From assembly GCA_965199825.1 (NCBI GenBank), contig OZ241329.1, positions 1,824,001 to 1,888,000 of the forward strand: a stretch of 64,000 bases of DNA, given 5' to 3'. This document shows positions 1-64,000 of the stretch, in pieces (positions within the stretch are counted from its first letter, which is position 1; every line of letters starts with the position of its first letter). The notes beneath the pieces were generated by a model. The model was not told where the DNA came from, searched no databases, and was given only the letters and a program-made list of their open reading frames with translations. The DNA is from Bdellovibrionales bacterium (GTDB lineage: Bacteria; Bdellovibrionota; Bdellovibrionia; Bdellovibrionales; UBA1609). The position numbers and the translations under genes are program-made.

Positions 1-1057
1 CGTTTTGGGCAAATTCAAAACACTCTTCGGGATTTGCAGGAATCAATACCAAATGCTCAGTGTCACCGTGAGAAAGATTGGCTGCCGAAAGAACATCACC
101 TTGCATGGTGCGAGTGGGTAAACCTGTGCTCGGCCCCACACGTTGCACATCCCAGATCACCGCCGGAATTTCGGCATAGTAGCTTAATCCTGCAGCCTCC
201 GCCATTAGCGATAAGCCCGGGCCAGAGGTCGCAGTCATCGCGCGGGCACCCGCCCATCCTGCACCGATCACCATACTGATCGAGGCGAGTTCATCTTCGG
301 CCTGAAGGACCGCGTAGGATCCTTTGCGATACACCTTGGCAAGCTCCTCAAAGGACTCAATCACCGAGCTTGAAGGAGTGATGGGGTACCACGCAACAAC
401 CGTGCATCCGCCCATGATCGATCCAAGACCTGCAGCCATATTGCCGTCGATCAGTATATTTTGTTTATTTTGATCGGGCTGAGACTCAACCCGAAATGGA
501 CAGGTCAAAGTTTTCGCAAACTCCACACCTTTTAAGTAAGCCTGCTCGTTTGCCGCAATCGTTTTTTGTTTAAAGGATTCGGCAATCAAAGGTAAAACAC
601 CCTCGATCTTTAAAATTTCGCTCAACACTCCGACATAAATTAAATTATATAAAAGTTTTTTAAGCTTAGGAGATTCCGAAATATCGCCGCACAAATCGCG
701 AAATGGAATGGCCACACATTGAACATCATTTCTTAAAGCTTCGGGTGAAATTTTAAATTCACTATTGTAAAAGTAAAAGCCGTTGGGTTTTACCGCCTTG
801 ATATCTTGGGCAAGAGTGGACTCATTTAAACTCACAACCAAATCAAATGGAGTTTTTCTGGCGCAAAAACCTTTTTTATTTACTCTAATATTGAACCAGG
901 TGGGAAGACCCGCAATATTCGACGGAAAAAGATTTTGTCCAGAAACCGCAAGTCCCATACGAAAAAGAGCTTTGACCAAAAGGGCGTTTGCCGACTGGCT
1001 GCCGCTTCCGTTAATGGTCGAAATTTGTAAGGTAAAATCATTGATAGATTGTGACAC
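1..1057 (-). CDS. korA: 2-oxoacid:acceptor (ferredoxin) oxidoreductase subunit alpha, partial (runs off left edge)
   Basis: Not in ORF track. Manual translation from GTG at 1057 gives MSQSINDFTLQISTINGSGSQSAN...FPSNIAGLPTWF; later WYPITPSSS, TATSGPGLSLMAE, DVQRVGPSTGLPTRT..QGD, SHGD motifs. Confidence 0.92.
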   Translation of the reverse strand, partial: MSQSINDFTLQISTINGSGSQSANALLVKALFRMGLAVSGQNLFPSNIAGLPTWFNIRVNKKGFCARKTPFDLVVSLNESTLAQDIKAVKPNGFYFYNSEFKISPEALRNDVQCVAIPFRDLCGDISESPKLKKLLYNLIYVGVLSEILKIEGVLPLIAESFKQKTIAANEQAYLKGVEFAKTLTCPFRVESQPDQNKQNILIDGNMAAGLGSIMGGCTVVAWYPITPSSSVIESFEELAKVYRKGSYAVLQAEDELASISMVIGAGWAGARAMTATSGPGLSLMAEAAGLSYYAEIPAVIWDVQRVGPSTGLPTRTMQGDVLSAANLSHGDTEHLVLIPANPEECFEFAQN

Positions 1058-1098
1058 GTCGATCAGATTTTTAGCACAAAACCAAACCGATGTTTATC

Positions 1099-1884
1099 TC
1101 AAGTTTCGTTTTCTTCTTCCTGATCTGATGGCGCCATTTGGACTTCATCGGCGGGTTCGGTTGTGTCTGCCGCGTAAGCGTTTGGATTGATGGTTAAAAC
1201 CCAATCTTTGTAGTGGGTGTAAATCTCTTCAATACCGGCTGGGGGATGCACTGGGCCCACATGAAGCACCAACTCACCCGGAAGCGGAATCAAGCGTCCC
1301 TTTGGCCAGAGTTCATTATTGCCCTCAAGATATAAAAATAAAATGGGGGTGTTGGTGCTCTCGGCAAAACGCGATACCCCTCGTTTAAATGTTTGGATCC
1401 GGCCATCTTTGGACCGAGTTCCTTCGGGAAAGAGTATCATCCAACAGCGATCCAAATTTTCGAGGAGCGAAATGCAAAGTTTAATCGCCTCGCCCCCCTT
1501 ATCTTTGCGATCAATCGGAATCGCACCCAAACAATGCTTTGAGAAAAAAGTGAAAATGGGATTTCGAAACCAGTAATCCTTGGCCGCCGAAATATAAAGA
1601 TCAAGCCAGTAGCGAAATGGAATCCCGGCCGCAATTGAGACCGCGTCTAAGTGACTCGCGTGATTGGAAATCAATAACAGACGGGGATGCTCGGCGTAGA
1701 GTTTATCAAAGTCGCCATTGACCCGCAGTTTGACATAAAACCGAAAGGCAATTTTTAAAAAAGCCGCCCACAATAATCGAAAGAGCCAACTGGTAAAATC
1801 AAAGTTTCTGGTAAATAGCGGAAGATGCCGAATATGCGGTCGAAGTTTTCGCCACTGGTCGTTGTCGTAGTTCCAATCCGCCAT
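1099..1884 (-). CDS. lysophospholipid (1-acyl-sn-glycerol-3-phosphate) acyltransferase family protein
   Basis: NHASHLD and FPEGTRS PlsC motifs. Confidence 0.9.
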   Translation of the reverse strand: MADWNYDNDQWRKLRPHIRHLPLFTRNFDFTSWLFRLLWAAFLKIAFRFYVKLRVNGDFDKLYAEHPRLLLISNHASHLDAVSIAAGIPFRYWLDLYISAAKDYWFRNPIFTFFSKHCLGAIPIDRKDKGGEAIKLCISLLENLDRCWMILFPEGTRSKDGRIQTFKRGVSRFAESTNTPILFLYLEGNNELWPKGRLIPLPGELVLHVGPVHPPAGIEEIYTHYKDWVLTINPNAYAADTTEPADEVQMAPSDQEEENET

Positions 1885-1886
1885 CT

Positions 1887-2819
1887 TTAAATTCTTTCGA
1901 TCAACCAGATAAAGACATAATAATACATGGGCCCCACAAATGTGAGTTTGTCCACACGATGAAGAATGTCACCTCGTCCTAAAATAAAAAGCCCGGTGTT
2001 TTTTAAGCCAAGATCTCTACGAAGCACTGACAAAAATAAATCACCAAATCGCCCAAAGACCGCAGCGATCAGTCCGGCCGCAATCCAATATTGTTCAGAG
2101 CGATCGGGCAAAAGGTGTCGCATTGCGAACGCTGCAGCCAACGTGACAATGATGGCGATGATCATTCCTTCAAGCGTAAAGCGAGATGAGATTTTGCTAA
2201 ACGGTCTTAAGCGACCAACTAACCGCGAGGCCGCGATGCTTGTGTTATCTGCAACTTCGGTTAACAGATAAAGATACATCACAACGAATGCGCCCTTTTC
2301 CATTTTGAGCAAAGCCCCAAGATGCATAAATGACCAACCAAACAAACAAAAAGCCATCAGCGAGAGCGCCATATACTGAATCATATGGGTGGCCGAGTTG
2401 CGAATCAGAGGAATCAAAACTAGCATTGCCAAAAAAATCATGGGTGTAACATTATAAAGATCCCAATAGCCGCGATAAAGAACCACACCTAAAAAAATAA
2501 TAAAAAAGTAGGTGAGGATCACAAACCATGAACGATGGTACATTCCGGTCATCTGAAAAAATGTTTTTGAGCTTAAGATCGCAACCAAAGTTAAAAAGGC
2601 GAGCGTCCATGGATAGGGCAGACCAAGCATCAGGATCAGAATAGGTGCTGCAAAAAACCAGCTTTTGAGTGAACTCCAGGCGGCAACAAGATGTGGATTT
2701 TTTTTTCTAAAAAAGAACAGAACAAGACCAAGTGTGGCAATCACGCCAAGGATGATGGCGGCTGTTTGTTGATAAAGTGGGTCACTGTACAAAGCTGCAA
2801 TCACGTAAAACCTTTCCAA
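1887..2819 (-). CDS. phosphatidate cytidylyltransferase family membrane protein
   Basis: Multi-TM; ISSRFTLEG and GDLFLSVLRRDLGLKNTG..GRGDILHRVD resemble the CdsA SPxKTxEG / GDLxESxxKR..KDxG..GHGGxLDRxD motifs. Confidence 0.88.
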   Translation of the reverse strand: MERFYVIAALYSDPLYQQTAAIILGVIATLGLVLFFFRKKNPHLVAAWSSLKSWFFAAPILILMLGLPYPWTLAFLTLVAILSSKTFFQMTGMYHRSWFVILTYFFIIFLGVVLYRGYWDLYNVTPMIFLAMLVLIPLIRNSATHMIQYMALSLMAFCLFGWSFMHLGALLKMEKGAFVVMYLYLLTEVADNTSIAASRLVGRLRPFSKISSRFTLEGMIIAIIVTLAAAFAMRHLLPDRSEQYWIAAGLIAAVFGRFGDLFLSVLRRDLGLKNTGLFILGRGDILHRVDKLTFVGPMYYYVFIWLIERI

Positions 2820-4135
2820 GTAATTCGAAGATCTTTAATCTTCTTATAAAGGTTCGACCGCGACACTTTCAAGACGCGAGCCGCTTCGTCGACATTTCCA
2901 AATTGCTCCAGACATTTTTTTATCACACCCACTTCGTGTTGCGCCATCATCTCATCAAGACCTTGATCTAGGTTGTTGAGCGCATGGGTCTTAATTCTGT
3001 TTTGTGTGTTGAGCAAATAATGAACATCGCTGGCACGGATCAAGGGCAAAGGCGCTGAAAACTGTAAGTTCTCACAAGCTCTTTTTAACTCACGAACATT
3101 TCCGGGCCAGTCATAATTTTTTAAAACTTCAATCGCATCATTCGAAATCATCTTTGGACGTCTTGAATCCATTTTTAAAAAATGCTCGCACAGAATCGGG
3201 ATATCCTCTCGACGTTCACGTAAGGGTGAAAGGATTATTTTTTTACCATTAATGCGGTAAAGTAAATCTTCGCGGAATAATTTTTCTTCGACCATTGTCT
3301 CAAGGTTTTTATTTGTAGCCACAATGACTCGTGTGTCGACATGTTGAATTTGGCGGCTGCCCACTTTCCTGATCTCGCCGTTTTCTAAAAATCTTAAGAG
3401 CTTGGCTTGGTGATGAAGGGGGAGGGCTTCAATCTCGTCCAAAAACAAATCTCCATTGTGAGCGGCTTCGGCTAATCCAATTTTATTTTGGGTGGCTCCA
3501 GTAAATGCGCCGCGCACATGACCAAAAAATTCGCTTTCAAAAAGAGAGTCTGGGATTGAGGCCATGTTCACCGAAATAAATGGCCGATCTGATTTTTCTT
3601 TATGAAGCATTTTTGCAATGACATCTTTGCCCGTGCCGCTTTCGCCTTCGATCAATAAAGTTCCTGGCTCATTTTTTAATTCGGCAACGCGCCTGCGGAT
3701 TTGGTTAGAAAATTGCGACACGCCAATCCAGCGGGGTTGATTGGAATGGGTGCGCTTGAGTGACGATTGGATATACAAGTAGGATTCAATTTTTTCGAGA
3801 GTTAACCGCACTTCATCAAAATTAAGAGGTTTTGCAAGGTAGCGGGTTGCACCCACCGCCAAACACTTTTCCATTAAGGTGCGGTCAAGATCGCCTTAGA
3901 CCGCAATAATCTCAAGGTGAGGATCTGCAAGACGAAGTTTACGGATAATTTCTAAACCTTCAGCAATCTGCACTTGTCCAGTTAAATGAAGATCAACAAA
4001 TGCGGCATGAAGTTGAAGGGGAAGCGCAACATCGTCATCCTCAACGACCGAAAGTCGCCACTGCTCTGGGAGTTCGGCTTTTAAAAGTTGGGCGACTAAA
4101 GGATCATCATCGACTAATAAGAGGTGATATTGCAT
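2801..4135 (-). pseudogene. sigma54-dependent (NtrC-family) response regulator interrupted by an in-frame TAA at 3896-3898
   Basis: ORFs 3896..4162 and 2801..3874 are in the same frame: ...HLEIIAV*GDLDRTLMEKCL...RYLAKP. Receiver (LLVDDD, FVDL, KP), AAA+ (GESGTGK, ESEFFGHVRGAFTGA, LFLDEI, FREDLLYRI, WPGNVREL) and Fis-type HTH are all present. Confidence 0.85.
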
Positions 4136-4211
4136 GCCCACAAAATGCTGCAGTGAGAACAAAAACTCAAATTATTTGGAAAACTCATTCTTAGTGGATA
4201 AAATTTTTTGC

Positions 4212-5408
4212 ATGAAAGTTTTGTTGTTAGAGGGAATACATACCAGCGCAGAAAAACGCTTTCGTGAAGCGGGCTTTGAAGTTGAAACAAGTAAAGCCGC
4301 CATGAACGAAGGTGAACTCTTAAGTGCACTAAAAAACGTCGATGTGCTTGGCATTCGATCAAAAACCGAAATTACAAAAAACGTTTTCGAGGCTCACCCG
4401 CATCTGTGGGCGGTGGGAGCTTTTTGCATCGGGACCAACCAAATAGATCTTGTTTGCTCAAATAAACTCGGTATTCCGGTATTTAATGCTCCATACTCAA
4501 ACACGCGCAGTGTGGCCGAGATGGTTTTGGCCGAGCTCGTGATCCTCTCGCGACAGATGGGCGATCGCAATACGAGAGCTCATCTTGGCCAATGGCAAAA
4601 GTCAGCGGTCGGGGCAAAAGAAGTTCGTGGAAAAACTTTAGGGATTGTGGGGTATGGCCACATCGGCAGTCAGATTAGTGTTTTGGCCGAAGCTTTAGGT
4701 TTAAGAGTGATCTTTTTTGATATTGTGAAAAAACTCCCCATGGGGAATGCGCGACCTGTTGAAACCTTAAATGAGCTTTTGAACGAAAGCGATTTTGTGA
4801 CTTTACATGTGCCTGAGACTCCTCAAACCTCCAATTTGATGGGTGCCTTAGAACTGGGACAAATGAAAAAGGGTGGGTTTTTAATCAATGCGAGTCGGGG
4901 AACGGTAGTCGATCTTGAAGCCCTCGCAAAGCAACTTAAAAACAAACATATTGCGGGAGCAGCGATCGACGTTTTTCCACTCGAACCAAAAAGCAATGAC
5001 GATAAATTTGTTTCGCCTCTTCAAGGATTAGAGAATGTTTTTTTAACCCCCCATGTGGGAGGCAGCACCGAAGAGGCCCAAGAGGCCATTGGTCTCGAGG
5101 TCTCAGAAAGTATTTTGCGATTTTTTAAATCAGGAAGCACGGGGGGTGCGGTCAACTTTCCTCAGATCGAGGCCCTGCCCATCGAAAAAGGCCAACGTCT
5201 TATCAATGTTCATCATAATGTGCCGGGTGTGCTTCGCGAAATCAATTCGCTGGTATCAAACAGTGACGCCAACATTCGGGCGCAATATCTGAGCACCGAC
5301 AATGAAATTGGGTATTTGATTATGGATGTGGAAAATGCGCCGGCTCAAGGCTTAAGCGATCAGATCCGCAACTTAAAGACCTCAATCAAGACTCGGGTCT
5401 TAGTGTGA
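4212..5408 (+). CDS. serA: D-3-phosphoglycerate dehydrogenase (with ACT domain)
   Basis: LLLEGIH, GIRSKT, FCIGTNQ, NAPYSNTRSVAE, GYGHIG, TPHVGGSTEEAQ; likely ATG at 4212. Confidence 0.95.
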   Translation: MKVLLLEGIHTSAEKRFREAGFEVETSKAAMNEGELLSALKNVDVLGIRSKTEITKNVFEAHPHLWAVGAFCIGTNQIDLVCSNKLGIPVFNAPYSNTRSVAEMVLAELVILSRQMGDRNTRAHLGQWQKSAVGAKEVRGKTLGIVGYGHIGSQISVLAEALGLRVIFFDIVKKLPMGNARPVETLNELLNESDFVTLHVPETPQTSNLMGALELGQMKKGGFLINASRGTVVDLEALAKQLKNKHIAGAAIDVFPLEPKSNDDKFVSPLQGLENVFLTPHVGGSTEEAQEAIGLEVSESILRFFKSGSTGGAVNFPQIEALPIEKGQRLINVHHNVPGVLREINSLVSNSDANIRAQYLSTDNEIGYLIMDVENAPAQGLSDQIRNLKTSIKTRVLV

Positions 5409-5918
5409 GAATTCGCAGTAAGCACCGCGATCGTTCATCTCGCCGCAGTGGACTAAATTAAAGGTTCCCAATTCTTTTTGGGCCTCCACCATGGCTTGGG
5501 CAAAGGATTGAACCACTGGCCCTTGAACAAAACCGGATTCGCACTCAAACAAAAGATGTTGAGTCTTAACAGAGGCCAGACAATTCTGGTCGGTTGCTGA
5601 ACCCCAAGATGCGGTACTCGAAAGTTTGTTTTCTGCATAAACACATTTTAAGGAATCTTCCGACGTACAATTGATAAAGCTCAATTGAGGAAAATATTTT
5701 TGGGCAATGAGGTCATAAACCTTTTTTTGCCCAATCGGGTGGCGGAGTGGGTGGATCTTGAGGCGAAGATTGATTTCTCCAGTATCACAGCGAATATGGA
5801 CCTCAGGAACATAATGCGAGAGTTTGCAGAACCGTGCTGCCTGAGTAAACCCAAGATCTTGCTTTGGCCAATGGCCCGCAAAGGCGAGCCCCGAAAAAAT
5901 TAGCGTGAGAATAAACAT
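5400..5918 (-). CDS. secreted Cys-rich hypothetical protein, paralog of 5900..6499
   Basis: Signal peptide MFILTLIFSGLAFA; 8 Cys in two repeated modules. Confidence 0.7.
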   Translation of the reverse strand: MFILTLIFSGLAFAGHWPKQDLGFTQAARFCKLSHYVPEVHIRCDTGEINLRLKIHPLRHPIGQKKVYDLIAQKYFPQLSFINCTSEDSLKCVYAENKLSSTASWGSATDQNCLASVKTQHLLFECESGFVQGPVVQSFAQAMVEAQKELGTFNLVHCGEMNDRGAYCEFSH

Positions 5919-6499
5919 GATCCGCCAAAATAATAATCGCAGTGAATGACTTTGAATTCTTGCAACAGTGACCGCGCCCAATCGAAGGCGGCTTGTTCGT
6001 TCAAAATATTATCAGCGTCGGTCAAAGGATATTTGGCTAATCCGTTGTCACAATCAAAAACTAATGCCCGGCGTTTGGGATCAAACCAACTTTTTTCCAT
6101 TTTGACATAACACAAAGTTGCATCTTTGGCGTGAGCTGAAAGATCAAGTTGTGGCGCATTTCTCACGGCCGATTGTTGCATAAAAGTGCAATTGAAACGT
6201 TGGCCCCCACCGCCGCCACATAAGCGAACCGAGAGCTGGGGTGAAAGCAACTCTTGCGCCACCAAAATTCCGCGGTAGCCATTTGTGACCATGTCATTGC
6301 CTAGAAAATTATAAGTGATCGATCCGTTGTCGCAGTAAAACACCACGTGAGCTGGCGAGCCATGGGTATCGGGAGAGACATAGACCGCTTGGCAAAATGT
6401 AGACTGCTGGGTGAATTCTAAAATTTGAGTTCGACTTGTTGGCTTTTGAGCAAAGGCTGCGGGGGCTAATAACATTGCTAAAACAAAAAGTGATTTCAT
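5900..6499 (-). CDS. secreted Cys-rich hypothetical protein
   Basis: AGGAG RBS; signal peptide MKSLFVLAMLLAPAAFA; two CDNG-containing modules. Confidence 0.8.
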   Translation of the reverse strand: MKSLFVLAMLLAPAAFAQKPTSRTQILEFTQQSTFCQAVYVSPDTHGSPAHVVFYCDNGSITYNFLGNDMVTNGYRGILVAQELLSPQLSVRLCGGGGGQRFNCTFMQQSAVRNAPQLDLSAHAKDATLCYVKMEKSWFDPKRRALVFDCDNGLAKYPLTDADNILNEQAAFDWARSLLQEFKVIHCDYYFGGSCLFSR

Positions 6500-6593
6500 G
6501 TGCGCTCCTAAAAACCTATTGTTTACACCCGGCCATTTGCCAAGGGCAACCGCAACACTTCAGTCGTGCACTTAATTCAATTTTTAAGGTGCT

Positions 6594-6608
6594 GTCTCAA
6601 TTTGAGAT
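6594..6608. promoter_or_regulatory. 15-bp palindrome GTCTCAATTTGAGAT (putative transcription-factor site)
   Basis: Intergenic between divergent genes; near-identical copies at 19779 and 45293. Confidence 0.55.
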
Positions 6609-6707
6609 ACCTTCGCTCACTTCATTTGCCTGCAGCGTAATTTGTCACCCCTGTCATGTTTACTACGGCCTAAACGCCTCAGCACAACGTTTAAACCGTT
6701 TTAGCGT

Positions 6708-6723
6708 CGGTTTCGGCCTTGCA
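6708..6723 (+). promoter_or_regulatory. possible sigma54 -24/-12 promoter
   Basis: cGGtttcggccTTGCa, GG-N10-GC spacing, about 40 nt upstream of the 6765 operon; weak -24 match. Confidence 0.35.
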
Positions 6724-6764
6724 ATTCAGAGTGTTAAGGGAAGGATCATTTTATCAAAAACTCA

Positions 6765-7880
6765 TTGCTCCTTATCATTCTGTTTTTACCCTTTTATGCG
6801 TTGGCTCAAGGGCCTTCGGTAGAGCCTGCTGACATCCAGCCTGAGCTAAAAACGAGCTGGGCGATGAGCCTTTATGGTCGGGGTGTGAACGATAGTATCG
6901 AAAAGAGTTTTGTCTCTGGTGTGGCCGGTGTGGCAACCCTTAAGTATGAGCCCTTAACTTGGCTTGATACCAAAATCGCTCCCGGAGCGGTGATCGAAAC
7001 CGGAAGTGTCTCGGCACTTTATGATTCCAACCAACCCCGCAATACGGTTTTTTTGGATGAAGCCCTTGTGAATGTGAAGCCATTTAGTTTTTTTACTTTG
7101 TCCACTGGTGCGATCAATCAAAGATTTCTTCATAGTCCGCTGTTGATCGATGCACAGTCTTTTCCAGGTGCTCTTCAAAATTTTCATTACGAAGGCCCTT
7201 TGGGCAAATTCAATTTTATTCTTGAAGAAGCGGTGCCCTCTTCGGTCAGTTTCTCAACGCTCACAAGCGATAAAGAACCCCTACCACAATTGTTTACCCA
7301 AACACTTTCGTTTGAGGTTGTTCCAAATCGCGATGTGAAATTTATTGTACGCGGAACTCACTTTCAGTTTAGTGATTTGCCAGCTCAAGTTGCTTATCTT
7401 TCGAGTATCAACGGCAACAGCAGTGCGTGTATCAGTGGTGATGTGCCCCAAAGTAAACGGTTTTTGTGTCAGTTTGAAGGCTGGCAAACCGGAGTCGAAA
7501 TGGATGTTCATTTAGCCACGGGCGTGTGGGCAATGACCGGGGGCGAGTACATCGTGAACGAAGGTGCACCCTCTGGTGAGAATCAGGGATACATGGGTTT
7601 TGGCCAACTTCGATTTGCGATTGCTCCTCAATGGCGGATGTACACACGCGCCGAATATTTTTATGATCAGTCTGACACGTCTCCTGCATTTTACAACTCG
7701 CCGATTTATGGACACAGTAACCGCCAAGGTTACGGTGGAGAGTTGAGATTTGAAAATGCGCGCAGTGGATTTGATGTGCGCTTTCGATATGTGGATGCAA
7801 GATTGATCGAGACCAATCCAAATCAAGCCAACACCACTATCTTTTTACTAACACTGGGGTTTTTCAGTGCGACTCATTAA
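6765..7880 (+). CDS. putative outer-membrane beta-barrel/porin
   Basis: Signal peptide, alternating amphipathic strands, aromatic C-terminal strand (IFLLTLGFF). Confidence 0.7.
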   Translation: MLLIILFLPFYALAQGPSVEPADIQPELKTSWAMSLYGRGVNDSIEKSFVSGVAGVATLKYEPLTWLDTKIAPGAVIETGSVSALYDSNQPRNTVFLDEALVNVKPFSFFTLSTGAINQRFLHSPLLIDAQSFPGALQNFHYEGPLGKFNFILEEAVPSSVSFSTLTSDKEPLPQLFTQTLSFEVVPNRDVKFIVRGTHFQFSDLPAQVAYLSSINGNSSACISGDVPQSKRFLCQFEGWQTGVEMDVHLATGVWAMTGGEYIVNEGAPSGENQGYMGFGQLRFAIAPQWRMYTRAEYFYDQSDTSPAFYNSPIYGHSNRQGYGGELRFENARSGFDVRFRYVDARLIETNPNQANTTIFLLTLGFFSATH

Positions 7881-10800
7881 GCTTATTCCAATTTTATTTT
7901 TGGTCTCTTGTATTAAACCTGTGCAGCCAGGACATGGTGGCACGGCCAGTTACTACGTGGATAGCATTGTTAAAAAGGCTTCGACTCCTTCGCATAGAAT
8001 CGAAAACTGGGATATAACCGACGCCCAAATTTTTAAATTTAGTGTTTGTCTTAAAGACAATGTGAAACAGCGCGGGGTTTTGGTTCATCGTTTTAACATC
8101 ACCGGTCCTGATCATCCTGTGACCGATCCTTTAGTGCCAGTGACCGATCCTGGTGGATGTTTAAACTGGAGCGAGACCATCGCATTCGATCCCTTGGCTA
8201 AGCCTTGCTACATTACGATCGAACGCACACTTCATCCCGATGGAATTCAGCGCGGTGAAGTAACGGTGAAATTAGGAATTAATCCTTGGACTGGTGTGAC
8301 CGATTCCAACGAGGCTGTTGCCGATTTTAGCATCGCTAAAGACAAAGTGGCTCGCTTGTGCGAAGAAGACGTCACTCACGCTTTGCAAACAAAAACTTCG
8401 GTTAAAATGTTGATCGAAAATTTGGGCTATCAGTTTACCGATCGCCAAGATCTTTCGACCGAAGGACATGTTGAAGAACTTCGTCTTAATTTTAAAGTTT
8501 CTTTGAAGACCAAAGATATGAATGATGTCGAAAGCAATCCTTTGAGCCTCACCAAGGGATCGCTCTTAGTGACATCGACTTTTTACCGCATCGAAAATGG
8601 CAAACGCTTTAAACTCAACGAGACACCTCAGCCTGAGATTGCAGTAATCAACGATAAAGTTGCCACCGTCACATTCAAAAAAGTCAAAATGATCGAAGAG
8701 ATCAAACAGACTGGGCGCTATGAAGTGGTGCTCGAAGCAAAAGTCAATGAAGCCAGCCACCCTCCAAAAGGCATTGAGCAATTTGTGGGTGTGATGCTGG
8801 TAGGTGATGGCAGTAACGTTCGAGCGGGCAGTGCGACTATTGTGAATTCTCCAGAAGTTGCGCCTGAGCAATACAAAGCCTTGGCACAAACTTCGATCGC
8901 AAATGTGAATCAAGCCCCATTTAGAATCGGGGATGCCGCATCTATTCATTTTCAGCATATTAAAAACGAAGATAGTTTTAACCGACTCGTAGGATTGAAA
9001 TTAAGTCTTCCCATTATCTCGGCGTTTGATAGCTCATCGCTCCCAGACCGTTATTTTTTGATTTACTTGGTTCCTCGCGGAGCGAATCTTCAATCCATCA
9101 CCCCGGTAAAAAGAAAAACCAATAATTCAGGAATGCTGTATTGGCCCGATGCGGTTTTAAATTACGATATTTATAAATCGATGCATAAAATCGCCTACGA
9201 TATTGTAGTTGAGTATTTGCCTTCTGAAAATGCTGCAGCAGATTTAAAACATGCACGCCAAACATTGCCGATTTGTATCAACCCTTGGGACGAATTGTCT
9301 GGCGACTTTGCGGGCACCGCAGAATTTCAAGCCGATGCCACTTGTCGCGATGTAAAGGGAGCAACACCTTTTGTTTCTGATATTGCAAAAGTGCCCACAC
9401 TTTTTATTAATAGTGTTGGTTGGGAGCGCACAGATATTTCATATCGGGTCAATCAGACCTTAGGTTTATCCATTAAGCATGATTGGACAATGTCGTTAAA
9501 GGCTTCAATTAAACGCTATGATGGCGACGCTGGTCAAAATGGATCATCCGAAGCCTTGCGTCCAGGAATTTGGGCTTTAACAACAACCCTTTTTCACTAC
9601 GATAAATCCAATAAAAAAATCCAGGGAATCGCGGCTTCTTCGCAAAAATTAGTTCGCTATGAACAAGGTTTGTTTACTAGCCAAATTCGAATGAAGTTTA
9701 ATGAATCCAATATTCTCGATGCAATGACATTGCAAAAATATTTGGCGGTGCAAATCACCCAAGTAGATCCAACTTCACTTGAAACGATCAATGGTCAGGT
9801 CAATCTGAATTCTAAATCGTGGCGCCCCATGGACAGCGCTCATTCGGATTTAAAAAGCGAGCCTGTGATCGTCAACTTTGTGGGCGCTAAGGATACTAAA
9901 GATGTGGTCGGTGAGGCCAATGCCACCCCCCAAGTCAAAGCGCTTTACCAAGAGCTTAAAAATAAATCCTTGCTCGAGCGCCACCGCGAATTTGCAGTGG
10001 CAAAAGTAGAGCGACAAGTGCCAAGCGATACCGCTTGGATGAAAACGGCCGAAGATCTCAAGCTTAAAGGTGTTGCGATCACCAACGATGAAGATGCTCA
10101 AAAAGTTTCGCCCTTATTTAAAAGACGACCGATGACGCTTGCTCTTTTAAAACGGACGCTGAGCTGTCTTGATAAACAAGGTTGGGCGCCAAAAGATCAT
10201 ATGAATGTGTGTGCCACAGATCCTGAAGTGATGCACGCAATGCAAAATTTGTGTGGCGTATTTATGGATCCTAAACCTCCAGGAATCCTCAATATAAGTC
10301 CAATAAATAATTTGGATTTAAAATTTATGAATTGTGGTCAAAATCCGACTCAAGGTCTCCATGTTGAAGAAAAAACGGTTGTCTATAGTGTCAATTCCGA
10401 TCACAGCAAATTTGTTGGCGGATTTGCGACTTCGATGACCGTTTCAAATCTTTTTGGAAATGGCTCTTTTAATGGGTCGGACTATGGATCCTCAGATACC
10501 TCAAGTTTTAGCGCATCGCTTGCGACCAACGGTCTGACACCAGCAGGTGGAAATTTTGTAAACGGTGGAACTTATGGTGTGGGTCTGTTTGGTGTGACCG
10601 CAGGACGATCCCATGCATCCACTGTGGCTGATTTTCAACGGGAATATGCCGACAACCAAGCTTACGCCAACAACAACGTGACACTCAAAATAGAAAGTGC
10701 CGACTTAAATTTGGAGATCTTGCGCTATCGTGAGTGCTACGTTTTAAAATCAGAAACATCGCCTGACAAACAGGGTTTATTTATATGTTACCCCATTGAA

Positions 10801-11262
10801 GATAAAAAACCAAAGGTTGTGGTTGAACGCTACTTTGATGTTTACAACACAACCACTGATGGTGCGCTGACTGATCAAACCGATAAGATCAATCGCTTTA
10901 TGCTCAATTTCAGAGGCGAAAGAGATTACTACACATTCTTGGGTCTCTTAAGCCACTCTCTAAGACCTTTTTATGACAAAATGCATTTGCCCCACGATGT
11001 CAGCCAAAGTCTTCAGTGTTCGAGAGACTCGATGATGAAGCGGCTTGAAGGTCAGCCAAACATGATCGACAGTGTGCAATCGCCTGTTCAAAGTTACAGT
11101 CGCATTGACGGATCAACCCGCACAGCTGCGCTCTGGAATCCCATTCAATTTTCGGATCTCAAGCCCAATCGAAACTTGAACGACCCTGAACCCAATGTCT
11201 CGATCCAAGATGTTCCGCAAGGTGGAGACGCGAGGGGAATCTGGTGTCCATACACAAACTGA
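7867..11262 (+). CDS. large predicted lipoprotein (1131 aa), hypothetical
   Basis: Lipobox LVSC; internally repeated TD/N..G.L.W...INPW beta module; paralog of next gene. Confidence 0.85.
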   Translation: MRLIKLIPILFLVSCIKPVQPGHGGTASYYVDSIVKKASTPSHRIENWDITDAQIFKFSVCLKDNVKQRGVLVHRFNITGPDHPVTDPLVPVTDPGGCLNWSETIAFDPLAKPCYITIERTLHPDGIQRGEVTVKLGINPWTGVTDSNEAVADFSIAKDKVARLCEEDVTHALQTKTSVKMLIENLGYQFTDRQDLSTEGHVEELRLNFKVSLKTKDMNDVESNPLSLTKGSLLVTSTFYRIENGKRFKLNETPQPEIAVINDKVATVTFKKVKMIEEIKQTGRYEVVLEAKVNEASHPPKGIEQFVGVMLVGDGSNVRAGSATIVNSPEVAPEQYKALAQTSIANVNQAPFRIGDAASIHFQHIKNEDSFNRLVGLKLSLPIISAFDSSSLPDRYFLIYLVPRGANLQSITPVKRKTNNSGMLYWPDAVLNYDIYKSMHKIAYDIVVEYLPSENAAADLKHARQTLPICINPWDELSGDFAGTAEFQADATCRDVKGATPFVSDIAKVPTLFINSVGWERTDISYRVNQTLGLSIKHDWTMSLKASIKRYDGDAGQNGSSEALRPGIWALTTTLFHYDKSNKKIQGIAASSQKLVRYEQGLFTSQIRMKFNESNILDAMTLQKYLAVQITQVDPTSLETINGQVNLNSKSWRPMDSAHSDLKSEPVIVNFVGAKDTKDVVGEANATPQVKALYQELKNKSLLERHREFAVAKVERQVPSDTAWMKTAEDLKLKGVAITNDEDAQKVSPLFKRRPMTLALLKRTLSCLDKQGWAPKDHMNVCATDPEVMHAMQNLCGVFMDPKPPGILNISPINNLDLKFMNCGQNPTQGLHVEEKTVVYSVNSDHSKFVGGFATSMTVSNLFGNGSFNGSDYGSSDTSSFSASLATNGLTPAGGNFVNGGTYGVGLFGVTAGRSHASTVADFQREYADNQAYANNNVTLKIESADLNLEILRYRECYVLKSETSPDKQGLFICYPIEDKKPKVVVERYFDVYNTTTDGALTDQTDKINRFMLNFRGERDYYTFLGLLSHSLRPFYDKMHLPHDVSQSLQCSRDSMMKRLEGQPNMIDSVQSPVQSYSRIDGSTRTAALWNPIQFSDLKPNRNLNDPEPNVSIQDVPQGGDARGIWCPYTN

Positions 11263-14200
11263 TTCTTGCATTTTTGTTTGTTGGTTGTTCGAGCAACTTT
11301 GAGTCGCGCAAGCTCTTAAGGCTTGTGGATGTCACAGGCTCGATCAATCAAAATTCGCAAATCAATAGCGATTGGGATTTGACCGAGAGCCGGTCGATCA
11401 ACTTTTCGGCCTGTGTGATCGATCAAGGTCGTGAAAGTGTTGTTAAGGGTCAAACCTTTAAGATTTTGAAACCCGATCAGTCCGAAGTTGTTCAAACAAA
11501 AGTTATTGAGAGTGATGGGCAGGGATGTGTGTATTGGAGCGAGAGCTTCGGGCTTGATCCTTTAGCCCAACCTTCGTACATCACAACCGATCGCATCCTT
11601 CAGGCCACCAATTTTTATCATCCGATTTCGCTTCATATGGGAATCAACCTTTGGAGTGGACTGAACGGAAAAGAAGCCGTGGTTGAGAATTTGGAAAAGG
11701 GTTTAAACCTTTTGAGTAAAGACCGAACGGTCTCTACCGAAAAATCGCTCCTTATTAATAAGGCTCAGTTGAATCTGAATCTCGAAAACTCGGTTCCTAA
11801 GATTCAAATCAGTTTTTATCCTTTTGTTAATCTTAACAAAATGGACGGCAAACAAAATACGGTTGCGGTCATGCGTGGAATCTTAAAACTAAAACCCCAG
11901 ATCATCGCGATCAAATCCGATGGGTCACAAACCGCGTTTTCAAACGAAGTGGGTTGGACAGCTCCAATCCGTTTTAATAATAACTTTGTGAGCTCGGGCA
12001 GTATTCCTTTGCAGTTTGGACAGCTGAGTAACGACGTCACTTATTACTTGTCGCTCCAAATTGAACCCTTGAGTGGCCCGCCCAACTTAAAGGGCCAAAT
12101 GTTTTTACTCAAAATTGGAGATCGAAACCAATTATTTAAAACCAAAGATCTTGTTACCGATACAGAACTCAAATCCGCAGCCGGTTTCACCCCAAGTGCA
12201 AGCGCAAAACAGGCAGGCTTTGATCTCGACCTTATTCATGCCAATTTTGCTGGCGTCACCAAAGATGAAAATCAGGCGTATTCGACGATTAAATTAAATT
12301 TATATACAAAAGTTTTCATAGCCGGTACCAACCGCATTCTTCCAGCTCATCAATTTGAGATCTATTCGCTCGAAAACAAAACTCGGCTGAATGTCACACG
12401 GGACTCAAATGCCACCGGATATATCTACTGGCCAGACACTATCTCTTATAAAGCCTATAGCGATGTGATCCATGAAAGCGGGTATGACCTGCGCATTGTG
12501 GATTTAGAGACTCACGAAGAAGTGATTCGAAGGGTTTACGTCAATCCTTGGATGCATAAGTCTTCGCCTGCTTTTTTTCATGATCAATCAGAGGGAGGAT
12601 TAAACCCTTCGTCCAACCAACAACCCGTTTTGAAAATCATGGGCGAAAATCATTCTGTGGTCGATAAGATGGTTCCTTCTTTAGATTCGCAACTGAATTT
12701 GATTTTAACCAGCAACTTCGATTTTAGTTTCTTACCCCAAGTGTATCGCCGAGATGATCCAACCACCGGTCTAAAAGCAAGTGGCCAAGATTTAAGGCCG
12801 GGCAAATACAAACTCACTTTTTTGGTTTATGTGACCAATGCGGATCGGACCGAGATCACCGATCTTGTGTCAGCCGCACAAAAAATTGTTGTGGTAGATG
12901 ACCATCAAAATTTTAATCTTAATCTGAATTTGCCCTATGAAATTGCACAACATGGTCTCTCGCGAAGTTTTGCGGTGGCCCAGGTTTCTTTGCTGGATCA
13001 AACCGTTTTAAAATCAGAACCTTTAATATTTCCACTTCGTATTGACAGCAGCTTAGGATCAGCTCCATTAGTTGAACGCGACAACTGGAATGATTCAAAA
13101 CTTAAAAATTTGGCTCAGAGTCTTTTGAATGTGGATGTGGAACAACGGTTTGCTGAATATTCGGCACATCAGCATCAAACGCCCAATGTAGAGTTGCAGC
13201 AACAATTTAAAAATGCCGGATTCATTCGTCATGCAAACAAATTTGGCCTGCAAGCGGTGGAAGTGGATTGGCAGACCGCAGTGCACGAAGGTTACAATCT
13301 GAGTGCGAAAGAGTTTGAAAAAGGTCTTGAATGTTTAGAGCAAGCGTCATGGCAATATGACAAGCTCCCCGCATTGTGTCTCAAACAAAAAGAAACCCAA
13401 AAAATTATCAATAATATGTGTGCTCGTGTGATGAACGAAGTGGGCAGGGTTGCTTTAGGCAATCTGTCGATGCCGACCTATGATTCGGATCAAACCTTAA
13501 TGATTCTTCAAATCAAAAATAAATGTTTAGAAAACGCTGCCGATTTCTTTAGGATCGAAAAACAAATATATGTTTACCAAAAATCAGGCGAGACCTTTCG
13601 AAATGGATTTTCTAAAACAGTCAATTTTTATACCGGTATGGCCACTGGGTACAATAAAGGCGATAGCCTCGTTGACGAACGAGCTTCAAGTTATAACGTT
13701 GGCGGCACAGCTCTGTTAACCCTCGGATCGATTTTTCAACTGATGACTCTGGGTGTGCCAGCTCCAAGCCCAGTCATCACCCGCACAAAAGCGATTAAAG
13801 ATGCGATCGTAAGTTTTGAGACCGACTCGGTCAAATCACCTCGAATTGCCACAGGTTCACGACGATATGAGCGTTTTAAACAAATCTTTGATACCGAACT
13901 GGAATTGAACGAAGCCGGCCTCACCAATGCGGTTTCGTACAATTTAGATAATATTAATTTTGAAATTCATGCGGTGGAGTGGCGAAAATGCTTCGCTGTC
14001 TTTCCTGATCTTTCAAAATATCGTGACCAAATTATTGGAGTCGAAGACTCAGTCAAAGATATTAAAAAGTACTATTGTTTCCCAGTCGAAAAAGGCGAGC
14101 TCACGTTGCACCAAAACTATTACGTCGCTCACCCCACCGATGGTGGGAGCACTGCGATGATTGATGGTGGCGACCAGAGAAATTTTGGCCAAACGTTGGT

Positions 14201-14516
14201 GCTTAAGGGTACAAGGGATTTTCAAGCCCTGTTTCAAAGTTTAAAAAAGCAAATGCCGAATTACAAACTCAATGGGATTGCCCGCGACACCCGCGATGTT
14301 TGGAAAATGGTTCAAGTCAATTATCGCCAGCATTTGTTGCTTGAGGATCGAAGTATGCTCAACTCTGAGCCGCCTCGTGATTTTAGCCTGTATGGTCCCG
14401 CCGCGAAGCCGGGAGTGCTTGAGAATGTGCTCGACTTTTTTAATCTCGGCAGACAAAACGCCAGAAAAAACTTACCCGATCAAAATGATCCTGATTTAGT
14501 TCAATTCACTAACTAA
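11244..14516 (+). CDS. large predicted lipoprotein (1090 aa), paralog of 7867..11262
   Basis: Lipobox FVGC; shares WDL/IT, GC.YWSE..DPLA.P.YIT, YWPD, NPW, LRPG.W/Y.LT, LKSEP, RD.(Y/F) motifs with the upstream gene. Confidence 0.85.
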   Translation: MSIHKLILAFLFVGCSSNFESRKLLRLVDVTGSINQNSQINSDWDLTESRSINFSACVIDQGRESVVKGQTFKILKPDQSEVVQTKVIESDGQGCVYWSESFGLDPLAQPSYITTDRILQATNFYHPISLHMGINLWSGLNGKEAVVENLEKGLNLLSKDRTVSTEKSLLINKAQLNLNLENSVPKIQISFYPFVNLNKMDGKQNTVAVMRGILKLKPQIIAIKSDGSQTAFSNEVGWTAPIRFNNNFVSSGSIPLQFGQLSNDVTYYLSLQIEPLSGPPNLKGQMFLLKIGDRNQLFKTKDLVTDTELKSAAGFTPSASAKQAGFDLDLIHANFAGVTKDENQAYSTIKLNLYTKVFIAGTNRILPAHQFEIYSLENKTRLNVTRDSNATGYIYWPDTISYKAYSDVIHESGYDLRIVDLETHEEVIRRVYVNPWMHKSSPAFFHDQSEGGLNPSSNQQPVLKIMGENHSVVDKMVPSLDSQLNLILTSNFDFSFLPQVYRRDDPTTGLKASGQDLRPGKYKLTFLVYVTNADRTEITDLVSAAQKIVVVDDHQNFNLNLNLPYEIAQHGLSRSFAVAQVSLLDQTVLKSEPLIFPLRIDSSLGSAPLVERDNWNDSKLKNLAQSLLNVDVEQRFAEYSAHQHQTPNVELQQQFKNAGFIRHANKFGLQAVEVDWQTAVHEGYNLSAKEFEKGLECLEQASWQYDKLPALCLKQKETQKIINNMCARVMNEVGRVALGNLSMPTYDSDQTLMILQIKNKCLENAADFFRIEKQIYVYQKSGETFRNGFSKTVNFYTGMATGYNKGDSLVDERASSYNVGGTALLTLGSIFQLMTLGVPAPSPVITRTKAIKDAIVSFETDSVKSPRIATGSRRYERFKQIFDTELELNEAGLTNAVSYNLDNINFEIHAVEWRKCFAVFPDLSKYRDQIIGVEDSVKDIKKYYCFPVEKGELTLHQNYYVAHPTDGGSTAMIDGGDQRNFGQTLVLKGTRDFQALFQSLKKQMPNYKLNGIARDTRDVWKMVQVNYRQHLLLEDRSMLNSEPPRDFSLYGPAAKPGVLENVLDFFNLGRQNARKNLPDQNDPDLVQFTN

Positions 14517-14588
14517 ACCGATGTCATTTTACATTCCCTAGGTCGGACCGTTGTTGTTTATAGCGAGCGATGGTACAGACGCCCAAGG

Positions 14589-15692
14589 GTGATAAATATG
14601 ATAAGTTTATTTGTTATGGTTTTACAGGTTTGCGTAGCTCAATCTCAGCAGCCCGATTTGTACCAAAGGCTAAATGTTTCGCCAAATGCTAGCCAACAAG
14701 AACTCAATCGTCGGGTCCATGAACTCCCCCTTGAAATTTTTAGTCTTAAGATCATAAATCAGCATCAGGGCGACGATATTTTTGGGCTTGATGCCGTGTT
14801 TTTGCGAAAACCTATTTGTGAGAGTTTTAATGATTCACCCTTAGCGGCAAAAATGAACTGCGATGACTTTATTTTATCTTTGCTCCAAACCCATGCAAGG
14901 AACGATGAAGATTATTTTAAGAGTCTGCAAGACGCTGCGTTCATCCTCCGATTTGAGGAGCTTCGTAAAGTCTATGACCCTTTTCGATTAGTTTTAAATA
15001 ATTTTTATTTGCATCCCGAATCAGCTCTCATAAGCCCGGAGGGAGGTATTAATGCCGAGCTTTTGATGTCTTATGAGGCTTTTAACGCACAGACAGGTGC
15101 GACTCAGAATATTGATAAAGAATTGATTGCGCTATTTGAACCTGAAATTGAGTTCGGTTATTTTGAACCCGAAATTAGGAACCCTAAGCAAATGACCTTG
15201 CCACAATTGCGTGTTTCTAATCTTGCCCGTTCTTTAGTTTTATTGACTCATTTTAGTGAGGCAATTAAAAATTTGGTCGATAAAAATCTGTCTGTTGAAA
15301 AATGGATCGAGCAGATCAACGTAGCAAATTTGGCTCCCGTGGTTGATCAAGACGACTTAAAATTTCTGGCCAAAGTTTTGGAAACTCTTTTTCTCCACAA
15401 GCCACTTCGTTATCACCAATTGATTGCTGATGATGAAAGCACAGACCGGAGATTTTTACTGATTCGTTTTCTTGCAGACTTAATAGGTAAAGATTCTGAG
15501 CTTATGCGAAGCTTTTTAGAATCGACGAGCTATCATGCTGATTATGTTGAGGCGAAAGAATTCTTAGATGTGGGCAAAAGTGATCCGCTTTATATGAAGC
15601 TCTACAAAGATAATGTGATGGGTGCATTTTTGAAGGACCCCCAGTTTGATCGCTTTCGCGATTCGGGCTGTATCAAAGCCTTAACACATTAA
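14589..15692 (+). CDS. secreted hypothetical protein with degenerate J-domain-like N-terminus
   Basis: Signal peptide; DLYQRLNVSPNASQQEL and FKSLQDAAFILR..ELRKVYD; no HPD. Confidence 0.7.
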   Translation: MINMISLFVMVLQVCVAQSQQPDLYQRLNVSPNASQQELNRRVHELPLEIFSLKIINQHQGDDIFGLDAVFLRKPICESFNDSPLAAKMNCDDFILSLLQTHARNDEDYFKSLQDAAFILRFEELRKVYDPFRLVLNNFYLHPESALISPEGGINAELLMSYEAFNAQTGATQNIDKELIALFEPEIEFGYFEPEIRNPKQMTLPQLRVSNLARSLVLLTHFSEAIKNLVDKNLSVEKWIEQINVANLAPVVDQDDLKFLAKVLETLFLHKPLRYHQLIADDESTDRRFLLIRFLADLIGKDSELMRSFLESTSYHADYVEAKEFLDVGKSDPLYMKLYKDNVMGAFLKDPQFDRFRDSGCIKALTH

Positions 15693-17038
15693 GGATCAAA
15701 AATCTTTCCAGGATTAATAATGCCAGCGGGATCAAATATCTTTTTGATCTCCCTCATGATCGCAATTTCTTCTGGGCTGCGTGTGTGGTGGAGATATTTT
15801 TTCTTTGTGAGCCCCACGCCATGTTCGGCACTGACCGAGCCCTCGAACTGATCAACGATCGAAAATAAAATCTCATCGACCTCGTGACAGCGATTTAAAA
15901 AATCGGCACTTGTCATGTCGGAGGGTTTTAAAATATTGATATGAAGATTTCCATCGCCCACATGACCAAACCAGATCACTTCAAGATCGGGATAATTTTT
16001 GTTTAAGGCGTCATTCACCTGGTCTAAAAACTGAGGCACCTTGGAAATTCTCACGGAGATATCATTTTTGTAAGGCGCAAAGGCCGAGGTGGCTTCAGAA
16101 ATATCCTCGCGATAGCGCCAGAATTCTCGGGCTTGGGCGGGTGATTGAGCGAGCAAGCCATCACTTATGAGCTCATCACCTAAAGCGGTTTCAAACAGTT
16201 CGAGAGTTTTATCCTCAAAACCGCCTTCGATCTCTAAAACCAAATAATAGGGATGAGCCTCTTGAAAAGGAGTGTTCAGTTTTGCTTGTTGAACCACAAT
16301 TTTTAGGGCTCTATCGGTGAGCATTTCAAAGGCGGTGACTCCAACCGATTTGCGAAACAGATGATAGATTTTCATCACGCTTGAAAGATCACTCAATGCG
16401 AGTAACAAAACTTGAGGAGTTGCAGGTTTTTTGGTTAACAGAATTTTTGCTTGAGTGATAAATCCAAGTGTTCCTTCGCTGCCGATAAAAAGTTGGCGAA
16501 GATCATAACCAGTCGCGTTTTTAATAAGGCTTTTTCCGAGATGGAGAACGTCCCCTCGGCCGGTCACAACTTCAAGATCGCTAACCCAAGGCCGCATCAG
16601 ACCGTATCGCACCACTTTTATGCCGCCCGCATTGGTTGCGATGTTGCCACCAATGTGTGAAGAACCGCGTGAAGCAAAATCAACCGGAAAGTAATATCCT
16701 TTTTCTTCTGCAAAGTGCTGGAGACTTTCGGTCACCACACCCGGCTCGCACGTGACAGTCATGTCGGACTCATCGAAATTTAAAATTCGATTCATCTTTT
16801 CAAAACTAACAACGACCTCGCCTTGGGTAGCAAACGCAGCACCGCTTAGACCGGTACGTCCACCCGATGGAACTAAATAAATATTATTTTTTATCGCCCA
16901 CTGAACAAGGGCGACCACCTCGGCGGTTGTGGTCGGAAAGGCAATGGCCGAGGGCTTTGGCACAAGATGTTTTGTCCAATCGCGGCCATAGGTATTGAGA
17001 TCCTCGGGGTCGGTGGTGAACGTGCAGGGTGGATTCAT
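15689..17038 (-). CDS. FAD-linked oxidase, D-2-hydroxyglutarate dehydrogenase-like
   Basis: YGRDWTKH, PSGGRTGLSG, GGNIATNAGG, KNATGYDL, FIGSEGTLG, FGHVGDGNLH, SAEHGVG, DPAGIINPGK. Confidence 0.9.
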   Translation of the reverse strand: MNPPCTFTTDPEDLNTYGRDWTKHLVPKPSAIAFPTTTAEVVALVQWAIKNNIYLVPSGGRTGLSGAAFATQGEVVVSFEKMNRILNFDESDMTVTCEPGVVTESLQHFAEEKGYYFPVDFASRGSSHIGGNIATNAGGIKVVRYGLMRPWVSDLEVVTGRGDVLHLGKSLIKNATGYDLRQLFIGSEGTLGFITQAKILLTKKPATPQVLLLALSDLSSVMKIYHLFRKSVGVTAFEMLTDRALKIVVQQAKLNTPFQEAHPYYLVLEIEGGFEDKTLELFETALGDELISDGLLAQSPAQAREFWRYREDISEATSAFAPYKNDISVRISKVPQFLDQVNDALNKNYPDLEVIWFGHVGDGNLHINILKPSDMTSADFLNRCHEVDEILFSIVDQFEGSVSAEHGVGLTKKKYLHHTRSPEEIAIMREIKKIFDPAGIINPGKIFDP

Positions 17039-17062
17039 TGGTCAAAGGTTAGCAAAGACGGA

Positions 17063-17413
17063 TTAGCGGCTCAACATGTTTTGAATTAGCGAATATCTTT
17101 GATCAACTTCAAGGCTCAAGGGCTTTTGGAGTTCCATACGGCTTTGATAGATCTCACGTAAAAGCTGAAGGACAGGGGGTATGATCTCTGCGATTTTGCT
17201 TGGTGATTCAAGGCAGAGGCGCTCAACAATTTCGCCGACTTGGGAAATTTCAGGCAAGCCATAAGTTCGACCTGTTCCTTTGAGCTTATGAAAGTCTTCT
17301 CTTAAAACGGTGACATCCATTGTTAAAAAATGAGCCTCAATATCACTTATTTTTTTTGGCAGAGCTTGAAGATATTCTTCTGTTAGCTCCCTCATCATTT
17401 GATCAAAACTCAT
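17063..17413 (-). CDS. Hpt (histidine phosphotransfer) domain protein
   Basis: FHKLKGTGRTYG motif; likely ATG at 17413. Confidence 0.88.
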   Translation of the reverse strand: MSFDQMMRELTEEYLQALPKKISDIEAHFLTMDVTVLREDFHKLKGTGRTYGLPEISQVGEIVERLCLESPSKIAEIIPPVLQLLREIYQSRMELQKPLSLEVDQRYSLIQNMLSR

Positions 17414-17424
17414 TACACCTACTT

Positions 17425-18684
17425 TTATGCTGTTCTGTTTAGAATATGTCGCCATTCGGGTAGCGTAAAATAGAAACTCGAACCCTGGCCCACGGTCGAG
17501 CGAACACCAATTTGACCTTTGTGTTCATCAACCAAAGCTTTTGCGATAGCAAGACCAAGTCCCGTGCCTTTAACGAGAGGTTGTGATGAATTGGTGGCCT
17601 GCCTAAATTTTTGAAAAATTAATTCTTGATCTTCTGGAGCAATGCCCTTGCCTTGATCCTTTACTTCGATCTGCACCAGATTGTGCTCATTGATCAAACA
17701 CACAATTTGGATTTTTGATTTCGCTGGAGAAAATTTGATGGCATTTGAAACCAAGTTTGTAAGCACTTGCTGAATACGATCTTTGTCGATCAAGACTTCT
17801 AAGGGTTGGGCCAAAACTTCAAGTTCCACATCCGCTGCTTGAGCAAAACCTTGGAGCGATAATGCATTTGAATTTAAAAATTCAATTACATTTTCGTATT
17901 TTTTTTGAATCGGCAATTGGCCAGCCTCAATTTTGGCAAGATCTAAAAAGTCATTGATGAGTCGGATTAACCGATCGGTTTCGGTTTGAGCAATGGTCAC
18001 GAGTTGTTGTGAGGCCTCATTGAGTGAGCCCAAAATTCCAGAGTGAAGCAAGCTTAAGGAGCCCTTAATTGAGGTCAACGGTGTTCGAAGCTCATGGCTT
18101 GCGATATTTAAAAACTCAGACTTTGCGTGATCCAAATTTTTAAGTTCATCCATTGTGTGGAGCACTCGTTGAGCCATAATATGAAAGGTGGCGTGAAGGG
18201 TGCCGACCTCATTTTTTTTTGGTTGTGAAAATCGATAAGAATATTTGTGGGTCAAAAAATCATTCATACGACGAGACAGCAACCGGATGGGTGAAAACAG
18301 AGTCAGATGAAGATAAAGCCAGCTCACCACAATACTCAAAATCATCATCAATCCACAGAGACTTGAATAAAAAATTGTTTTTTGGTGCAGATATTCTATT
18401 TTTTTAAGAGCGAACCTGCGAAACTCTTGTTCAACTTTTTGAAAATGTTGACGAGCTCCACCATTTTTTGTGGCAAGGGCCTTAAAAGCAGAATCGCGAA
18501 CCTGAGGCAATAGCTCCGTCGCGGCATTCTCTTTATTGTATCCCACATTTTCGATCTGAAAACTTTGATCCACATCATTTTGAAGGCGGAGGGCCTCGCG
18601 ATAGGAAACAAAGGAGAGTGTTGCAAAACCAATCACTAAACTTAAACAAATAAAATTGATTAAAAAAAGTCGAAATCGAATCAA
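17425..18684 (-). CDS. membrane sensor histidine kinase (HAMP-HisKA-HATPase)
   Basis: Two TMs; SHELRTPLT, NLVSNAIKF, DQGKGI, GTGLGL. Confidence 0.95.
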   Translation of the reverse strand: MIRFRLFLINFICLSLVIGFATLSFVSYREALRLQNDVDQSFQIENVGYNKENAATELLPQVRDSAFKALATKNGGARQHFQKVEQEFRRFALKKIEYLHQKTIFYSSLCGLMMILSIVVSWLYLHLTLFSPIRLLSRRMNDFLTHKYSYRFSQPKKNEVGTLHATFHIMAQRVLHTMDELKNLDHAKSEFLNIASHELRTPLTSIKGSLSLLHSGILGSLNEASQQLVTIAQTETDRLIRLINDFLDLAKIEAGQLPIQKKYENVIEFLNSNALSLQGFAQAADVELEVLAQPLEVLIDKDRIQQVLTNLVSNAIKFSPAKSKIQIVCLINEHNLVQIEVKDQGKGIAPEDQELIFQKFRQATNSSQPLVKGTGLGLAIAKALVDEHKGQIGVRSTVGQGSSFYFTLPEWRHILNRTA

Positions 18685-19049
18685 GCCGCACCCTTAAGCA
18701 TCAAATCAATTTGGGTGCAAAGCATCTTAGGATCAAAAGGCTTTGAGATCAGCCCCAGTCCCATCCGCTCAAACTCTAAAACATCGCGCTGCTGAGATTT
18801 AGCACTAAGAAAAATAACCGGAGTATGAGGCTGGAGTTTTAACTTTCGATATTCGGCACACACGGTGAGGCCATTGAGTTTTGGCATCATTTCGTCGAGC
18901 AACAAAACATCGAAATTTTCTGAGAGTGCAATCTCGAGTGCTCGTTCACCATCAGCAGCATGGACAACTTGATGATGCCCAATATGCTCTAAGCATAACC
19001 TTGCAATGGTTGCGATGTTTTGATCATCTTCAGCCAAAAGAATTCTCAC
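18681..19049 (-). CDS. single-domain response regulator
   Basis: LLAEDD, LLDEMMP, FLSA, KPF. Confidence 0.92.
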   Translation of the reverse strand: MRILLAEDDQNIATIARLCLEHIGHHQVVHAADGERALEIALSENFDVLLLDEMMPKLNGLTVCAEYRKLKLQPHTPVIFLSAKSQQRDVLEFERMGLGLISKPFDPKMLCTQIDLMLKGAA

Positions 19050-19050
19050 T

Positions 19051-19740
19051 TTAAGCTTCTCTCCGTAAGCTACCGTGGGAATAAATCCAGGCTCTCACTT
19101 TTTGCAAAAATTTTTCCTGTGCACCAACAAAACTTAGAGTGCTGACATAAAAATCTTCACGGGGATGACAGGACAAAACTTTTAAAAATGGAATTTCATG
19201 ACTCAATGTATTCAAAAAATCTGCGTCGAGCTCCATCATTGAGCCCTCTTCATTTTTCCAAGGCGTTTTTATTTTGATCGCCAGCTCAGAGACTTCTAAG
19301 ATCTCAATATTCATTTTGACTCGTGCCGCACTTAAATCTTTTGGAACCCGGACTTCGGGGTGATGGGCAGGTGGCCTTTTATCAAAAAGCATGGAGATTT
19401 TTTTTTCGAGTAAAAGAGGATCAATGGGCTTAATTAAATAATCATCGACCCCAATACGCAAAGCTCGATCAATATTTTTTTTGTCGCTCAGTGCGGTCAG
19501 CATACAAATCGCAAGGTGTCTAAATCGAACATCACTTTTTACGGTTTGGATCAGATCGAATCCAGAAAAATGCGGCATGTTGGCATCAGAGATCAAAAGA
19601 TCAAACATGGTCGAGCGCAAAAGTTCCATGGCTTCAATCGCGTCAGGAGCGGTAAATACCATGTGGCCCGCAAAGGAAAGACTGCGATTCATCATTTTTA
19701 AAAGGTCGTGATCATCATCGACGATAAGTATGCGTGCCAT
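19051..19740 (-). CDS. response regulator with C-terminal PilZ-like beta domain
   Basis: IVDDD, SDANMP, LTA, KPI receiver; C-terminal ILEVSELAIKI... resembles a degenerate PilZ fold (inference). Confidence 0.85.
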   Translation of the reverse strand: MARILIVDDDHDLLKMMNRSLSFAGHMVFTAPDAIEAMELLRSTMFDLLISDANMPHFSGFDLIQTVKSDVRFRHLAICMLTALSDKKNIDRALRIGVDDYLIKPIDPLLLEKKISMLFDKRPPAHHPEVRVPKDLSAARVKMNIEILEVSELAIKIKTPWKNEEGSMMELDADFLNTLSHEIPFLKVLSCHPREDFYVSTLSFVGAQEKFLQKVRAWIYSHGSLRREA

Positions 19741-19778
19741 AGTTCTTTATCGGAGTTTTCACCGCCCGCGAGAGGCAA

Positions 19779-19793
19779 TTCTCAATTTGAGTC
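19779..19793. promoter_or_regulatory. palindrome TTCTCAATTTGAGTC (copy of the 6594 motif)
   Basis: Intergenic; a CCGATAA sigma28-like -10 box lies on the minus strand at 19747-19753. Confidence 0.5.
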
Positions 19794-19827
19794 GACCTTT
19801 GAAGTGATCCGCGCCTAATATAAAGAT

Positions 19828-19998
19828 ATGTCAAACTTTGAACGATTTTTAAGATGGATAGTGGGAACAACGATGCTGTCATGGGCCCTTGCGGGAGGAC
19901 CCTCTTGGCTGTATTTGGGAATATTTATTTTAATCACAGGGAGCTTTAACTTTTCTCCCTGGAAATTGATTAAGCGTTTGAACTTGAGAGAAGAGTAG
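19828..19998 (+). CDS. small two-TM membrane protein, DUF2892/YgaP-like (56 aa)
   Basis: Below ORF-track cutoff: MSNFERFLRWIVGTTMLSWALAGGPSWLYLGIFILITGSFNFSPWKLIKRLNLREE*; ER.LR...G and TG...F.P pattern. Confidence 0.7.
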   Translation: MSNFERFLRWIVGTTMLSWALAGGPSWLYLGIFILITGSFNFSPWKLIKRLNLREE

Positions 19999-20290
19999 TC
20001 AGCTCGCCACTCTGATACATTTCCATCATGATATCGCTGCCCCCCACCAATTCTTTATTTACATAAAGTTGTGGGATGGTGGGCCATTGGCCATATTCTT
20101 TAATTCCTTGGCGCATCTCTTCGTCTTCTAAAATATCGACCGAATAAAATTGGGTATTGAGTTCTTTGAGGATCGCAACCGCCCGCGCCGAAAATCCACA
20201 TTGTGGAAATGAAGGATCACCCTTCATAAATAAAACCACAGCGTGATCTTTTAAAAGTCCGTCAATGCGTTCTTTGGTTTGAGAATTCAT
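19970..20290 (-). CDS. grxD: monothiol glutaredoxin Grx4
   Basis: LFMKG..PQCGFS, WPTIPQLY, GGSDI. Confidence 0.95.
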   Translation of the reverse strand: MNSQTKERIDGLLKDHAVVLFMKGDPSFPQCGFSARAVAILKELNTQFYSVDILEDEEMRQGIKEYGQWPTIPQLYVNKELVGGSDIMMEMYQSGELTTLLSSSNA

Positions 20291-20523
20291 AGTTTCTCCT
20301 TAATTAAAGTTTTGATAGTTAGGGCATGGACTTCGCCAGATTTTAATTCATCCGCAAAAACATCCATAACAGTACGCTGACACTCAATTCGCGATTTACC
20401 AAAAAAGACCTGAGACGCCATCCGCACCTCAAAATGATTTTGGGTACCGGTAAGATCTTCGACCAAGATGTCAGCATCAGGAAATTGATTTCGTAATCTT
20501 TGTTCCATTTGTAGGGGATTCAT
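20287..20523 (-). CDS. BolA/IbaG family protein
   Basis: DLTGTQNHF, F.GKSRI..QR.V, VHALTIKT; adjacent to grxD. Confidence 0.92.
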   Translation of the reverse strand: MNPLQMEQRLRNQFPDADILVEDLTGTQNHFEVRMASQVFFGKSRIECQRTVMDVFADELKSGEVHALTIKTLIKEKL

Positions 20524-20628
20524 AAATCGTTTGTAACGGATATGAGGTTGAGAAGTCCACTATCAAAATTTTGTGGTATATAAAATTTGTTTTTATCAAT
20601 CCATTTTCGATGTGGTATAAAACTGGCG

Positions 20629-20892
20629 ATGAGCTCATTTATTTCTGCTCCACCAGAACATCTCAAAAAAGAGCGCAATAAAGCCCGAATCTTAAGGCAG
20701 TCCCAATGGTGGAAGCGCAAACTTTCGCAACAGCTGTGTTATTATTGCGAACAAAAATTTTCGATTGAGCTTTTAACAATGGATCACTTGATCCCAATTG
20801 TTCGCGGCGGCCACTCGGAAAAAAATAATGTGGTGGTCAGTTGCAAGAACTGTAACACCAAAAAGGGTCACAAACTCTCTCACGAAGTTTAA
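20629..20892 (+). CDS. small HNH endonuclease
   Basis: CYYC..LTMDHLIPIVRGG.S.KNNVV.SCKNCN; likely ATG at 20629. Confidence 0.88.
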   Translation: MSSFISAPPEHLKKERNKARILRQSQWWKRKLSQQLCYYCEQKFSIELLTMDHLIPIVRGGHSEKNNVVVSCKNCNTKKGHKLSHEV

Positions 20893-20985
20893 ATATGGCC
20901 TTAAGCAGAAACCCTTGCACTTCGAATCTGTTTAAGTCTTTAAATTAAGGAACCTCAAAAAAATCGTCATTGGAGTTTCAACAGC

Positions 20986-22674
20986 GTGTCAAAGATCACC
21001 ACATCAAGTACCGCAGAGTACTTTGCTAAAAATTTGCAGCAAGTGGGTTTTTCTTCGCCCGTAAAAGCGGTTTTGACCACTCTCAAAGAGGCGGTGGATA
21101 ATTCGTTGGACGCCTGTGAAGAGGCAGGAATTTTACCCGACCTCCATGTGCGCATCAAAAAAATCGATAAGGGATCATCAAAATCGGCTGACTTGATCGA
21201 AATTATTGTTGAGGACAATGGTCCAGGTATCGACCAGGGCGATCTTGCCCAAGTGTTTGGTGAATATTTGGCTTCAAGCAAGTTCGGGCGTGGTCAGTGT
21301 ACACGCGGACAACAAGGTATTGGAATTTCTGCGGCAACTACATGGGCTCAACTGACCAATGCGGCTGGCGTAAAAGTTTTGACCAAAACAAAAGGGATGC
21401 GCAAAGCGTTTCAAGCCACAATTGATGTCGATATCAAAGGCAATAAGGGAATCGTTAAAAACAAAGAGTCGATTGATTGGCAAAAGCCTCACGGCACGCG
21501 TGTCGAATTTCATATTGATGGACGTGTGCAACTCAATGGCGATGGTGGAATTCTCACTTATCTTGATGGCACCACGCTGGTAAATCCGCATTTGAGTTTA
21601 AGATATAAACTTTTAGATAACGATGTGGTCGAAATCGCGCGTGTGACCGAAACGGTTCCTGATATTCCAACCGCGACCCTCCCGCATCCTCACACCATGA
21701 AACTTGGTGAGTTCATGACTCATGCCGGTTTGTTTGGAAAAATCACTCTCGAAGCTTTTTTAAAAAAAGGATTTTCGCGTGTGACCGATTCGACAATGAC
21801 CGATTTGGTTAAAAAAGGTTTACCCAAAAAATATTTAAGCAAGCCTTTGTCCCAAATCTCGCAGGTGGAGTACAAACAGATTTTTCAGATCATTCAAGAT
21901 ACCGATCTGCAAAGCCCCTCGACCAAAAGCGTTTTAACTGTTGGCGAAGAGGCTCTATCAAAAAGTATTCAACGCCTTGGTCAGGTTGATTTTTTTAGTG
22001 TGGTCACAAGAAAGCCAAAGATTTGTGATTTTAAACCGGTTGTTGTTGAGGTTGCGATTGCTCGATTTTTAAATCGCACGGGTGAGGGCAGTGACGACGC
22101 TGTTCAATTGCTTCGATTTGCCAATCGAGTGCCACTGCAATTTGATAAAGCGGCCTGCGCAATTACGGGCTCAGTGTCCTCGGTCAATTGGCGAAGTTAT
22201 GGGTTAAACCAACCGAAAGATGCATTGCCTTTGGGTCCTTATGTTTTTGCGGTGAGTGTGACTTCGCCGTTTATCAAATTTAAAAATGCTTCTAAAGAAA
22301 CTATCGATGGCAGTGAAGAGCTGGTGGAAGAGATTCGGCGCGCTTTGATGCAAGCCGGTCAAAAACTCTCGCGCCATATTCGCCGCGAAGACCGCGCCGA
22401 GGATCTTGAGCGCAAGCTTTTACATATCGAAAAATTTGCGCCCATCTTGGTCGAGGGCTTATCACGAATCATCAAAGCGCCTGAGTCTCGCAAACGCAAA
22501 GCCGAAGAAGGCTTAAAACTTTTATTAGGGCGTGATACCGATGCGGCCGAAGTGCAGTTGCAAGCGGCCGAGAGTCAACTCAAAGATCTAAAAGCAAAAA
22601 CCAAAGGCCTTGTCGAAGAAGAAGCTCCACCCGAAGAAGTGGTCGAAAAACAAGCGGTCGGTAAGCACAAGTAA
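20986..22674 (+). CDS. top6B: DNA topoisomerase VI subunit B
   Basis: GHKL motifs EAVDNSLDA, EDNGPGI, SSKFG..TRGQQGIGISA; RFANRVPL, FKNASKE. Confidence 0.93.
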   Translation: MSKITTSSTAEYFAKNLQQVGFSSPVKAVLTTLKEAVDNSLDACEEAGILPDLHVRIKKIDKGSSKSADLIEIIVEDNGPGIDQGDLAQVFGEYLASSKFGRGQCTRGQQGIGISAATTWAQLTNAAGVKVLTKTKGMRKAFQATIDVDIKGNKGIVKNKESIDWQKPHGTRVEFHIDGRVQLNGDGGILTYLDGTTLVNPHLSLRYKLLDNDVVEIARVTETVPDIPTATLPHPHTMKLGEFMTHAGLFGKITLEAFLKKGFSRVTDSTMTDLVKKGLPKKYLSKPLSQISQVEYKQIFQIIQDTDLQSPSTKSVLTVGEEALSKSIQRLGQVDFFSVVTRKPKICDFKPVVVEVAIARFLNRTGEGSDDAVQLLRFANRVPLQFDKAACAITGSVSSVNWRSYGLNQPKDALPLGPYVFAVSVTSPFIKFKNASKETIDGSEELVEEIRRALMQAGQKLSRHIRREDRAEDLERKLLHIEKFAPILVEGLSRIIKAPESRKRKAEEGLKLLLGRDTDAAEVQLQAAESQLKDLKAKTKGLVEEEAPPEEVVEKQAVGKHK

Positions 22675-22685
22675 GGAACAAAGTT

Positions 22686-23858
22686 TTGGCAACAAAAACA
22701 GATGTGATTCGAATCAGAAAACTGACAAAAGATATTCCAAAAATTTCGAAAGAAATGTGTGACCGAATGCTTCGCGACCTCGAGCGGGCGCAGCGCCCGG
22801 TGCTTGAGGCGGTCAAATGTTCCCTCGACAATTCGTTTTATAATCCAAAAGTGGGTTTTTTTACTCCTGGTGAAAAAGTGGTGCGCACCGAACTCAATGT
22901 GAGTTCGGTACAAAAAATGGCGCGGACAATTTTTATGCTCGAAATTTTACTGAACAATATGGACACCGGCGCAGTTAACACTAAACGTGAATTGTACTAT
23001 ATGTCTAAAGGTTTAGTTAAGTCGAATGGCGCCTACAAACCTCTCGATTTTGAGGCGCAAGAAGAGTCCGACAGCATTATCGATTTTATCTGTGACATGC
23101 TCGAGGTCTACCGCGAGGAGATGAACTGTTTTGCCGGCGATCGAGGAGGCCAAACATATTCAAAGCAACTGGTTGTGACCGAGACCTTGAGTGATGGTGA
23201 TACCGCCGTGATTGATTTGAGCACTTTAGGAACAAGTCCATTTCAACCAAAAAATAAACCGCAGCAATTTAAACTAAAATCCAAAAAGAAATTAGAATTT
23301 TGTTTGGTTGTGGAATCCGAAGGTACCGCAAACACCCTTGTCACCAATGGAATGACCACGCGCTACAACTGTATCGTAATGGGTGCGGGTGGTGTGCCGA
23401 GCAATGGAGTGCGGGGCTGGTGTAAGACCATTCAAGACCAACTCGAGGTCCCAATTTATTTTTATGGCGATCTCGATGCGTACACGTTGCAAAATATTTT
23501 TCGAACTCTCAAAGCCGGATCTGCCGCAAGTCTTATTCGTAATGCCGATTTTAGTGCGCCAGAGGTGCGATTTTTGGGAGTGCTTCCTGAAGACGTAAAA
23601 GAATATGATCTCAATTGCTACTCGGTCAATGAGCGCGACATTGGAGAGGCTCGATCACTCAAAAAAGCTCGCGACGTTTTAGATAACGATCCGTTTTTTC
23701 AAGATAAAAAAAATAAAAAGCTCGCAGATATTTTGCGCTGGTTGGTTAAAGAAAAAATTCGGTGTGAGCAGCAGTCCATCTTTTCCGTGGATCCACGTGA
23801 TCCCTTAAAGCCCGAAAAGATTATTGTCGAAAAAATCCGTAATGGATCTTTTGTTTAG
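22686..23858 (+). CDS. top6A: DNA topoisomerase VI subunit A (Spo11 family)
   Basis: TKRELYY catalytic Tyr, Q.ESD.II, TOPRIM VVESE and GDLDAY. Confidence 0.93.
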   Translation: MATKTDVIRIRKLTKDIPKISKEMCDRMLRDLERAQRPVLEAVKCSLDNSFYNPKVGFFTPGEKVVRTELNVSSVQKMARTIFMLEILLNNMDTGAVNTKRELYYMSKGLVKSNGAYKPLDFEAQEESDSIIDFICDMLEVYREEMNCFAGDRGGQTYSKQLVVTETLSDGDTAVIDLSTLGTSPFQPKNKPQQFKLKSKKKLEFCLVVESEGTANTLVTNGMTTRYNCIVMGAGGVPSNGVRGWCKTIQDQLEVPIYFYGDLDAYTLQNIFRTLKAGSAASLIRNADFSAPEVRFLGVLPEDVKEYDLNCYSVNERDIGEARSLKKARDVLDNDPFFQDKKNKKLADILRWLVKEKIRCEQQSIFSVDPRDPLKPEKIIVEKIRNGSFV

Positions 23859-25150
23859 TTCCCACCTTCGTAACCGGTGCCGACGTTTGTGGGTGGAGGA
23901 GCATGCCAGTCGTAGGTCTTTTGCCATTGACCGTTTGGCATACAAAAATAATAGCTTCCAGATAAACCATCAGCTGCTGACGTTGTTGTGATGGTTAGAG
24001 GTGGGCTCGCAGGTAAACTATCTTGTGCTCCACAGCCCCCAAAAACTGGCAGATTGCCATAATAAATTTGTGATAGTCCCATCTGCACCGGGCTTGACTG
24101 AGTGTCATAACACCAGCGCACCGAGTAGTACTGCCTCATCACAACGGTTTGACCTTGGGTCAATTGAACAACCGCACTCATCGACTGAGCAGCGGTATTA
24201 AAGAAGGTGCTTGTGTTGTCGGCATGTTCATTGGTGAGAGTAAACTTTTGCAAAACTGCTCCTGAGCTATCGAGCAAACTAAAATAGGGCAAAATAAAAT
24301 AGTAACTCGCAGTCGCAGTCACGTAAGTGTAAAAGGTGTAGCTGCCAGAAATCGGGGCGGTGTAGGACACATCGGCTGCGGTAAACGAACAGCCTCCGGT
24401 GTCACCAAAAAATATTTGTTGCTGTAGAGGCACACCCGTTGGCACTTGAGGATTCACGGTGAGTGTTACGGTCTGACTTGTTGATGAGCCCGAATTATTT
24501 TTTATCACCACGTAATAAGATCCTGCGGTGTTTGCGTTTGCGGTCGAACTATAAACAGATTGGTTAGCCCCGGCAATTGGTGAACTATTAAAATACCATT
24601 GGTATTGCGGATTGGTCCCGGTCGCATTCACCACGAAACTAAATGGACTACCATCGGTCACGGTTGCACTTGAAGGCTGGCTTGCAATCGCAGGAGCCAC
24701 ATCCTGCACCACCGGCGGATTTGGTGTTCCCTGATCGATAACAGGAGGCAGAGTTCCACTAATCGTTAACATCGCAGTTTGCGAAATCAACACCGGTGCT
24801 TTAACTCCAGTTCCTTGAGTGACGATAACAAAGTAGTAACCCATGGATGCGGCAGTCACATTGGGCAAGCTCAAAAACGAAGCATCAGAATTTGGAATCG
24901 GCGAATTACTAAAATACCAAGCATAGTGCAGGATATCTGAGCCGTGAGCTTGCACCGAAAATATCACATTACTTCCGGCAGGAACGGTTAACGATTGAGG
25001 ATTCATATCGATTGCGAAATTTAACGCCGGCGATGTGGAAAGCGAATCCAGTCCCACCGCTCCTAAAGGTTTAAATGGGGCACAGTTTTGAAATGACATC
25101 ATTAGGCCCATCACAATACCGATAAGATAAATTCGCTTTGAATATTTCAT
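23855..25150 (-). CDS. surface lipoprotein with two immunoglobulin I-set-like domains
   Basis: SFQNC leader; two P.S.TV..G....F.V.A.G....Y.WYF....I..A repeats; likely ATG at 25150. Confidence 0.85.
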   Translation of the reverse strand: MKYSKRIYLIGIVMGLMMSFQNCAPFKPLGAVGLDSLSTSPALNFAIDMNPQSLTVPAGSNVIFSVQAHGSDILHYAWYFSNSPIPNSDASFLSLPNVTAASMGYYFVIVTQGTGVKAPVLISQTAMLTISGTLPPVIDQGTPNPPVVQDVAPAIASQPSSATVTDGSPFSFVVNATGTNPQYQWYFNSSPIAGANQSVYSSTANANTAGSYYVVIKNNSGSSTSQTVTLTVNPQVPTGVPLQQQIFFGDTGGCSFTAADVSYTAPISGSYTFYTYVTATASYYFILPYFSLLDSSGAVLQKFTLTNEHADNTSTFFNTAAQSMSAVVQLTQGQTVVMRQYYSVRWCYDTQSSPVQMGLSQIYYGNLPVFGGCGAQDSLPASPPLTITTTSAADGLSGSYYFCMPNGQWQKTYDWHAPPPTNVGTGYEGGN

Positions 25151-25155
25151 ATGGT

Positions 25156-25186
25156 TCTTTTCGGCACAGATGTGGTCCAGCTTGAG
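25156..25186 (-). promoter_or_regulatory. sigma28 (FliA)-like promoter
   Basis: Minus strand tCAAG-N15-GCCGAAAA just upstream of the ATG at 25150. Confidence 0.5.
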
Positions 25187-25346
25187 GCACTGATGCAACG
25201 TCTTTAATTGAAACATCTCCTAGGTAAAAGAGCCAATTTTCCCCATCTCAGCCCTCTAATCCAAATGGTTTAAGTTTTTTTGGTGTTTCGTATTTTGCAA
25301 TAAGCTTTAAGACATCAATTTTTAGAAAAGCTCAAAGGAGACTCCA

Positions 25347-26912
25347 ATGAATCCGCAACACCCCAATGAAACTCACTCATGCTGGCTTGAAAATATCGAA
25401 GTTCCTCGCTTTGATTCGCTTAACGAAAATTTAGAGGTTGATGTCTGTATCGTTGGCGCAGGAATCGGCGGGCTGACAACAGCTTATCTTTGTCAACAAG
25501 AGGGACTTAAAGTCTGCATTGTTGAAGATTATGAAATTGCGAGCGGTCAATCAGGGCGCACCACTGCACAATTTGCCACAGCACTTGATGATCGATATTA
25601 CGAAATTCAACGCATGCACGGAAAAAAAGGGGCAAAGCTTGCGGCCGAAAGTCATCGTGCTGCGATCTCAAAAGTCGAAAAAATAATTCGCGCAGAAAAT
25701 ATCAATTGCGAATTTGAATATGTAAATGGCTATTTGTTTGATGGAAAAAATTCGGATCTTTCGAATTTAAAAAAAGAATATGAAGCCTGCCTTGAAGCCG
25801 GAATGGATGAGGTCGAATGGATCGATGATTCACCTCTTCCAGATTGGGATCATGGACCATGTTTAAAATTTGCGCGGCAGATGCAGCTTCATCCAGGAAA
25901 ATATTTAAGCCATCTTGCCCGACTCATTGTCAGCCGTGGTGGAAAAATTTTTTCTCACACCCGGGCCGAAAAAATGGTCGGTGGCGAAAATGCTTACGTT
26001 GAAACTCGCGGTGGATTTCGCATTGATTGTTCTTCGATTGTGGTCGCCACCAATACGCCAGTGAATGATGTGTTTGCGATTCATACAAAACAAGCGCCTT
26101 ACCGAACTTACGTGGTGGCGTTTAGTGTTCCAAAGGGCAGTGTGCCCAAAGGTTTATTTTGGGATACGCTTGATCCTTATCATTACGTGCGCATTGAGGC
26201 CGATCCCACAAGTGACGTCAGCGAAATTTTGATTGTCGGTGGTGAAGATCACAAAACCGGTCAGGAACCTTATCCCGAAAAACGATTCGCAAAATTAGAA
26301 GAGTGGACCAAAGAACATTTTGTTTCGGCTCAAGATGTTTTGTATCGATGGTCGGGCCAAGTGATGGAACCTGTCGACGGAATGGCCTATCTTGGACACA
26401 ATCCCCTCGACAGAAAAAATGTTTATATTATCACCGGCGACTCTGGCAATGGGATGACTCATGCGACGATCGGGGCGATGTTGATTACCGATCAAATTTT
26501 GAACCGCCTCAATCCTTGGGAGCAGCTCTATAATCCTTCGCGAGTGACTCTGCGTTCGTTAAGCGAATTTATAAAAGAGAATGCAAATGTGGCTGTACAA
26601 TATACAGATTGGCTTTCGCCTAAAGGCCGCGAGGATCTTCTCAATTTGCCAGTGGGTGAGGGAATGGTGATTCGACAAGGTCTCCATCTTCTTGCGGCTT
26701 ACAAAGAGCATAGCGGTAATTTTTCATTTATGTCTGCAGCCTGTCCGCATCTTCAAGGTGTGGTGGTGTGGAACAGGGTTGAAAAATCGTGGGATTGCCC
26801 CTGTCATGGATCAAGGTTTGATTGCCAGGGACGCGTGATTGAGGGGCCCGCAAACTGTGATCTGAAGCGGTTTGAGAGTTCTTTACCAAAAGAGGTCGAT
26901 TCAACTCTTTAG
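25347..26912 (+). CDS. FAD-dependent oxidoreductase with C-terminal Rieske [2Fe-2S] domain (YhfW-like)
   Basis: VGAGIGG, SGRTTA, GGEDHKTG, CPHL..WDCPCHGSRF. Confidence 0.93.
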   Translation: MNPQHPNETHSCWLENIEVPRFDSLNENLEVDVCIVGAGIGGLTTAYLCQQEGLKVCIVEDYEIASGQSGRTTAQFATALDDRYYEIQRMHGKKGAKLAAESHRAAISKVEKIIRAENINCEFEYVNGYLFDGKNSDLSNLKKEYEACLEAGMDEVEWIDDSPLPDWDHGPCLKFARQMQLHPGKYLSHLARLIVSRGGKIFSHTRAEKMVGGENAYVETRGGFRIDCSSIVVATNTPVNDVFAIHTKQAPYRTYVVAFSVPKGSVPKGLFWDTLDPYHYVRIEADPTSDVSEILIVGGEDHKTGQEPYPEKRFAKLEEWTKEHFVSAQDVLYRWSGQVMEPVDGMAYLGHNPLDRKNVYIITGDSGNGMTHATIGAMLITDQILNRLNPWEQLYNPSRVTLRSLSEFIKENANVAVQYTDWLSPKGREDLLNLPVGEGMVIRQGLHLLAAYKEHSGNFSFMSAACPHLQGVVVWNRVEKSWDCPCHGSRFDCQGRVIEGPANCDLKRFESSLPKEVDSTL

Positions 26913-26930
26913 TAAAAATTCATCGTTTCT

Positions 26931-26946
26931 TGGCTTCGGATTTGCT
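26931..26946 (+). promoter_or_regulatory. sigma54 -24/-12 promoter
   Basis: TGGCttcggatTTGCt, GG-N10-GC, 15 nt before ATG 26961. Confidence 0.6.
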
Positions 26947-26960
26947 GTATTCAACTGCAC

Positions 26961-28694
26961 ATGATGTCGTTATTTTGTTTTTTTCTAAGCGTGAGTTTTG
27001 CTGCCACTTCCCCGCAAAGTGAAATCATTAAATTTTTGGATCGGCAGGCAAAACAACCCGCCGCCGATTTTTTGGTAAGTTGGAAATCGCGCACAGGCCA
27101 TGCTGTCAAAGGGGAGTGGTTGGCTAGTAAACCGATGGTTTTTATTTACGACCGATCAATCGGTCAACAAAATAATATTAGTTTAGGAAGTGCAATTGCG
27201 CGCACCGAGGATAATACCGGTATCTTCGTGCAGAGAGCATCGGATGATTTGACATTACTTTACCCAGCTCGAGATATTGCGTTTGCCACAAAGAAATATG
27301 CGCCAGGATCTTACATCCACGATAATCGACGAGTTTATCTTTCAGAAACTTTTGTGCATCCTCAAACAAAAAAAAGGATGTGGCTGTTAGAAGATCGAAG
27401 CTTTGTCGAGCAGCCCGAAATTGTTGAAACAGTTTTGATTGCAGGATCGCAGAACATTTCAGATAAAGACGAACCGACCGAATTAGACTTGGTTCAATTT
27501 TTAGATAAAAAAAGTTTGGAGGGACACCTCTATCCTGATGTTTATGAAAATAAACATAAAAAGTTGACTGACTCGATTAAGAGATACAACCGGGCTCTCG
27601 CGCGAGTTCCGGTAATGGTGATTGAACGTATTCCTCAACAAAAGACGGATGGTCGAAAAATTGTTTTTGATATGTCCAAATCCAAAAAAGAAAATCAAAT
27701 GGTTGGGGTCGAACGCCTTCCCACACGCGAGACAAGCGTATTTCCTGGATTGTATGTTGGATCAAACAAAGATGGATCAATTGTATTTGTATCGCGAACA
27801 GATAGGCCAACCATCAACATGAATGAATTTTTGGCTTATCCTCGAAGTGAGGTGGTCAACTTAGACCTTGAGCCTGCTGTTCTCCCTGGTGATTACGTTA
27901 TTTATCTCAACTATCTTTATGTAGAAGCTTTGGTGATCGGAACTTTTACAAATCCGCTCACTCGAATGACCCGTGTTTTAATCGAAACCAATTTGTACAA
28001 TGAGTCGGCATCTCCACAGCAGAGACTTGTGCCAACCCTTAATAATTTTAAGTTAACCCCAATTTCGAATAGTCCGCTTTTAACTCACAACATCACAATT
28101 GTGACCAACAACGTACAAGAACAATTACCGCACATTGAACAAAGCGAGATCGAAAAAGTGTACCCCGGATTTATCATGGATAGCCGCGATAAAGTATGGC
28201 CGCTGCATGATGGCCCAGGAAAATCTATCTTTGGTTCGTTCGCATTCGTCACACAAGAATCTGATATTTTAAAAATTGCTCTTTTTGAGGATGAAGAACT
28301 TATCGAAAAGTCGGTGGCAAGTGTTTCGGCTGGTGGATTGATTGTGACCGATGATCGACGACTTTATGAACTCAATGAAGTTTTTGTGGTGGAAAAAGAA
28401 GATGTTTATCGTGATTCTTACGGACAGAAATTCTCGCGGGCTCAACTGTTACAAAAGATGGCGTTAACACGAAGCCAAAAAATTGCTAAAGGTTTTGATA
28501 CTTGTCGCATTGCTTTAGGTCGCTTAGCCAAGGCAATGAAAGAGGATCAGGGTGAGGATGACAGACCGAGATTGGGCTTACGTGAATCGGTTAAACCAAA
28601 TCTAGATCGAGACATTGGTACAAGTTGGGACAATCATCGAAGCATTTCATTTCTCGAACGAATTGCCGGGAAGGTTGTTAAGAGATCAAAATAA
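26961..28694 (+). CDS. secreted hypothetical protein with internal repeats
   Basis: Signal peptide MMSLFCFFLSVSFA; long ORF; repeated segments. Confidence 0.8.
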   Translation: MMSLFCFFLSVSFAATSPQSEIIKFLDRQAKQPAADFLVSWKSRTGHAVKGEWLASKPMVFIYDRSIGQQNNISLGSAIARTEDNTGIFVQRASDDLTLLYPARDIAFATKKYAPGSYIHDNRRVYLSETFVHPQTKKRMWLLEDRSFVEQPEIVETVLIAGSQNISDKDEPTELDLVQFLDKKSLEGHLYPDVYENKHKKLTDSIKRYNRALARVPVMVIERIPQQKTDGRKIVFDMSKSKKENQMVGVERLPTRETSVFPGLYVGSNKDGSIVFVSRTDRPTINMNEFLAYPRSEVVNLDLEPAVLPGDYVIYLNYLYVEALVIGTFTNPLTRMTRVLIETNLYNESASPQQRLVPTLNNFKLTPISNSPLLTHNITIVTNNVQEQLPHIEQSEIEKVYPGFIMDSRDKVWPLHDGPGKSIFGSFAFVTQESDILKIALFEDEELIEKSVASVSAGGLIVTDDRRLYELNEVFVVEKEDVYRDSYGQKFSRAQLLQKMALTRSQKIAKGFDTCRIALGRLAKAMKEDQGEDDRPRLGLRESVKPNLDRDIGTSWDNHRSISFLERIAGKVVKRSK

Positions 28695-29255
28695 AACGAG
28701 TGGGAATGACAAGCTGATCATCACCATATTGATCTTTTGTTGAGGTTCTAAAGCAATGGACCCATTGCCCGCATCACCCTGCTTAAATGTTGTGGTCACG
28801 TACTCGAGGTTGATCGCAACAAACGGGAGTGAGTTTAATCCTAAGCCAATTTTTGAACCTGTCCCACTTTTGAGTTTAAGATTGGGATCTGTTTTGAGCG
28901 TGCCATCAACTTCAAAAAAATATGAGCCATAAATTCGCAAACCAATGATCGGAAGTTGGTAACCGATAAATGCACCAATGTTCGAGGTGGTCAGATTCAA
29001 ATTTCCAACCGAATCTTTGAGTGTCAAATTTCCAGAAAGATATTCGGCTCCGACCATGATGCCCAGTTTTTTTAATCCCACTCGCGCACCATATTCAGAT
29101 CCACTGATGGTTTCAGAACTGAGTGGTGAGGCTTGCGCCGCCCCCTTTGATTGACCGGCGCCGTAACCCACAAAGGGTTCAATCAATATTGAAGCCTTTG
29201 AGCTCACACAAAAAAAGGCGAATACAAAAATCGTCTTACGCATGTTGTTCTCCAT
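28686..29255 (-). CDS. small outer-membrane beta-barrel protein
   Basis: Signal peptide; LIEPFVGYG, YGARVG, INLEY; C-terminal ISLSFPLVLF. Confidence 0.8.
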   Translation of the reverse strand: MENNMRKTIFVFAFFCVSSKASILIEPFVGYGAGQSKGAAQASPLSSETISGSEYGARVGLKKLGIMVGAEYLSGNLTLKDSVGNLNLTTSNIGAFIGYQLPIIGLRIYGSYFFEVDGTLKTDPNLKLKSGTGSKIGLGLNSLPFVAINLEYVTTTFKQGDAGNGSIALEPQQKINMVMISLSFPLVLF

Positions 29256-29374
29256 TCAATTAGTTTATGAGTGCGATGATGCAAAAAGCCAGTTATTGTG
29301 CGACTTCTTGCCTTAAGTACCTTTAAGAATCACAATAAATTTCATTATATATACATCGGGAAAGGACCTCGACC

Positions 29375-31624
29375 ATGGCCCAAATAGAAACGACAGCGGC
29401 GCTTGTTGAACAAACTTATGCGCGATCAAAAAAAAATCTTTTGGTGGTTCGAAAACGTTTAGGTCGTTCGCTGACACTTGCAGAAAAAATTGTGTTCGGT
29501 CATCTCGACAATCCAGAAACTCAGGATCTCACACGCGGTGAAAGCTTTCTTCAGCTAAGACCTGATCGTGTGGCGATGCAAGATGCCACCGCACAAATGG
29601 CGATCTTACAGTTTATGCTCGCAGGTCGCGATGAGGCGGCTGTCCCAAGTACCGTTCATTGTGATCATTTGATTCTTGCACATGACGGATTAAAAAAAGA
29701 TATGGATCGCGCGATGTCTGAGAATCGCGAGGTGTTCGACTTTTTGGCCTCAGCTTCGTCGCGCTACAATTTAGGTTTTTGGAAACCGGGTGCAGGAATT
29801 ATCCATCAAGTAATTATCGAAAATTATGCTTATCCTGGTGGTTTGATGATCGGAACAGATTCGCATACTCCCAACGCCGGCGGTCTTGGAATGATCGCGG
29901 TGGGTGTGGGCGGTGCGGATGCCTCGGATGTGATGTCAGGCCTTGCGTGGGAAGTCAAAAATCCAAAATTGATCGGGGTTCATCTTAAAGGAAAAATGGG
30001 TGGATGGACATCTGCCAAAGATGTGATCCTTAAACTTCTTGGAATCCTCACCGTAAAAGGTGGGACAAATAAAATTGTCGAATATTTTGGTGAAGGATGT
30101 GATTCGATTAGCGCAACTGGTAAAGGAACAATCACCAACATGGGTGCTGAACTTGGCGCGACCTGTTCGGTATTTCCTTATGATCAAAGAATGAGAAATT
30201 ATTTAAAAATTACCAATCGAGAACATTTGGCCAAGATTGCAGATGCAAATATGGATTTGCTCGAAGCCGATAAAGAAGTCTTGAGCAATCCAAAAGAATA
30301 TTACGACGAAGTGATCGAAATCGATTTGTCACAACTCGAGCCTCATTTGGTTGGCCCGCATTCTCCTGATGCTGCACGTCCATTGAGTCAAGTGGGTGCA
30401 GCTGCGCAAAAAGAAGGATGGCCCATCAAGTTGTCAGCAGCTCTGATCGGGTCGTGCACGAATTCTTCCTATGAAGATATTGGCCGAGCCACACATGTGG
30501 CAAAACAAGCATTAGCTGCTGGATTAAAAATGCCGCAGTATTTTTTGGTCTCACCTGGATCAAGCCAAATTAAAAAAACCATCGAGCGCGATGGGCAGAT
30601 GCAAGTGTTAGAAGACATCGGTGCAACCGTTTTGGCAAATGCCTGTGGTCCTTGCATTGGTCAGTGGCAAAGAGATGATATTAAAAAAGGTGTGCCCAAC
30701 ACCATCATCAATTCATTTAACCGCAACTTTAGAGGGCGAAACGATAGCAATCCCGAAACACTTTCGTTTATTGGCAGTCCAGAAATTGTGATGGCTTTAG
30801 GCATCGCAGGTCGTCTCGATTTTAATCCTGCAACCGATACCATCGAGCACAACGGTAAAAAAATTAAATTAAATATTCCCGAAGCTCCTGAGTTGCCATC
30901 AAGTTTTGTTGCCGACCCGGATGCCTATCAAGCTCCTCAAGGCCGCACGGCAGTTGTAAAAGTGGATCCCAACTCGGATCGCCTTCAGGTGCTTCAGCCC
31001 TTTGCCGCATGGTCGGGTCAAGATATGAAAGATCTTATGGTGCTGTGTAAAGCCAAAGGCAAATGCACCACCGATCATATTAGTCCTGCAGGCCCATGGC
31101 TAAAATATCGCGGACACCTTGATAACATTTCAAACAATATGTTGCTGGGTGCAACCAACGCATTTACCGGATCGATCGGCAAAGGTAATAACCTGATCAC
31201 CGGCGAAAAAGATCAAGAATTTGCAAAAGTGGCACGGTCCTACAAAGCCAATAAAAAATCATGGGTCATCATCGGTGATGAAAATTATGGCGAAGGATCC
31301 TCGCGCGAACATGCGGCAATGTCACCGCGTTGGCTTGGAGCATTGGCTGTGATTGTTAAAAGTTTTGCTCGTATTCATGAGACCAATCTCAAAAAGCAGG
31401 GGGCACTTGCTTTGACGTTTGCGATCCCTTCAGATTACGACAAAATTCTTGAAACCGATCGCTTGGATATCACCGGCTTAAAAACATTTGCTCCAGGAAA
31501 ATCTTTGCAGCTTGTGATCCATCATGCCGATGGACGCACCGATACCGCAGAACTGCTGCACAGTTTTAATGCTGAGCAGATTCGGTGGTTTCAAGCGGGC
31601 AGTGCTTTAAACGTAAAAAACTAA
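29375..31624 (+). CDS. aconitate hydratase (mitochondrial-type)
   Basis: [63 protein letters not shown]. Confidence 0.96.
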
Positions 31625-31646
31625 ATTCTCTTTTTAGGGTGATCGT

Positions 31647-31679
31647 CGCCGACTATCGTCGTCGGCGTCGCCGCTTTTT
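31647..31679. terminator. GC hairpin between convergent aconitase and pepN
   Basis: CGCCGAC-tatcgtc-GTCGGCG followed by gctttttg; overlaps the last pepN codons. Confidence 0.4.
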
Positions 31680-34283
31680 GTGCTTGTGAGTGTCTGGAAC
31701 TTGCGGCAACTCTGGGGCTCGAAAGCCTTCCTTTCGGGCAAGTGCCACCGCTTGTTGACACTGCAAGCCTTCTTCGAGCATCACCGTCAATTGTCGTTGA
31801 ACTCCCAAGGAGAGTGTCGTTTTTTTAAGGAAATTCGAAAGCTGATCCGAATTGGGCTTGCGACAGGCCGAGGGGGCAAGGCTTGAGAATTTCTCGGCAA
31901 GGGTTGCGTGCCTTGAATCAAGCTGACTTAGATCATCATAAAATATTTTGCCGAACTGTGTACGAAGGTCTGATTGATTGCTCGGAAATAAACTGGAGAT
32001 CAATCCGCGTTTTTGATTTTGATTGAGGCTGGTATTTTGGGCGGTGATCAATTGCGCCACCACTTTTTTATTTTCAAAATTGGGTTGGGCCGCTCGACAG
32101 GTTGCTGCCCAGTCTTGACCGCGATTCGAACTGTCTCTTTTAAGTTCGCGCTGGATTAAATCCTCTGAATCCTTTTGTCCTGCGCGACTTAAACGAAATA
32201 CCAATAGCCAGCGCATATCTTGATCAAGTCGAAAGCTTTGTAAAGCGGCTTTGCCATCGAGCATCAGGCGCACATTATCAAGTGAGAGTTTTGTTTCGGC
32301 TAAATTGGCAAAGCCTCCAAAAAAAATCAGCTGCAGGTCGCTCCCAGCTGCAGCGCTCTTTAGCCTTTTCCAAGCGGCATCTTCAATCACCGCTAACTGA
32401 TCTTGGGCCTCAACTTTTTCTTGTGCCGAATCCATTGGAATATAATCGGTGACCGTTTTTGATAAAACAAAAAATAAGGTCCTTAGCAATTCGGGATCTG
32501 TTTCTTTTTCTAAACCTTCGCGCACCGCCCAGTATCTGAGGGCATAGGAATTGAGTCGGCCTTTTTGAACCTCATTAAAAAGTTTGAGCCAAAGCTGTTG
32601 CTTTACCGGGACCTCGTGAATGCGACTCATCATGGTCAAAAGCTGATTCGAAGTTTGGGGATAAAAAACCGCGCGCGAATAATCTTCCTCCAAAATATTT
32701 GGGACAATAGCAAGAGGACACGATCCAGATGCGGCAATTTTGAGTGTGGTGTCTTTGATGTTTGCCGGAAGTGTGCGGAGTAAGCCTGAGCTCTCGATCA
32801 AGGTGAGTTGCACAAAATGTTCTCTCAAAGGTTTTCCGCCCTGGAGAAGGGTGATGTTGGTGAGTCTTGAGTTCTCACAGCTAAATTGGGCATCGAGGGT
32901 ATTAAACCCAGAGGTGAGAATCCAATTGGTTTTAAATGTGCTTAAATCTTGCCCTGATTTTTTAGCAATCGCACTCAAAAGGTCATCAACCGTTGAGTTG
33001 TCAAACGCGTAGCGTTTTACAAATTCAGCCAAACCTTCTCTAAAATTATTTTCACCCACCAAGCGTTCGAGGTGTTCAAACACCGCGGCACCTTTGAAGT
33101 AAGTGATGTCATCATAATGGTCACGGGCTTGCTCGGTCGTGGGCACATCGTAAACAAGTGGATGGGTGATCGATTTTTCATCCATCGCGTAGGCCCGAGC
33201 ACGATAAAGATTTTGAATATTTTTTTGGTTGAGTGCTTTGTAAGATAAAAATTCGGTCAAAGCTTCTTGCAGCGACAAATCGTTGTACCATTTCATGGTG
33301 ACAAGATTTCCTAGCCACTGATGGGCAAGTTCATGAAGCAAGAGTTGGTGGAGCATATTTTTTTGCTCAACCGTCGAATTGCCTCTCGAAAGATGGCGCT
33401 CCGAAAGTTGGGTGGCTGCTGCGGTTTCAAATGCGCCCGAAAAATGGGGAAGAATGATTTGATCGTATTTGGTAAATGGATAGGCAAGATCAAAATACTT
33501 GGTGTAAAAATCAATCCCTTCTTTTGTCACTTTAAACATGTCTTTGGTGTCGACATATTTTGCAAAAGTTTGACGACTTAAAATTCTTAAATTTTTATTT
33601 TGTTCGCTTTTGTATGGGCCTACAAAGAGGGCAAAAACCGATGGGCTGAGCTTTGGACCTGCGGCAAAATCCCAAGTTTTTTCGCCGGGAGTTTTTTGAA
33701 CGACTTCGGACTCTGGCACGTTTGAGATCACAAGATCTGAGTCATTGGTGGTGACCACCAGTCTAAATCGCCCTTTGATATCGACTTGATCAAATGAGGG
33801 AAAAAGTTTGTTGGCGTTGAAGCGTTCGAGATCGGCAGCGTAATAAACTTTTTTGTCTTCTTGATCTTCAAAGCGGCTAAATCCCAATTCATTAGTCGAA
33901 AAGGGTGCGGTGAAGTTGACCGTAATATGATTGGATCCTCTTTTTTGTGTGCTTGCTGGAATCAGAATAAAATGACCATTGTAATTTGCCGGATTGAGAA
34001 CACCATTAATAAATAATTTTTCTATATGTCCGTTAAAAAAATCGAGACGCAGATCATGGGGTGGACCAGACACTACGAATTCGATTTGGACCTCACCAGG
34101 AACTTCGGCTGGATTCTTGGACAAATCAAATTTAAGCCCATAGCGAACATCTTCAACCTGATTGTATCTTGTGACCGCCTCTTCTCGGGTTAAAACGTTT
34201 TGCTCGCTCTCAACATTCAGATTCTTTTTTGGCGTCGCACAAGATAATAGAAAAATTGCGATTAAAAAAAATGACTTTTTCAT
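31653..34283 (-). CDS. pepN: M1 family aminopeptidase N, predicted lipoprotein
   Basis: LLSC lipobox; GAFET (GAMEN-like), HELAH-x18-E, ITYFKG; ERAP1-like C-terminal helical domain. Confidence 0.9.
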   Translation of the reverse strand: MKKSFFLIAIFLLSCATPKKNLNVESEQNVLTREEAVTRYNQVEDVRYGLKFDLSKNPAEVPGEVQIEFVVSGPPHDLRLDFFNGHIEKLFINGVLNPANYNGHFILIPASTQKRGSNHITVNFTAPFSTNELGFSRFEDQEDKKVYYAADLERFNANKLFPSFDQVDIKGRFRLVVTTNDSDLVISNVPESEVVQKTPGEKTWDFAAGPKLSPSVFALFVGPYKSEQNKNLRILSRQTFAKYVDTKDMFKVTKEGIDFYTKYFDLAYPFTKYDQIILPHFSGAFETAAATQLSERHLSRGNSTVEQKNMLHQLLLHELAHQWLGNLVTMKWYNDLSLQEALTEFLSYKALNQKNIQNLYRARAYAMDEKSITHPLVYDVPTTEQARDHYDDITYFKGAAVFEHLERLVGENNFREGLAEFVKRYAFDNSTVDDLLSAIAKKSGQDLSTFKTNWILTSGFNTLDAQFSCENSRLTNITLLQGGKPLREHFVQLTLIESSGLLRTLPANIKDTTLKIAASGSCPLAIVPNILEEDYSRAVFYPQTSNQLLTMMSRIHEVPVKQQLWLKLFNEVQKGRLNSYALRYWAVREGLEKETDPELLRTLFFVLSKTVTDYIPMDSAQEKVEAQDQLAVIEDAAWKRLKSAAAGSDLQLIFFGGFANLAETKLSLDNVRLMLDGKAALQSFRLDQDMRWLLVFRLSRAGQKDSEDLIQRELKRDSSNRGQDWAATCRAAQPNFENKKVVAQLITAQNTSLNQNQKRGLISSLFPSNQSDLRTQFGKIFYDDLSQLDSRHATLAEKFSSLAPSACRKPNSDQLSNFLKKTTLSLGVQRQLTVMLEEGLQCQQAVALARKEGFRAPELPQVPDTHKHKKRRRRRR

Positions 34284-34819
34284 TGGGTATCTCCCTGAGC
34301 AATAGGAAATAGATATTCGGTGCGAACTCGATTTCCCTCGATATGATAAATTTCGTAGACATCCTCTTTGAGGATTAATTTTTGATCACGTGCAAATTTT
34401 TTAACGGAAGGATAAACCGTCCAGGGGCCAATGCTCGGCGAGCCTTCAAAAAATGCGACCACATAATTTCCAAAAGGAATGTGGCCGATTTTAAATTCCT
34501 CGTTTTCAAAACGACTTTCTTTTACGAAGCAGCCGCCCTCACTGCGCAGTCGTTCGGGATCGACCAAATCTGGATTATCGAGATAGTGACCAAAAGACGG
34601 TTCACAGATTTGGTTGTTGTGTTGTAAGTGCCGTTCAACATCCTCAAGGGTTGGCAAGATCTCATGATAAGGACCCAGGTGAGATTTATATAAAACAAGC
34701 TGACTTTGCTTTTGCGAAATTTTGATTTCAACAGATTTTCTAAATCCAAGAAAAAAATAAAGATAGATAACGACGGATAGCAATAAAATAAGGGTAAATA
34801 ATAAAAATTTACGAATCAA
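34280..34819 (-). CDS. GyrI-like small-molecule-binding domain protein with N-terminal TM
   Basis: HLGPYHEI, YLDNP..V..ERLRSEGGC, EIY. Confidence 0.78.
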   Translation of the reverse strand: MIRKFLLFTLILLLSVVIYLYFFLGFRKSVEIKISQKQSQLVLYKSHLGPYHEILPTLEDVERHLQHNNQICEPSFGHYLDNPDLVDPERLRSEGGCFVKESRFENEEFKIGHIPFGNYVVAFFEGSPSIGPWTVYPSVKKFARDQKLILKEDVYEIYHIEGNRVRTEYLFPIAQGDTQ

Positions 34820-35360
34820 GAGAAGCTTTCCATTTGATTGAGCATCCCATCGAGGGGCGTTGAGGTGGCATTGGATTTTGATGAGCTAAAATGGCCTCGA
34901 TAGCGAGCTTAAGTTCAGATTTTTGCACTTTTTTTTCATCTTTCCATGAGTCATCAAACCGGCCGCGATATTTGAGTACTTTGTTTTGATCATAGACAAA
35001 TATATCAGGAGTGCAAACTGCACCCATTTTTTTTGCAACCTCTTGGCGCTCATCAATCAAATAGGGAAAGCCATAATTCAAATCTTTCCAGCGTTGATAC
35101 AATTCTTTGGGCGAATCTTCGGGATATTCACTTGGATCGTTCGAGCAGATTCCCAGAAATTGGGCTTGAGGCAATTGTTTGACTAAGCGAATAAGGCGTT
35201 GCTCGATCGCTTGAACATAAGGGCAATGATTGCAGATAAATAACACGACCAAAACTTTTGAGACGGTGTGAGTTGAAAAATGAGACCCATCCACTGCGGT
35301 CAATTCAAATTCTGGTAAGGCAGAGCCTAAATCTTCAAGAGGTGTGTAGGTGAGTGACAT
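34809..35360 (-). CDS. thioredoxin/AhpC-TSA family protein
   Basis: FICNHCPYV, GAVCTPDIF, YRGRFDD, PSMGCSIKW; likely ATG at 35360. Confidence 0.92.
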   Translation of the reverse strand: MSLTYTPLEDLGSALPEFELTAVDGSHFSTHTVSKVLVVLFICNHCPYVQAIEQRLIRLVKQLPQAQFLGICSNDPSEYPEDSPKELYQRWKDLNYGFPYLIDERQEVAKKMGAVCTPDIFVYDQNKVLKYRGRFDDSWKDEKKVQKSELKLAIEAILAHQNPMPPQRPSMGCSIKWKASLDS

Positions 35361-36069
35361 TGGCGTTAAAATCCCTCCAGGATACCATGCCCTCAGAGGT
35401 CTCAAGCTGGCAGGTGTGAGTGAAATCCATATACGTTTTGGTTTGCAATGGAAAGGCATTCAACGCACGAAGTAGAATCTCTTTATTTTGGGGGGTGAGA
35501 TAATCCATTCCCAAATATATAATTTGGTTCATTGCTTGATAAAATAAATTTAAAAATTCAAACCAGGTGTCTTCATCAATTTGTTTTAGACCAAGAGAGC
35601 CGGCTTGCTCGATGCTTTCAGGAGCTGAAAATACATTAAGACCGAACCCCACAATCAAGCAGTACTGGTGTCCCTTAGCTACACTCTCAATGAGCAATCC
35701 ACCAACTTTTTTATCATCTAAATAAATATCATTTGGAGGCTTAATGCTTAATTTTAGGTTTTTAAATGACTGATCAAGAGCCTTGAACGCCGCCAGCCCA
35801 ATGAGGGGAGAAAAAAACGGCTGCGGGGGTTGTGTCATCAAAAACTGAAAGCTTACACAAAGATTTTGCCCGGTATCGAGCCAAGTTTTTCCCGATTGGC
35901 CCCGACCTTGAGTTTGATGTTGAGTGAGGTAACACATGCTGGTGTGAATAAATGCTTCTTGTTTAGCAAGATCATTTGTTGAGGGTAGGGTTTTAAAACT
36001 TTCGATCGGAATTCCGTAATTTTTGGCCCAGTGTTGGGTGGCCAAATATACGGACTCAAATCGATTCAT
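35335..36069 (-). CDS. birA: biotin--[acetyl-CoA-carboxylase] ligase
   Basis: STND, QTQGRGQ, IKPPNDIY..KKVGGLLIE, GFGLNV. Confidence 0.9.
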   Translation of the reverse strand: MNRFESVYLATQHWAKNYGIPIESFKTLPSTNDLAKQEAFIHTSMCYLTQHQTQGRGQSGKTWLDTGQNLCVSFQFLMTQPPQPFFSPLIGLAAFKALDQSFKNLKLSIKPPNDIYLDDKKVGGLLIESVAKGHQYCLIVGFGLNVFSAPESIEQAGSLGLKQIDEDTWFEFLNLFYQAMNQIIYLGMDYLTPQNKEILLRALNAFPLQTKTYMDFTHTCQLETSEGMVSWRDFNANVTHLHTS

Positions 36070-37036
36070 GGACCTCTGCCAAAAGTTTTTTAAGCTCGCG
36101 CTCGATTATTCTCGAAGCCAGCTCGGGAACCACTTTCCATATAACCTCTTCAATCATTGCCGTCGCCTTTTCGCGAACGAGTTGATCGATGGCTTCAAGC
36201 GGAATGGTGGGCTCGGATTTTTTGATCTCTGGTTGAGGCGGAGGCGGCATTACTACTGCTGCTGCTGGAGCCTCAGGCTCGGTGTCCCAGTGAAGAATTT
36301 TAGATTGGGTTTGATCATCAACCGCACCATAAAAATTTTTAGGCGGTTCAATATCTTCTTCGTTCACAAGATAATCTAACGGAATATCAACATCGGTATC
36401 GTCGTGTTTGACTTTAAATTGTCCTAAACTTTTTTGAGTCCAGGCAGGGTCTTCATTTGTGGCTTCGATCAAATCAAGATCTTGATCGCGACTTTCTTTT
36501 GTCAGTGCCACTGGTTTAAACTGATCAATGGGATCAAAGCTTTCCATATTCCAGACACCGGTTTTATCATTTTGTTCAACCGGTGGTGGAACTTCTGCTT
36601 TTTTTGGGGCTTCATCAAATTCGGGTCGATCGGGAAATGATAAAAATCCGGAGAGTCTCTGAGTTTTTGTTTTTGAAACATGATCCTGGACGATTTTTCT
36701 TAAGGATCCCACATCAAATGGCTTTTCAAGTTTGGCGTTGGCTTTTGAAGCTTGCACCTTGTCCTGATCCAAATCCATAAATCCACTCCACATCAAAATC
36801 ACCGGGGTGTTTTGAAGTTGAGCATCATTTTTGATTTCGGAGCAGACGTCGTAGCCCGATTTTTTTTGGAGCAAGACATCGGCAAAAATAATGTCAGGCT
36901 CAAATTTTCGCGCCACTTCTAAAACGTCGAGTCCAATGTTGACGGGACGAACTTCCACAGCATAATCCTGCAGAGCCAACTGAAAAACTTTTTTAATTGT
37001 GTGACTCTCGTCAGCGAGTAAGACGCGCAATGCCAT
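36056..37036 (-). CDS. romR: RomR-like polarity response regulator
   Basis: Atypical receiver LLADES.TIKKV, acidic/Pro-rich linker, C-terminal IEEVIWKVVPELASRIIERELKKLL helix. Confidence 0.8.
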   Translation of the reverse strand: MALRVLLADESHTIKKVFQLALQDYAVEVRPVNIGLDVLEVARKFEPDIIFADVLLQKKSGYDVCSEIKNDAQLQNTPVILMWSGFMDLDQDKVQASKANAKLEKPFDVGSLRKIVQDHVSKTKTQRLSGFLSFPDRPEFDEAPKKAEVPPPVEQNDKTGVWNMESFDPIDQFKPVALTKESRDQDLDLIEATNEDPAWTQKSLGQFKVKHDDTDVDIPLDYLVNEEDIEPPKNFYGAVDDQTQSKILHWDTEPEAPAAAVVMPPPPQPEIKKSEPTIPLEAIDQLVREKATAMIEEVIWKVVPELASRIIERELKKLLAEVHESI

Positions 37037-37130
37037 AAAGAAAGCTAACGATTTTTAAATGGACCAGTCAAGATCTAGCTGTTGTTACTGCGCTGCTTTT
37101 TTTACCTCTCAATCTGGAATCTAAAAGAAG

Positions 37131-38210
37131 ATGAACCGAATTGATCGCTACGTCTTGAGTTTGTTTTTTCGTTTTTTTGCTTCGGGTGTGGTGGTGTTTG
37201 TTACACTTTTTTTGATCGTCGACTTTATGGGGTTTGCGGTTCAACACAATGATTCCCCCTCCAGCGCTTTCGTCCGATTTTATTTGTACAGTATTCCCGC
37301 AGTCATTTATCAGATGGTGCCGGTGGGCTGTTTGCTCGCGGTGGTTTTTACTCTGTCGACGCTGTCGCGCAATCAAGAGCTCACCGCACTTCATAGTTTT
37401 GGGGTCGGTCTTGTTCGCATCTGCACTCCCATATTGATCGCGGTGGGAATGATTTCGGTCTTGTCGTTTTTTTTATCAGACCAGGTATTACCTAAGTTTG
37501 AGCAAAAAAAGAATTATATCAAATATGTCGAAATCGAAAATAAGCCATTTTTATATTCGACGGTCACCACCAATAAAATTTGGTACCGATCCGAAAATAC
37601 AATTTTTAATATAAAAACTCTTAATGTCAGAGAAAAACGGGCTCAAGGCCTTACACTTTATTACTTCGATGAAGTTTGGAATTTGATGCAAGTGATTACC
37701 GCCGAAGACATTAATTTGAACCCACCGAATTGGGATCTTAAAAAAGGTACGGTGACTTTGTTTACCGAGAGTTCAAGTTTTCCGCTGACTCAAGCGTTTG
37801 ATAAAAAAAGAATTACGGTACACGAGGAAATAGGAGATTTGAGCTCTTCGGCAAATTCCACCAACACCTTATCGCTCAAGCAACTCAATCGTTATATTTC
37901 AAAAAATAAAGAGGCCGGACTCGATACGGTTCGCTATGAGGTCGATTACCACTCCAAATTTGGCTTTGCATTTGCTGCCATGGTGATGTCTTTTTTGGCG
38001 ATTCCATTTGGTGTACAAAGGCAGCGCAGTGGGGGGCTCCTCCTCAACTTAGGTATGTGTTTATTTTTGGTTTTTATTTATTGGACCCTCTATAGCTCGG
38101 CATTGACACTGGGCAATTACGGAAAGATCTCGCCCCTGCTTGCAGCATGGAGTCCAAACCTAAGTATACTAGCCCTTTCTGGATTTTTTATTTGGCGTTT
38201 AAAGAGCTAG
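37131..38210 (+). CDS. lptG: LPS export ABC transporter permease LptG
   Basis: IDRYV, L..LSRNQELTAL.S.G, six TMs, PLLAAWSPN. Confidence 0.88.
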   Translation: MNRIDRYVLSLFFRFFASGVVVFVTLFLIVDFMGFAVQHNDSPSSAFVRFYLYSIPAVIYQMVPVGCLLAVVFTLSTLSRNQELTALHSFGVGLVRICTPILIAVGMISVLSFFLSDQVLPKFEQKKNYIKYVEIENKPFLYSTVTTNKIWYRSENTIFNIKTLNVREKRAQGLTLYYFDEVWNLMQVITAEDINLNPPNWDLKKGTVTLFTESSSFPLTQAFDKKRITVHEEIGDLSSSANSTNTLSLKQLNRYISKNKEAGLDTVRYEVDYHSKFGFAFAAMVMSFLAIPFGVQRQRSGGLLLNLGMCLFLVFIYWTLYSSALTLGNYGKISPLLAAWSPNLSILALSGFFIWRLKS

Positions 38211-38244
38211 ATCTTCAAACCGCAAATCATGTATAAAGCTTTTT

Positions 38245-38850
38245 ATGGCGATACTAGAAATATTAAAATTCCCTGATCCACGATTAAGAAAAAAATGTGC
38301 TCCGGTCAAAGCTGTGACCGAAGATCTTAAAACTTTTGCGAGCGACATGCTCGAGACGATGTACAATTTCAAGGGCATCGGACTTGCGGCAGCTCAGGTC
38401 GATCGTCAAATTCGATTTTTGGTCACCGACACTCGCCCCAAAGAGGGTGGGCGACATAAAGCTGAGGATCAAACCGAACTTGAATCTCAAATTGCTCAGC
38501 CCTTACAAATCTTTAATCCAGTGATTACAAAAAAAACGGGTAAGACCACCTTTGACGAGGGCTGTTTAAGTATTCCGAGTTATTTTGAAACTGTGGAGCG
38601 CGCAAATTATATCGAGGTCGATGCGCTTGATCTTGAGGGAAAAAAAATAACCATCAAAACCGACGGCCTCTTGGCAATTTGTATTCAGCACGAAATTGAT
38701 CATCTCGATGGAAAACTATTTATCGATCGATTAAGTCCAATAAAAAGTGCGCGACTCAAAAGTAAAATCAAAAAATTTGGCTATCCCGATCCTAATACAT
38801 CCTCCGATGAGGATGACGATGCTGAGGATGATCACGAAGAAGCTTTGTGA
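38245..38850 (+). CDS. def: peptide deformylase
   Basis: GIGLAAAQV, EGCLSIP, QHEIDHLDG. Confidence 0.96.
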   Translation: MAILEILKFPDPRLRKKCAPVKAVTEDLKTFASDMLETMYNFKGIGLAAAQVDRQIRFLVTDTRPKEGGRHKAEDQTELESQIAQPLQIFNPVITKKTGKTTFDEGCLSIPSYFETVERANYIEVDALDLEGKKITIKTDGLLAICIQHEIDHLDGKLFIDRLSPIKSARLKSKIKKFGYPDPNTSSDEDDDAEDDHEEAL

Positions 38851-39794
38851 GTCGCATCCGCACGGTCTTTTTGGGTACTCCAGAATTTTCGGCCTATTGT
38901 CTTAAGGGAATGCTCAAAGACGAGCATTTTGAAATCGTGGCGGTGGTCACTCAGCCCGATCAACCCCAAGGTCGCAAAATGCTTTTGACTCCAACACCGG
39001 TCAAACAAGTCGCACTCGAACATCATCTTCCGCTTATCCAAGAACAAAAATTGTGCACCGAAGAGAATCTTAAAAAATTAAGTGCACTCAATGCTGAAGC
39101 CGCGGTGGTGGTCGCCTTTGGTCAAATCTTGAGCCAAAAATTTTTGGACCTTTTTCCGCGGCGGGTGGTTAACATTCACACCAGTCTTTTGCCAAGATGG
39201 CGCGGGGCTGCACCGATTCAACGAGCGATTATGGCGGGCGATCCAAAAACGGGTGTGACCCTCCAGGTGATGAAAAAAAAATTGGATCAAGGCGATGTGC
39301 TAGCTGATCGAAAAGTTGAACTCGATGATCAAATCAATTCGCTCGAGCTGCTCGAAAAATTAAAACCGTTGAGCAGTGAGCTGCTCCATATCGAGTTGAT
39401 GGATTACTTAAGAGGAAATTTAAGTCCCCATCCTCAAGATGAATCTCAAGTGACCTATGCGCATAAGATCGAAAAATCAGAAAGCCTTCTCGATTTCAAA
39501 AAGCCAGCGCTTCAATTGTCTCGCGACATTCGGGGCCTTGCGTGGGGGCCAGGCTCTTATGCGGTTCTCCACAATAAAAGAATTAAAATTCATCAAACAC
39601 GGGCGGTTGAATCTCAATCTGTTAAATTCGGCCAGGTTTTGAAAGTCGAACGCACTTCCTTTACGGTTGCTTGCGGAGATTCTTCGGCACTTGAAGTGTT
39701 TAGAGTCCAACCTGAATCCAAGCCCCAAATGAGTGTGGAAGAATTTTTAAAAGGCTCACCCCTCAAAGTCGGAGATTCATTTTTAAATGAATAA
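38847..39794 (+). CDS. fmt: methionyl-tRNA formyltransferase
   Basis: FLGTPEFS, VVTQPD, NIHTSLLPRWRGAAPIQRAI. Confidence 0.96.
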   Translation: MSRIRTVFLGTPEFSAYCLKGMLKDEHFEIVAVVTQPDQPQGRKMLLTPTPVKQVALEHHLPLIQEQKLCTEENLKKLSALNAEAAVVVAFGQILSQKFLDLFPRRVVNIHTSLLPRWRGAAPIQRAIMAGDPKTGVTLQVMKKKLDQGDVLADRKVELDDQINSLELLEKLKPLSSELLHIELMDYLRGNLSPHPQDESQVTYAHKIEKSESLLDFKKPALQLSRDIRGLAWGPGSYAVLHNKRIKIHQTRAVESQSVKFGQVLKVERTSFTVACGDSSALEVFRVQPESKPQMSVEEFLKGSPLKVGDSFLNE

Positions 39795-40431
39795 GATTGT
39801 TGCTCCAAGTTTACTCTCTGCCGATTTTTCGCGCCTTAAAGAAGAGATCGAATCTTTAGAGCAGGCGGGGTGCGATTGGTTTCATCTCGATGTGATGGAT
39901 GGACATTTTGTTCCAAATCTCACCTTTGGCCCACCCATCATTCGGGCGTTGAGGCCTTTAACCAAAAAAACTTTTGATGTTCATCTGATGGTCGATAATC
40001 CCGAAGCCCTAATTGATTCATACATCGATGCCGGCAGCGACATATTGACCTTTCATATTGAGGCTACAAAAAATCCCAAACATTTGATTGATCATATTCG
40101 CAGAGCCAAAAAACGAGTGGGAATCACACTCAAGCCCGCCACTCCCTTAGAGGCGATCTTACCTTATTTAGAAGAGGTCGATTTGGTTTTAATTATGACG
40201 GTCAATCCTGGATTCAGTGGGCAAAAATTTATGACCGATCAAATAAACAAAGTCAGTGAGCTCAAAAAAATTGTAGTCCAAAAAAATCTGAAAGTGTTGA
40301 TCGAAGTGGATGGGGGCATTGATAAAATGACCGCGCCTCATATTTCAGAGGCGGACGTCTTTGTTGCCGGAAATTTTATTTTAAAAAATAATTATGCCGA
40401 ATCGATTGAGTTTCTAAAAACTATTTCTTAG
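39787..40431 (+). CDS. rpe: ribulose-phosphate 3-epimerase
   Basis: APSLLSADF, HLDVMDGHFVPNLTFG, MTVNPGF, EVDGG. Confidence 0.96.
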   Translation: MNKIVAPSLLSADFSRLKEEIESLEQAGCDWFHLDVMDGHFVPNLTFGPPIIRALRPLTKKTFDVHLMVDNPEALIDSYIDAGSDILTFHIEATKNPKHLIDHIRRAKKRVGITLKPATPLEAILPYLEEVDLVLIMTVNPGFSGQKFMTDQINKVSELKKIVVQKNLKVLIEVDGGIDKMTAPHISEADVFVAGNFILKNNYAESIEFLKTIS

Positions 40432-40876
40432 CGTCTTTGAGTTCGATTAAATACAATTTGTAATCTTGGACAATTTCGGCGCAGGTATGAAATCCAATGC
40501 GTGAGCCATACAATTTGTTAATTGTTGGATTTCGATCGTTGAGATCAATAAGCGATTTTCCGAATTTAGCGCCGTTTTCAAATTTCACCAATTGCAAAGA
40601 AATATTTTCTCCCGGCTTTGAGGTAAACGCACATTCTAGATCGTTTCTAATATCTTTTTTTAATTCAGCATTGATCATAGTCACCATCGACTCACAAATG
40701 CTCGAAACATAACCCAACTCTTGTTGAGCGAGAGTGGGACTCGAGATGCTTTTGGTATAAATCAATCGTTCTTGATCCAAGGTCGATCGCTTGATAATAA
40801 CCGAATCGCTTGTTGTTTTGCAGGTCAAAGGGGCGGCAAATAAAAATGGGCTAAAAAGCATTAAAAGATATTTCAT
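40421..40876 (-). CDS. secreted hypothetical protein
   Basis: Likely ATG at 40876 (MKYLLMLFSPFLFA); four Cys. Confidence 0.7.
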   Translation of the reverse strand: MKYLLMLFSPFLFAAPLTCKTTSDSVIIKRSTLDQERLIYTKSISSPTLAQQELGYVSSICESMVTMINAELKKDIRNDLECAFTSKPGENISLQLVKFENGAKFGKSLIDLNDRNPTINKLYGSRIGFHTCAEIVQDYKLYLIELKDAKK

Positions 40877-40889
40877 AACAAAACTTGTT

Positions 40890-40905
40890 TGCAAATCGAG
40901 AGCCA
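40890..40905 (-). promoter_or_regulatory. sigma54 -24/-12 promoter
   Basis: Minus strand TGGCtctcgatTTGCa, GG-N10-GC, 14 nt before ATG 40876. Confidence 0.6.
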
Positions 40906-40972
40906 CCCGACTTTGGTCGCTATGTTGGAACACCGCTCCCTTTATTCTGCCAAATTGGTTTAAGCTTTTTGT

Positions 40973-42019
40973 GTGATCATCTATTTTCTTTTCATTAGTC
41001 ATGTGTACGCCAGTTGCAATGCGCGACTTTTACCTGCAGTGAGCTATGAGAATCTCGCTTGTAAGCCGACAACGGCCCAGTTTATCTCAACACTTCCGGT
41101 TTATAATTCAAAAATCTCTAACACTGGTACAAATAGCGAACCAGCAAAATGCCAACCCCAAAAAGTGAGTGTGCCCACAAACTGTCAAAGTTGTCAGTGT
41201 GCTGCGCAAAACTTGCAAGCTTTTGCCAAAAGTCACACCTGTGAGCAGGTGAGCGATCATATCGACAGCATCTCACCTTGGAAGAGTTTAAATGGGCAAA
41301 CTCCTGATCAAACCCGGTTTATGAGATTCCATGCATTGAGTGATTTGGCTTCTCGGCATACAGGAGCTTACGATCAAGATGCGACAAATAAGATCTATGG
41401 TGATTTTCCGCCGGATTGGCCAAAGATGAAACAAGCGATGATCGGCTGTACGGCCGCAATTGAAACCAATGCGAGCTTTGAGCCTCTGACGATTGATCAA
41501 CGAACCTGCACCAAAAAGAAAAAAAAGGTTTTGGCATCCTCGAGCGTTGGAATGTCTCAACAGATGATCACCGGGTACAACGAGGCGGTGGGTGTTGGTC
41601 ATCGTATCAATAAGGTGTTCACCCCATTTGTTAGCAAAATCAAAAGATATCAATCTGAAAATGGACAGAAGATTTTAAAAGAATTTGATACTCTGTCAAC
41701 CGATCCAGAACTCCAGATTGAATTTCTTGATTATTTTTTATCAGTAAAGGCCTCGAGCTTGCGATACCTCAATGGTGGAAAAATCAAAAGTACAAATTTT
41801 GAGATGGTGAGACAACTCGCTGAACTCTACAACGCAAGTAACACCAAAGTGTCTTACGGCAAGGGCGTGGCGGCCTGTACCGAATGCATTTACAACCTGA
41901 CCCAAAAAACTGATTACAACTCAGCCCAACTCGACAGATGTTTGGCCAAAGCTAAGACTGCACTTTGTAAAGAGGTTCAGATCGATCATCCAGCAGACAA
42001 CTTTAAGTGTGGGAGCTAA
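40973..42019 (+). CDS. secreted Cys-rich protein with divergent lysozyme-like/lytic transglycosylase domain
   Basis: AAIETNASFEP, SSVGMSQ, DPELQI, YNAS correspond to SLT motifs xESxFxP, GxGLMQ, DPxxNI, YNAG. Confidence 0.65.
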   Translation: MIIYFLFISHVYASCNARLLPAVSYENLACKPTTAQFISTLPVYNSKISNTGTNSEPAKCQPQKVSVPTNCQSCQCAAQNLQAFAKSHTCEQVSDHIDSISPWKSLNGQTPDQTRFMRFHALSDLASRHTGAYDQDATNKIYGDFPPDWPKMKQAMIGCTAAIETNASFEPLTIDQRTCTKKKKKVLASSSVGMSQQMITGYNEAVGVGHRINKVFTPFVSKIKRYQSENGQKILKEFDTLSTDPELQIEFLDYFLSVKASSLRYLNGGKIKSTNFEMVRQLAELYNASNTKVSYGKGVAACTECIYNLTQKTDYNSAQLDRCLAKAKTALCKEVQIDHPADNFKCGS

Positions 42020-42020
42020 T

Positions 42021-42461
42021 ATGATTCTATATTATTTGTTTATGACTCTCAGCTTTGCTCTTCAAACAACAGTGATCACTTCCCAAACTGATGAGAACGC
42101 AATTGTGCATCTTTCAATCAAGTGGGACGCCACCCAGCCGCCGTTTGAATACTCCGACAATACACCCAATAATTTATTTGCCCGCTCGCAAGAAATGATT
42201 TTTGGCTCAGCTAAACCGCTATTGATTACCGAATGGGAAGCGGGGAATACCCCGCTGCTAAGGATCTTTAATTTCAATTGTTTGCCCCAGCCCTTGGTGT
42301 TTAGCGAGTACATGTCGGGTGAGCCATCATTTGATAAAATGTCTCACTCGATCAAAGCCCGTTTGGCACAAAAAAAAGATGATGATTCAATTGATTTGAA
42401 AACATGTTTGATCTCGGCAGATTGCACCAAACCTTCGTGCCGTTCGGAAAATATCAAATGA
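42021..42461 (+). CDS. small secreted hypothetical protein
   Basis: Starts 1 nt after the upstream stop; signal peptide MILYYLFMTLSFA. Confidence 0.72.
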   Translation: MILYYLFMTLSFALQTTVITSQTDENAIVHLSIKWDATQPPFEYSDNTPNNLFARSQEMIFGSAKPLLITEWEAGNTPLLRIFNFNCLPQPLVFSEYMSGEPSFDKMSHSIKARLAQKKDDDSIDLKTCLISADCTKPSCRSENIK

Positions 42462-42527
42462 GCGAGAATGAGTTTGCATTTATATTCAAAGACTTCTTAG
42501 TCTGAGAAAGGACCAAGGAGGGACCAC

Positions 42528-42962
42528 ATGACCAAGCAGCCTGTTTCATTTTTGACTCAGTCCCGGTTTTATTCACCCGCATTCAATTCGGCGATCTTTG
42601 ATGGTCCATTTCGAATTTATTTTGCCCAATATCAGGAAGCTTTGGCGCTCAAAATTTATTTTAAACTTCAAGAACAGATGAAGGCTTTTTATGTGCAAGC
42701 CAAAGCCGAATTTAAATTGCGCGGCCGAAGTGTGTTTGTGATGCTCTATCCCTCAAGCGATACTTTTGAAAACTGTTTTTTGGCAGGCAAAAGCGCGATT
42801 CATGTGATGATGGATCATATTGGTGAAGATCCGGTGATCGGTGTCAGAGGTCCGATAAAAGATCAGGATTTTGAGCAGATCTTTTCTGAAATTGTGGCGG
42901 TGTTAGAGACCGTTCAAACTCGTCGACCAAAATCGAGCGAACGACCGCTTGATTTTATTTAG
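42528..42962 (+). CDS. hypothetical protein
   Basis: Strong RBS (AAGGAGG); 144-aa ORF with FNSAIFDGPFRIYFAQYQE segment. Confidence 0.75.
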   Translation: MTKQPVSFLTQSRFYSPAFNSAIFDGPFRIYFAQYQEALALKIYFKLQEQMKAFYVQAKAEFKLRGRSVFVMLYPSSDTFENCFLAGKSAIHVMMDHIGEDPVIGVRGPIKDQDFEQIFSEIVAVLETVQTRRPKSSERPLDFI

Positions 42963-42984
42963 TCGGGCATGGCCAGTTGAGATC

Positions 42985-43494
42985 TTAAAAATCTTCGAGT
43001 TTAGGATCAGCCCAATCCATTGCACCGATACCTTCGAACACCACTTCGCCTTTTTTATTCAAAATATAATGAGTCGGAATCTCTTTGGGCTCAAACCCTT
43101 GATCAAGAACTCCATTCACCAGCTCGATATCCTCGGCTTGCCAAAACTCTAAAGAGGCTTTGATTTCTGCCGCATCCTTTGAAGCATTCAGCACAACAAC
43201 CTCAAGATCAGGCTCGCTCATTTTTTGATAAAGTCGATTCAAAACCGGGAGTTCTTTAAGACAAGGCGCACACCAATAGGCCCAAAGATCAACGATCACC
43301 ACTTTTTTGCTAAAATCATTTAAAGATTTTTTTTGTCCATCGGGACCTGACCACTTAATTTCGGGCGCTTTGTTTTTAAAAGCTTGTTCAGGTGGGCGAA
43401 AGGCTTGGAGCGCAATGGACGACTCGCCTGGTTGTTGGGTAAAATAAAATAGACCTAAAAAAAGCAGGAGCATCAGTGCTGCGGCAATTTTCAT
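42985..43494 (-). CDS. TlpA/ResA-family thiol-disulfide oxidoreductase
   Basis: N-terminal TM; DLWAYWCAPCLKELP; IPTHYIL. Confidence 0.9.
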   Translation of the reverse strand: MKIAAALMLLLFLGLFYFTQQPGESSIALQAFRPPEQAFKNKAPEIKWSGPDGQKKSLNDFSKKVVIVDLWAYWCAPCLKELPVLNRLYQKMSEPDLEVVVLNASKDAAEIKASLEFWQAEDIELVNGVLDQGFEPKEIPTHYILNKKGEVVFEGIGAMDWADPKLEDF

Positions 43495-43529
43495 TATTAA
43501 AAATGTGCTTCGTCGAGAGGTGGATTCGT

Positions 43530-43748
43530 TTGCTTGCATACAATTGCAACAGTAGGCGCAAAGCTCAGTCGGGTCAAATTGTGGTTGAGTATGTGTTGTT
43601 GCTCATCATTGGTGTGACCATCGCATTTTTTATTAGCACCACGATGGTTTCTCGCAGCGAATCTTCGCCTGGTTTTTTAATTCAAAAATGGAGTGCGCTG
43701 ATATCAATCATTGGCGCCGATGACGCCAATGATGTGGACCCTAATTAA
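43530..43748 (+). CDS. small type IV/Flp-TadE pilin-like protein (class III signal peptide)
   Basis: RRKAQSG|QIVVEYVLLLIIG prepilin motif with E at +5; TTG start at 43530 with GAGAGG RBS. Confidence 0.72.
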   Translation: MLAYNCNSRRKAQSGQIVVEYVLLLIIGVTIAFFISTTMVSRSESSPGFLIQKWSALISIIGADDANDVDPN

Positions 43749-45235
43749 TTGTCCGAAATTTGATAGATCGACTCTTTAAGAAGAGGCAAAATTTCGACCG
43801 TATCTAAATTATGATCGGTGTAAAACTCAAGATGACCCAGAGCAAACAAAGCAAATTCGGCAATGATGCTGCCGTAAAATTTGCCATAATAACGACTCTG
43901 AACAATCGGTGCATTCAACACTAAGCCGGCAAAAGTGGCTTCAAAGGAATTGATACAAATACGCTGTGGATCTTGTTGTCCGTAGGGCCGGCCGCTGACT
44001 GGATCGTTCATCGCGTATCGGTATCCAGAGTCGGTGCAATTGGATCCGCAATTGTCCACTTCGGTTTGGGTGTGACCTTCGGTAGGTTCCCAATTTCCGC
44101 CGCTATCGAGATTGCGAAAGTAAGCAATCGTGTCATGGGTAGAATTCAAAGTTAGCTTTTTATAGTAGCCCGCTGAATCGGTAAGACCGGTGATTAAATC
44201 TCGATCGTGCAAAATGTCTTGGTTAAAATTAAGATTGTCCTGATAGGTGGGAGCATTACGAAGTCCAGCCGCATATTGCAGTCGATCCGACATGGTCGAC
44301 ATACCAACCATAATTGCTCGCGCACTCGAAATTTGGAGATTTGCTCCTTTCAGAGCATAGTCTCCCACATATGTTGGAGGACCTTGGATAAAAACAGATC
44401 CGGTGACATAAATGCGGCAACCCGCTTGATCCGTATCCACCTGAACGTTATTTAAAAATAAAGTGCCATCAACAAACACATCGCCACGGCAAGTAAGAGT
44501 TCCGTTGTTTGAGATATAATACTCAGTACGATTGATCGCCCCAAACTGAAGTTGAACTCCATTTAAAACTGCAGTGGGACTGCGCCACACCGCCTGAAAA
44601 TAGGGACTGACATCAACAAGTACTGCTTGCTGTAATGAAATTAAATTTCGAATCATCTGGGCGGTCGGGGCACCGATGTAGATCGATTGTTTTTCGACCA
44701 ACTTCGAAGTGATGTCGGCGCTCAAAGCATTTTGGCTCAAAAGAAAATTCTTTAAGGTCAAAGTCGAATTGTCTTTTGCCTGTAACAGTTGGGCATGTGG
44801 AATAACAAAACTGCCATCAATAGTTACCGCAGGATCGTTGAGCGTTGTAAAATAATTGGCTCCAGTAGCGTTACCTTGACCGTTAAAGGAACCGTTGTTC
44901 CATAAGCCATAGAACGTATCTTTGAATGATTGTTTTTGAATCGAATTTGTTCCGTTGCTGTTGTTTTCTTGATACTGGGTGCGACCAAAAAAGAACGGAT
45001 CTTTGTAACCAAAATCGGTCACAAGATCGCCGTGAACTTGGGCATGACACGAAATGCACGCGGGCGCGCGCACCGCAAGGGCAGGTTTAATTTCATAACT
45101 GGGCGGAATATAAGGGGTGATCGATTGCTCGGCTTGTTTAGGAATAAGCGATACATTCGAACAATTCTGAAATAACAAAATTGTAAGAGAAGCCAGAAGA
45201 AATCCCGCTAACTTATATTTCTTTAATAATGCCAT
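43745..45235 (-). CDS. FQNC-type lipoprotein with a CxxCH motif and beta-helix-like region
   Basis: LFQNC leader; CISCH; GDVFVDGTL, IYVTGSVFI, YGKFYGSIIA strands. Confidence 0.8.
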   Translation of the reverse strand: MALLKKYKLAGFLLASLTILLFQNCSNVSLIPKQAEQSITPYIPPSYEIKPALAVRAPACISCHAQVHGDLVTDFGYKDPFFFGRTQYQENNSNGTNSIQKQSFKDTFYGLWNNGSFNGQGNATGANYFTTLNDPAVTIDGSFVIPHAQLLQAKDNSTLTLKNFLLSQNALSADITSKLVEKQSIYIGAPTAQMIRNLISLQQAVLVDVSPYFQAVWRSPTAVLNGVQLQFGAINRTEYYISNNGTLTCRGDVFVDGTLFLNNVQVDTDQAGCRIYVTGSVFIQGPPTYVGDYALKGANLQISSARAIMVGMSTMSDRLQYAAGLRNAPTYQDNLNFNQDILHDRDLITGLTDSAGYYKKLTLNSTHDTIAYFRNLDSGGNWEPTEGHTQTEVDNCGSNCTDSGYRYAMNDPVSGRPYGQQDPQRICINSFEATFAGLVLNAPIVQSRYYGKFYGSIIAEFALFALGHLEFYTDHNLDTVEILPLLKESIYQISDN

Positions 45236-45241
45236 AACAAT

Positions 45242-45307
45242 TTATCGGTCGTTTTGAGACTAAGGTTGAGACAATTTTATGCGGACCAATACGTCTCAAT
45301 TTGAAAC
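45242..45307 (-). promoter_or_regulatory. sigma28-like promoter plus GTCTCAATTTGAAAC palindrome and two TTGAGAC half-sites
   Basis: Minus strand CAAC-N15-ACCGATAA before ATG 45235; palindrome 45293-45307; TTGAGAC ending at 45260 and 45272. Confidence 0.55.
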
Positions 45308-45312
45308 AGGAG

Positions 45313-46005
45313 TTATAAATAAACCGAAGTTCTTTTGCTCACGAGGTCGGTCAGAGTGGTTTGCATTTGATCCCTCAAATCTTCGCTGATCTCTTTAACA
45401 AGCTCCCGATCGTTGGCGGCTTCAGGTCCATAGGGCAGATAAATCGGTTTTAAAAACACCATTTTCCAGCGTGCGGGCAGTGGAATTATATTTAGCGGTA
45501 ATGGCGCCATTAATTTTTTGGGTAAACGCAATTGGGCAAGATTAATATGTGTTTCTTCAGCACCCACAATCAAGGTGGGTAGGATGGGGGACCCGGTGTT
45601 CAAAGCCATTCGCACAAAACCACGCTTAAATTCTTGCAGATGATACGCCTTAAGTGAGGGCTTGAAATTTCCCAACTCGCCTTCGGGAAATAACACCACC
45701 GCACCTTGATTCTCGAGCTTGTCGATTCCGTTTTGTTTTGTGGCTTCGACAAATCCAAATTTTTCGACAAGTTTTGTTGAGAGCGAGTTGGCAAACCACA
45801 GTTTATGGGTCATGACCGCCGGAATCTCACCCCGAATTTTTGTTAGATTGTGCGAGAGCATCATTGCATCCAAGGCCAAAAATCCAGAGTGATTGGGAGC
45901 GACGATTAAGGGTCCTTTGAGTGGAATATTCTCCGCTCCAATTATTTCGAGACGAAAGTATTTGGCAAACAGATCCATAAAAAAATAAGGCAGTCGATCC
46001 CACAT
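45313..46005 (-). CDS. lysophospholipid acyltransferase family protein
   Basis: NHSGFLALD, FPEG, GFVRMAL. Confidence 0.88.
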   Translation of the reverse strand: MWDRLPYFFMDLFAKYFRLEIIGAENIPLKGPLIVAPNHSGFLALDAMMLSHNLTKIRGEIPAVMTHKLWFANSLSTKLVEKFGFVEATKQNGIDKLENQGAVVLFPEGELGNFKPSLKAYHLQEFKRGFVRMALNTGSPILPTLIVGAEETHINLAQLRLPKKLMAPLPLNIIPLPARWKMVFLKPIYLPYGPEAANDRELVKEISEDLRDQMQTTLTDLVSKRTSVYL

Positions 46006-46067
46006 GAAGCTTTAGTAAAGCAACCAAAAGCATTGCAATTCAACCTTAAAGAATTCTTAAATAACTT

Positions 46068-47513
46068 ATGAGTTCTTACATATTGAGTATTGATCAGGGA
46101 ACAACCGGAAGCACTGTTGCGCTGATGTCAGACCAGGCGAAGGTCGAAGTTAAAGTGACGGTGGATTTTCCACAAATTTTTCCAAAGCCAGGATGGGTCG
46201 AGCATGATCCCGAAGAGATTTGGAAAAGTGTGCTCGAAGGAATCAAAAAAGTTTTGGCAAAAAAGCCAGAAGCCCAAATCGCTGCCATTGGAATCACGAA
46301 TCAGCGAGAAACTGTTGTGATGTGGGATCCAAAAACGGGCAAGCCTGTTTATAACGCCATCGTTTGGCAATGCCGTAGAACATCGGAGCGTTGCCAAAAA
46401 TTAAAAGCTGATCAAAAGTGGATTCGGAAAAAAACCGGACTGGTGATTGATCCCTATTTTTCATCCACAAAAATAGAATGGTTGCTTCAACACACGCCAA
46501 ATAAAAATGTGATTTGCGGCACGATCGATAGTTTTCTTTTGTGGCGTTTGACCAAAGGCAAGAGTCACAAAACCGATGTGTCCAATGCCTCGCGCACACA
46601 GTTGATGAATCTGAATCAACTCGATTGGGATCAAGAGCTTTTAAAAAAGTTTAAAGTTCCATTGGGCATACTGCCTGAGATTGTCTCTTCCAGCGGTGAG
46701 TTCGGCAAAGTTGTCGGTATCGAAGGAATTCAAGATGGCACACCCATCTGCGGGATGGCGGGCGATCAACAGGCCGCCTTGTTTGGGCAGGCCTGTTTTT
46801 CTCAAGGAGATACCAAATGCACTTTTGGAACGGGCAGTTTTTTGTTGATGAACACCGGCTCAAAACCCCAATTTTCAAAAAACGGTTTACTCACTACAGT
46901 GGCATGGCGCTTAAATAAACAAAAAGCTGTTTATGCACTTGAAGGCGGCGCATTTATTTGTGGGGCTGCGGTGCAATTTTTGAGAGATCAAATTCATTTA
47001 TTTTCAAAAAGTGCAGATATCGAAAAGTTGGCCTCTGAAGTCAAAGATTCAGGCGGAGTTGAATTCGTTCCGGCATTGACCGGTTTAAGTGCACCTTATT
47101 GGAATCCTCAGGCGCGAGGATTAATTTGTGGATTGACCCGCGGGACCACTATTCCTCATCTTGCCCGCGCAACCCTTGAGGCTATGGCTCTGCAAAATGC
47201 CGAGATTCTTTACTGTATGCAAGACGACACAAAAAAGAAAATCAAAAATTTAAGAGTCGACGGAGGTGCGGCAAGTAATAATCTATTGATGCAAATCCAA
47301 TCTGATTATTTAGGCCGTTCACTCGATCGGCCTCATGTGATCGAAACAACCGTTGCGGGTGCCGCATTTTTGGCGGGCCTTGGTGTGGGATTGTGGTCGG
47401 ATCAAAAATCAATTCAGTGGCAAAAAGACAAAACGTTTACGCCCCAAATAAATAAAAAATCGCGTGAGGAGCGAATGTTAAAATGGAAAAAAGCGGTCAG
47501 CCGATCGATTTAA
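46068..47513 (+). CDS. glpK: glycerol kinase
   Basis: IDQGTTGS, GITNQRET, AIVWQCRR, TDVSNASRT, GDQQAALFG, VDGG. Confidence 0.96.
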   Translation: MSSYILSIDQGTTGSTVALMSDQAKVEVKVTVDFPQIFPKPGWVEHDPEEIWKSVLEGIKKVLAKKPEAQIAAIGITNQRETVVMWDPKTGKPVYNAIVWQCRRTSERCQKLKADQKWIRKKTGLVIDPYFSSTKIEWLLQHTPNKNVICGTIDSFLLWRLTKGKSHKTDVSNASRTQLMNLNQLDWDQELLKKFKVPLGILPEIVSSSGEFGKVVGIEGIQDGTPICGMAGDQQAALFGQACFSQGDTKCTFGTGSFLLMNTGSKPQFSKNGLLTTVAWRLNKQKAVYALEGGAFICGAAVQFLRDQIHLFSKSADIEKLASEVKDSGGVEFVPALTGLSAPYWNPQARGLICGLTRGTTIPHLARATLEAMALQNAEILYCMQDDTKKKIKNLRVDGGAASNNLLMQIQSDYLGRSLDRPHVIETTVAGAAFLAGLGVGLWSDQKSIQWQKDKTFTPQINKKSREERMLKWKKAVSRSI

Positions 47514-47518
47514 AAATG

Positions 47519-48004
47519 TTAGTGTAAAAGCCCTTTGCTCACACAAGGATCATCAACCATTTGTTGATCAATTCGTTTTACCACTTCTGAGATCTCGGCG
47601 ACTGTGGTGGTCTCAGAAAATGCGGCAACCAACATCGCCATTCCATTGGGAGTTGTGCGCTTTGCTATCTTTTGGCTTTTAAAAAGTTGGGGATAAGCGA
47701 TCATCTCTTTTTTAATCAGAACAAAAAACGAAAGCAATTCGGGGTTATTGGCGACGATGATTTCGGTCAATTCAAATATTTCAAGCTGCTCTTTGTCCAT
47801 CGCAACGGCTAACGCAAGATGAGCATTTTTGATTTCGGGCGTGATATAAAGCCCAGAATGTTTGTAGTCCGAGACCATAATAAATTCGTTTTTGAATTGG
47901 GAGGACTTTCGAAACTCAAAAACTTGAAAGAGCCGCTCAATCGAAATTTCGGTGGAGGCAAAGCTAAAAGTGCTAACAAAAAAGCTCAAAATCAGTGCGC
48001 GCAT
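47519..48004 (-). CDS. secreted hypothetical protein
   Basis: Signal peptide MRALILSFFVSTFSFA; helical; ends PCVSKGLLH. Confidence 0.72.
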   Translation of the reverse strand: MRALILSFFVSTFSFASTEISIERLFQVFEFRKSSQFKNEFIMVSDYKHSGLYITPEIKNAHLALAVAMDKEQLEIFELTEIIVANNPELLSFFVLIKKEMIAYPQLFKSQKIAKRTTPNGMAMLVAAFSETTTVAEISEVVKRIDQQMVDDPCVSKGLLH

Positions 48005-48033
48005 ACCGCAATTTAAAACAAGGGTGGTCCAAA

Positions 48034-49482
48034 TTAAAGATCAAAGTTGGTGACAGGCTTTGGCTTGGATTTTTTATTGTGTGAGTCCGGAATGAGTGCT
48101 TTTTTTAAATCATGCACCGATTTTATCCAAACACATTGCGAACCAAATTCCTTTAAGACCGATGGAGCAAGTGCTTTTTCGGCCGAGGCCGGAATCACAA
48201 ATGTTTTAAAGCCCATTTTTGCAGCTTCCTTTAATCGCTCCTCGACAAATGCGACCGCTCGGATTTCACCGGTCAGTCCCATCTCACCAAAAAAACAGGT
48301 TGAGGCCGAGAGCTCAAAATTCCAGTAAGTGCTCAATAAAGCTGCCGCGATGGCCACATCCATTGCGGGTTCTGAAAGTCTTAAGCCGCCGACCACATTG
48401 ACGAATACTTCGGAGCGAGCAAAATCAAGATTGAGATATTTATCAAGGACCGCCATCAACAAATGAACTCGGTTGATATCTAGTCCTAGAGCGGTTCGGC
48501 GGGGATTGGGCATTTCGCTTTTTGAGGTGAGGGCTTGAATTTCACACAGTAAGGGGCGACTGCCTTCAAGTGCGGCAAACACCGCCGAGCCCAAGGCTTG
48601 GGCGCCGCGCTCTTCCAAAAAAAATTGTGAGGGGTTGCTCACTTCGCGAAGTCCCTCAGAGGCCATCTGAAAAACGCCAAGTTCATTGGTTGCACCGAAT
48701 CTATTTTTTAAGGCGCGCAATAATCGAAAGTGGTAATGGGGATCGCCTTCAAAAGATAAAACAGTGTCAACCATATGCTCAAGAACACGTGGGCCCGCGA
48801 GCGAACCATCTTTGGTCACATGACCCACCAAAAAGACCGAAGCCTTTGCGGGGCCCTTTGCAAAACCCATCAGGGCAGCCGCACACTCGCGCACTTGGCT
48901 CACCGTACCGGGGGCAGAAGTCAATTCGGGCATATAAACAGTTTGTATTGAGTCAACAATTAAGACATCGGGCTTTTCGCTCTCAGCCAACGCCAAGATG
49001 GTATCCAGTCGACTTTCTGAAGCCACAAAAATATTTTTATTTACCGCATTGAGACGGGTGGCTCGCAATTTGGTTTGGTCGACACTTTCTTCGCCAGAAA
49101 GATAAAGAACTTTTTTATTTTCTTTAGCAAGACCTAAAGCCATTTGTAAAAGCAAAGTGCTTTTACCAATCCCGGGATCACCGCCCACAAGAACATAACT
49201 GCCCTGAACAAGTCCGCCACCTAAAACTCGATCAAGCTCATGAAGCCCTGTATGAATCCGGGCAAAAGATTTGAGATTGGTTTGATGTTCACTTAAGGCC
49301 ACCGCTTTTGCGGAGTCTTGTGAAGTTGATGCCCATCCGCGTGAACTCGATTTTTGTGCGGCAGGCATAACACGCTCTTCAACGAGGGTGTTCCATTCCC
49401 CACATTCACTGCAACGCCCCTCCCACCTTGGTCTTTGGGCACCACAACTCTGACAGACATATGTGACTTTGGGTTTTGCCAT
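48034..49482 (-). CDS. radA: DNA repair protein RadA/Sms
   Basis: C4 zinc finger, GDPGIGKST, KNRFG, Lon-like C-terminus. Confidence 0.96.
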   Translation of the reverse strand: MAKPKVTYVCQSCGAQRPRWEGRCSECGEWNTLVEERVMPAAQKSSSRGWASTSQDSAKAVALSEHQTNLKSFARIHTGLHELDRVLGGGLVQGSYVLVGGDPGIGKSTLLLQMALGLAKENKKVLYLSGEESVDQTKLRATRLNAVNKNIFVASESRLDTILALAESEKPDVLIVDSIQTVYMPELTSAPGTVSQVRECAAALMGFAKGPAKASVFLVGHVTKDGSLAGPRVLEHMVDTVLSFEGDPHYHFRLLRALKNRFGATNELGVFQMASEGLREVSNPSQFFLEERGAQALGSAVFAALEGSRPLLCEIQALTSKSEMPNPRRTALGLDINRVHLLMAVLDKYLNLDFARSEVFVNVVGGLRLSEPAMDVAIAAALLSTYWNFELSASTCFFGEMGLTGEIRAVAFVEERLKEAAKMGFKTFVIPASAEKALAPSVLKEFGSQCVWIKSVHDLKKALIPDSHNKKSKPKPVTNFDL

Positions 49483-49545
49483 GATCAGTCACAGTAACAT
49501 CGATCTTTTGATCATTCAACGCTTCCGGTAGACGATGAGAGAACA

Positions 49546-51918
49546 ATGATTTTAATTTTTTGTTTTCTACTCAATATCGCAGTGGGTGCCGATTTTTTTG
49601 AAAATATCCGGCCGCTTGTCCGCCAAAATAAAGTGGATGATGTTTTAATTAATTTAAAAGACGAATCAAAACTTCAAGGTGATGATTTAGCCCTGGGAAT
49701 CTTTTTAAAAGCCCGCATGTTTTATTTGAAAGGCCAATTGCAAGAGGCCTTACGGTTATTTGAGCGCGCCCAAGCCGATAAGAATTTTCGCCTGAATGCT
49801 TTTGCTCTCAACCATATTGGACTTATTTATGCAGCCAACAAGGATTTTCAAAAGGCCAAATCGGCATTTGACTTAGGGCTCAAATATCAACCCAATCGCG
49901 ATTTGCAAAACACGATTCGGTTTGAGCTCGCTGACCTTGCAATTGAGCAAAATAAATATGATTTAGCCCTTCAGCAATTGCGTGGTTTAGAACGCCAATG
50001 GAAAAGAGATGTGCGTTACCCAGAATTATTATTTCGCGAATTAAAAGTCGAAAACTTGAAGCATCACAATGCCAAGGTCTGTAAAATCGCACGCAAATTG
50101 TATTCTGAATTTCCGAGTCATCCGCTCGTGACCAATTGGTCGATTGATTTAAGAGAATCCAAACTCGATGACAAACCTCTTGGTTGTTTGGTGGCCTCAA
50201 AGGATCAATCGCGAAGGATCCATCGATTACAATACAGTGGATTTTCGGAACGGGCCCGAAAGGAAATTGATTTCTTAAGGGCAAAAGAAAAAACGCCTTC
50301 GCCACAACTTGATTTTATGTTGGCTCAATATTTGGTGAGCGAAGGTTTGGTCGACGAAGCTTTAAAACTTCTTTTAAAACGTTACGACACACAGAAAAAT
50401 AATTTTGCTTTTTTGGTTTTGCTGGCTCGAGCGGCAGCCCGAGCGGGGGAATATGAGACCGCGGTGGGTGCTTACTACAAGGCTTCAAAAATTGCGGGCA
50501 GTTCAAAAGCTGGCCGCGAGGCTTTATTTCAAGCCGCATTTTTGAGTTATCAATTTCAAGATTATGATGGCTCGGCTCGAAAGTTTGATGAATTTTTAAA
50601 AAAATATTCTCGATCGGGTTTAAAGCGAGATGCTCTCTGGCATTTGGCTTGGATTCGTTATTTAAAAGGCGATTACGAGGGGGCCTTGCGCGGGTTTGAT
50701 CTCGTACAAACCCAAATGCCCAAAAGCCGTAAAAGATCTGCAAACAAAAAACCGACTCAGCTTTTGCCCGATCGGATTCGGTATTGGAAGGCGATGTCGC
50801 TATTGCGGCTTGAAAGATTTAGCGAAGCCCAAGTTCTATTTCAAAACCTGGTTAACGACAGGGGTTTGAGTTTTTACTCTCAGAGTGCCGCCTATCGATT
50901 AGCCGAAATTCAGCCCAAAAATGAGCCGCAGCATTTACCAAACGAGCAGGCGCTCACTTTGCCTCAACCCCAAGTATCGCAAGAAATCGAAACCGACCAA
51001 GCCGAGGAATCTGAAGAAACTTTATCGATCACAAAAGATGATGCGATCGTGCCGCCCTCTGAGCCTGGGGATGATTCAGACCAAACTGAAGATGCCAAAC
51101 CCGAGCCCACTTTGTTTCGCAGCATGCAGCTCAACGCGGTGTTTGCTCGAGCTCAAGATTTAATTCGCTTAGGGCTTTATGACTGGGCCAGAGCCGAGCT
51201 TTATGAGATCGAAACCCGCACCCGAAATAAATCTCAACTTCAAAGTCTGATTGGGCTTTATGAAAAAATTGATTCCTTTAATCGGTCATCAACTATTGCC
51301 GATTTGGCCTTTGTCTCTGAACGTTTGCGCGACGGTATTGATAAGGGCAAAACATTGTGGGCCCAAGCTTATCCTGAGGCCTTTAAAAATATGGTGGAGG
51401 CTTCGGCCAAAAGCTATTCAATTCCTACAGAATATGTTTGGTCGATTATGCGGGCCGAAAGTCAGTACAAGTTCGACGTGGTCTCTGCGGTGGGGGCCAA
51501 AGGTTTAATGCAGCTCATGCCCAACACCGGATTTCAACTGTCAAAAATTTTGAATGAAAAAGATTTTGCCGAGGCCAGACTTTTTGACCCTGAATACAAT
51601 ATTCGCTTAGGCACCAAATACCTCTCACGACTTGGATCTAAGTTTGAAAATTCTTTGCCGCTGATTGCCGCAGCTTACAATGCGGGCCCTCATCGTGTAG
51701 AAAACTGGCTAAAGAGTTTTGGAACCCTAGATATGGATGAATTCATCGAACACATTCCCTTTGTCGAAACCCGCGATTATGCCAAAAAGGTTGTGCGCAA
51801 TTATGGCATTTACTTAAGGATTTATCGTGGTGATAGCCAAGGACTCAAATGGTTATCCAAACCGATCAACGTCAAACCGCCGAGCAAGGCGTCCTCGCGC
51901 GAATCGTGGGAGATATAA
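49546..51918 (+). CDS. TPR-containing soluble lytic murein transglycosylase
   Basis: TPR repeats; IMRAES, GAKGLMQLMP, AAYNAGP, IPFVETRDY. Confidence 0.92.
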   Translation: MILIFCFLLNIAVGADFFENIRPLVRQNKVDDVLINLKDESKLQGDDLALGIFLKARMFYLKGQLQEALRLFERAQADKNFRLNAFALNHIGLIYAANKDFQKAKSAFDLGLKYQPNRDLQNTIRFELADLAIEQNKYDLALQQLRGLERQWKRDVRYPELLFRELKVENLKHHNAKVCKIARKLYSEFPSHPLVTNWSIDLRESKLDDKPLGCLVASKDQSRRIHRLQYSGFSERARKEIDFLRAKEKTPSPQLDFMLAQYLVSEGLVDEALKLLLKRYDTQKNNFAFLVLLARAAARAGEYETAVGAYYKASKIAGSSKAGREALFQAAFLSYQFQDYDGSARKFDEFLKKYSRSGLKRDALWHLAWIRYLKGDYEGALRGFDLVQTQMPKSRKRSANKKPTQLLPDRIRYWKAMSLLRLERFSEAQVLFQNLVNDRGLSFYSQSAAYRLAEIQPKNEPQHLPNEQALTLPQPQVSQEIETDQAEESEETLSITKDDAIVPPSEPGDDSDQTEDAKPEPTLFRSMQLNAVFARAQDLIRLGLYDWARAELYEIETRTRNKSQLQSLIGLYEKIDSFNRSSTIADLAFVSERLRDGIDKGKTLWAQAYPEAFKNMVEASAKSYSIPTEYVWSIMRAESQYKFDVVSAVGAKGLMQLMPNTGFQLSKILNEKDFAEARLFDPEYNIRLGTKYLSRLGSKFENSLPLIAAAYNAGPHRVENWLKSFGTLDMDEFIEHIPFVETRDYAKKVVRNYGIYLRIYRGDSQGLKWLSKPINVKPPSKASSRESWEI

Positions 51919-51922
51919 AGAA

Positions 51923-53491
51923 TTGAAGTTGGTTTTTTTGGTGGCCGTTGCATTCGCAATGCTGACGTGCACACGAACAACTCATGTGGTGCTCGATGAG
52001 TCCCGCACCTTAAGATTCAATGCCAATGTTGAGCCCCCCACTCTCGATTGGACCAAGTGCATTGATGTCGCCTCTGCTCTCATCATCCATAATATGATGG
52101 ATGGGCTTTTGAAATTTGATTTCTCAAAACCACAAATTGGAGTCCTACCTGGCCTTGCCGAATCATGGTCAAGTCCTGATGGACGTGTTTGGACCTTTCG
52201 TCTCAAAAAAAATATTATGTGGTCTGACAATGTTCTTCTGACACCACAGCATGTGCTCGATGGTTTTGAAAGGCTGCTCAATCCAAAGACAGCGGCTCCT
52301 TATGCTTACACACTTTATGATGTCAAAAATGCCAAAGCTTTTAACGTCGGGACTCTCAAAGATTTTTCCAAAGTGGGCGTGCGCATATTAGGGCAGGATT
52401 TGATTGTCGAACTCGAGCATCCCAAAAGTTATTTTCCGATGATGATGACGCACACATCCACCTATCCGGTAAGAAAAGATCTGATCAACAAATACGGTGA
52501 GCGATGGACTGATCCCGAACACATCGCGGTCTTAGGACCTTTTAAATTAAAAACCTGGGAGCATGACAACAGCATTTTGCTTGAGCGAAACCGCACTTAC
52601 TACGGCACAAAACCAAAACTCGAAAATATCTTATTTTATCTGATTAACGACAGTGCAACCGCGATCAATCTGTTTGATGTGGGAAAGCTTGATGGTCTTT
52701 ACCGTTTGCAATCTCGAGATGTGCTGACCTTAAAGAAAAAAAAAGAATACAAGCACGGCGGCCTGCTTAATATTTTGTATTACGGATTTAATGTCAAAGT
52801 CGTGCCTACGAATAATCTTAAAGTTCGTCGGGCGATTGCTATGAGTATCAATAAAAAACAAATCACCGATATGCTCGCCAATGGAGATATTCCGATGACG
52901 AGTTGGCTTCCACCTGGCATGCCTGGATACGAGCCCGAGGTCGGCCTAAAGTTTGACCCGGTTCAAGCCAAAGCCTTATTGGATGAGGCGGGATACAAAG
53001 ATCGCACTCAATTTCCAAAACTTTATTTAAGCTTTAATACCAATGAGGATCATCAGCGAGTGGCTGAGAATATTCAGTCGCAGCTCAAAGAAAATTTGAA
53101 TATCGAAGTCGAATTAAAAAATGAAGAATGGAAAACATATCTCAGTGGGCTAAAACACAATGCCACGCCACTTTTTCGGATGGGATGGCAGGGAGATTTT
53201 CCAGATCCCGATAATTTTTTAACTAGTCTGCTTTCTTATTCCGAAAACAATATGATGGGATGGGTGAACGTTGAGTTTGATCGTTTGATCGAATCGGCCG
53301 CAGTCGAGAGGGACCCTCAGTCTCGACTTGAACTCTATAGAAAAGCCCAAAAAATATTAACCGAGCAAGATGTGGCTCTCATTCCACTTTATTCCCAATC
53401 GGGACAATACTTGGTCAGTGAGCGGGTTAAAAACTTTCCGATCAATGCCATCGAAAATTTAAGATTTGATCAGGTTGAGTTGACCAAATGA
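51923..53491 (+). CDS. oppA: oligopeptide ABC transporter substrate-binding lipoprotein
   Basis: Likely TTG at 51923 (GGGAGA RBS, MLTC lipobox); EPPTLD, PGLAESW, GWQGDFPDP. Confidence 0.9.
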   Translation: MKLVFLVAVAFAMLTCTRTTHVVLDESRTLRFNANVEPPTLDWTKCIDVASALIIHNMMDGLLKFDFSKPQIGVLPGLAESWSSPDGRVWTFRLKKNIMWSDNVLLTPQHVLDGFERLLNPKTAAPYAYTLYDVKNAKAFNVGTLKDFSKVGVRILGQDLIVELEHPKSYFPMMMTHTSTYPVRKDLINKYGERWTDPEHIAVLGPFKLKTWEHDNSILLERNRTYYGTKPKLENILFYLINDSATAINLFDVGKLDGLYRLQSRDVLTLKKKKEYKHGGLLNILYYGFNVKVVPTNNLKVRRAIAMSINKKQITDMLANGDIPMTSWLPPGMPGYEPEVGLKFDPVQAKALLDEAGYKDRTQFPKLYLSFNTNEDHQRVAENIQSQLKENLNIEVELKNEEWKTYLSGLKHNATPLFRMGWQGDFPDPDNFLTSLLSYSENNMMGWVNVEFDRLIESAAVERDPQSRLELYRKAQKILTEQDVALIPLYSQSGQYLVSERVKNFPINAIENLRFDQVELTK

Positions 53492-54543
53492 TTTTAGCGT
53501 TAAGCGTAAGTTGGATTTTATGTATTGTGATGCAGTTTTTCAATGTGCCTTTTCCGTTGATCTGGTGGTGGATCAATTTTGGTCTTAGTTTTTTGGGATT
53601 TTTGTATGTGTGCTTTCAACGGGGACTTGGACTTTATCTTTTTAAACGAACGATTGGCGCTCTTGTCGCGATTGCGGTGATTGCCACAATAACATTTTTG
53701 TTATTACGAATTATCCCTGGCGGGCCGTTTGATACCGATAAGGCTCTCCCACCAGAGATCAAGGCGAGTATCGAATCCCATTACCATCTTGATTTGCCTA
53801 TCTATAAACAATATTTGATTTATATCACCGGTTTGCTCCACGGAGATTTAGGCGAGAGTTATAAATATATTGGCCGCAATGTTTCAGAAATTATAGCAGA
53901 GACCTTGCCCATCTCGTTAGAGCTTGGAATTTATTCGCTGCTATTATCTTTTTCGATTGGCATTCCGCTGGGGCTTCTGGCGGCGGCGAAACATAATACT
54001 TTTACCGATCATCTGTTGATGACCTTTGCCATTTGTGGAGTGAGTCTCCCTAGTTTTTTGGTCGCACCCTTATTGATTTTGTTTTTTTGCTTTTTTCTCC
54101 ACTGGTTTGAGCCCGCATTGTGGGAGGGGCCAACCTCATATGTGTTACCGGTAGTGGTACTCGCCACGCGATCGATGGCCTTGGTGGCAAGACTCACACG
54201 TTCAACTGTGCTCGACGTGATTCGCGCAGATTATATCCGAACCGCGCGTTCAAAGGGTTTATCTGAATTTCAAATTTTATTTAAACATGTTTTAAAAAAT
54301 TCGATTTTGCCCGTGCTCACTTATAGCGGACCACTGGCCGCGGAAATATTATCGGGTGCCTTTGTGGTTGAGCAGATTTTTGCAATTCCGGGCCTTGGTA
54401 AACACATGGTGCTTTCTGTGAGCAATCGAGATTATCCGATGGTGCTCGCCACAACCCTTTTATTTTCGGTGATGCTGATCACCGCAAATCTAATAGTGGA
54501 TTTGCTCTACTCTTATTTTGATCCGCGGATTGAACTTCAATGA
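53488..54543 (+). CDS. oppB: oligopeptide ABC transporter permease
   Basis: PGGPF, DYIRTARSKGL, VEQIFAIPGLG, NRDYP, DPRI. Confidence 0.92.
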   Translation: MILALSVSWILCIVMQFFNVPFPLIWWWINFGLSFLGFLYVCFQRGLGLYLFKRTIGALVAIAVIATITFLLLRIIPGGPFDTDKALPPEIKASIESHYHLDLPIYKQYLIYITGLLHGDLGESYKYIGRNVSEIIAETLPISLELGIYSLLLSFSIGIPLGLLAAAKHNTFTDHLLMTFAICGVSLPSFLVAPLLILFFCFFLHWFEPALWEGPTSYVLPVVVLATRSMALVARLTRSTVLDVIRADYIRTARSKGLSEFQILFKHVLKNSILPVLTYSGPLAAEILSGAFVVEQIFAIPGLGKHMVLSVSNRDYPMVLATTLLFSVMLITANLIVDLLYSYFDPRIELQ

Positions 54544-55397
54544 ATGATCCAGTTTTGAGATTTAAAAAAAATAGGCTTGCTGTTTTTTGTTTGAGCTATG
54601 TGGTGTTGATGTGTCTGATCGCCCTGTTTGCTCCGCTCTTGTCGCCCTATCCATTTGATCTTCAAAATATGGGCGAGATTTTATCTTCTCCCAATTCAAA
54701 ACATTGGCTGGGCACCGATGCCTTAGGCCGAGATATGCTGTCGCGTTTGATTTATGGCGCGCGGATGTCGATGTCTGTGGGTGTGATGACCGCCTTTCTT
54801 TCACTCCTTATCGGAACAACTTACGGGGCTTTGGCAGGCTGGTCGGGCGGGTTTATAGACAATGTGATGATGAGAATTTTGGATATTTTGATTTCAATCC
54901 CAACCCTCGTACTTTTGATCCTGGTTAAAATATTTTTTGATGCCTCAAACCTCATTCAAAATGCAGAACTCAAAGCCCTCTCAGGAATTTTACTCGCCCT
55001 TTCACTTGTGAGTTGGGTGACTTTGGCTCGTGTGGTGCGGGGTCAAGTGCTTCAAGTTAAACAAATGGCGTTTATCGAGGCTGCTCGAGCGCTCGGTGCG
55101 AGTTCTTTAACTATTGTTCTTAAACATATTTTGCCCAATATTTTAGGTCCAATGATTGTGCTTTTAACATTTCAAATTCCGGCAAATATTTTGTTTGAAA
55201 GTTTTTTGAGTTTTATCGGACTTGGGCTTCAACCCCCATATTCGAGTTGGGGAGTGCTTGCTAACGAAGGTTGGCGCAGTTTGCGCTCTTATCCTCACCT
55301 GATGATCTCTCCAGGACTTGCGCTATTTTTTGCGATGCTCGCTTTTAATTTTTTGGGCGATGGGTTGCGCGATGCCTTTGATGCTAAGATGAAGTGA
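54540..55397 (+). CDS. oppC: oligopeptide ABC transporter permease
   Basis: HWLGTDALGRD, EAARALG, ESFLSFIGLG, GDGLRDAFD. Confidence 0.92.
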   Translation: MNDPVLRFKKNRLAVFCLSYVVLMCLIALFAPLLSPYPFDLQNMGEILSSPNSKHWLGTDALGRDMLSRLIYGARMSMSVGVMTAFLSLLIGTTYGALAGWSGGFIDNVMMRILDILISIPTLVLLILVKIFFDASNLIQNAELKALSGILLALSLVSWVTLARVVRGQVLQVKQMAFIEAARALGASSLTIVLKHILPNILGPMIVLLTFQIPANILFESFLSFIGLGLQPPYSSWGVLANEGWRSLRSYPHLMISPGLALFFAMLAFNFLGDGLRDAFDAKMK

Positions 55398-56370
55398 GCA
55401 ATTCTTTTTGCAGTGCAAACGATAGCAAAAAAGGATCTTTGATTTGGCGTTCACCAAAATCTTCTTTTGATTTTATTCCTTTCCATCGCTGCTCAATCAA
55501 AACTTGGGCGGTCGCACCACCGAGGCTTGAACCTGGCCCCAGCATCACCAAATGATCGGGTGCAAATTCTTTAACCGCAACCTCGATCGCCTTTGAGTAA
55601 TTGTAAACTTCAACCACCTGGTGGCCAAAGGTGTACTCATAAAGATCTTGTGCTTCGGTTGAAAAGGGCTGCCAAATTTTTCCGCGTCCATCGATCAAAG
55701 GAATCTTTGGTGGAGTAAATAAATCTTGATTTAGAGTCTCAAAAGCTCTTTGAGATATGGGCGCCATCAATGGGGTGTGAAAGGCCGCGTGATTGATCAG
55801 TTGAAATGGAAATCGATCGCGACGTGGCAGCCGCTTTAAAACTTCGCTCACCGATTCGCAACCAAAAACCAAATAGCCACCAAGTTTGATCGATAGAAAT
55901 GTGTTTGGAATATCAAGTGCACTCAAGGCTTCTGCGTGGAGTGGGGGCGAGGGTGTCCAATCGTCATTGCAAATTTGGGTGATCACTTGCGAGCCTAAGA
56001 GTTTTTCTTTCATCATCGCGCCCATGGTTTGGATCACCTCAAAACCATTTTCGAAACTCACAGCTCCGGCTAGAGCTAAAGCGGTGTACCAGCCCATTGA
56101 ATTTCCGGTGATCGCCACGATCTCAAAATTTTTTAATTTTTTAAAATCTTGGACCGAGCTTGCATAAATTAAGGGCGATGCATGTTCACCCTTGGTGTGG
56201 AGCGAGTTTTGAAATGACGAAGCCTGATCCATTTCGCTTAAAGTTGGAAAACCAAGTTCACTGCGGCGTTGATCACAGTACTCAAGGAGACTTGAAGTCT
56301 CGAGCTGACCCATTGTTTCTTTGGTGTACGTGCCGCGACCAGGACACACCACCACCACTCGTTTTTTCAT
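55384..56370 (-). CDS. FabD-like (ACP S-malonyltransferase-fold) acyltransferase
   Basis: CPGRG, TGNSMGWY nucleophile elbow, HAAFHT. Confidence 0.85.
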   Translation of the reverse strand: MKKRVVVVCPGRGTYTKETMGQLETSSLLEYCDQRRSELGFPTLSEMDQASSFQNSLHTKGEHASPLIYASSVQDFKKLKNFEIVAITGNSMGWYTALALAGAVSFENGFEVIQTMGAMMKEKLLGSQVITQICNDDWTPSPPLHAEALSALDIPNTFLSIKLGGYLVFGCESVSEVLKRLPRRDRFPFQLINHAAFHTPLMAPISQRAFETLNQDLFTPPKIPLIDGRGKIWQPFSTEAQDLYEYTFGHQVVEVYNYSKAIEVAVKEFAPDHLVMLGPGSSLGGATAQVLIEQRWKGIKSKEDFGERQIKDPFLLSFALQKELLTSS

Positions 56371-58526
56371 GACTCAACCAATTCTTTTGCTGCCAGAACA
56401 ATGTCGGATGTTTGTGGCAGACCCGAGACCGCAGCAGCTCCTAATGGAATAAAACAATCAAGGCCTGCCAAGACTTGTATGCGCGGTGGATTTTTTATTT
56501 TCTCGATGATCATTGCAACCAGTCCCTCGCTCAAAGATCCGGTCTGACGGCATTCATCCACAATCAAAATCGATTTGTATTTTGAAATTTCCTGAATCAA
56601 TTGCTGTTTAGGTAAAGGATGAAGCCATCGTAAATCCAAGACGGCCGCATCGATTCGATGTTGGTCCTTTAATATTTTTTGGGCTTGCAGCGAGAGATAG
56701 GTTCCATTGCCATAAGTTAAAATCAAAATAGAATCGGTCTCGCCATAAACACGAAATTCTACAAGGCGAATTTCGCCACTCAGCGGAAAACTAAAAGACC
56801 ACGCCTTATCTCCAGAGCGATGAAGGTCGCGTGTCATGTAAAGAGCGATCGGTTCGATAAAAACAATCACTCGGCCTTTTTCCCAAGCAAGCTCAGCGCA
56901 CGCGCGAAGCATTTGGACCGCATCGTCTCCTCGCGAGGGAACCGCAACAATGATTCCCGGTATATCGCGAAACACACTGAGCGAATTGTCGTTGTGAAAA
57001 TGACCACCAAAACCTTTTTGATAGGGCAATCCGGCGATTCGTAAGATCATCGGATTCACAAACTGACCTTTAGAAAAAAAAGCGAGGGTCGCAGCCTCAC
57101 CACGAATTTGATCTTCGGCATTATGGACATAAGCCAAAAACTGAATTTCTGGAATCGGCAAAAATCCATTGTGGGCTAAACCAATCGCTGTTCCCAAAAT
57201 TGACTGCTCATCGAGTGGAGAATTAAAAACCCGACGTGCCCCAAATTTTTTGTAAAGCCCATCGGTCACATTGTAAACGCCGCCTTTTTGGGCCACGTCT
57301 TCACCAAAGATCAAGCTTTGAGGATAGCGATCAAGAATTTCTGCTAAACCAAAATTTATTAATTTCGCCATATGAAGTGGCGCATGGGGCACTTCAAGGG
57401 ATTTAAAGTCAGGCGACTTTCTTGGGAAAGCACAAGCAGTGATGGTGCTTGCAACATCCATCGGATCATCCAGTGGTTCGCGCGTGAGGGCCTCGTGTGC
57501 GACCGCAATCACTCGAGCACGCACCGACTGATAAAGATCAATGATTTGGGTTTGTGATAAAAAGTTCTGTTCGACACAAATTCTGGCCGAATGGAGAAGC
57601 GGATCTTGAAATTCATTTTCTTCCATCTGCTTTAAACTCAAATAGTTTGTTTCCATATCCGAGCCGGCATGACCCATAAGCCGAACAGTTTTGATATGCA
57701 AAAAAACGGGCTGCTGTTTTTTAACCGCAAGACTGCGAGCCAATACCGATTTTTGATAAACATCAGAGAGATTGAGCCCATCACATTTCAAATAATTAAA
57801 ATGGGGACGCTGAGAAAAATTTTTTTCGATCCAATCCGAACTTGTGGGAACCGAAATCCCGATTCCATTATCCTCACACACAAACACAATCGGTAATCCA
57901 ATTTTTTGATCCGCAATCAGTGATGCGGTATTAAAAGCACCTTGAGCGGTGGAGTGATTGCTCGAAGCATCTCCAAATGAGCACACGACTACACCATCGT
58001 CTGGAATCACGGTGGTTTTAATTTTTAAATATCGGGCGCGTGAAATTGAAAATGCTGTGCCCACGGCCTTTGGCAAGTGAGACGCAATGGTCGACGTCTG
58101 CGGCGGCACGTTGAGTTCAAAACTGCCAAACACCTTGTGCCTGCCACCTGAGATCGGATCTTCGCGTGAAGCCAAAAATGAAAGCCATGTATCATAAAGT
58201 GGTGTGGTGCCAGGCAATTGTTTTGCTCGCTGAAGCATAAAGGCGCCGCTGCGATAATGCAAAAAGGCCATGTCTGTAATTTTAAAAGCTAAGCCAACCG
58301 CGGCGTTGCCCTCGTGACCCGAACTTCCGATGGTGTAGTAACACTTGTTTTCATTTTTTAAGATACGCGCATACAAATCCAGATGCCGTGATTGAATTTG
58401 GGTTTCAAACAAATCAACAAATTCAGTTTTTGTCAGTCCTGAGTATGGGCTTAAGGCCTGAGGAAAGCTTCCTTCGTTCACATGCTTTAAAAAATTCTGA
58501 TCGATCACTTCTGCGCGGTTGAACAT
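56367..58526 (-). CDS. fused E1 alpha/beta thiamine-diphosphate-dependent 2-oxoacid dehydrogenase
   Basis: YTIGSSGHEG, HYRSG, FGDAS..N, CEDNGIGISV, GHAGSD; beta part FGEDVAQKGGV, LDEQSILG, EIQFLAY, GGHFHND. Confidence 0.92.
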   Translation of the reverse strand: MFNRAEVIDQNFLKHVNEGSFPQALSPYSGLTKTEFVDLFETQIQSRHLDLYARILKNENKCYYTIGSSGHEGNAAVGLAFKITDMAFLHYRSGAFMLQRAKQLPGTTPLYDTWLSFLASREDPISGGRHKVFGSFELNVPPQTSTIASHLPKAVGTAFSISRARYLKIKTTVIPDDGVVVCSFGDASSNHSTAQGAFNTASLIADQKIGLPIVFVCEDNGIGISVPTSSDWIEKNFSQRPHFNYLKCDGLNLSDVYQKSVLARSLAVKKQQPVFLHIKTVRLMGHAGSDMETNYLSLKQMEENEFQDPLLHSARICVEQNFLSQTQIIDLYQSVRARVIAVAHEALTREPLDDPMDVASTITACAFPRKSPDFKSLEVPHAPLHMAKLINFGLAEILDRYPQSLIFGEDVAQKGGVYNVTDGLYKKFGARRVFNSPLDEQSILGTAIGLAHNGFLPIPEIQFLAYVHNAEDQIRGEAATLAFFSKGQFVNPMILRIAGLPYQKGFGGHFHNDNSLSVFRDIPGIIVAVPSRGDDAVQMLRACAELAWEKGRVIVFIEPIALYMTRDLHRSGDKAWSFSFPLSGEIRLVEFRVYGETDSILILTYGNGTYLSLQAQKILKDQHRIDAAVLDLRWLHPLPKQQLIQEISKYKSILIVDECRQTGSLSEGLVAMIIEKIKNPPRIQVLAGLDCFIPLGAAAVSGLPQTSDIVLAAKELVES

Positions 58527-58585
58527 AGATTAAAGAATGTTCTGGTGCGCTTGACCGAAAGGCAACAAAAAGGTGTGATAAAGAT

Positions 58586-59752
58586 ATGAGTCAATATGAG
58601 CATTTGAATTTTATGAATGAAGATATTCTTTTTAGCGAAGAAGAATTAATGATCCGCCAAACCGTCAGAGACTTCGTCACAAAAGAAGTTTTGCCAGTGC
58701 TTCAAGAAAGTCATCGCAAAGAGCATTTTCCATCACAGCTGATTCCGCGATTTGCCGAGATGGGTTTACTCGGATCGACCATCCAAGGTTATGGTTGTGC
58801 AGGATTAAACCATGTGGCTTATGGATTGGTGATTCAAGAGTTAGAGCGCGCCGACTCGGGCATTCGTTCCTTTTGTTCGGTTCAAGGCTCGCTTGTGATG
58901 TATCCCATTTATGCTTACGGATCCGATAAACAAAAAGAGAAGTACTTGCCCCAACTCGCTTCTGGAAAAATGATTGGATGTTTTGGCTTAACCGAACCTG
59001 ATGCCGGATCAAATCCTGGTGGCATGCTGACCAAGGCCGAAAAAGTAAAGGGTGGGTATCGCCTCAACGGAAATAAAATGTGGATCACCAATGGCTCAGT
59101 TGCCGATATCGCAATTGTTTGGGCAAAGCTTGAGGGCCGCGTGCGTGGATTTATTGTTGAAAAAGGCACAGAAGGTTTTTCGACAACACTCACAAAAGGA
59201 AAATTCTCACTTCGTGTCAGTGTGACAAGTGAACTTCATCTCAAAGATTGCATCGTGCCCGAAGAAAATATGTTGCCCAATTGCGATGGCCTCAAAGGCC
59301 CGCTCGGATGTTTGTCGCAAGCGCGATACGGTATTGCGTGGGGTGTGGTGGGTGCTGCAAACGCCTGTTATTTTGAAGCTCTCAATTACGCAAAAAATCG
59401 GGTGATCTTTGATAAGCCTTTGGCAGGATATCAGTTAGCTCAAGCGAAGTTAGTCAAGATGGTGCAAGAGATCACAAAAGGTCAGCTGCTGGCTTTGCAA
59501 ATGGGACGACTCAAAGAAAAAGGCGAACTCCAGCCTCATCATATTTCGCTCGTAAAAATGAACAACTGCCGCATGGCTTTGGATGTGGCTCGCGATGCGA
59601 GAGATCTACTCGGCGCCAATGGAATTATTGATGAGTATCCAATTATTCGTCACATGATCAATCTTGAAACTGTGAATACGTATGAAGGAACCGAAGATGT
59701 TCATCGTTTAGTTGTGGGTGGTGAGATCACGGGCTTACCGGCGTTTCGGTAG
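58586..59752 (+). CDS. gcdH: glutaryl-CoA dehydrogenase-type acyl-CoA dehydrogenase
   Basis: ELERADSGIRSFCSVQGSLVMYPI, GCFGLTEPD.GSNPG.M, ARYGIAWG, NLETVNTYEGT.DVH. Confidence 0.85.
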   Translation: MSQYEHLNFMNEDILFSEEELMIRQTVRDFVTKEVLPVLQESHRKEHFPSQLIPRFAEMGLLGSTIQGYGCAGLNHVAYGLVIQELERADSGIRSFCSVQGSLVMYPIYAYGSDKQKEKYLPQLASGKMIGCFGLTEPDAGSNPGGMLTKAEKVKGGYRLNGNKMWITNGSVADIAIVWAKLEGRVRGFIVEKGTEGFSTTLTKGKFSLRVSVTSELHLKDCIVPEENMLPNCDGLKGPLGCLSQARYGIAWGVVGAANACYFEALNYAKNRVIFDKPLAGYQLAQAKLVKMVQEITKGQLLALQMGRLKEKGELQPHHISLVKMNNCRMALDVARDARDLLGANGIIDEYPIIRHMINLETVNTYEGTEDVHRLVVGGEITGLPAFR

Positions 59753-59773
59753 GGTGGTGGGTTTTTTTTGTGT

Positions 59774-59865
59774 TGAGTGCGGGTGATCGTGCCCGCGATG
59801 TTTTGGAAGCTTAGGTTAGTGGGCGCGGCTGGGTGAGTGCGGATTCTCGTGCCCGCGATGTTTGG
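59774..59865 (+). repeat. two ~30-bp palindromic direct repeats with 60-bp period (REP-like)
   Basis: TGAGTGCGGgTgaTCGTGCCCGCGATGTTT (59774) vs TGAGTGCGGaTtcTCGTGCCCGCGATGTTT (59834), 27/30 identical; GCGG..CCGC stem. Confidence 0.85.
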
Positions 59866-60136
59866 TTGCGGCTTTTGCTTTTCAATTTCTTACTTAAATA
59901 TCTGCCTTTATTTTTAAAGCAAATAAGAATTTAATTTGACATGTTTTTTTGCCAACTATTTTAGTTTATAGTTCAATTTGAAAGTGCCGACCTCTTTTTC
60001 ACTTTCGATACAGTCACAAGAAGGATTTAAAGCCCAAAAACCCATCAAGATAAAGGCAATATTGAGCGATTCTAACCTGCTCTAAAATTCAGTTTCCAAA
60101 ACCCATGATATCATCTGCTCTAAATAGGAGATATTT

Positions 60137-60964
60137 ATGGATCATTTAAAAATTCATTCTCAAGCAGTCAAGGCCGCGGATTCTCATCGCAAATCTGAAA
60201 TGGAATTGCTCAACGCTTTAGAAGTGGTTTGGAAAAACAAAACGTACTACCAGTTTGGTTGCGCCTCATTGTTTGAATACTCTACGAAACAACTGAAGCT
60301 TTCTGAAGAGATGGCGAGCATCGTAAATAAAATTGCCAAAAAATTTACCGAACTTCCAGAACTTAAATCAGGCATAGAGTCGGGCGAGCTCTCGCTTTCA
60401 AAAGTGAATCGCATCACTTCTGTTGTGAACAAAGACAATGTTCAACATTGGATGGATCTTGCCAAAGGCACCAAACGGAATCTCGAAAAAGAAATTGCGA
60501 AGGTCCAACCTGAAAAGGCCATACCCGAGCGGGCACGATACCAAAAAGCTGGAGATACCCTAAGAATATCGATTTCATTTTCGGTCACTCAAGAAGAATA
60601 CGCAGTGTTTGAACGCACCAGAGATTTGCTGAGCCAAAAATTAAAACGTGCCGCGACCATTGGCGAAGTTCAAGTCGCAGCCATCAACGAGCTCAATCAA
60701 AAACTCGATCCGCTCAGAAAACCGCTTCGCAAAACCCAAGCGGGCACGACAAGATTGACTGTCACGTTGAAGCGTAAAATTCACCATCAACATCACAGTC
60801 AATGCACGTATGTGGATCAAAATGGTCAACGCTGTGGTGAACGTCGCCATCTTGATATCCATCATATTATTCCAAAATCGAAAGGTGGCAGTGACGCCGA
60901 AGAAAATCTCACACTCTTGTGCACCGGGCATCATCGTGCCCACCACAAGAGTAAACATAATTAG
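60137..60964 (+). CDS. HNH endonuclease with N-terminal helical (DUF222-like) domain
   Basis: AGGAG RBS; G..SLFEY....LKLSE, IESGELSLSK; C-terminal CTY..NGQRC...LDIHHIIPKSKGGSD..ENLTLLCTGHH. Confidence 0.88.
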   Translation: MDHLKIHSQAVKAADSHRKSEMELLNALEVVWKNKTYYQFGCASLFEYSTKQLKLSEEMASIVNKIAKKFTELPELKSGIESGELSLSKVNRITSVVNKDNVQHWMDLAKGTKRNLEKEIAKVQPEKAIPERARYQKAGDTLRISISFSVTQEEYAVFERTRDLLSQKLKRAATIGEVQVAAINELNQKLDPLRKPLRKTQAGTTRLTVTLKRKIHHQHHSQCTYVDQNGQRCGERRHLDIHHIIPKSKGGSDAEENLTLLCTGHHRAHHKSKHN

Positions 60965-61064
60965 TTTATTTTGATATAGGGTTTCGATTCCAAGCCTGTG
61001 TTTAATTGGGCAACAGCAAAAACCCCAACAATCAAAACGCATCACACCGCCCAAACCAAATGAC

Positions 61065-62597
61065 TTGACGGAATCAAAACTAAAAAGACAAAAATGGCTG
61101 ATGCTTCTCGCACTTTTTTTTAGCTTTGCAAGTTATGCGCTTGAAATTCAGGGTTTCGTTACCAAGGACTGTGCAAAGGTTGCAGGCATTATCGTCTATG
61201 CCACTGATTCTGAAATCGAAATCGTCAATCTCAAAGGACAACTTCAAAAAATTGATGTGCACGATATTTCGTCTTTGGTGGCGTTTGATGTGCTCGACAA
61301 TCCCATCGGCACATTTCAAATCGATGACAAACTAAAAGAGCGCCTTAAGCTTTTATATATTGAAGACCAAAAAGGTGTGCCGGTTTTTGCGATTCGCTTT
61401 ATCGAAGACTTACTTTTATTTATGACTTTGGACGGCAAAGTTCAGGTTCATTCCTTTTCTGATATCCAAAAGCTGAGGCCTGCAACCGAAAATGTCGAAC
61501 CACATCGGCGATTTTCAAAAAATCCCAATTTTGATTTTTCGGGAGCTTCTGCCAGCTGCAGTTTTGATTCTGATAATGGGATCAAACCCACGCGGATCAT
61601 GACCGATCAAATTAGCATCGGCGAATTTATCAATGATTTTGCCAGGGGTTATGAGGGACTTGAAAGTTTTGAAGAGCGCACCTATCTGTACTCTCGCCCA
61701 TATCTGTTCGAACGCCATGCACGTTTTGGACTCTCTGTGGTTTCCTCGCGCACCGAGCCCGCGATCGAGGCTCCGGTGTTTTTTCAATTCTCATCTGGTG
61801 AGCCCTATCGCTTTCAAAGTTTCACTGCCTTTGGAATGATCTCGCAAGAATTTTTGCCCAACTCCGAGCCCACATTTAGTCTACGGTCCGAAGTCAAATC
61901 ACATTTGTTTCACGCTTTATTTGCCGCCAATGTGCTGGGCATTCCTGCGGGCACCTCGATCTTTTTAAAACATCCAAGCGAAATGAAGCTTGAAAAGGAT
62001 GTGAACGTTCAACCCTCATTTAATTATTTGGCAATGATGGGGGCAGACTATGGTCCCTATAGTTTGTCGGTTGGACTTTATTATCCCACTTTTGGAATCA
62101 AGGTCGGCAACGAGTATCGCGAAGTGTTGGGAAGTTCGGTCTCCTATGCGGTGCGCGCGATGTATACCACTTCAATTTTGCGTCTTAGAGCGATCACCGC
62201 TTTTGTTCGCTACGATCAGAGTAAATCCTCATCGAGTGATGTGCTCTCAAAAACGGGCGAAGACGGCAACCTTGGCACTCCGACGAGTTTTCAATTTCAG
62301 AGTATATTTTTTCGTGGTGGAGCAGACTATCAGTATTCTGACCGCTTAAGATTTAGTGCTGACGCGATCATTGTTGAGGGATCATACAAAGAACAAATGA
62401 GCGGGCTGGGCAATGATATTCGATTTAATAAAGTCACCGCACAATTCACCGCCAAACAATCCTTTAGCGATTATCTTGCGGTCAGTCTTTCGGCAAATTT
62501 GCTTTATCATGATTTTAATTCGAATTTCGTCAACGTCTCGTTAAAAGACGACAAACAGGAGTCCAATTTTTTTGCATCCTTTGAATTTATTTTTTAG
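61065..62597 (+). CDS. secreted/outer-membrane hypothetical protein with C-terminal beta-barrel
   Basis: Signal peptide ending ASYA; amphipathic strands; ends FASFEFIF. Confidence 0.8.
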   Translation: MTESKLKRQKWLMLLALFFSFASYALEIQGFVTKDCAKVAGIIVYATDSEIEIVNLKGQLQKIDVHDISSLVAFDVLDNPIGTFQIDDKLKERLKLLYIEDQKGVPVFAIRFIEDLLLFMTLDGKVQVHSFSDIQKLRPATENVEPHRRFSKNPNFDFSGASASCSFDSDNGIKPTRIMTDQISIGEFINDFARGYEGLESFEERTYLYSRPYLFERHARFGLSVVSSRTEPAIEAPVFFQFSSGEPYRFQSFTAFGMISQEFLPNSEPTFSLRSEVKSHLFHALFAANVLGIPAGTSIFLKHPSEMKLEKDVNVQPSFNYLAMMGADYGPYSLSVGLYYPTFGIKVGNEYREVLGSSVSYAVRAMYTTSILRLRAITAFVRYDQSKSSSSDVLSKTGEDGNLGTPTSFQFQSIFFRGGADYQYSDRLRFSADAIIVEGSYKEQMSGLGNDIRFNKVTAQFTAKQSFSDYLAVSLSANLLYHDFNSNFVNVSLKDDKQESNFFASFEFIF

Positions 62598-64000
62598 TTT
62601 GATCCTCGGATTTTTGACGCTTGAGGCTCATGCCATCAACCTGCATGCGCTCTACACAGCTTCTTGTCAGCGGCATGTGGGAGTGATATTGGGCGTGACT
62701 CCGCGTCACCTTGCTTTATTAAATCTCGAAGGCAATATTGTAAATGTCGAGCGCTATGAGGTGATTTACTACGTCAATTATCCGCTCGATAAAGTTCCGA
62801 TGGCGAGTATCGAAAATCCAGAGCAAGTGCCCCAAGTGACGGTCAAGACTTTCCAAAATGGCGAGCTTGAAACTTTGGTTGTTGGTTGGCCGGTGGATTT
62901 TAGTGCCGATCGTGTTTCATTTTTGAGCCTTAAAGGATTAGAGGTTTCAATCGATCGTCGATCAATTTGGGATATTCGTTTTGACACGCGTAATGGCCGC
63001 GTGGCTTTTCCTCATGTGACAAAACAATTTGAGTTTGTGCCGCCTTATGCGTTTGCAAACTGTGCTACTGAAAAAAAGAAGTTGATCAAAGTTTTCCCCC
63101 AAGATGTGTTGAGCGATCCGGTTAAAATCAAACGCGAGTTTGATCGCTTAGAAGACAGTCACCGACGTCTTCAAAAATACGAAACCGAGGAGCACTTTTA
63201 TCCTGTGCCTGAAATCTACACCAACCAAACTCTGCTTGGATTGTGGCTGATGGCGGGCTCGCGCTATGGCGCCTCCGACAATCGCACCAATAATTTTACA
63301 CCTTTGTTAAGTAACGAATTTAGCTCGGGACCGTTTGGATTTCAGAGTGAGTTTCGCTCGGGCAGTGGGTTGCTCAACCAAACGATTCATGAAGAAACCC
63401 AAACCCAAGTGTATTACCGCATGAAAGCCGACTACTTTCATCTTTCGGCATTTTTTGATCCCAACCTCATTTTGGTGGGCGATAAATATAAGTGGGGACG
63501 AGATGATTTAAAATCCAACGACCTCCGTGCGATCGAAAGTGGATTTTTAGAAATGGGTTTTGATTGGGGCGCCTTCGCATTGGAAGTTTATATGGGCACA
63601 TCCCTCAATGTAGGCGCTCGCGAGCAAGATTATGTGAAGGAAGACACACTCTCCTTACCCCGAATTGGAATTCGCTATCAGGGCTACACCTGGATCTTAA
63701 GTGCGCAGGTGGGCTCAGGTTCCACCGACATTTTTAAGGGCAATTTTTTTCGCGCCAACTTTGAATATAAGCCTTCAAAAAACTGGCGCTATGCGGTCTC
63801 AGCGCTCAGTCGTAATCTAAAGTTTGATGGCAAAGATTCGAACACAAACACGCCTTTCCGATCTGAAAGCAAAAGCTTAACTGTAGCGGGCGATTTTCAG
63901 TTTCGATTTCATACGCGCTATTGGGCAGGATTAAATTTTGCTCTTGAACAGGTGGGTCAAACCGGATCGCTCAATGGCGGTGCTGATCAGAGCGAAAATC
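62581..64000 (+). CDS. paralog of 61065..62597, partial (runs off right edge)
   Basis: Not in ORF track. Frame from TTG 62581 (or 62572): MNLFFSLILGFLTLEAHAINLHALYTASCQRHVGVILGVTPRHLALLNLEGNI..., open in the stretches translated and apparently to the window end. Confidence 0.8.
   Translation, partial: MNLFFSLILGFLTLEAHAINLHALYTASCQRHVGVILGVTPRHLALLNLEGNIVNVERYEVIYYVNYPLDKVPMASIENPEQVPQVTVKTFQNGELETLVVGWPVDFSADRVSFLSLKGLEVSIDRRSIWDIRFDTRNGRVAFPHVTKQFEFVPPYAFANCATEKKKLIKVFPQDVLSDPVKIKREFDRLEDSHRRLQKYETEEHFYPVPEIYTNQTLLGLWLMAGSRYGASDNRTNNFTPLLSNEFSSGPFGFQSEFRSGSGLLNQTIHEETQTQVYYRMKADYFHLSAFFDPNLILVGDKYKWGRDDLKSNDLRAIESGFLEMGFDWGAFALEVYMGTSLNVGAREQDYVKEDTLSLPRIGIRYQGYTWILSAQVGSGSTDIFKGNFFRANFEYKPSKNWRYAVSALSRNLKFDGKDSNTNTPFRSESKSLTVAGDFQFRFHTRYWAGLNFALEQVGQTGSLNGGADQSEN

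Follow-up and report, generated by a model that had tools for sequence, protein, structure and literature searches.

How does a ThDP-dependent 2-oxoacid dehydrogenase E1 deliver its acyl group to coenzyme A when the gene beside it encodes a FabD-fold acyltransferase and no E2 is adjacent? This question is raised by three genes in a 64,000-nucleotide stretch of a Bdellovibrionales genome, the whole of which is called here the window. The E1 gene (56367-58526, minus strand) encodes a single chain of 719 residues with fused alpha and beta parts, and is followed on the same strand by the gene of a FabD-fold Ser-His acyltransferase of 328 residues (AT; 55384-56370), which belongs to an uncharacterised family. 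The stop codon TGA of E1 overlaps the start codon ATG of AT, the minus strand reading GAGTC ATGA AAAAA. On the plus strand, gcdH (58586-59752) encodes a glutaryl-CoA dehydrogenase (GcdH) of 388 residues and diverges from E1 across 59 bp (58527-58585), presumed to be a shared control region. An earlier note, made from the letters of the window, had described the ATGA overlap of a fused E1 with its partner, the divergent gcdH-type gene 59 bp away and the lack of an adjacent E2, E3 or ACP gene, and these observations stand, confirmed respectively by the minus-strand sequence, by the coordinates together with the similarity to GCDH, and by the annotation of the flanking genes; the genes bordering the cluster encode an Opp-type ABC transporter at one end and an HNH protein at the other. 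Our main reading, to which we give a probability of about 0.4, is that E1 and AT turn 2-oxoadipate into glutaryl-CoA by way of a lipoyl arm borrowed from another complex, AT performing the transfer to CoA.

A simple scan detected no sigma-70-like consensus site inside the 59-bp gap, and promoter and terminator scans of the cluster region returned site numbers not above those of shuffled sequence; the terminator-like hairpin that a pattern scan places after gcdH (59778-59797, plus strand) is consequently weak. From three polyA RNA runs labelled with the same species, 0 reads fell on the window, which is no test of expression.

A co-inherited gene pair and its recurrent neighbour

E1 and AT form a conserved, translationally coupled and co-inherited pair, which is spread through Bdellovibrionota, Alphaproteobacteria and many marine lineages. 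The phylum sample comprised 401 Bdellovibrionota genomes, 30 of them AT-positive (including the genome under study) and 371 AT-negative. E1 lies directly upstream of AT in 28 of the 29 loci from the other AT-positive genomes and in all four newly fetched alphaproteobacterial loci (4/4), and AT follows E1 in 65 of the 71 E1-centred metagenome loci that extend at least 1 kb downstream of E1. Since the identical gene order is met in dozens of unrelated contigs, the arrangement is not a product of chance. Neither partner is strictly obligatory for the other, because AT is missing from 6/71 E1 loci, and one MAG with a gcdH-AT locus (L045/G320, 97% complete) showed no fused E1, either at the locus or in the rest of the genome.

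Linkage to gcdH is looser but recurrent. The gene is present in 25/29 phylum loci, in three arrangements, being divergent in most and co-directional, as gcdH-E1-AT, in L042 and L043; one alphaproteobacterium (L052) has the order gcdH-E1-AT-lysR, and in many marine loci gcdH lies downstream (E1-AT-gcdH), bringing its total to 29 of the 80 metagenome loci. It is absent from the vicinity of the pair in 5/6 alphaproteobacterial loci. Across the phylum sample gcdH occurs in 30/30 AT-positive genomes versus 87/371 AT-negative ones, and since these 87 genomes have gcdH without the pair, sources of glutaryl-CoA besides E1-AT exist. When neighbours were clustered over 34 genome loci and 80 metagenome loci, the only general members were E1, AT and gcdH; thyX (20 loci), inositol monophosphatase (16) and birA (6) were considered as parts of the module and set aside, as they look like lineage synteny. 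The neighbour clusters common to at least four loci contain no E2, and the annotated ones among them no ACP gene. The gene-neighbourhood and co-occurrence check suggested in the earlier note came out in favour of a module, with E1 and AT tightly paired and gcdH recurring in varied orders in more than one phylum.

Two enzymes and their predicted complex

The occurrence of PF00676 (residues 49-346), PF02779 (384-556) and PF02780 (596-694) in one chain identifies E1 as an alpha-beta fusion, and the same Pfam search found no E2 catalytic domain (PF00198) in it. Its sequence is that of an alpha-beta-type ThDP enzyme left intact: the ThDP motif G185-D186...N220 and the residues H286, E440 and H511 do not vary among 30 E1 sequences, H286 aligning with the GHHS His of human BCKDH E1-alpha (1dtw_A), and E440 and H511 with the PLAES Glu and the ELHSD His of Geobacillus stearothermophilus E1-beta (1w85_B). 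We take H286 and H511 to be the catalytic alpha- and beta-His of lipoyl acylation, and E440 the ThDP-activating beta-Glu. The best solved relatives are the E1 alpha and beta chains of BCKDH and PDH, at low identity. A further invariant element, the loop G127-G128-R129-H130-K131, has a six-residue insertion relative to human BCKDH E1-alpha and might serve to bind a distal carboxylate.

In the translation of AT one finds VVVCPGRGTY, ITGNSMGW and NHAAFHT, and hence the CPGRG, GNSMG and HAAFH motifs that had been read in it earlier. It matches no Pfam family at E<=0.001, Acyl_transf_1 included, and scores 48.4 bits against TIGR00128 (fabD), below the cut-off of 260.9. Its AlphaFold (AF2) model, with a mean pLDDT of 95.7, nevertheless matches FabD structures in Foldseek at E 2e-17 and TM 0.7-0.8, with 16-21% identity. 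Invariant in 44 AT sequences are Ser91 in the GNSMG nucleophile elbow, His198 of the AFH motif, Gln251 and the P-G-R-G loop. Two positions depart from FabD: Arg12 occupies the FabD Gln11 column in alignments to FabD and PksC structures, and Met116 (IQTMGAMM), likewise invariant in the 44 sequences, stands where 3im8 (VAKRGAYM) and PksC (VRKRGELM) have Arg. We assume this column to be that of the malonyl carboxylate-binding Arg117 of E. coli FabD. A housekeeping FabD is encoded elsewhere in the genome (G000:C1:2395306-2396184; 285 bits, above the TIGR00128 cut-off), and AT is not that protein. The earlier note's own alternative, that AT is a plain malonyl-CoA:ACP transacylase, was rejected on the sub-cut-off TIGR00128 score, the separate true FabD and the lack of the malonyl-binding Arg. 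The AT family appears large (its size comes from one search), and its members are annotated in the sources as "ACP S-malonyltransferase"; because the malonyl-binding Arg is missing and the true FabD is separate, this name is very probably wrong, and the finding would correct a widespread annotation.

An ACP might still receive an acyl group that originates on E1, AT loading for example glutaryl-ACP for pimelate and biotin synthesis or for an unusual lipid. All characterised fold relatives of AT are CoA-to-ACP transacylases, 6/80 marine loci have a gene for a birA-type ligase close to the cluster, and in alphaproteobacteria the synthesis of pimeloyl-ACP is primed by glutaryl thioesters (PMC7645780). 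We nevertheless consider such loading highly unlikely, as the birA neighbours look like synteny, the annotated clusters shared by at least four loci are devoid of ACP genes, and the recurrent partner gene encodes a CoA-ester dehydrogenase. A weaker point on the same side is that the Lys after GPG in S. pneumoniae FabD, presumably a contact to ACP, is aligned with Ser in AT.

E1 and AT are predicted to bind each other. Folded together, they gave an ipSAE of 0.85 against 0.00 for the best of three controls, a mark reached by 116/157 solved complexes and 2/215 mismatched pairs, although these benchmarks hold only roughly here because the E1-AT fold used its own alignments. The runs share at least 97% of contacts, with a partner pLDDT of at least 89, and predict with confidence an interface in which AT sits on the alpha part of E1 and would contribute the invariant D227, G228, G230 and P271 and the near-invariant R229, E268 and F269. 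The predicted contacts join residues 102-111 and 322-348 of E1 to residues 227-232 and 260-271 of AT. In four of the six AT-less E1s the interface consensus is lost out of proportion, at 0.11-0.33 for interface positions versus 0.56-0.61 elsewhere; AT-linked E1s average 0.52 at the interface versus 0.69 elsewhere. Searches for longer homologues, made with AT alone and with the 44-sequence alignment, found no E1-AT fusion protein, which is weak evidence.

Substrate, lipoyl arm and transfer to CoA

The substrate proposed for the pair is approached through its neighbours. GcdH scores 436.5 bits with human glutaryl-CoA dehydrogenase (1sir) and 414 with bacterial GCDH structures, the next family reaching 267; the Arg in its SGIRS motif aligns with that of human SGYRS, and the Glu in YEGT with that of human YEGT. 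We take this Arg to bind the carboxylate and this Glu to be the catalytic residue of GCDH and, because both are kept as in the human enzyme, GcdH very probably acts on glutaryl-CoA. The sole 2-oxo acid precursor of glutaryl-CoA is 2-oxoadipate. A second kind of neighbour is L-piperidine-6-carboxylate (P6C) dehydrogenase, an enzyme that makes 2-aminoadipate: its gene adjoins the pair in L051, L116, L126 and L128, where it exceeds the NCBIfam cut-off, and in a fifth locus, assigned by clustering only, all five belonging to other lineages. Conversion of 2-oxoadipate to glutaryl-CoA by E1-AT is thus likely, judged by these gcdH and P6C dehydrogenase neighbours only.

The earlier note derived the substrate from lysine or tryptophan, and this origin is not borne out in the present genome. 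Although the genome is 100% complete, searches for five families disclosed no known route to 2-oxoadipate: PF03301 (TDO) and PF16653 (saccharopine dehydrogenase C domain) have no match, nor does PF06052 (3-HAO), a weak negative in that its control rang nowhere; the best P6C dehydrogenase candidate, an astD-like gene, reaches 242 bits against a cut-off of 730; and no homocitrate synthase was found, the single HMGL-like gene sitting by a biotinyl protein. P6C dehydrogenase is present in just 1/30 AT-positive phylum genomes. Together with the low identity of E1 to its nearest solved relatives, of BCKDH and PDH types, which leaves the specificity open, these results would speak for a different substrate, for example another dicarboxylic or an amino-substituted 2-oxo acid from prey, gcdH being merely a member of the same regulon. 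We hold this to be rather unlikely, given that gcdH is the sole neighbour to recur in different phyla and in more than one gene order, that glutaryl-CoA leads back to one 2-oxo acid, and that P6C dehydrogenase adjoins the pair in the five loci of other lineages. With 2-oxoadipate retained as the substrate, its missing source in predatory carriers points to one more unrecognised step.

A lipoyl arm would have to come from elsewhere. The earlier note read the lack of a neighbouring E2 and E3 as a sign of a non-canonical complex, and this argument carries little weight. No alpha-beta-type E1 of this genome has an adjacent E2, and a lipA-E2-lpd-lipB cluster (its E2 at G000:C1:614120-615397) stands by itself with no E1 beside it. 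The only OGDH-type E1 candidate is a 919-aa frame beside sucB. A 260-aa ORF following the split E1 alpha/beta genes of the genome was considered as a second odd partner and dropped in view of its similarity to class I methyltransferases. In every one of the 35 other pair-carrying genomes searched, the E2 catalytic domain is matched at least twice. Of the two GcvH-like genes, nothing ties either to the E1-AT-gcdH cluster. In view of the stand-alone E2, the E2s in the 35/35 other carriers searched and the retained His/His/Glu set of E1, the lipoyl domain of a borrowed E2 is no less likely to be the carrier than GcvH, which had been put forward earlier.

In the mechanism that we propose, E1 would decarboxylate 2-oxoadipate on ThDP and reductively glutarylate a lipoyl-lysine in trans, the probable donor of this arm being the lipoyl domain of the stand-alone E2 of lipA-E2-lpd-lipB, or else SucB or GcvH. 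The AT docked on E1 would then take the glutaryl group onto Ser91 and pass it to CoA, a task belonging elsewhere to the CAT-fold catalytic domain of E2, after which Lpd (E3) would re-oxidise the dihydrolipoyl arm, and GcdH would oxidise and decarboxylate glutaryl-CoA to crotonyl-CoA. The central step, in which a FabD-fold AT docked on the single chain of E1 would stand in for the CAT-fold domain, form an acyl-O-serine and release glutaryl-CoA, is a tentative suggestion and somewhat more doubtful than the reading as a whole; we know of no FabD-fold enzyme that accepts an acyl group from a lipoyl arm.

The same products would arise if E1 borrowed a whole E2, the CAT-fold domain of which made glutaryl-CoA as for DHTKD1, leaving AT an accessory role. 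A complete E2 with its catalytic domain exists in this genome and in the 35/35 others searched, E1 occurs without AT in the six loci already mentioned, and the animal 2-oxoadipate dehydrogenase is reported to rely on an E2o and an E3 that belong to another complex (PMC9367764, 10.1101/2020.01.20.912931). AT might then clear mis-acylated lipoyl arms, hydrolyse or re-route acyl groups, or regulate or stabilise E1. Borrowing of the whole E2 appears unlikely to us, and so does an accessory function of this kind: that neither the Ser-His dyad nor Gln251 nor the P-G-R-G loop varies in 44 sequences argues for a catalytic and not a purely structural protein, and the ATGA coupling with near-universal co-occurrence suggests a stoichiometric partner in the main reaction.

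Comparison with known 2-oxoacid dehydrogenases

To our knowledge, in all textbook 2-oxoacid dehydrogenase complexes the acyl group is transferred to CoA by an E2 of the CAT fold. The literature searched contained no description of an E1 with a FabD-like partner and no bacterial gene assigned to the conversion of 2-oxoadipate to glutaryl-CoA. If our main reading is true, the pair would combine a new architecture with new chemistry for the CoA-transfer step, by way of a covalent acyl-serine; it would constitute a second, independent solution to this step in the 2-oxoacid dehydrogenase class, and a dedicated bacterial gene pair for the production of glutaryl-CoA from 2-oxoadipate.

A close functional parallel is the animal complex of DHTKD1, an OGDH-like E1. 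It catalyses the reaction proposed here, forming glutaryl-CoA from 2-oxoadipate in the step before GCDH, and is reported to have no E2 or E3 of its own and to borrow the DLST E2o and the DLD E3. In contrast, the E1 described here is of the alpha-beta (BCKDH/PDH) type in one chain, and DHTKD1 has no FabD-fold partner. Actinobacterial OdhA/KGD possesses its own acyltransferase domain and is served in trans by the lipoyl-lysine of E2p (PMC10415282), and so resembles our proposal in joining a private acyltransferase to an arm from the E2 of another complex. The OdhA transferase, however, is an E2o domain of the CAT fold that shares one chain with an OGDH-type E1o, whereas the present one would be a separate FabD-fold Ser-His enzyme with predicted docking on the alpha part of E1.

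AT shares with FabD and the trans-AT polyketide acyltransferases PksC and DisD the fold, the GxSxG elbow, the AFH His and Gln251, and differs from them in Arg12 for Gln11, in Met116 for Arg117 and in an identity of 16-21%; its conserved gene partner is an E1 and neither an ACP nor a PKS. The E1, for its part, has the domain set, the ThDP motif and the His/His/Glu residues of the heterotetrameric E1s of BCKDH, PDH and acetoin dehydrogenase, yet it stands apart from them in its fused alpha and beta parts, in the recurrent neighbour clusters without an E2 and in its invariant G127-K131 loop.

A conserved E1-acyltransferase pair linked to gcdH

The cluster consists of three genes, namely an acyltransferase gene (AT; 55384-56370, minus strand; 328 aa, its translation containing CPGRG, GNSMG and HAAFH), an E1 gene (56367-58526, minus strand; 719 aa) whose stop overlaps the AT start in the sequence ATGA, and an acyl-CoA dehydrogenase gene, gcdH (58586-59752, plus strand; 388 aa), which lies divergently across a 59-bp gap. 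Because E1_dh, Transket_pyr and Transketolase_C all lie on a single chain, the 719-aa protein is a fused alpha-beta E1. Every element of the observation in the earlier note was confirmed from the open reading frames, domains and translations. The host genome (2.84 Mb, phylum Bdellovibrionota) is rated 100% complete. The cluster is flanked on the AT side by a peptide ABC transporter of the Opp type, which runs convergently to the AT gene, and on the other side by an HNH-domain protein (275 aa; window 60137-60964, plus strand) weakly matching the RNA-guided endonuclease IscB (41 bits, cut-off 175). Beyond it, two long overlapping plus-strand frames (window 61065-62597, 510 aa, and 62572-63999, at least 476 aa, the second running off the window) gave no match in Pfam and NCBIfam searches.

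The neighbourhood and co-occurrence analysis suggested earlier for the three families established that the E1-AT pair is a conserved module. AT was found in 30 of 401 evenly drawn Bdellovibrionota genomes, and E1 lies directly upstream of it in 28 of 29 phylum loci (the window's own locus left out). The exception (L045, G320:C246:1-5122, a 5-kb contig) has gcdH followed directly by AT, and no fused E1 was found across its metagenome-assembled genome, which is 97% complete. In a sample of 401 Alphaproteobacteria, AT occurs in five genomes, and E1 adjoins it in all four newly fetched loci as well as in two others (L010 and L011). A reverse survey seeded on E1 kept 80 metagenome loci. Of these, 71 extend 1 kb or more beyond E1 on its downstream side; AT follows in 65 and is absent from six. 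In most loci the stop codon of E1 overlaps or directly adjoins the start codon of AT. Searches for longer proteins, made with AT and with the 44-sequence family alignment, found no E1-AT fusion, a weak negative.

Of the 29 phylum loci, 25 contain gcdH, mostly divergent from E1, with a co-directional order gcdH-E1-AT in L042 and L043. The alphaproteobacterial L052 has gcdH-E1-AT-lysR, and gcdH occurs in 29 of the 80 metagenome loci, often as E1-AT-gcdH. Somewhere in the genome, gcdH was found in 30/30 AT-positive against 87/371 AT-negative phylum genomes, relatives not being independent. In four close relatives with 69-72% identical gcdH, neither AT nor fused E1 was found, the E1 search having had no positive control. 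Clustering of all neighbours in genome and metagenome loci gave no further general neighbour of the pair. The module tied to GcdH is real, widespread and uncharacterised; searches of the literature, mostly of abstracts, turned up no account of an E1 paired with a FabD-like protein, nor of two bacterial genes that together dehydrogenate 2-oxoadipate.

Identity and predicted association of the proteins

Judged by sequence, the dehydrogenase is a true glutaryl-CoA dehydrogenase: its score is 436.5 bits with human GCDH (1sir) and 414 bits with bacterial GCDH structures, while the next family reaches just 267 bits. Its SGIRS Arg and YEGT Glu, which we take to be the carboxylate-binding residue and the catalytic base, align with human SGYRS and YEGT. 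E1 most closely resembles the E1 chains of BCKDH and PDH, with low identity; the counterpart of H286 in human BCKDH E1-alpha is the second His of GHHS, and E440 and H511 align with PLAES and ELHSD of G. stearothermophilus E1-beta. These three residues, presumably those for ThDP activation and reductive acylation of lipoamide, are invariant across 30 E1 orthologues, as is the GD...N ThDP motif.

AT has no Pfam match. Its AlphaFold model (mean pLDDT 95.7, pTM 0.93) matches FabD and trans-AT structures in Foldseek (E about 1e-17, TM 0.7-0.8, 16-21% identity), and Ser91, His198 and Gln251 are invariant among 44 family members. In the same 44, an invariant Met occupies the column of FabD's malonyl-binding Arg, and an invariant Arg replaces the Gln of its PGQG loop. 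A plain malonyl transacylase was considered and rejected: the fabD model gives AT no more than 48 bits (cut-off 261), the malonyl-binding Arg is replaced by Met, and a genuine FabD (285 bits) is encoded elsewhere in the genome. These points argue that AT is a FabD-fold transferase with apparently intact catalytic residues and a different function.

E1 is also predicted to bind AT. Folding E1 residues 50-719 with AT gave a score of 0.85, the best of three controls giving 0.00; by rough counts, own alignments having been used, 116 of 157 solved complexes score this high, as do 2 of 215 mismatched pairs. The runs have at least 97% of their contacts in common, and partner pLDDT is at least 89. The predicted interface sets E1 102-111 and 322-348 (alpha part) against AT 227-232, 260-271 and 297-298, and includes the invariant AT residues D227, G228, G230 and P271. 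When six E1s lacking an AT neighbour were compared with the consensus of 58 AT-linked E1s, the matching fraction in four of the six was 0.11-0.33 at the interface and 0.56-0.61 at other positions, the AT-linked E1s averaging 0.52 and 0.69, respectively. This trend fits a real interface, the numbers being small and surface positions variable anyway.

The substrate and its source

P6C dehydrogenase, which makes 2-aminoadipate, stands beside the pair above its curated cut-off in L051, L116, L126 and L128, clustering adding L102 as a fourth member of the L116/L126/L128 group. In five marine metagenome loci (L070, L074, L077, L079, L087), a homocitrate-synthase-like gene (TIGR02146, 398 bits, cut-off 414) is wedged between AT and gcdH, in the order E1-AT-HCS-gcdH; the other known route to 2-oxoadipate begins with homocitrate synthase. 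Since enzymes on both sides of 2-oxoadipate recur as neighbours, it is named here as the substrate.

In the host genome, no tryptophan 2,3-dioxygenase, saccharopine dehydrogenase C domain or homocitrate synthase was found, the sole HMGL-like gene sitting by a biotinyl protein; nor was 3-hydroxyanthranilate dioxygenase, a weak negative as the control was silent. P6C dehydrogenase was likewise not found, the best match (242 bits, cut-off 730) being an astD-like gene adjoining arginine succinyltransferase, and 7 of the 401 genomes in the phylum sample carry it, just one of the 30 AT-positive genomes being among them. These predators may gain 2-aminoadipate or 2-oxoadipate through a route not yet recognised; alternatively, the pair may act on another substrate in this lineage. 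The missing known routes speak for the second possibility, which we consider unlikely given the recurrent neighbours. Elsewhere (G000:C1:2341430-2344885; locus L055, 308-3761), a lysA-type diaminopimelate decarboxylase gene, above cut-off, overlaps a succinate/glutarate-semialdehyde-dehydrogenase-like aldehyde dehydrogenase gene, followed by an unannotated 310-aa frame; through these genes, diaminopimelate or lysine from prey may be broken down towards glutarate.

Lipoyl arm, CoA transfer and known systems

The host genome has two E2 genes. One adjoins a 919-aa frame matching E1_dh, the two being taken to be sucA/sucB; the other encodes 433 aa, falls short of the aceF and the sucB cut-off, and is part of a lipA-E2-lpd-lipB cluster lacking an adjacent E1 (G000:C1:610900-616500; locus L015, about 4900-10470). 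The second alpha-beta E1 is a split pair (340 and 348 aa; C1:1793800-1795870) with no E2 neighbour. The 260-aa frame after it (region G000:C1:1793800-1796650; locus L014, 5801-8649) has no Pfam or NCBIfam match and resembles class I SAM methyltransferases in Atlas. A 902-aa open frame (G000:C1:629814-631697; AceE, 107 bits, cut-off 860) may be a divergent homodimeric E1, and GcvH-like genes lie at C1:1631615 (151 bits) and, more weakly, at G000:C1:797211-797525 (79 bits). With a stand-alone E2 cluster and a split E1 lacking an E2 neighbour, E1 and E2 genes are generally unlinked here, and in every one of 35 other pair-carrying genomes searched, the E2 catalytic domain has two or more matches. 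The absence of E2 and E3 beside the cluster, as claimed earlier, therefore stands as an observation and is weak evidence for their replacement.

As E1 retains the residues for lipoyl acylation, the simplest reading is that it would borrow a lipoyl arm and E3. The acyl group could then pass to CoA through the borrowed E2's own catalytic domain; we favour transfer by AT, whose catalytic residues are invariant and which is tightly coupled to E1. E1-AT is hence most likely, at a probability of roughly 0.4, a 2-oxoadipate dehydrogenase with borrowed lipoyl arm and E3, in which the FabD-fold enzyme would carry out CoA transfer. The reading first proposed thus survives in part, with the conserved pair, the gcdH link and the predicted binding in its favour, and the weak E2/E3 argument and missing 2-oxoadipate route against it. 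Animal DHTKD1 likewise borrows lipoyl arm and E3 (PMC9367764; 10.1101/2020.01.20.912931), and actinobacterial OdhA, which has its own transferase domain, uses the lipoyl-lysine of E2p in trans (PMC10415282), so that in both, as proposed for E1-AT, the lipoyl arm is taken from another complex.
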